From positions 1-32,247 of the forward strand of contig JAXLNO010002458.1 in the NCBI GenBank assembly GCA_038087875.1: a stretch of DNA of 32,247 nucleotides. The letters run 5' to 3'. The stretch's first letter is position 1. Every line of letters begins with the position of its first letter. The notes beneath the pieces are model-generated. The model did no database searches. It worked only from the letters and a program-made list of their open reading frames with translations, and was not told the origin of the DNA. Shown piece by piece: positions 1 to 32,247 of the stretch. The position numbers were made by a program, and so were the translations under genes. Source of the DNA: Malacoraja senta. Its lineage: Eukaryota.

Positions 1-399
1 GGTGCGGGGCCCAATTGGGAAAAAATTTCGTAGAAATATAAATAAATAATTATAAATGAGTCACGGGCCGTGAGTAACATGACAATTCGGGGTAGAGTTC
101 CTTTCACAGCGTGTGGGGTCTAGCCAGGGGTAAAGTTGCGAGGATGGAAGGAGCGTTGAGAAGGAGGGGGTCGGTGTTCATGCCAGTAACACTCACTCAC
201 CGCTGCCACGGCGCTCCGGGCGCGGAGCCACCGCATTGTGGCCGGGGAGGCAAGCAGCTCGCGTGGCTACGAGCGGCCTCCATCACCGGACAGCGGAACC
301 GACTGCCATCTCAGCGCCTTCTGACGGCCCGCTCACCTCTGGCAGTGCTCTCCGTCTGAACAGTGAGGGGACCAGCTCAAGAGCAAAGATCATAGAGCA

Positions 400-554
400 G
401 AGTGGGTCAGCGGGTGATGGATAACATCACAGCGGGCGGTGGAGCTTACTCCTGTGTCAACGCGAACAAGGGATCAATTGAGGTTACTCGCCCTGACATA
501 TGGAGTAAGCTCCACCGCCCGCTGTCCTGTTATCCATCGCCTGTTGACCCGCTC
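400..554. repeat. Long inverted repeat, 53-bp arms (also about 11037-11191)
   Basis: 400-452 versus reverse complement of 502-554: 47/53 identical. Confidence 0.9.
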
Positions 555-722
555 GAGTTGGATGATCCCCGGCCGACCCCCTCCTCAACCCTCCTGCCCT
601 CCCCGCTACTTTACCCCTGGACAGACTACCCACACGCTGTGAAATGAACTCTCTCTCCCCCCCCCCCCCCCAGCAGCGCTGTCCTTTTACTGCCGCTTCC
701 CACTTTACAGCCGCTTCCCATC

Positions 723-830
723 AGCTGCTAGCAATGAGGGATAGACTTGGCTATCCCTCAGTACAACAACATCGTTCTTGATGTTGCTGTACTGAGGGAT
801 AACAAAGTCCATCTTTCTTGGCTAATAACC
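723..830. repeat. Fold-back repeat with 22-bp core stem and 6-nt loop (also about 11360-11467)
   Basis: TATCCCTCAGTACAACAACATC-gttctt-GATGTTGCTGTACTGAGGGATA (21/22), with degenerate extension to about 51 bp. Confidence 0.9.
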
Positions 831-1510
831 TAACCTTCGGCCTCCAAGATGCGAGTACATTTTCTAGCAATGTTACAAAATTTTGAGATTTTATAAATCA
901 AGTCTGCAATTTTCTCTAACTCTGAAATTGGAGACAGACAAAAGCTGGACTAGCTCAGCAGGACAGGCAACGCAGCGACTCTGGAGAGAAGACCATTCTT
1001 CAGACTGAACTGAACTCTCGTCGGTGAGAGTACTTGTGATTGTCTGAAGAAGGATCTCGACCAGAACCGCAACCCTCTCCCCAGAGCCCCTGCCCGTCCC
1101 GCTGAGCCACCACAGACAGGGAGTTGAAGGTAGACACAGGGGGTCCACCTTCAACTTCAGAGCCAAACAAAAAACACAGAGTGCTGGAGGAACTCAGCGG
1201 GCAAGGCAGCACCTGCGGAGGAAACATATCACTTATCAGGAGCCGCCACGGGCCAGGACCCTCCCCCCCGCACCCCTCCCCCCAACAGAAAGGAACCGCA
1301 GATGCAGCCGTCACCGCACAATGTCTAAGAAGGAACTGTAGATGCTGGAAAATCGAAGATAGACAAAAATGCTGGAGAAATTCAGCGGGTGTGAAGCCCT
1401 GTCCCACTGTGCGAGTTCACCCAAGAGCTCTCCCGAGTTAAAAAAAAAATCAAAACTCGTGGTAAACACGTAGAATGAACGTAGCGGGTACGTCGGAGCT
1501 CGGAACGTTT

Positions 1511-2157
1511 CAATAGACAATAGACAATTGGTGCAGGAGCAGGCCATTTGGCCCTTCGAGCCAGCACCGCCATTCAATGTGAACATGGCTGATCATCCAC
1601 AATCAGTACCCCGTTCCTGCCTTCTCCCCATATCCCCTGACTCAGCTATCTTTAAGAGCCCTATCTAGCTCTCTCTTGAAAGCATCCAGAGAACCGGCCT
1701 CCACCGCCCTCTGAGGCAGAGAATTCCACACTCACCACTCTCTGTGAGAAAAAGTGTTTCCTCGTCCCCGTTCTAAATGGCTTACTCCTTATTCTTAAAC
1801 TGTGGCCTCTGGTTCTGGACTCCCCCAACATCGGGAACATGTTTCCTGCCTCTAGCGTGTCCAAGCCCTTAACAAATCTTATATGTTTCAATGAGATTCC
1901 CTCTCATCCTTCTAAACTCGAGAGTCTACAAGCCCAGCTGCTCCATTCTCTCAGCATATGACAGTCCCGCCATCCCGGGAATTAACCTTGTAAACCTACG
2001 CTGCACTCCCTCAATAGCAAGAATGTCCTTCCTCAAATTAGGGGACCAAAACTGCACACAATACTCCAGGTGCGGTCTCACTAGAACTCTACAACTGCAG
2101 AAGGACCTCTTTGCTCCTATATTCGATTCCTCCTGTTATAAAGGCCAACATGCCATT
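1511..2157 (-). mobile_element. CR1 LINE 3' fragment (duplicate at about 12149-12794)
   Basis: Minus-strand MLAFITGGIEYRSKEVLLQL matches the CR1 ORF2 C-terminus; CAATAGA-repeat tail. Confidence 0.9.
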
Positions 2158-2864
2158 TCTTAGCGCTAACGGCAGGTACTCGGGAAACGTGGTAACTTGT
2201 GAAGATTTTTCAACATGTTGAAAAATGTCCACATGTAAAATATACTCAGGATGTAAAAAATTTATACTTTTTAACACGTAGTCATACCGTAGTAGCTCGT
2301 GAGTTTACCGTAGTAGGACCTGGTGCCCTATATCACTATTGTATGTTCATGATGGAAATAAGAATACTCTGTATATTCATTACCTTTGAATTGTAGTTTT
2401 ATGCAATCCTCCCATAATTTCTGTTCCATTTCACAATATCTATCAGACATACAGAATGTTGCAAGGTAATATCTTGCCCAAACTCAGTTGTATCTTTCTA
2501 TCTCAATAAATATCACAAAATATGCCATTGTTTCAGCCACATTATGACAAAATATAGAATGTAGGTTATTTGTTATCAGAAATCCCATCCCAGAAACAAC
2601 AGTACTTAAAGAACATTTGTTTTACTAATTTACGAGCATGTACCATAGGTTGATCCATATCCAACAAAATGTTGTGATAATTGCATAACATGTATTGTTG
2701 TCTAAGAAATTTGGTGTGGAATGATAATCCATCTCAGTACTCATTTAGGCAAGTCCCAAACTATAGATACTTTTCCCCCACACCCAATCCCCCTCGCCCG
2801 ATCTTCATTGAACCTACCATTTGACTAATCTTTTACTCAGCTGCTGTAACGTTTCCCTCCTATC

Positions 2865-3500
2865 AAAATCTCTGTAGCATCTCTGCCCCTATCTTCCAAT
2901 TCCCACTTTGAAATAAATTACAACTTGCGACAAAAATTTCGCAGCAGGATCGCTATATAGATACAAATATATGGTATTTTATCCTAGCATCCCCCCCCCC
3001 CCCTTACCACCACACAAGAAGCGTAACTTGAAGCGTTTACGGACCAGGAATGAAAATTAATAGCTATGAATCGATTAACAGCGAGCTGCGAGGTGAGATT
3101 GAAACACCTGTCAGAGGGATAAGAAACAATCCTGAGTTGACGGCGCATTGTTTTAAGTGAGCATTTTGCAGCGACCTCGCCATATTCTGGTCAAATATTC
3201 TTTCCACGGAAATCTCCTATTTCACTTTGAAATTATATTCATTTATAACTGTTTGTAACATCAGTAACCACCTTAATGTTCGTGCGTTTAGTACTGGGTA
3301 TGCTTGAAACTATTTATTGTAATGTACTGTATCTTAAAAAAAAAACTATATCAACTAGTTTTTACACTGAATCGAACGATGATTGAAAATGCGTGGGAAT
3401 CGACTAATCGCGATCCTGCTGCAAATTGTTTAAGTCGAAATCTGTATTTTATTTCAAAGTGGGAATTTGAAGATGGGACAGAGATGCTACCAGAGATTTT
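2865..3500. mobile_element. MITE-like element with about 90-bp TIRs, superfamily unassigned (duplicate 13501-14146)
   Basis: 2865-2953 (AAAATCTCTGTAGCATCTCTG...GCAGCAGGATCGC) is an imperfect inverse of 3410-3500. No clear TSD. Confidence 0.7.
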
Positions 3501-3663
3501 AAGCTCTTGTGTGAACTCGCACAATGGGACAGGGCTTGAGGCAGCATCCATGGAGTGAAGGAAATAGCCGGGTCTGAAGAAGGGTTTTGACCCGAAACGT
3601 TGCATATTTCCTTCGCTCCATAGATGCTGCCTCACCCGCTAAGTTTCTCCAGCATTTTTGTAT

Positions 3664-3845
3664 ACCGCAAAACGTCAATGATTCCGGGAATGCCGAGAGA
3701 GCTAGAGTGGTGGGGAACGGGAGAGAGAGAGCGCGCACGGGAGAGAGAGCGCACGGGGGAGAGAGAGCCGCGAGAGAGAGAGGGAGGGAGAGAGCGAGAG
3801 ACAGAGAGACACAACGTGGGTCGGTAGGTAAATTGAATGACTATA
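3664..3845 (+). repeat. GA-rich interspersed segment X; its 5' part is at about 1283-1325
   Basis: Homologous to the reverse complement of about 22620-22810. Confidence 0.85.
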
Positions 3846-3884
3846 TTACTTTTCATGATAATGGCAGACTGATTATTGCAGAAG

Positions 3885-4280
3885 TGTTTCTTTGTAGAAC
3901 GTGTTTTATTGCGCTCTTCATAAATGGGGATTAACGTTATGCCAAAATGGAAAGCTAAGAATCAATATTTGGGGAAGAGGCCCCTGCAAATGCCCATCCA
4001 TGTGAAATCCTTTGGTCTGGACCAGGATTTAACCTGTTCACTGCAAATAATTGTTTTCTTTTTTCACTTGTATACTCTGACCCGAGTATACTCTGGGTGG
4101 CACTGAATGGGTTAATTCTATCCAGCGAGGATAGGGGGTTGTGGTATTTAACATCACTTGGTTTGAAGGTGATCCTTTTCATGCACCCAGTGGTCTGGTA
4201 GAATAATGTACACTTGTTGCATTATCAGTCAGAATGTCAGGCTACTGACCCAGAAACATGTTCAAATCTCTCTGTTGGAG
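3885..4280 (-). other. Candidate 3'-terminal exon: short phase-1 coding tail (x)PTERFEHVSGSVA* plus 3' UTR
   Basis: Acceptor TTCATATTTCAATTCCCCAG| at 4280, TGA at 4237-4239, AATAAA at 3905-3910. Gene identity unknown. Confidence 0.45.
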
Positions 4281-5616
4281 CTGGGGAATTGAAATATGAA
4301 TCATTAGAATAAATCAAAAATGTTTGATTAAAAGAAATGTTTGTCTTGGTGGCTCAGTGGCTGGTAAAACACGTTATCCGTGTCCGGGTCTCCGTTCTCC
4401 GCTCGCTCCTCATTAGGCCGGCACGGCAGGCCGCCTTGCACATGCGCATTGTTACGGCCAGCACGTCCTCCCCTGCACATCCGCACATCATCGGCCGCCC
4501 TGCGCATGCGCACTGCCACGGCAACTGGTCAGCGCCGGGCACTTTCTCCCTCGCTTTGAATTGTGGGAGATTTGGCCGCCATTGCTGCCTCGCCGCAACC
4601 GCTGAAAACTAACACAGAATCACTCCCTGACCCTGGATCAGGAGTATCTCCCTGGAGTAACTCTCGCTTCTGGTTTCCTGATCCTCCATAAACATTCTAA
4701 AAGGAATTTAAACTGGAGGTGGTAGAGGGCTGAACAATAACAGCCTATTGCATTTTATCTGTTTATGTATTGTGTATATATATGGTCTATGGTATATAAA
4801 CACACTGAACTTTTATCTCCTGTTCTGTATTATGTTCACATATTCTGTTGTGCTGCAGCAAGCAAGAATTTCATTGTCCTATCTGGGACACATGACAATA
4901 AAACTCTCTTGATTCTTGACTTGGACTTAAGCAAAAAAGGGTTCTTTGGGGAAAAAAAGGTACCTTAAATTTAGTTGCGTCTGGTTGGGTAACTATGGTA
5001 GGGTGAAGAATATTCCATGCTTTAATTGTGCGGGGGAACTCCACGGAGCAGCCAGCAACTCAGGATAGAAGAAATTGGGTGACGTTTCGGGTAGATACCC
5101 TTCTTTAGACTCCCTCTGGTTTTAGTGTCTTTAGTTTAATTTAAAGACAGCGTGGAAACAGGCCCTTCAGGCCACCGAGTCCACGCCGACCATTGATCAC
5201 CCGTACACTAGTTCTTTCCCACACATTAGCGAAGTAAGTCAAGAGTCAAGAGTGTTTTATTCTCTCACGTCCCAGTTAGAACAATGAAATCCTTACTTGC
5301 AGCAGCACAACAGCATATGTAAACATAGTACTCTGTAAACAATGTTATAAACGAGAAAACAAAACGGTGTATATTTATATATGAATATATAACTATATAA
5401 ATATATATGTGTGTGTGTGTATTAAATATATACCCACACACACATACAATTTCCCACCTGGGATTAATAACGTTCTATTGTATAGTATCGTGTGTGTAGG
5501 AAGGAACTGCAGATGCTGGTTTAAACTGAAGATAGACACAAAAAGCTGGAGTAACTCAACAGGTCAGACAGAATCTCTGGACAAAAGGAAAATATTACGT
5601 TTTGGGTTGGGTCTGA

Positions 5617-5785
5617 AATAGGTTCCTGCACACCTTTGGAATGTGGAAGGAAACAAGAGCACCCGGAGAAAACACATGCGATCAAAGGGAAAAGGAGCAA
5701 ACTCCATACAGACAGCACCCATATTCAGGATCAATTCCGGGTCCCTGGCACTTTTAGGCAGCAATTTTATGGCCAATGTACAGTC
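5617..5785 (-). mobile_element. V-SINE/HE1-like SINE, degraded
   Basis: Reverse complement of the tRNA-head/V-domain sequence seen at 10015-10328. Confidence 0.8.
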
Positions 5786-5809
5786 CCATAGTCTTAAACT
5801 TAATTAAAA

Positions 5810-6410
5810 GGACAAGTGTAGCATTTCCTGCGATTGCAAGGGAAAGTGCCAGGAGAGGGGGTGGTTTGGGTGGGAAGGGACGAATCGACCAGGGAGTTAC
5901 GGAGAGAGCGGTCTCTACGGAAAGCCAACAGGGGAGGAGATGGGAAGATGTGGCCAGTGGTGGGTCCCATTGGTAGACAAAAAAGCTGGAGAAAATAAGC
6001 GGGTGAGGCAGCATCTGTGGAGCGAAGGAATAGACGATGTTTCGGGTCGAGACCCTTCTTCAGATTGATGTAGGGGGGGGGATGGGTGACATGAAAAAGA
6101 AAGGAAGAGGCGGAGACAGTAGGCTGTGGGAGAGCTGGGAATTCGAGGGAGAAAGCAAGGACTACCTGAAATTAGAAAAGCCGATGTGCATAGCGCTGGG
6201 GTGTAAATTACCCAAGCAAATATGAGGTGCTGCCCCTCCAATATGCGGCGGGCCTCACTCTGGCCATGGAGGAGGCCCAGGACAGAAAGGTCGGATTCGG
6301 AATGGGAGGGGGAGTTGAAGTGCTGAGCCACCGGGACATCAGGTTAGTTATTGCGAACTGAGTGGAGGTGTTGTGCGAAGCGATCGCCAAGCCTGCGCTT
6401 CGGTTGATCA
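5810..6410 (-). mobile_element. Penelope-like element fragments (RT-EN linker, GIY-YIG C-terminus, 3' terminus)
   Basis: AQHFNSPSHSESDLSVLGLLHGQSEA matches the ORF at 30366-32246. Confidence 0.9.
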
Positions 6411-6561
6411 TACGCTGAATAATCCAACCACATTTTTGTTTGGAAGTGGAAAGAAATAATAGACATTGCATTCATTGCAACGTGTAAAAAGAGTTGAGAT
6501 ACAGTATTATAATTTTGCTGCATGTCATTGTGATATATATCATGTCCTGATTGGTGAATAT

Positions 6562-8712
6562 GTTTTTTTTTTTTTTTTTTTTTTAATTATTTTTATTAGA
6601 AGTACGGTAAATTACAGTAATACACAACACTTATATCTTAATACATTTTTTATACCGCTTCATTTTTTTGAGCTTTAAGAGAAAGATAGAAGTAAGAAAA
6701 GTAAAGAAAGTGCGCAAGAGTCGTGAGGTGCAAGAGAGTGTTGTGAAAAGAAAGCCCCTTAGAAAAGAAGTTAGAGAAGGAAGTAAAGTAAGAAAGTAGA
6801 TCCTAGAAAAGAAAGAAAAAAAAGTAGGAACAATCGCAGAAAGGGAACCACCGACCAAGTCTGTTTTTATTGTTTTATCTCCCATTACCAGGTCCTGATA
6901 CCATTTCTTTCTTTCTTTATTTTTTAAATTACTATTGCACCTCATGCTTGTAATAGGTCCAAAAACGTAGACCACGTCTTTTGGAATTGGTCTGCTTTCC
7001 CTGCTAAGAGGAATCTCATCTGTTCCAGATGTAATGTTTCCAACATATTTGATGTCCACATTTTTATTGTTGGTGTGGGCGCATTTTTCCAGAATTTAAG
7101 TATGAGCCTTTTTCCCATTATTAGCCCGTAATTGAATAAGTTCTTCTGATACACGTTTAATTCAGGGATACCTTCCGATATTCCAAAAATGATCCATTCT
7201 GGTTTTGGTACCAGTTTTATTTTAATTAATTTTGAGAAAATATCAAATATTTCATACCAAAATTTTTGGATTTTTGTACAAAAAACAAAAGAATGCGCTA
7301 TGGTAGCTTCTTGACATAGACATTTATCACAGATTGGTGAAACATTAGGAAAGATTTTATTTAATTTAGTTTTTGAATAATATAGTCTATGTAATGTTTT
7401 GAATTGGATGAGCGTATACGTTGATCGAACATTTATGCACCTGTAGTAAGTGGTTATCCCAGCTCTCTTTTGAAATTTTTATAGCTAATTCTTGTTCCCA
7501 GTCTCTTCTAATTCCTTCTGTTGTGGGTATTTCTATGTTTAAAATGATATTATATAATACGATATTAGATTAGCTGATTCCGCCTTTGTCTTCATTGCTT
7601 CATCTAGTAAGTGGGAAGGCATATTATGATAGTCTTTTGTGCATTTTTTCAGGTAATCACGAATTTGTAGATATTTAAAATATTGATTATTTTTCAGATT
7701 ATATTTCAGTTGTAGTTGTTGAAATGATAGTAATTTTCCCAATTCATACAGATCTTCGAGCGTTTTGATTCCCATTCTTTCCCATTGTATAAATGATTTG
7801 TCTATGGTTGAGGGTTTAAACGATGGGTTATTAACTATTGGTATTGAGAGAGATAGGTTTCTTAATTTTAGATTCTGTTTTATTTGTTTCCATGTTCTAA
7901 TTGTGCTATTTATAATTGGGTTTTTATTATAAATTTTATTATTCAAATTTATTGGAGAGAGAATAATCGCTCCTATATTACTCGGGGAACAGTCCCCTTT
8001 TTCCATTATAATCCAGTCCACCTGCTGGGCAGAATTGTCCAGCAGGTGAATCATATTTTTAATATTTACTGCCCATTTATAATACATAAAGTTAGGGAGC
8101 GCGAGACCCCCCAACTCTTTTCATTTATTAAGGTGTGCTCTTTGTATTCTATGGGATTTATAATCCCATATAAAATTTGTAATGTCTGAGTCCAATTTTT
8201 TGAAAAACTTTTTTGGGAGATATATAGGTATTGATTGAAATAGGTATAGGATTTGTGGTAAGAAAATCATTTTTATAGCATTTATTCTGCCTATTAAGGA
8301 CATCGGAAGTGTTTTCCAAAATGTAATCATATTATTTAATTTCTTAAGTAAGGGATTATAATTGGCTTTAAACATATCCTGGTAATTTCTAGTAATTTCA
8401 ATTCCCAAATATTTGAATTTTTCTATAGCTATTTTAAAGGGGAATTTCCTGAGGTGTGTTGAGTCTTTTGGTTTTATCGACATAATTTCACTTTTGTTCC
8501 AGTTTATTCTATATCCTGAAAAGGATCCAAAGTCCTCAATTAAATTTAATATATTTGGTATACTAATTTGTGGTTTTGTGATGTACAATAGTACATCATC
8601 GGCATATAACGATATTTTGTTATTTGAATATTTTGTATTATAACCGTAGATATCCATGTGTGTTCTTATTTTTTCAGCAAGGGGTTCAATTACTAAAGCA
8701 AATAACAGCGGT
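6562..8712 (-). mobile_element. L1 LINE, 5'-truncated, ORF2 disrupted
   Basis: Poly(T) at about 6562-6583; SLYADDVLLY, FKYLGI and GGLALPNF motifs split over several frames. Confidence 0.93.
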
Positions 8713-9244
8713 TTAGTTTGTAGTTTTATTTAAAGCAGAAATAATATGCGAGTGCTTCACTGAGTATAATTCCGACAGGTAACTATGCACTTCGTCCAAG
8801 CACATTATCGCACGCGCCATGCAAGCCATCTTAAATAACCACCTAAACTGTAATTTGGCAACTTAAAAGCTGCCAAGGTTGCCCGGCTGACAACAGAGAA
8901 AAAAAATTAAGTGAGAGCCCTGCAAGGTGTATAGGCCTTTCTTACATATGCTGTCACAACGCACTGTAGTCTCTAAACAACCCTTCAGTAATTTTCCTTG
9001 CCCTCCATTTCAGAATAATAGTGTTTTAAGCCAATAACTCGACACTAGCACAGGCAATAAATAAATAAATAAATAAAGCCCAGCTTTCCAGCCCCTTATC
9101 TCATTGGCCACGCTCGGCTGCAAATCGGTGTCAATCTGGTGGACCATCTTCCTCTAGTCGTGGGGGTGGGGGATTGGGGCGGGGGGCTCACAAGTGGAAC
9201 AGTTTAGGGCCTCTCTTCATCTAAATCCGTCCCTGCTGGTAGGT

Positions 9245-9645
9245 TTCAATGAGATTTCCCCCTCATCCTTCTAAATCCCACGAGCACAGGCACAGAGACT
9301 TCAAACATTCCTCATACGTTAAATCAATCATCTCCAGGACATACTTCCTCTGGACCCTCTCCAAAGCCAGCACATCCTTTCTAATATGGAGCCCAAAACT
9401 GCTCACAATATTCCAAATGTGTCCTCACCAGTGCCCGATAAATCCTGAGCATTATATCATTGTTTTTATATTCTAGGCCCCCCGAAATGAATGCTGGCAT
9501 TGCATTTGCCTTACTTACCACCGACTCAATTTGCAAGTGAACTATTTGGGAATCCTGCGCTAGTACTCCCACTTTGTAGCTCAAATAGTCTACGTCTTTA
9601 TTCCGACTGCCAAAATGTAAAACCAGACACTTACTACACTGTATT
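9245..9645 (-). mobile_element. CR1 LINE ORF2 fragment
   Basis: KCLVLHFGSRNK...MLRIYRALVRTHLEYCEQFWAPY. Confidence 0.9.
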
Positions 9646-9667
9646 CCATTTGGCTCTGCTTTGCCCA

Positions 9668-9955
9668 CTTAGTGGAACTGCTGCCTTACAGCGCCAGAGA
9701 CCCGGGTTCAATTCTAACTACGGGTCCCGTCTGTACAGAGTTTTGTACCTTCTCCCCGGGACTTGCGTGGGTTTTGCCTGGATCTCCGGTTTCCTCCGTC
9801 AGTCCAAAGACACACAGGTTGGTAGGTTAATTGGCGTGGTATAATTGTAAATTGTCCCCTAATAAGTAAGATAATATAAGTGTGCAGGGATCGCTGGTTG
9901 ACGCAGACTCGGTGGGCTGAAGGGCCGGGTTTCTGCGCTGTATCTCTTAAACTAA
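9668..9955 (+). mobile_element. V-SINE/HE1-like SINE
   Basis: tRNA-like head, GTGGGTTT..C.GG.T.TCCGGTTTCCTCC core, CR1-like tail ending CTAAA. Confidence 0.88.
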
Positions 9956-10014
9956 AACCACATTCCATTGACTATCAATAATTCTGGGCAATTAGATAAC
10001 CACAAATTATTAAT

Positions 10015-10328
10015 GGGTGGCACAGTGGCGTAGCGGTAGAGCTGCTGCCTTACTGCGCCAGAGACCTGGGTTTGATACTGACTACAGGTGCTGTCTGCAA
10101 GGACATTGTATGTTCTCCCTGTGACTGCGTGGGTTTTCTCCGGGTGCTTCGGTTTCCTCCCACACTACAAAGACATACAGGCTTGTAGGTTACTTGGCTT
10201 AGGTAAAATTGTAAATTGTCCCCAGTGTGTTGGTTAGTGTAAATGTACGGGCTGATCACTGTTCAGCGTGGACTCAGTGAGCTGAGGGGCCTGTATCTGC
10301 ACCATATCTCTAAAGTTTAAAGTCTAAA
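10015..10328 (+). mobile_element. V-SINE/HE1-like SINE, near full length
   Basis: GGGTGGCACAGTGGCGTAGCGG head, V-domain core, TCTAAAG tail. Confidence 0.9.
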
Positions 10329-10420
10329 TGCACAGCTTAGTTAAGAGTGTGTTGAGGCTGTTATTTCAGTCCAGGAGGTTTATTGTCTCAAGTGATCAGC
10401 CTCATTGACTTGCCACTTAC

Positions 10421-10620
10421 CCTGTGGAACATTGACTCCCTGCAGCAGAGTTGCATGTTCGATGTAACAGGAGAATTTTGCCACATCTTCTCTACTCAGT
10501 TGAATTGTATTCTTCAGCTGGTAAGTCCCATCCCAATTGGGCAACAGATCACTGGATTCAGACTCGTGGTCTCCCTCACCATCTCTCAGCCACGTTACAT
10601 CGATGGCCCGTGGGTAGAAG
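10421..10620 (-). pseudogene. MHC class I(-like) alpha-3 domain exon, 5'-truncated by a DNA transposon end
   Basis: Manual translation without stops: FYPRAIDVTWLRDGEGDHESESSDLLPNWDGTYQLKNTIQLSREDVAKFSCYIEHATLLQGVNVPQ, then phase-1 donor G|GTAAGT. FYPxxIxVTWLRDG, LPNxDGTYQ and F/YSCxxxH are class I alpha-3 (C1-set) hallmarks. The B-strand Cys half is missing. Confidence 0.88.
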
Positions 10621-11960
10621 CAGGGCCGGCCTTAGGAGGTGCGGGGCCCAATTGGGAAAAAAATTCGTAGAAATATAAATAAATAATTATAAATGAGTCA
10701 CGGGCCGTGAGTAACATGACAATTCGGGGTAGAGTTCCTTTCACAGCGTGTGGGGTCTAGCCAGGGGTAAAGTTGCGAGGATGGAAGGAGCGTTGAGAAG
10801 GAGGGGGTCGGTGTTCATGCCAGTAACACTCACTCACCGCTGCCACGGCGCTCCGGGCGCGGAGCCACCGCATTGTGGCCGGGGAGGCAAGCAGCTCGCG
10901 TGGCTACGAGCGGCCTCCATCACCGGACAGCGGAACCGACTGCCATCTCAGCGCCTTCTGACGGCCCGCTCACCTCTGGCAGTGCTCTCCGTCTGAACAG
11001 TGAGGGGACCAGCTCAAGAGCAAAGATCATAGAGCAGAGTGGGTCAGCGGGTGATGGATAACATCACAGCGGGCGGTGGAGCTTACTCCTGTGTCAACGC
11101 GAACAAGGGATCAATTGAGGTTACTCGCCCTGACATATGGAGTAAGCTCCACCGCCCGCTGTCCTGTTATCCATCGCCTGTTGACCCGCTCGAGTTGGAT
11201 GATCCCCGGCCGACCCCCTCCTCAACCCTCCTGCCCTCCCCGCTACTTTACCCCTGGACAGACTACCCACACGCTGTGAAATGAACTCTCTCTCCCCCCC
11301 CCCCCCCCAGCAGCGCTGTCCTTTTACTGCCGCTTCCCACTTTACAGCCGCTTCCCATCAGCTGCTAGCAATGAGGGATAGACTTGGCTATCCCTCAGTA
11401 CAACAACATCGTTCTTGATGTTGCTGTACTGAGGGATAACAAAGTCCATCTTTCTTGGCTAATAACCTAACCTTCGGCCTCCAAGATGCGAGTACATTTT
11501 CTAGCAATGTTACAAAATTTTGAGATTTTATAAATCAAGTCTGCAATTTTCTCTAACTCTGAAATTGGAGACAGACAAAAGCTGGACTAGCTCAGCAGGA
11601 CAGGCAACGCAGCGACTCTGGAGAGAAGACCATTCTTCAGACTGAACTGAACTCTCGTCGGTGAGAGTACTTGTGATTGTCTGAAGAAGGATCTCGACCA
11701 GAACCGCAACCCTCTCCCCAGAGCCCCTGCCCGTCCCGCTGAGCCACCACAGACAGGGAGTTGAAGGTAGACACAGGGGGTCCACCTTCAACTTCAGAGC
11801 CAAACAAAAAACACAGAGTGCTGGAGGAACTCAGCGGGCAAGGCAGCACCTGCGGAGGAAACATATCACTTATCAGGAGCCGCCCACGGGCCAGGACCCT
11901 CCCCCCCCGCACCCCTCCCCCCAACAGAAAGGAACCGCAGATGCAGCCGTCACCGCACAA
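10621..11960 (+). mobile_element. hAT-like non-autonomous DNA transposon, one end (right boundary uncertain)
   Basis: Starts CAGGGCCGGCCTTAGG, sharing 14 nt with the element end at 19911. CAGGG termini are typical of hAT. No transposase, partner TIR or TSD found. Confidence 0.6.
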
Positions 11961-12033
11961 TGTCTAAGAAGGAACTGTAGATGCTGGAAAATCGAAGATA
12001 GACAAAAATGCTGGAGAAATTCAGCGGGTGTGA

Positions 12034-14182
12034 AGCCCTGTCCCACTGTGCGAGTTCACCCAAGAGCTCTCCCGAGTTAAAAAAAAATCAAAACTCGTGG
12101 TAAACACGTAGAATGAACGTAGCGGGTACGTCGGAGCTCGGAACGTTTCAATAGACAATAGACAATTGGTGCAGGAGCAGGCCATTTGGCCCTTCGAGCC
12201 AGCACCGCCATTCAATGTGAACATGGCTGATCATCCACAATCAGTACCCCGTTCCTGCCTTCTCCCCATATCCCTGACTCAGCTATCTTTAAGAGCCCTA
12301 TCTAGCTCTCTCTTGAAAGCATCCAGAGAACCGGCCTCCACCGCCCTCTGAGGCAGAGAATTCCACACTCACCACTCTCTGTGAGAAAAAGTGTTTCCTC
12401 GTCCCCGTTCTAAATGGCTTACTCCTTATTCTTAAACTGTGGCCTCTGGTTCTGGACTCCCCAACATCGGGAACATGTTTCCTGCCTCTAGCGTGTCCAA
12501 GCCCTTAACAAATCTTATATGTTTCAATGAGATTCCCTCTCATCCTTCTAAACTCGAGAGTCTACAAGCCCAGCTGCTCCATTCTCTCAGCATATGACAG
12601 TCCCGCCATCCCGGGAATTAACCTTGTAAACCTACGCTGCACTCCCTCAATAGCAAGAATGTCCTTCCTCAAATTAGGGGACCAAAACTGCACACAATAC
12701 TCCAGGTGCGGTCTCACTAGAACTCTACAACTGCAGAAGGACCTCTTTGCTCCTATATTCGATTCCTCCTGTTATAAAGGCCAACATGCCATTTCTTAGC
12801 GCTAACGGCAGGTACTCGGGAAACGTGGTAACTTGTGAAGATTTTTCAACATGTTGAAAAATGTCCACATGTAAAATATACTCAGGATGTAAAAAATTTA
12901 TACTTTTTAACACGTAGTCATACCGTAGTAGCTCGTGAGTTTACCGTAGTAGGACCTGGTGCCCTATATCACTATTGTATGTTCATGATGGAAATAAGAA
13001 TACTCTGTATATTCATTACCTTTGAATTGTAGTTTTATGCAATCCTCCCATAATTTCTGTTCCATTTCACAATATCTATCAGACATACAGAATGTTGCAA
13101 GGTAATATCTTGCCCAAACTCAGTTGTATCTTTCTATCTCAATAAATATCACAAAATATGCCATTGTTTCAGCCACATTATGACAAAATATAGAATGTAG
13201 GTTATTTGTTATCAGAAATCCCATCCCAGAAACAACAGTACTTAAAGAACATTTGTTTTACTAATTTACGAGCATGTACCATAGGTTGATCCATATCCAA
13301 CAAAATGTTGTGATAATTGCATAACATGTATTGTTGTCTAAGAAATTTGGTGTGGAATGATAATCCATCTCAGTACTCATTTAGGCAAGTCCCAAACTAT
13401 AGATACTTTTCCCCCACACCCAATCCCCCTCGCCCGATCTTCATTGAACCTACCATTTGACTAATCTTTTACTCAGCTGCTGTAACGTTTCCCTCCTATC
13501 AAAATCTCTGTAGCATCTCTGCCCCTATCTTCCAATTCCCACTTTGAAATAAATTACAACTTGCGACAAAAATTTCGCAGCAGGATCGCTATATAGATAC
13601 AAATATATGGTATTTTATCCTAGCATTCCCCCCCCCCCCCCCCTTACCACCACACAAGAAGCGTAACTTGAAGCGTTTACGGACCAGGAATGAAAATTAA
13701 TAGCTATGAATCGATTAACAGCGAGCTGCGAGGTGAGATTGAAACACCTGTCAGAGGGATAAGAAACAATCCTGAGTTGACGGCGTATTGTTTTAAGTGA
13801 GCATTTTGCAGCGACCTCGCCATATTCTGGTCAAATATTCTTTCCACGGAAATCTCCTATTTCACTTTGAAATTATATTCATTTATAACTGTTTGTAACA
13901 TCAGTAACCACCTTAATGTTCGTGCGTTTAGTACTGGGTATGCTTGAAACTATTTATTGTAATGTACTGTATCTTAAAAAAAAAACTATATCAACTAGGT
14001 GTGAAAATTACACTGAATCGAACGATGATTGAAAATGCGTGGGAATCGACTAATCGCGATCCTGCTGCAAATTGTTTAAGTCGAAATCTGTATTTTATTT
14101 CAAAGTGGGAATTTGAAGATGGGACAGAGATGCTACCAGAGATTTTAAGCTCTTGTGTGAACTCGCACAATGGGACAGGGCT
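12034..14182. mobile_element. Duplicate of the Harbinger-like element and its nested contents
   Basis: Same TIRs and TGA TSD inside copy A'. Confidence 0.85.
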
Positions 14183-14529
14183 TGAGGCAGCATCCATGGA
14201 GTGAAGGAAATAGCCGGGTCTGAAGAAGGGTTTTGACCCGAAACGTTGCATATTTCCTTCGCTCCATAGATGCTGCCTCACCCGCTAAGTTTCTCCAGCA
14301 TTTTTGTATACCGCAAAACGTCAATGATTCCGGGAATGCCGAGAGAGCTAGAGTGGTGGGGAACGGGAGAGAGAGAGCGCGCACGGGAGAGAGAGCGCAC
14401 GGGGGAGAGAGAGCCGCGAGAGAGAGAGGGAGGGAGAGAGCGAGAGACAGAGAGACACAACGTGGGTCGGTAGGTAAATTGAATGACTATATTACTTTTC
14501 ATGATAATGGCAGACTGATTATTGCAGAA

Positions 14530-14927
14530 GTGTTTCTTTGTAGAACGTGTTTTATTGCGCTCTTCATAAATGGGGATTAACGTTATGCCAAAATGGAAAG
14601 CTAAGAATCAATATTTGGGGAAGAGGCCCCTGCAAATGCCCATCCATGTGAAATCCTTTGGTCTGGACCAGGATTTAACCTGTTCACTGCAAATAATTGT
14701 TTTCTTTTTTCACTTGTATACTCTGACCCGAGTATACTCTGGGGTGGCACTGAATGGGTTAATTCTATCCAGCGAGGATAGGGGGTTGTGGTATTTAACA
14801 TCACTTGGTTTGAAGGTGATCCTTTTCATGCACCCAGTGGTCTGGTAGAATAATGTACACTTGTTGCATTATCAGTCAGAATGTCAGGCTACTGACCCAG
14901 AAACATGTTCAAATCTCTCTGTTGGAG
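14530..14927 (-). other. Duplicate of the candidate terminal exon
   Basis: Acceptor at 14927, TGA 14884-14886, AATAAA 14551-14556. Confidence 0.45.
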
Positions 14928-15346
14928 CTGGGGAATTGAAATATGAATCATTAGAATAAATCAAAAATGTTTGATTAAAAGAAATGTTTGTCTTGGTGGC
15001 TCAGTGGCTGGTAATACAACTGAATTGGTGCAAAATGGGGGAATCTGCAGTCCATACCTGATCCACTCTCAATGAGTCTCCAAACTCACCCTTGTGGTTT
15101 ACTCTAGACTCTGAGGGCGTCTAAGTACCACGTCACCAAAGCAAATAACTAAATTGAAAATAGCTCAATCCAATCCCGAAACCAGAAAGGGGCCCACAGA
15201 AGGTACAGGCGATTCCTCACCAGTTCGCTGCTTGCCCTTCTCTCTCCTCATCGAGCATCTCTCATCTTCTCAACACATGCCTTTGCTGAATCTTTCTATT
15301 GGCACTTTGACAGAGGTGGATACAGAGGCAACACCAGTACTCAACT

Positions 15347-18300
15347 TTTTAAAATTTCAAAATAGACTTTATTCAGGTAATAAATATATACAATACATGA
15401 ACCGTGCGACAAATTCATCCGACATTTTCGGAGGCTATACAAATTGTTCAATGCAGTTTATATACATTTCTCACAAATCTGTCCCCCACCCGTGCCACTC
15501 ATGTGCCCCCCTGGCGTGGCATACCTTCCCTTATTTTGAGGGGCGTCTCCACCATACCGTGCCCCCCATGTCCAGCAGCGGGAGGACCCTAGACTGTGGT
15601 CCTCCCCCACCGAGCCTTGGCGTTGGCTGCACCGAGCTTCAGTGCGTCCCTCAGCACGTACTCCTGCAGTCTGCAGCGGGCCAGTCGGCAACATTCCCTG
15701 ACGGACATCTCGCTCTGCTGGGTGGTGAACAACGCTCGGGCAGACCAAAGAGCATCTTTCACCGAGTTGATGACCCTCCAGCAGCATTCGATGTCCGTCT
15801 CTGAATGTGTCCCTGGGAACAGTCCGTAAACCAGAGTTCTCTGTGACGGAGCTGTTCGGGATAAAGCGTGCCAGGGATCCCTGCATACTCCTCCAGACTC
15901 TTTTTGCAAATCCACACTCTGAGAAGAGGTGGGCAACCGTCTCCTCTCCATAGCAGCCGTCCCGAGGGCAGCGTGCGCTGGCAGTGAGGTTCCGACGGTG
16001 CAGGAAGGATCTGACTGGGAGGGCTCCCCTCACCGCCAGACAAGCCAGGTCTTCGTGCTTGTTGGTGAGTTCTGGCGATGAGGCATTTTGCCAGACAAGC
16101 TGGGCAGTCTGCTCTGGGAACCACGCCACCGGATCCATCGAGTCCTTTCCCTGCAGTGCCTGCATTACGTTCCGTGCTGACCACTGCCCAATGGACATGT
16201 GGTCAAAGGTGTTGGTCCGGAAGAACCTTTCCACAAACGACAGATGGGGCGGCAATGTACAGCTGACTGACTGTGTGGCATCTGCGTTAGGCCCATCCTT
16301 CGCAACACCGGGGACAGGTAGAACCTCAGCAGGTAGTGACACTTGGTGCCCACGTGCCTTGGCTCTACACTCCGCCTGATGCAGCCACACACAAAGGTGG
16401 CCATCAGGGTGAGGGCGACGTTGGACACGCTTTTATCCCCGTTGTCTGCTGACTTGTACATTGTGGCCCGGTTCACCCGGTCTATCCTCGACCCCCAGAT
16501 GAACTGGAAGACAGCCCGGGTGATCCCTGTGGCGTAGGAGGGAGGGACAGGCCACACTTGCGCCAAGTACAGCAGCCCCGAGAGCACCTCACACCTGATG
16601 TCCACATTTTTTCCGGTTATGGAGAGGGAGCGTTGCCTCCACAGCTCCTGCTTCTTCCCCACCTTGGCTATCCGCTTCAGCCAATTCTTGTAACACGCCT
16701 CAGCCCGCCCGAACCAGATCCACAGCACCTTCAAGAAGTCAGGCTTGATGGTAAAGGGGACGGAAGATTGGTCGGGCCAGTTGCCAAAGAGCATGGCTTC
16801 GCTCTTCCTGCGGTTCACCCTGGCTCCCGTGGCCGACTCAAACTGGTCGCAGATGCTGATCAATCTGCGGACCGACCCTGGATCCGAGCAGAAGACAGCG
16901 ACATCGTCCATGTACAGGGAGGTTTTGACTTGAATGGGTCTGGGGAATGTTATTCTCGTGTTGGTTGCCTTCAAGTCTCGCAATGTCACTCCTCTTATGC
17001 TCACATCCTTCCTGATGGACTCGGCAAAAGATTCAATACAGCAGACAAACAAGACAGGAGAGAGAGAGGGCACCCCTGCCTGACTCCAGACCTTACAGGG
17101 AAACTGTCTGATTCCCACCCATTGATTTGGACTGCACTACGGATATTGGTGTAGAGCAGTTTGATCCAATTTCGGATTCCCTCCCCAAAACCCATTTTGG
17201 AGAGCACGTCCCTCATGTACGTGTGCGATATCCTGTCGAAGGCCTTCTCCTGGTCCAAGCTGACTAGGCAGGCATCCACCCGTCTGTCCTGCACGTAGGC
17301 GATGGTATCTCTCAACAGCGCGAGGCTGTCTGAGATTTTCCTGCCAGGTACAGCACAGGTTTGGTCCGGGTGGATCACCTATCCCAGAGCAGACTTGACC
17401 CGGTTGGCGATGGCCTTAGACAGGATCTTGTAATCTACATTCAACAATGTGATGGGTCTCCAATTCTTTATGTCCTTCATCTCCCCCTTCTGCTTGTAGA
17501 TTAGGGTGATGCTGCCCTTCCTCATGGAGTCTGACATGCTGCTGGCTAGTAGCATGTCATTGTACATTTCCCGCAGGTCCGGGCCCACCCAGTCCCACAG
17601 AGCCGAATACAACTCGGCCGGTAAGCCATCGCTTCCGGGAGTTTTACTCGAGTCAAAGGAACGGATGGAGCCAGTCAGCTCCTCTCGGGTCAGTGGTTGG
17701 TCCAGACTCTCCCGCTTGCTGTCCTCTAAGACCTCCGTGATAGAGGACAGGAAGTTCTGGGAGGCGGTGCTGTCCGTGGCCTTTTTGTCATACAAATGCG
17801 TGTAAAAGGATTTGCAGATCCTCAGCATGTCCGTCTGCGAGGATGCTACCGAGCCGTCCTCCTCCCTAAGGCTGTTCGTCACAGAGCTCCCCCTGTGAAC
17901 CTTATGGAAGAAGAAACGTGAGCACGTCTCATCCTGCTCCACATGGCGGACCCTGGATCAGAAGATGATCTTGGAGGATTCAGAGGTAAAGAGCCAAGCT
18001 TGCCGGTCCTTCACCTCTCTAAGTTCCTCCCTCACATCCACCCCTCTCGACTGCAGAAGGAGCAGTTGTTGCAAATGTGTCTGGAGTTGGCACAATTCCC
18101 TCTGTCTTGCTCTCTGAACCCCTTTAACTAAGAAGAACCTCTTAATGTTCTCGTTGGTTGCTTCCTACCAGAGTGTCGGGGAGTCAAAGAGGGGCTTCAC
18201 CGTTCTCCAACATGCGTAGTTCTTCAATGTTCTCTGGGGTTAACAGCTTCATATTTAACTTCGACGTCCCTCTGCCTGCCTTCTGGTCCTCCTGTAGGTT

Positions 18301-18356
18301 ACAGGAAGCCTGAAGGAGGCAGTGGTCAGAGAAGAACACTGGCGTGAGGTCAGTGT
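15347..18356 (-). mobile_element. Tx1-type (L1 clade) retrotransposon, 5'-truncated, frameshifted ORF2
   Basis: TPVFFSDH (EN end), KTPGSDGLP, SLDQEKAFDRISH, GVRQGCPLS, TSLYMDDV, C-terminal CPRDGC...ETVAHLFSEC. Candidate TSD CTCAACT at 15340-15346 / 18357-18363. Confidence 0.92.
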
Positions 18357-19147
18357 CTCAACTGTCCCCAAAGTCTGTCCCTTAGTGGTGGTTTGTGAAG
18401 AGCTGTGGGCACCTGTCAGATGGGCTGGTCCTGTCCTTGTCACCTTTGGGTCTGGGGAATGTTATTCTCGTGTTGGTTGCCTTCAAGTCATTTCTATTAA
18501 TGTGGGAGAGCTATGCGCATGCACTAGCGACATGATCTTCATTGGCTGGAGACGTGAAGCCCTGTGGCAGGTAAAAGGCCAAGATGGATGGATATAGATG
18601 TCTAGTTCTCTGTAGCATGCATCCATTTGTGCAGCAGTACACATTCAGTAATCCCCTTCCACATCCACAAGCGTGATAGTCTGGTTTGCTGGCTGCACTG
18701 AGACTGAAAACATTTCTGAATGGAGCAGGGAATCTCCTTCATACTTTATCTTGTGTGACAATCTCCTGCTTGAGGCTTCTCACACCCTTCGATGCTTGTT
18801 TGTGGGGCGCGGGAGATGAGGAAATGACTATAATGGTACACAATCTTGTGATTGTGCAGCACTTTACTGGAAATAGTTAATAGAATTCTTGCCTTTGCCT
18901 CAAATTTAACATGGGGATGAATTAAATTGTGGAGACAGAGTGGGAGAATGTTCTGCCCTAACGGAGAGGATTTGCATCACATTCTTCCTGCCTTCATGTG
19001 CAGTACACAGGGTGGCACGGTGGCACAGTGGCACAGGTGCTGGAGCTGCTGCCTCACAGGGTTCCATCCGGATTGTTTTTTTGTTCAGTTTAGAGATATA
19101 GAGTACAAACAGGCCCTTCAGCGCACCGATTCCGCACCGACCAATAT

Positions 19148-19301
19148 NNNNNNNNNNNNNNNNNNNNNNNNNNNNNNNNNNNNNNNNNNNNNNNNNNNNN
19201 NNNNNNNNNNNNNNNNNNNNNNNNNNNNNNNNNNNNNNNNNNNNNNNNNNNNNNNNNNNNNNNNNNNNNNNNNNNNNNNNNNNNNNNNNNNNNNNNNNNN
19301 N
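19148..19301. other. Assembly gap, 154 N
   Basis: Run of N, flanked on the left by SINE pieces. Confidence 1.
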
Positions 19302-19457
19302 ACATTTGGGGTGCTAATTCTGTAGCATAGTTTGGGTGGCTGCTGGTTTGGCCAAATGTGAAACTGATCCCTGAGTTGCCGTATATGACCAGTAAGATCT
19401 GTGGAATTGGACTGTACCTCCCCTTGGAATAAGCACCAAGTCTATTTGCTTTCTCAC

Positions 19458-19544
19458 CATTAAAACATAATCTAGATGTTAGTTTTTTTAATGCGGAATG
19501 GTTAGAATTTATCTTAAAGTCACAAATTCTCTGAGGTTTCAATC
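19458..19544 (-). other. Candidate 87-nt phase 1-1 exon (LKPQRICDFKINSNHSALKKLTSRLCFN)
   Basis: Acceptor TTCCCAATTTTCTGCAG| and donor G|GTGAGA, open frame. No recognised homology. Confidence 0.3.
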
Positions 19545-20201
19545 CTGCAGAAAATTGGGAAACAGCTGAAGACAGAGAAAATATAATATCAAAAACTGAC
19601 AGGAGGTTAATCTAGGTAGCTCGAGGTAGAAAACTTGCAGATATTTGAGAGAGATATTTGAGAGATTTTTAATCTTGTATTTGGACTTCACTTCATTACT
19701 GCTCTTTGCAAAGCCTCTTGTTAATCCTATTTCAACCCTAAATTCTTTTAGTGGTGTTACTTTTGGTCAAGTTGGGTGAAAATCCACAGCATTCACTGGA
19801 CTGATAACATACGATGGGGAATGTGTGGAATTCCCTTTGTGCTTTTCTGTATCTTCCACTTATGGTGTACCACATTTGTGTCGTTTTGTGCTCTACGCTA
19901 GTGGTGTATTCAGGGCCGGCCTTAAGCCGATTGGACCGATTGCTCCCAATTGGGCTTCGCGCCAGTGGGGGGCCCGCGCTAATTTTCCGTATTTCGTACT
20001 TAAATACGAATTCGCGTTGCTAAATACAATAAAAAAAAAAAAAAACATTTGCCTTGTTAAATACGGATTTTTTTTTTTTAAACGAACATGGATAAAATCC
20101 ACTGCACCGGCCATCAGATATAAATGTGTTAACTACCAGCACGTTAACAGCCAGTAGTTAACACGTAGTTATACAATGTGTCATCAATTAATCGATCCAC
20201 A

Positions 20202-22411
20202 AACATACCTTGATATGTTCTGGTAATTTCGATTCCCAAGTATTTAAATTTTTCTGTAGCTATTTTAAAAGGGAATTTTAAAAGATGTGTTGAATCTTTC
20301 GGTTTTATTGACATAATTTCACTTTTATTCCAATTTATTCTATATCCAGCAAAAGATCCAAAGTCTTCAATTAAATTTAATATATTTGGTATAGTGATTT
20401 GAGGTTTTGTAATGTACAATAATATATCATCCGCGTATAAAGATATTTTATTATATGAGTCTTTAGTATTATATCCATGGATATCAGGGTGTATTCTTAT
20501 TTTTTCTGCTAGCGGTTCAATAATGAGAGCAAACAGCTGTGGTGATAATGAGCATCCTTGCCTATTTCCCCTTGATAGTTGGAATTTTGACTCCCTACTT
20601 AATAAATTAAACACACTAATTAAATTCTGGAAAACGCTCCCGATGTCTTTAATAGGCCGAATAAACGCAATAAAAATGATCTTTCTACCACAAATTTTAT
20701 ACCTATTTCAATCAATTCCTATATACTTACCAAAGAAGTTTAAAAAAAAACTCGACTCAGATATCACTAATTTTATATGGGACTATAAATCACATAGAAT
20801 ACAAAAAACTCATCTGAATAAACCTAAAGTATTAGGGGGTTTAGCACTACCTAATTTTATGTATTATTATTGGTCAGTAAATATTAAAAATATGATTCAA
20901 CTGATGGATAACTCCGCCCAGCAAGTGGACTGGATTGTAATGGAGAAAGAGGATTGCTCCTCTAGAAACATTGGAGCGATCCTCCTTTCTCCAATGAAAT
21001 TGAATAACATAAATTATAATAAGAACCCAATTATTCATAGTACAATCCGAATTTGGAAACAAATAAAACAAAACTTAAAATTAAGAAATTTATCACTTTT
21101 ATTACCTATGGTTAATAACCCTTCGTTTAATCCTTCTATTATAGATAAAGCTCATACACATTGGGATAGACTAGGAATTAAAACGCTTGGTGACTTGTAT
21201 GAAACTGGAAAATTACTTTCATTTCAACAATTACAAATAAAATATAAACTCGGAAATAATCAATATTTTAAATATGTTCAAATATGCGACTATTTGAAAA
21301 AATATACAAAAGATCATTATAATAACCCAGTAGATGTATTGGACGAGGCAATGCAGATAAAAGCGGAATCAGCAAACTTAATATCATATTTGTATAATAT
21401 TATCTTAAATGTACAAATACCATCTACGGAGGGTATCAGAAGAGACTGGGAACAAGAGTTAGCTATTAAAATTTCAAAGGAAAGTTGGAATGAATACTTA
21501 TTAAACGTGCATAAATGCTCGATTAATGTAAGACACACTTTAAAATTTTACATAGATTATATTATTCGAAAACTAAAATTCATAAAATTTTCCCAAATGT
21601 ATCATCTATTTGTGATAAATGTCAATCCCAAGAAGCTACTATAGCGCACTCATTCGTTTTCTGTACAAAAATTCAAAAATTTTGGAATGAAATTTTTGAA
21701 ATCTTTACAAAGTTATTTAAAACAAGACTGATACCCAAAGCAGAATGGATTATCTTCGGAATAAAGGAAGATGGTCCAGAACTAAATGTGTTTCAAAAGA
21801 AACTAATGGACTATGGGTTAATAACTGGAAAAAAGCTCATTCTAAAATTTTGGAAGAAGGCTCCAATACCAACTATAAATATGTGGATTTCAAATTTCAA
21901 ACATTACACCTAGAAGAGATAAGACTCCTCCTAGCAGGTAAACCAGATCACTTCCACCTGACGTGGTCTGCATTTATAGAATTATTACAAATATAGGGTG
22001 CAAAAGTACTTAAAAAAAAAAAAATTGAGGTCAGGTAAGAGGGGATGATAGTTGAAGAGTTGGTATGTCCCATTTACGTAATGCTCATAAAAATATTTGT
22101 TTCTCTCTTTTTCCTCTTTCTCTTTCTCTTTCTTTTCTAGGGCCTATTTCTTAACTCTTTTTCTTTTGTTTTTAATTTTGCTCTTATAGGGTCTTCGTCC
22201 TTTTTTGTTGTCACATTTTCTACACTTTCACTTTTTCCTTCACTTTCTTCTTTCTTTCAATCTTTTCCTTTTCTAGTGTAAAAAATAAATGGAGTACATT
22301 AATTGTACGAGGATATAAATGACGAGTACTAATGTATGCGGTTGTAATGTAATGTACTTCTAATAAATAAATAAAAAATAAAAAAAATTAAAAAAAAAAA
22401 ATTAAAAAAAA
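20202..22411 (+). mobile_element. L1 with 5' inversion (20202-20593 inverted, 20594-22411 sense), poly(A) and 16-bp TSD
   Basis: TSD AATTAATCGATCCACA at 20186-20201 and 22412-22427. Inverted part encodes ESKFQLSRGNRQG...LYADD...RTYQGMF; sense part resumes at LLNKLN. Confidence 0.95.
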
Positions 22412-22416
22412 AATTA

Positions 22417-22538
22417 ATCGATCCACATTCCTCAGTAAATGTACTTGTGTTTTGACCAAGTATTAATGACGCCCCGTGAATTTTATTCAAAGGAACGCGA
22501 CGTCATTAATACTTGGTCACTGAGGAATGTAGATCGAT
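22417..22538. repeat. Inverted repeat, 38-bp arms with a 17-nt insertion in the left arm
   Basis: ATCGATCCACATTCCTCAG+TGACCAAGTATTAATGACG versus CGTCATTAATACTTGGTCA+CTGAGGAATGTAGATCGAT. Confidence 0.9.
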
Positions 22539-22619
22539 GCATTGACGACATTGAGAATTTCTTAAAACTCATCATCATGGTTGAGGGCTCAGACCGCGAG
22601 CTTCTTCTTGGTGTGCAGG

Positions 22620-22810
22620 TTAGTCATTCACCTACCGACCCACGTTGTGTCTCTCTGTCTTTCGCTCTTTCCGTCCCTCCCTCTCTCTCTCTCTCGCTCT
22701 CTCGCTCTCTCACGCTCTCTCACTCCCTCTCTCTCACCCTGTTGCCTCGGCATTCCCGGAATCATTGACGTTTTGCGGTGACGGCTGCATCTGCGATTCC
22801 TTTCTGTTGG
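22620..22810 (-). repeat. Uninterrupted (empty-site) copy of segment X
   Basis: Reverse complement reads ...GCAGCCGTCACCGCAAAACGTCAATGATTCCGGG..., joining 1325 to 3677. Confidence 0.88.
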
Positions 22811-22953
22811 GTTGGGTGGGGGGGTCATTGACATTTGCTGCCATGGTTTTAGAGTAAAGCATAACTCACTTCCCCAATGTGCTGGACAAAACTAGAAGGT
22901 GCATTGCCCTGCACTGTTTCACATACCTCCAATGAGCTGGTTGAATGGTTGAA

Positions 22954-22989
22954 GGGTCTGAAGAAGGGCCTCAACCCAAAACGTCACCC
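22954..22989 (+). ncRNA. Minimal type-I hammerhead-like motif in a Penelope terminus, GAAA mutated to AAAA
   Basis: GGGT-CTGAAGA-AGGG-cctcaa-CCC-AAAA-CGTC-ACCC; stem I GGGT/ACCC, stem II GGG/CCC. Confidence 0.6.
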
Positions 22990-23373
22990 ATTCCTTGTAT
23001 CCAGAGATGCTGCCAGTCCCACCGAGTTACTCCAGCATTTTGTGGCTATCTTCGTTTCAATGGTTCAAAGGTTTCCATATTATTAGGAAAACGAGAGTTG
23101 AGAAAAGGTACAGAACAGATTCTGTTCTGGGGTTTGGTCTGTATCTTTTCATACCTCTAGTTTCCCTGTCCCCTGACTCTCAGCCTGAAGAACTGTGTGC
23201 AGGATAGTGTTCGTGTGCTGGGGTCGATGCGGACTCGGTGGGCAGAAGGGCCTGTTTCCGCGCTGTATCTCTCAACTAAACTAAATAGATAATCTATGGA
23301 AAGAAAATAGAGCATCTTTGTTGGTTCATTATGACTTGACGGGGCTTTCAAATCTCGCACGAGAAACCTTCTC

Positions 23374-23670
23374 GACACGGTGGCGCAGCGGTACAGTGGC
23401 TGCCTCACAGCGCCAGAGACCCGGGTTCTTTCCTGATCACCGGTGCTGTCTGTACGGAGTTTATACGTTCCCCCCGTGACCTGCATTGGTTTTCTCCGAG
23501 ATCTTCCGTTTCCTCCCGCTCTCCAAAGACGTACAGGTTGTAGGTTAAGTGGTTTGGTACAAATGTAATTGTCACTGGTGTGTGTGGCATAGTGTTTGTG
23601 TGCGGGGATTGCTGTTCGGTGCGGACTCGGTGGGCCGAAGGGACTGTTTCTGTGCTATATCACTAAACTA
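23374..23670 (+). mobile_element. V-SINE/HE1-like SINE between 85-bp direct repeats
   Basis: ACGGTGGCGCAGCGG head, V-domain, CTAAA tail; repeats at 23287-23371 and 23679-23763. Confidence 0.9.
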
Positions 23671-23784
23671 ACTAGAGCAGATAATCTATGGAAAGAAAGC
23701 AGAGCATCTTTATTGGTACATTATGACTTGACGGGGATTTCAAATCCCGCACGAGAAACCTTCATTTCTTTCAGTCATAGAAAC

Positions 23785-24098
23785 AGAAACATAGAAAATA
23801 GGTGCAGGAGTAGGCCATTTGGCCCTTCGAGCCAGCACTGCCATTCTATATGATCATGGCTGATCATCTAAAATCAATATCCTCGTTCCTGCTTTCTCCC
23901 CATATCCCTTGATTCCGTTAGCCCTAAGAGCTAAATCTAACTCTCTTTTGAAAACATCCAGTAAATTGGCCACCACTGCCTTCTGTGGCAGAGAATTGCA
24001 CAGATTCACAACTCTCTGGGTGAAAAGGTGTTTCCTCATCTGAGTCCTAAATGGCTTACCCCCTTATTCTTAAACTGTGGCCCCTTGTTCTGGACTCC
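23785..24098 (-). mobile_element. CR1 3' end fragment
   Basis: MRKHLFTQRVVNLCNSLPQKAV; CATAGAAA tail. Confidence 0.9.
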
Positions 24099-24498
24099 AA
24101 GTTCAGGTGGAGCTGACAATGTTTGCATTTTCCACTTTAAATAAAAGTAAACTGAATTACGGAAGGTTAGAGAAAGAAGTGTATTGATTTCTCATTCATT
24201 AGAAGCACGGTTGACATTTGTTACAAAGAGAAATCAATTTTTATTTCAAGTAATTTAAAAGTCACTTCATTAAACGCGGGGACAAGTAGTGTGGAGATTG
24301 CTTTCAGTGACACATCCATGGACTCCACTGAACAATGTAATGAATATCTTCTTCATTTGACCTCAACTGAGCGTTACGACAATATTTACTTGGCGAGGTC
24401 ACAGATCACCTTGCAAGAAGCTCTAGCCATCATGGTTAGAATGAAAAACGTCTTTTTTTTAAATTGAGAAGAGCTATCATCTTATGTATTGATCTCAG

Positions 24499-24567
24499 GT
24501 CGCTTTACCCACTCTGGTCTCAGAGCCGGTGATTCCAACCACGGCAGCCTCCTGAATGCAGAGATGT
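24499..24567 (+). other. Candidate 69-nt exon (phase 1-1 reading RFTHSGLRAGDSNHGSLLNAEM)
   Basis: TATTGATCTCAG| acceptor, |GTGAGT donor, open frame; no homology recognised. Confidence 0.3.
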
Positions 24568-24843
24568 GTGAGTTTACTGAGTCCAATGTGACGATACAAT
24601 TGAATCTGGTTTAGGTTTTTAGTTCAGAGTCAATGCCGAAGGCAGACCAAACATCTTAAACAGAGATTGGTCAGATACAGTGAGAAATCATGTGAAATAA
24701 TCACTGAATTGTATTTTAAATGAATGTACCTGCATGTTATACTGTTTAGTTTGGAGATACAGCGCAGATAGTCCACTGAGTTCGCACCGACCAGCGAGTT
24801 TATTATTTTCCTATTTGTCAATTTGTGCCCGATTATTTGGTGG

Positions 24844-24980
24844 CCAATCAACCGCTGTCTCTAAGGAGGTTGCGTCCAATCACCAACCAGCTTGCCTTAA
24901 AATTCCCGTCCAATCAACAATCCGGTCTCCTCCCGTCCAATCAACCGCTGTCTCCAAGGGCATTGTGTCCAATCATATAA
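24844..24980. promoter_or_regulatory. Array of five CCAATCA boxes followed by TATAA
   Basis: CCAAT at 24844, 24876, 24910, 24937, 24969; TATAA at 24976-24980. Confidence 0.5.
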
Positions 24981-25121
24981 TGCAGTTTAATGGTAATTAG
25001 CAGCTACGGTAAAGGTGGAAGCCAGTGGAGCTACTGACAGTCAAACGGGAGCAGGAGAGGTTCACACAGTGTATAATCCATAGCACCTCAGTGTACAATT
25101 TCATAATTATATACTAAATAA

Positions 25122-26440
25122 CAGGGCTGGAAATTAGCAGTTGCCCGGGTGCCAATGGCAACCTACAGTCCTGCCGGGCAACCTAAAAGCCATGCCATTT
25201 TGCCCGGCTTGGCAAGCACCAGGGACACCTCTCGTTTAATTCTGAGCGGGCCCCTCTCTATCTTTCTCTCTCCATCTCCGCCTGCCACCCGTGTCCGGGT
25301 CTCTGGTCTCTGCCCGCTCCTCATCCGCCGGCACGGCCGGCCGCGTTACACATGCGCACAACCGACAACCACGGCCAGCACCAACCATCCTATAGCGAGG
25401 ATCTTTGGCCAGCACATCATCGGCCGTGGTTATGCGCATGTGCCGCCCTGCACATGCGCACTGCCACTGCAACTGGTCAGCGTTGGCCACTTTCTCCCTT
25501 CCTTTGCATTGTGGGAGATTTGGCTGCCATTGCTGTCTGGTCGCCGCCTCAACGCGACCGCTGAAAATCAACGCCGAATCACTCGCTGGAGCTGGAGTAA
25601 CTCTTGCTTCTTGGTTTTCTGGTCCTCCAAAAATATTAAAAATGGAATTTAAACAGAATTTAAACACCACCACCAAACTCCAAACTGAAAAATAGCCTAT
25701 TGCATTTTATCTGTTTATTTATTGTGTGTGTATATATATATGGTCTATGGTATATAGACACACTGAACTTTTATCTCCTGTTCTGTATTATGTTTACATA
25801 TTCTGATGTGCTGCAGCAAGCAAGAATTTCATTGCCCTATCTGGGACACATGACAATAAAACTCTTGACTCTTGACTTCGACTTAAACAAAAAAAGGGTT
25901 CTTGGGGGATAAAAAGAAGTTCCTTAAATTTAATTGCTTCTGGTTGGGTACCTATAGTAGGGTGAAGACTATTCCATGCTTTAATTGTGCGGCGGAACTC
26001 CATGGAGCAGCCAGCAACTCAGGATAGAAGAAATTGGGTGACGTTTTGGGTAGAGACCCTTCTTTAGATTTCCTCTGGTTTTAGTGTTTTTAGTTTAATT
26101 TAAAGATACAGCGTGGAAACAGGACCTTCGGCCCACCGAGTCCATACCGATCACCCGTACACTAGTTCTTTCCCACACATTAGCGACGTAAGTCAAGAGT
26201 CAAGAGTGTTTTATTCTCTCACGTCCCAGTTAGAACAATGAAATCCTTACTTGCAGCAGCACAACAGCATATGTAAACATAGTAGTCTGTAAACAGTTGT
26301 AAACGAGAAAACAAAACAGTGTATATTTATATATGAATATATAACTATATAAATATGTGTGTGTGTGTATAATATATATACCCACACACACACACAATTT
26401 CCCTCCTGGGATTAATAAAGTTCTATCATATAGTATCGTG
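25122..26440 (+). mobile_element. hAT-like composite element, left end present, right end not found
   Basis: Starts CAGGGCTGGAAATT with repeated subterminal GGCAAC; interior homologous to 4378-5490. Confidence 0.65.
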
Positions 26441-26501
26441 TGTTTTTTTCAGTAACCAAAGTTATCAGCATATAATTTTTTGTGTGTTGGAAAATAAAAT
26501 A

Positions 26502-26715
26502 TAGTGGCACAGCTGGTGGACTTGCTGCCTCACACGCCAGAGATCTGTGTTCGATCATCTCCTCGGGCACTGTCTGTTTTGAATTTGCACATTCTCCCTG
26601 CAAGCGTGTGGGTTTCCTCCCACATCCCAAAAACGCATTGGCTTTGCAGGTTAAACTTGTCTCTGTAAACTTGCCCCTAATGTGTAGGGAGTGGGTGAGG
26701 AAAGTGGGACAAAAG
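26502..26715 (+). mobile_element. V-SINE/HE1-like SINE, degraded
   Basis: AGTGGCACAGCTGG head and GTGGGTTTCCTCCCACA core. Confidence 0.8.
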
Positions 26716-26734
26716 AAGTTGTGTGAATGGGGAG

Positions 26735-27330
26735 ACAAAAATGCTGGAGAAACTCAGCGGGTGAGGCAGCATCTATGGAGCGAAGGAAATAGGCGACGTT
26801 TTGGGTCGAGACCCTTCTTCAGACTGATGTGAGGGTGCGGGGAAGTGGGAAAAAGAAAGGAAGAGGTGGAGACAGTGGACTGAAGGAGCGTTGGGAAGCG
26901 GAGGAGAAAGCAGGGACTACCTGAAATTGGAGAAGTCAATTTTCATACCGCTGGGGTGTAAACTGCCCAAGCAAAATATGAGGTGCTGTTCCTCCAATTT
27001 ACGGTGGGCTTCAGACTGATGTCGGGAAGTGTGGGGGGGGGGGGGGGCGGAAAAAGAAAGGAAGAGGCGGAGACAGTAGGCTGTGGGAGAGCTGGGAATG
27101 GGAGGGGAAGGAGGGAGAAAGCAAGGGCTACTTGAAATTGGATAAGCCAATGTTCATACTGCTGGGGTGTAAACTACCCAAGCGAAATATGAGGTGCTGC
27201 TCCTCCAATTTGCAGTGGGCCTCACTCTGGCCATGGAGGAGGCCCAGGACAGAAAAGTCAGATTCGGAATGGGAGGGGGAGTTCAAGTGCTCAGCCACCG
27301 GGAGATCAGTTTGGTTATTGCGAACTTGAA
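26735..27330 (-). mobile_element. Penelope-like 3' end with an internal duplication
   Basis: RNNQTDLPVAEHLNSPSHSESDFSVLGLL; the EQHLIFxLGSLHP segment occurs twice. Confidence 0.9.
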
Positions 27331-27375
27331 GGTCGAGTCGAAGGTAGATAACGTGGTCAAAAAGGATTTGGCACA

Positions 27376-27820
27376 TTGGCCTTCATCAGTCAGAGTTTTG
27401 ATTGTGGAAACTGGGAGGTCATGTTGCAATTGTATAAGTCGTTGGTGAGACCGCATTTAAAATATTGTGTTCAGTTCAGGGCACCATGTTATAGGAAAAA
27501 TATTGTCACGCTTGAAAGGATTCAGAGAAGATTTACGAGGATGTTGCCAGGACTAGAGGGTGTGAGCTATGGGGAGGGGTTGAGTAGGCTGGGTCTCTAT
27601 TCCATGGAGCTCAGTAGGATGAGGGGAGATCTTATAGATGTATACAAAATCATGAGAGGAATAGATCGGGTAGATGCACAGTTTCTTGCCCAGAGTAGGG
27701 GAATCGAGGACCAGAGGACATATGTTCTGATGTAGCTGGGACATTGTTGGTCGGTGTGGGCAAGTTGGGCCGAAGGGCCTGTTTCCAAACTGTATCACTC
27801 CATGACCCTAGTCTGTGTAG
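27376..27820 (+). mobile_element. CR1 ORF2 3' fragment and tail
   Basis: VMLQLYKSLVRPHLKYCVQF...MRGDLIDVYKIMRGIDRVD. Confidence 0.92.
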
Positions 27821-27930
27821 AGTAGTGTTAGTGGGCGGGAATCGTTGGGCGGTACGGACTCGGTGGGCCGAAGGGCCTGTTTCTGTGCTGTGTCTTTAAA
27901 CTAAACTTAAAAATGATAACCCATTTATTG

Positions 27931-28027
27931 TACCCCAGATAAGCCCACCACAGGCGAACCCACTTGTACTACCCCAGATAAACCCACCACAGGCCAACCC
28001 ACTTGTACTACCCCAGATAAACCCACT
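27931..28027 (+). repeat. 39-bp minisatellite, about 2.5 copies
   Basis: Unit TACCCCAGATAA(A/G)CCCACCACAGGC(C/G)AACCCACTTGTAC. Confidence 0.92.
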
Positions 28028-28409
28028 AGAAACATAGGGAAAACATAGAAAAATAGGTGAAGTAGGCCATTTGGCCCTTCGAGCCACGGACTACAAGATA
28101 CCTTGCCCACACTCTACCCCCAGATACATCCATAGAACAGCCCTGTGATACTGCACCCTAGGTTGACTAATCTTTGCACCAGTGTCACCGTGGCTCTGAG
28201 CTTTGGGTGTGTGGACTGACGGTCTGTCAGCAGCGTGGGTCCATGGCGTCTCTGGAGAGAAGGAATGGGTGACATTTCAGGACAACGCCCTTCTTCAGAC
28301 TCCAGAGATGCTGCCCGACCCACTGAGTTACGACAGCTTTTTGTATCCATCTCGCTTGAGACGGGGTTGGGTTCAATAGCCGGCTGACTTGTGTGTGTTT
28401 CCCCTCCAG

Positions 28410-28453
28410 GTGTGTCCCTCACGTGAAGAAGTGGGTGCTGCTGGCATTACTGG
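28410..28453 (+). other. Candidate 44-nt leader-peptide-like exon (...HVKKWVLLALL, phase-1 end)
   Basis: Strong acceptor GTGTTTCCCCTCCAG| and donor G|GTAAGG; basic-then-hydrophobic peptide starting at GTG. Confidence 0.45.
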
Positions 28454-28769
28454 GTAAGGACCTGCTCCATTTCACATCTCACTTCATCGATCATTGATGT
28501 CTGCAGGACAATATGAAGAGAAAATCTTCACTGAGGGTTCGAGCAGTTGAGGCAAAGCATGAGGAGAAACAGTCAAGTTGAGAGTAAAGGATTAAAGGTG
28601 CAGGGAGGGATTGGGGTGGGCCCAGGGCTGTATTTAACAGTCTGTTTGACAGACAACACTGGTGAATTTATAGTGTCAACTGAGTATCCCGAGCCCAAGG
28701 TTCTTATTGGAATTAGAGTGAGGTCCAAGCAGCTGAATTTAGGTTGTGTTATATTGTTCATAAATTATA

Positions 28770-29375
28770 GGAGCAGAATTAGGCCATTTGGCCCATCAAG
28801 TCTACTCCACTATTCAATCATGGCTGATCTATCTTTCCCTCTCAACCCCATTCTCCTGCCTGTTCCCCATAACCTCCGACACCCGTACTAATCAAGAATC
28901 TTATCAATCTCCACCTTAAAAATACCCATTGTCTTGGCCTCCTCAGCTGTCTGTGGCAATGAATTTCACAGATTCATCACTCCCTAACTAAAGAAATTCC
29001 ACCTCGTCTCTTTTCTAAAGGTGCGTGGTTTTGTTCTATGGCTATGGCCTCTGGTCCTAAACTCTCCCACTAGTGGAAACATCCTCTCCACATCCACTCT
29101 ATCCAGGCCTTTCACTATTCGGCAAGTTTCAATGAAGTCCCTCCTCATCCTACAGCGAGTACAGGTCCAGTGAGTACAGGCCCAGTGTCTACAAATGCTC
29201 ATCACACGTCAACCCACTCATTCCTGGGATCATTCTCGTAAACCTCCTCTGGACCCTCTCCAATGCCAGCATACCCTTCTTCAGATGTGGATCCTAAATG
29301 CTCACAATACTCCAAATGTGGTCTGGCCAGTGCCTTATAAAGCCTCAGCGTTACATCCCTGTCTTTATATTCTAT
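28770..29375 (-). mobile_element. CR1 3' fragment
   Basis: RMRRDFIETCRIVKGLDRVDVERMFPLVGE. Confidence 0.9.
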
Positions 29376-29809
29376 TATCAGGGTGCTTGTATTTGATAAT
29401 CTCGCTGTTCTAATGCGTGCAAAGATGCTAATCTCCAGATTGTTCCCAGTAGCTGGTACAGTGAGTGTAGGTGTGGGAATGGAGTGTGGGTGATTAGTAG
29501 GGGAGTGATGATGCAGGAGGGAGGGTTGTATATTCCTCGGGCACTGGCACTGAGGGCAGGTGGCACCTCGAGCCTGGGACCAATCTCCTCGATGGGTTTG
29601 CTAACGCCGTTTGGATGGGTTGATATGGTTTGGTTTGGAAGGATATTTGTGCCAAGATTTGTGGGGGAGATGGGCAGAACAGGGAACGAGGGCATGAAGT
29701 TAGTGAGTGTTTGGGGGGAAGAGGAAAGAAAGGCTGGAAAATCCAATGGAGGAGTGTGGCTCCACTTGATGCAAGGATTCCATCGAGGGGCTGATACGTT
29801 AGTTGATGG

Positions 29810-30090
29810 CATCAAGGGTCGATCATTTTAGTCAATGGGTAACTCACCAGGCTCGGATGAAATGTATCCCAGGATGTTGAAGGGAGCCAGGGAAGAAATT
29901 ATAGATGCTCCGACCGTGATATTTTGATTCTTCCTCACGGCAGGAGTAATACTGGAGGATTAGATTACCAACATACGGTTGTTTAAAAGGTGAGCATGGG
30001 AGAGCCCAAGTAATTACAGGCCAGTTGGCTTAACCTGTGGAGGACAAATTATTGGAATAGATTCAACATGGTATAAAATTCATTTAGAAG
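29810..30090 (+). mobile_element. Old CR1 RT N-terminal fragment
   Basis: Degenerate SPGSDEMYPRMLKGAREEI...SNYRPV with stops. Confidence 0.75.
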
Positions 30091-30217
30091 TGAATGATTT
30101 TTAGAACTGAGAGTAAGCATGCAGGTACAGCAGGCAGTGAAGAAAGCTAATGGCATGGTACACAAAAATGCTGGAGAAACTCAGCGGGTGCAGCAGCATC
30201 TATGGAGCGAAGGAAAT

Positions 30218-30252
30218 AGGTAACGTTTCGGGCCGAAACCCTTCTTCAGACT
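30218..30252 (-). ncRNA. Hammerhead-like motif in the Penelope 3' terminus
   Basis: Reverse complement AGT-CTGAAGA-AGGG-tttcgg-CCC-GAAA-CGTT-ACC; core intact, stem I weak. Confidence 0.6.
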
Positions 30253-30365
30253 GATAGGGGGTGGGGAGAAGAAAGGAAAAAAGGAAAAGGAGGAGGAGGA
30301 GCCCGAGGGCTGGGGGAGGGGAGGAGACAACCAGATGGCTGATGAAGGGGAGGGGACAGCCAGGG

Positions 30366-32246
30366 CTAGCAGAATTGGGAGAATTCAACGTTCAGGCCAC
30401 CAGGATGTAGACTGCCCAAGCGGAATATGAGGTGCATTTCCTCCAATTTACGGTGTTGCTCGCTGTGGCCATGGAGGAGACCCAGGACAGAGAGGTCAGA
30501 TACGGAATGGGAGGGGGAGTTGAAGTGCTGAGCCACCGGGAGTTCAGGTTGGTTATTGCGGACCGACCGGAGGTGTTCGGCGAAACGATCGCCAAGCCTC
30601 CGCTTGGTCTCACCGATGTAGATCAGCTGGCATCTAGAGCAGCGAATGCAATAGATGAGGTTGGAGGAGATGCAGGTGAACCTCTGTCGCACCTGGAACG
30701 ACTGCTTGGGTCCTGGAATGGAGTGGAGGGGGGAAGTGAAGGGACAAGTGTTGCATCTCTTGCGGTTGCAAGGGAAAGTACCAGGGGAGGGGGTGGTATG
30801 GGAGGGAAGGGAAGAATTGACAAGGGAGTTACGGAGGGAGCGGTCTTTGCGGAAGGCAGACATAGGGGGAGATGGGAAGATGTGGCGAGTGGTGGGGTCA
30901 CGTTGGAGGTGGCGAAACTGACGGAGGATCACTTGTTGTATGTGACGGCTGGTGGGGTGAAAGGTGAGGACTAGGGGGACTCTGCCTTTGTTGTGAGTGG
31001 GGGGATGGGGAGAGAGAGCAGTGTTGCGGGGTATGGCAGAGACCCTGGTGCGAGCCTTATCTATGGTGGAGGAGGGGAACCCCCGTTCCCTGAAGAATGA
31101 GGACATTTCAGATGCCCTGGTGTGGAACGCCTCATCCTGGGAGCAGATGCGGCGTAGACGGAGGAATTGGGAGTGGGGGATGGAGTCCTTACAGGAAGCA
31201 GGGTGGGAAGAAGTGTAGTCCAGATAGCCATGGGAGTCGGTAGGTTTGTAGTGGATGTCGGTAAGGAGTCTATCACCTGCGATGGAGATAGTGAGGTCAA
31301 GGAATGGTAGGGAAGTGTCGGAAATGGTCCAGGTGTATTTGAGTGCCGGATGGAAGTTGGTGGTGAAGCGGATGAAGTCAGTCAGTTGTGTGTGGGTGCA
31401 GGATGTGGCACCAAAACAATCATCGATGTAGCGGAGGTAGAGGTCGGGGATGGGGCCCTGGTACGCATTGAACAGGGATTGTTCTACGTACCCGACAAAG
31501 AGGCAGGCGTAGCTGGGGCCCATGCGTGTGCCCATAGCTACGCCTTGTATTTGGAGGAAATGGGAGGAGTCAAATGAAAAGTTATTAAGTGTAAGTACCA
31601 GCTCCGCTAGGCGGAGGAGGGTGTCGGTGGCCGGGTATAGATTGCTTCTACGGTCGAGGAAAAAACGGAGGGCTTTGAGACCATCCTGGTGGGGGATGGA
31701 GGTGTACAGTGACTGGACGTCCATGGTGAAGATGAGGGGGTGAGGGCCTAGAGAGTGGAATGCGCGGAGATGACGGAGAGTGTCTGAGGTGTCTTGAACA
31801 TAGGTGGGGAGGGATTTAACCAAGGGGGATAGTATGGAGTCGAGGTAGGTGGAGATGAGTTCGGTGGGGCAAGAACAGGCAGAGACAATGGGTCTACCGG
31901 GACAGTCAGGTTTGTGGATTTTGGGAAGGTAAAAGCGGGCTGTGCGGGGCTGGGGAACGATGAGGTTGGAGGCTCGTTCGGGCAGGGCGTGGGAGTGGAT
32001 GAAGTTGGTGATGGTGCTGGAGATGGTGGCCTGGTGCTCGTCAGTGGGGTCATGGTCCAGGGGTAAGTAGGAAGAGGTGTCCGAGAGTTGGCGCGTGGCC
32101 TCAGCTTTGTAGAGGTCGACGCGCCAGACTACCACGGCACCTCCCTTGTCGGCGGGTTTGATAACCCAATCTAGGTTGTTGCGGAGTGAGTCGATGGCAG
32201 TGCGTTCAAGGGGGGAGAGATTGGAGTGAAACAGGGGAGTGGAGAA
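30366..32246 (-). CDS. Penelope-like RT + GIY-YIG endonuclease, 5'-partial, uninterrupted
   Basis: Frame open upstream of the 589-aa ORF to the window edge (IKPADKGGAVV). DVQSLYT, QIQGVAMG, YLRYIDD, linker CNRKRCNTC, LIYIGET...RFAEH. Confidence 0.93.
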   Translation of the reverse strand, partial: FSTPLFHSNLSPLERTAIDSLRNNLDWVIKPADKGGAVVVWRVDLYKAEATRQLSDTSSYLPLDHDPTDEHQATISSTITNFIHSHALPERASNLIVPQPRTARFYLPKIHKPDCPGRPIVSACSCPTELISTYLDSILSPLVKSLPTYVQDTSDTLRHLRAFHSLGPHPLIFTMDVQSLYTSIPHQDGLKALRFFLDRRSNLYPATDTLLRLAELVLTLNNFSFDSSHFLQIQGVAMGTRMGPSYACLFVGYVEQSLFNAYQGPIPDLYLRYIDDCFGATSCTHTQLTDFIRFTTNFHPALKYTWTISDTSLPFLDLTISIAGDRLLTDIHYKPTDSHGYLDYTSSHPASCKDSIPHSQFLRLRRICSQDEAFHTRASEMSSFFRERGFPSSTIDKARTRVSAIPRNTALSPHPPTHNKGRVPLVLTFHPTSRHIQQVILRQFRHLQRDPTTRHIFPSPPMSAFRKDRSLRNSLVNSSLPSHTTPSPGTFPCNRKRCNTCPFTSPLHSIPGPKQSFQVRQRFTCISSNLIYCIRCSRCQLIYIGETKRRLGDRFAEHLRSVRNNQPELPVAQHFNSPSHSVSDLSVLGLLHGHSEQHRKLEEMHLIFRLGSLHPGGLNVEFSQFC

Positions 32247-32247
32247 G

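Follow-up and report, generated by a model that had tools for sequence, protein, structure and literature searches.

Remnant of a non-classical MHC class I alpha-3 exon cut where a repeated element begins in Malacoraja senta

In mammals and amphibians, pseudogene fragments of MHC class I genes occur as isolated scraps of exon and intron, left over from duplicated genes and lying amid transposable elements. Among the class Ib lineages of elasmobranchs, UDA, UFA and UGA are single- or low-copy, and UFA and UGA are CD1-like (PMC10751288, PMC12562908). The MHC genes of skates are known on unplaced scaffolds (PMC10751288). Here we describe a scrap of exon and intron in a 32,247-nucleotide stretch of DNA from the skate Malacoraja senta (contig JAXLNO010002458.1, assembly GCA_038087875.1), which is referred to below as the window. 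The first-pass annotation of this DNA had recognized a hidden alpha-3 exon that is cut at a hAT-like transposon end, and had proposed that a recent, transposon-associated event destroyed a divergent class I paralogue, possibly within a rearranging class I cluster. Our analyses revealed a genuine class I pseudogene scrap of the ordinary kind, located at a repeat terminus, in surroundings that are rich in transposons and may be mis-assembled. It shows no essential difference from ordinary class I pseudogene fragments, and it derives from a non-classical lineage of the skate. The mechanism proposed previously, with a hAT element, a recent event and a rearranging cluster, goes beyond what the evidence carries.

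The closest described genes are two loci of the little skate, Leucoraja erinacea, with which the window was compared: L001, the locus of XP_055486430.1 (P0005), and L002 (JAMYXN010000412.1), the locus of XP_055486496.1 (P0004). Both proteins are annotated as 'MHC class I-related gene protein-like' by NCBI. The window and these loci share the end of the alpha-3 exon, its phase-1 donor and the next intron. The search for an intact paralogue was successful at L001, where alpha-1, alpha-2, a complete alpha-3 and a single TM/cytoplasmic exon extend over 12 kb (Table 1), whereas in the window only the 3' two thirds of alpha-3 are left, followed by about 1.2 kb of intron. L002 also shows decay: its alpha-2 exon contains an in-frame stop (EKD*VKW), and one codon is deleted from its alpha-3 (11716-12090 and 13945-14217). 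Its protein, P0004, looks like a mis-modelled pseudogene, and the N-terminal 90 residues of the model are not class I-like.

The minus strand of the window at 10422-10619 encodes 66 codons with no stop. The resulting peptide, FYPRAIDVTWLRDGEG...FSCYIEH...VNVPQ, displays the alpha-3 hallmarks FYP..I.VTWLRDG, LPN.DGTYQ and FSCYIEH. Besides these whole codons, the remnant includes the phase-1 base G at 10421 and the last base of a Gly codon at 10620. The exon ends in CAG G/GTAAGT at 10424-10415, where the slash marks the splice point, and thus in phase 1 with a GT donor, which is the same end as that of the P0005 exon on L001. The coordinates and the description of the stop-free codons and of the donor (GTAAGT, 10420-10415) in the first-pass annotation are therefore correct. 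Approximately the first 26 codons of alpha-3 are absent. The Trp of strand C (in VTWLRDG) and the second Cys (in FSCYIEH) are kept, while the first Ig cysteine and strands A-B were lost by the truncation. A C1 domain deprived of strands A-B and of its first cysteine could not fold.

The remnant peptide matches the Pfam C1-set profile with an E value of 7.9e-10. When all PDB chains were searched with phmmer, every one of the best 60 matches listed was an alpha-3 domain of the class I family, the top match being 9ch4_A (E 2e-15) and the next ones MR1, CD1, classical class I and ZAG. The beta-2-microglobulin domains within the same fusion chains scored about 15 bits, against 35-58 bits for alpha-3. 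The remnant is thus a C1-set domain that matches class I alpha-3 above beta-2-microglobulin. The assignment to class I alpha-3, and not to the beta-2 domain of class II or some other Ig C1 domain, is upheld, at a level well above chance.

Among 1.84 billion representative proteins searched with HMMER, the best single-domain matches are the two L. erinacea class I proteins, P0004 with 88% protein identity to the remnant (E 1.5e-29) and P0005 with 85% (E 3.1e-29). Over the 66 residues, the identity is 85-88% in skate, 65-70% in other rays, 48-58% in sharks and at most 47% in other class I lineages. These values fall from skate to other rays to sharks and track the species tree, and the remnant lies inside an elasmobranch lineage. 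A maximum-likelihood alpha-3 tree, built from these 66 residues only, unites the remnant, P0004 and P0005 in one clade with an ultrafast bootstrap of 100, and contains the batoid-plus-shark lineage with values of 85-94. The peptide search and the tree against class I lineages, both suggested by the first-pass annotation, thus led to the two little-skate proteins, and a remnant that is 85-88% identical to annotated genes does not fit its designation as a divergent paralogue.

In a search with the P0005 protein, sawfish, manta, stingray and a dozen sharks each yielded what is apparently a single gene, with identities of 54-72%, and the identity then drops to at most 36% (at most 34% across most of the query) for 'F10 alpha chain-like' genes. 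The members come from Pristis, Mobula, Hypanus, Pristiophorus, Heptranchias, Scyliorhinus, Stegostoma and other genera. The nearest solved structure for the lineage is PDB 9ch4 chain A, which P0005 matches with an E value of 2.9e-60; a literature search on '9CH4' returned nothing relevant. As judged from these protein comparisons, the remnant derives from a paralogue specific to skates, within an ancient non-classical class I lineage of elasmobranchs. Each of the other shark and ray species appears to have a single gene of this lineage, and skate has at least three copies, of which two are decayed. The multicopy character expected earlier is thus seen in skate, and the remnant represents one more unannotated pseudogene scrap, and a small data point on the birth and death of class I paralogues in cartilaginous fish. 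Alpha-3 ends in (V/I)PQ in all ray and skate members of the lineage, and in a conserved ...W in the shark members and the other class I lineages.

At the DNA level, the paralogy continues into the intron: window 9682-10621 aligns with L001 20010-19071 at 89.9% identity, and window 9236-9552 with L001 20532-20217 at 92.5%. This extension indicates that the scrap arose as a genomic duplicate and not as a retrocopy. The intron remnant includes an old LINE/SINE piece that is common to L001. Altogether, about 1.4 kb of the gene survives, made up of the final 200 nucleotides of the alpha-3 exon, the donor and roughly the first 1.2 kb of the intron. At its far (3') side the relic has no sharp edge and fades out at about 9160-9236 within a diverged repeat, and the TM exon is absent beyond it.

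The rest of the gene was not found in the window. When five class I proteins were compared with the 32 kb by tblastn, 10422-10619 was the only exon match, and alpha-1, alpha-2, the 5' part of alpha-3 and the TM exon were detected nowhere else in it, in agreement with the earlier report that the missing exon half is absent. No L001-specific DNA occurs in the window outside 9236-10621, and the matches of the window to the remaining intron, the TM exon and the 6-kb alpha-2-to-alpha-3 intron of L001 are multicopy interspersed repeats only. A candidate for the missing half, 'SCCLTGFHP' at 19044-19139 by the N gap, was dismissed as a chance match, as its tblastn E value is 0.7 and no alpha-3-like sequence lies upstream. 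The ordered set of leader, alpha-1, alpha-2, complete alpha-3 and TM that makes up a functional class I gene is not present in the window. Since the window is devoid of any other class I exon, we regard the scrap as an orphaned relic and not as a gene that was broken only recently. The notion of a rearranging class I cluster must also be seen in this light: no second class I exon is present, and the remainder of the window is retrotransposon debris.

Table 1. Positions of the features in the window and of the exons of the little-skate locus L001
Feature	Position	Strand	Basis or remark
Window			
Alpha-3 exon remnant, non-classical MHC class I, 3' 200 nt	10421..10620	-	Translation, Pfam, PDB, homology
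Consensus splice donor GTAAGT (GT = 10420-10419)	10415..10420	-	Directly after exon remnant
Alpha-3-to-TM intron remnant, about 1.2 kb	9236..10414	-	Colinear with L001 19274-20532, 90-92% identity
Element, terminal 110 nt, starting with CAGGGCCGGCCTTAGG; GC-rich palindromic subterminal part GGGCCCAATTGGG	10621..10730	+	Outer end adjoins exon remnant
Foldback MITE-like element, inverted arms of about 80 nt (10731-10811 and 11210-11289)	10731..11289	.	Nested 110 nt inside element
Diverged second terminus copy: CAGGGCCGGCCTTAAG, 36-nt insertion, AGTGGGGGGCCC	19911..20200	+	Left flank GGTGTATT; LINE fragment from 20201
4.4-kb interspersed-repeat mosaic, second copy of window 1-4371	10638..15018	+	Starts 17 bp past break
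First copy of 4.4-kb segment	1..4371	+	Window begins 17 nt inside element; left flank beyond window
L001			
Alpha-1 exon	10003-10263		Exon mapping
Alpha-2 exon	12701-13021		Exon mapping
Alpha-3 exon	~18998-19273		Exon mapping
TM/cytoplasmic exon, single	~21941-22174		Exon mapping

On the other side of the relic, the homology to both paralogue loci stops at 10621, in the middle of the exon. A repeated element, CAGGGCCGGCCTTARG, begins at this base and runs rightwards, and a second copy of it lies at 19911. The paralogues read ...ACAGGC/TTC where the window reads ...CCCTGC/TTC (the slash here precedes the first whole codon), which assigns base 10620 to the exon and makes 10621 a one-base overlap with the element. 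The 16-mer terminus recurs at 19911 on the same strand with one mismatch, against a chance expectation of 0.21 at up to three mismatches. The similarity of the two copies starts from the same first C, 15 of the 16 bases are alike, and the left flanks are unrelated; beyond the 36-nt indel, a GC-rich block is common to both. Because the exon homology is lost and the repeat homology starts at one and the same nucleotide, the cut lies at a repeat terminus and a random mis-join is unlikely. The junction between exon and terminus is probably natural, and the exon is indeed cut exactly at the first base of the element, as had been claimed. L001 and L002 are intact at the cut site and neither has the element, so the truncation is specific to the copy in the window. 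Exact-product look-ups with two open reading frames that span the junction gave no match.

Ac-type hAT transposons have ends that resemble a CAGGG start. With the hAT superfamily (Ac, hobo and Tol2 type), the element shares its 5'-CAGGG start, which conforms to 5'-(C/T)AG, a first base common to two or more copies whose flanks are unrelated, and a GC-rich palindromic subterminal sequence. It departs from that superfamily in three features that were looked for in the window and not found: an inverted partner terminus, an 8-bp target duplication and a transposase. On the reverse strand of the window, no inverted partner of the 16-nt terminus was found at up to three mismatches; the matches at four to five mismatches are at chance level, and the far end of the element may lie beyond the window. 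The octamer GGTAGAAG, expected as the 8-bp target-site duplication, occurs once in the window, in line with the earlier observation, and the flank of the 19911 copy, GGTGTATT, recurs at 20488 with no terminus beside it. A Pfam search of ten open stretches (10771-14845 and 19780-20154) found no transposase; the sole BED match, 14.7 bits over 16 residues, is below the cut-off and falls within a SINE-like motif. Hence, the 'hAT-like' transposon end proposed earlier has in its favor the CAGGG start and flanks that exclude TA or TTAA duplications, but no inverted partner, 8-bp duplication, transposase or credible BED domain came to light. Judging by its terminus, the element resembles the end of a cut-and-paste transposon, and its assignment to hAT is unproven.

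Ends of the Tc1/piggyBac and Helitron types were rejected, because the flanks are not TA, TTAA or A/T. The arms of the nested foldback element are 96% complementary over their outer 24 nucleotides, and it contains a second palindrome at 11037-11191.

The DNA past the break repeats the first 4.4 kb of the window almost exactly, which had been overlooked. The two copies are direct duplicates 10.6 kb apart, with 99.54% identity by BLAST. A global alignment shows 12 differences in the 4.4 kb, comprising eight homopolymer-length indels, one complex indel of 7 nt and about three substitutions. The duplicate ends at 4371/15018, where the two right flanks differ, with no re-convergence within the window, and its 3' edge (...GGCTGGTAA) bears no recognizable transposon-type end. 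Either this segment was duplicated very recently, or one stretch of DNA entered the assembly twice. As the sequence beyond the break is nearly identical to the start of the window, mis-assembly to the right of the junction is a live alternative. If the DNA was assembled twice, the sequence right of the junction may not be truly contiguous with the exon, and the 'missing' upstream exons may sit elsewhere, for instance past the true far end of the element.

We consider it likely that the scrap is a non-functional orphan relic of a skate paralogue, belonging to the old elasmobranch non-classical class I lineage with the 'MR1-like' annotation, and cut at the end of the element. A gene copy would have been duplicated from L001/L002-type genes, and a mobile element would then have landed in, or broken at, exon 4 of the copy seen in the window. 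Alpha-1, alpha-2 and the start of alpha-3 on the upstream side, and the TM exon on the downstream side, would have been separated or lost by further insertions, deletions or rearrangement in this retrotransposon-rich region. An assembly artefact is the unlikely case that the junction, or more likely the continuity through the following 4.4-kb segment, is a mis-join or a false duplication, and that the real gene is intact or interrupted by a single insertion, with the second half of the exon at the far end of the element. The 12 differences between the duplicates, with their eight homopolymer indels and about three substitutions, are the pattern of one sequence assembled twice; moreover, the first base of the window already lies 17 nt within the element, an N gap is present at 19148-19301, and skate MHC genes occur on unplaced scaffolds (PMC10751288). 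However, a random mis-join would not hit the exact base where an independent copy of the element begins, the right flanks of the duplicates differ and never re-converge within the window, and the duplicate leaves unexplained why, at the opposite side of the relic, the TM exon and the remaining intron are missing as well. Another explanation, to which we give a low probability, places the break at the edge of a segmental duplication or at a rearrangement breakpoint, where the scrap was carried or cut by a duplication or deletion and the boundary happened to coincide with the element end, with no insertion into the exon. The near-identical duplicate begins no more than 17 nt from the break and ends without a transposon-type end, and the scrap is orphaned on both sides; yet the break coincides with the terminus of a repeat family that is also present at 19911 in an unrelated flank. 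Should the duplicate instead be real and very young, the same element family may be actively breaking and duplicating DNA in a region of non-classical class I genes, perhaps through alternative transposition with the ends of different copies, and the cut in alpha-3 would then be a fresh footprint of MHC-Ib cluster remodelling. The probability of this scenario is lower still.

It is very improbable that the gene fragment was the cargo of a Pack-type hAT element. The outer end of the element (CAG...) adjoins the exon and its body runs away from it, as at 19911, which makes the exon a flank and not cargo. The only match resembling a terminus on the other side of the relic, at 9220-9235 by the edge of the class I homology, has 12 of 16 bases and was rejected as a partner, since it is of chance-level quality and aligns with an old repeat that is also in L001. 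The least credible proposal, which we regard as nearly negligible, is that the remnant still serves as an exon, which could be spliced to an upstream exon if the element provided a cryptic acceptor. An open frame of 83 codons crosses the junction (10631-10383), and the element contains a putative, pyrimidine-rich acceptor (...CCTCCTAAG up to the splice point; 10622-10634, minus strand) that lies 11 nt upstream of the remnant and would keep the phase-1 frame. Against such use, the window has no class I exon upstream or downstream, the domain is without its first cysteine and A-B strands, and the few word matches in RNA runs are explicable by 31-mers common to the expressed paralogues.

The exon of the relic differs from that of L001 at 14 of 198 sites and from that of L002 at 14 of 195 (93% identity), the intron identity is 90-92%, and the overall DNA divergence from the nearest paralogues is 7-10%. 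The dN/dS ratio between the remnant and the paralogues is 0.46-0.72, calculated from only 14 differences, which are too few to be informative on selection. In neutral simulations with 7-14 random substitutions, 55-73% of the runs leave the 66 codons open. Neutral decay would therefore leave such a frame, and the open frame says nothing on use or recency; together with the intact donor, it is a leftover and not a sign of use. The recent destruction proposed in the first-pass annotation does not fit these data, since the divergence is 7-10%, neutral frames often stay open, and the relic has also lost its TM exon and the remainder of the intron.

The practical value of the locus lies in a warning: with the duplicate, the N gap and the unplaced scaffolds, claims on copy number and on a 'rearranging cluster' in this region need long-read validation. 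The surroundings of the relic are debris of LINE and Penelope-type reverse transcriptases. A LINE with RVT_1 and zf-RVT domains occupies 15115-18594 on the minus strand, starting about 100 nt after the duplicated segment. LINE fragments at 6912-8690 and 20201-22024 share 79-85% identity, partly in direct and partly in inverted orientation to each other, and the latter fragment starts 290 nt after the start of the second terminus copy. At 30369-32246 on the minus strand, a 626-codon open stretch with a reverse transcriptase and a weak GIY-YIG match corresponds to a Penelope-like retroelement, which runs off the end of the window.
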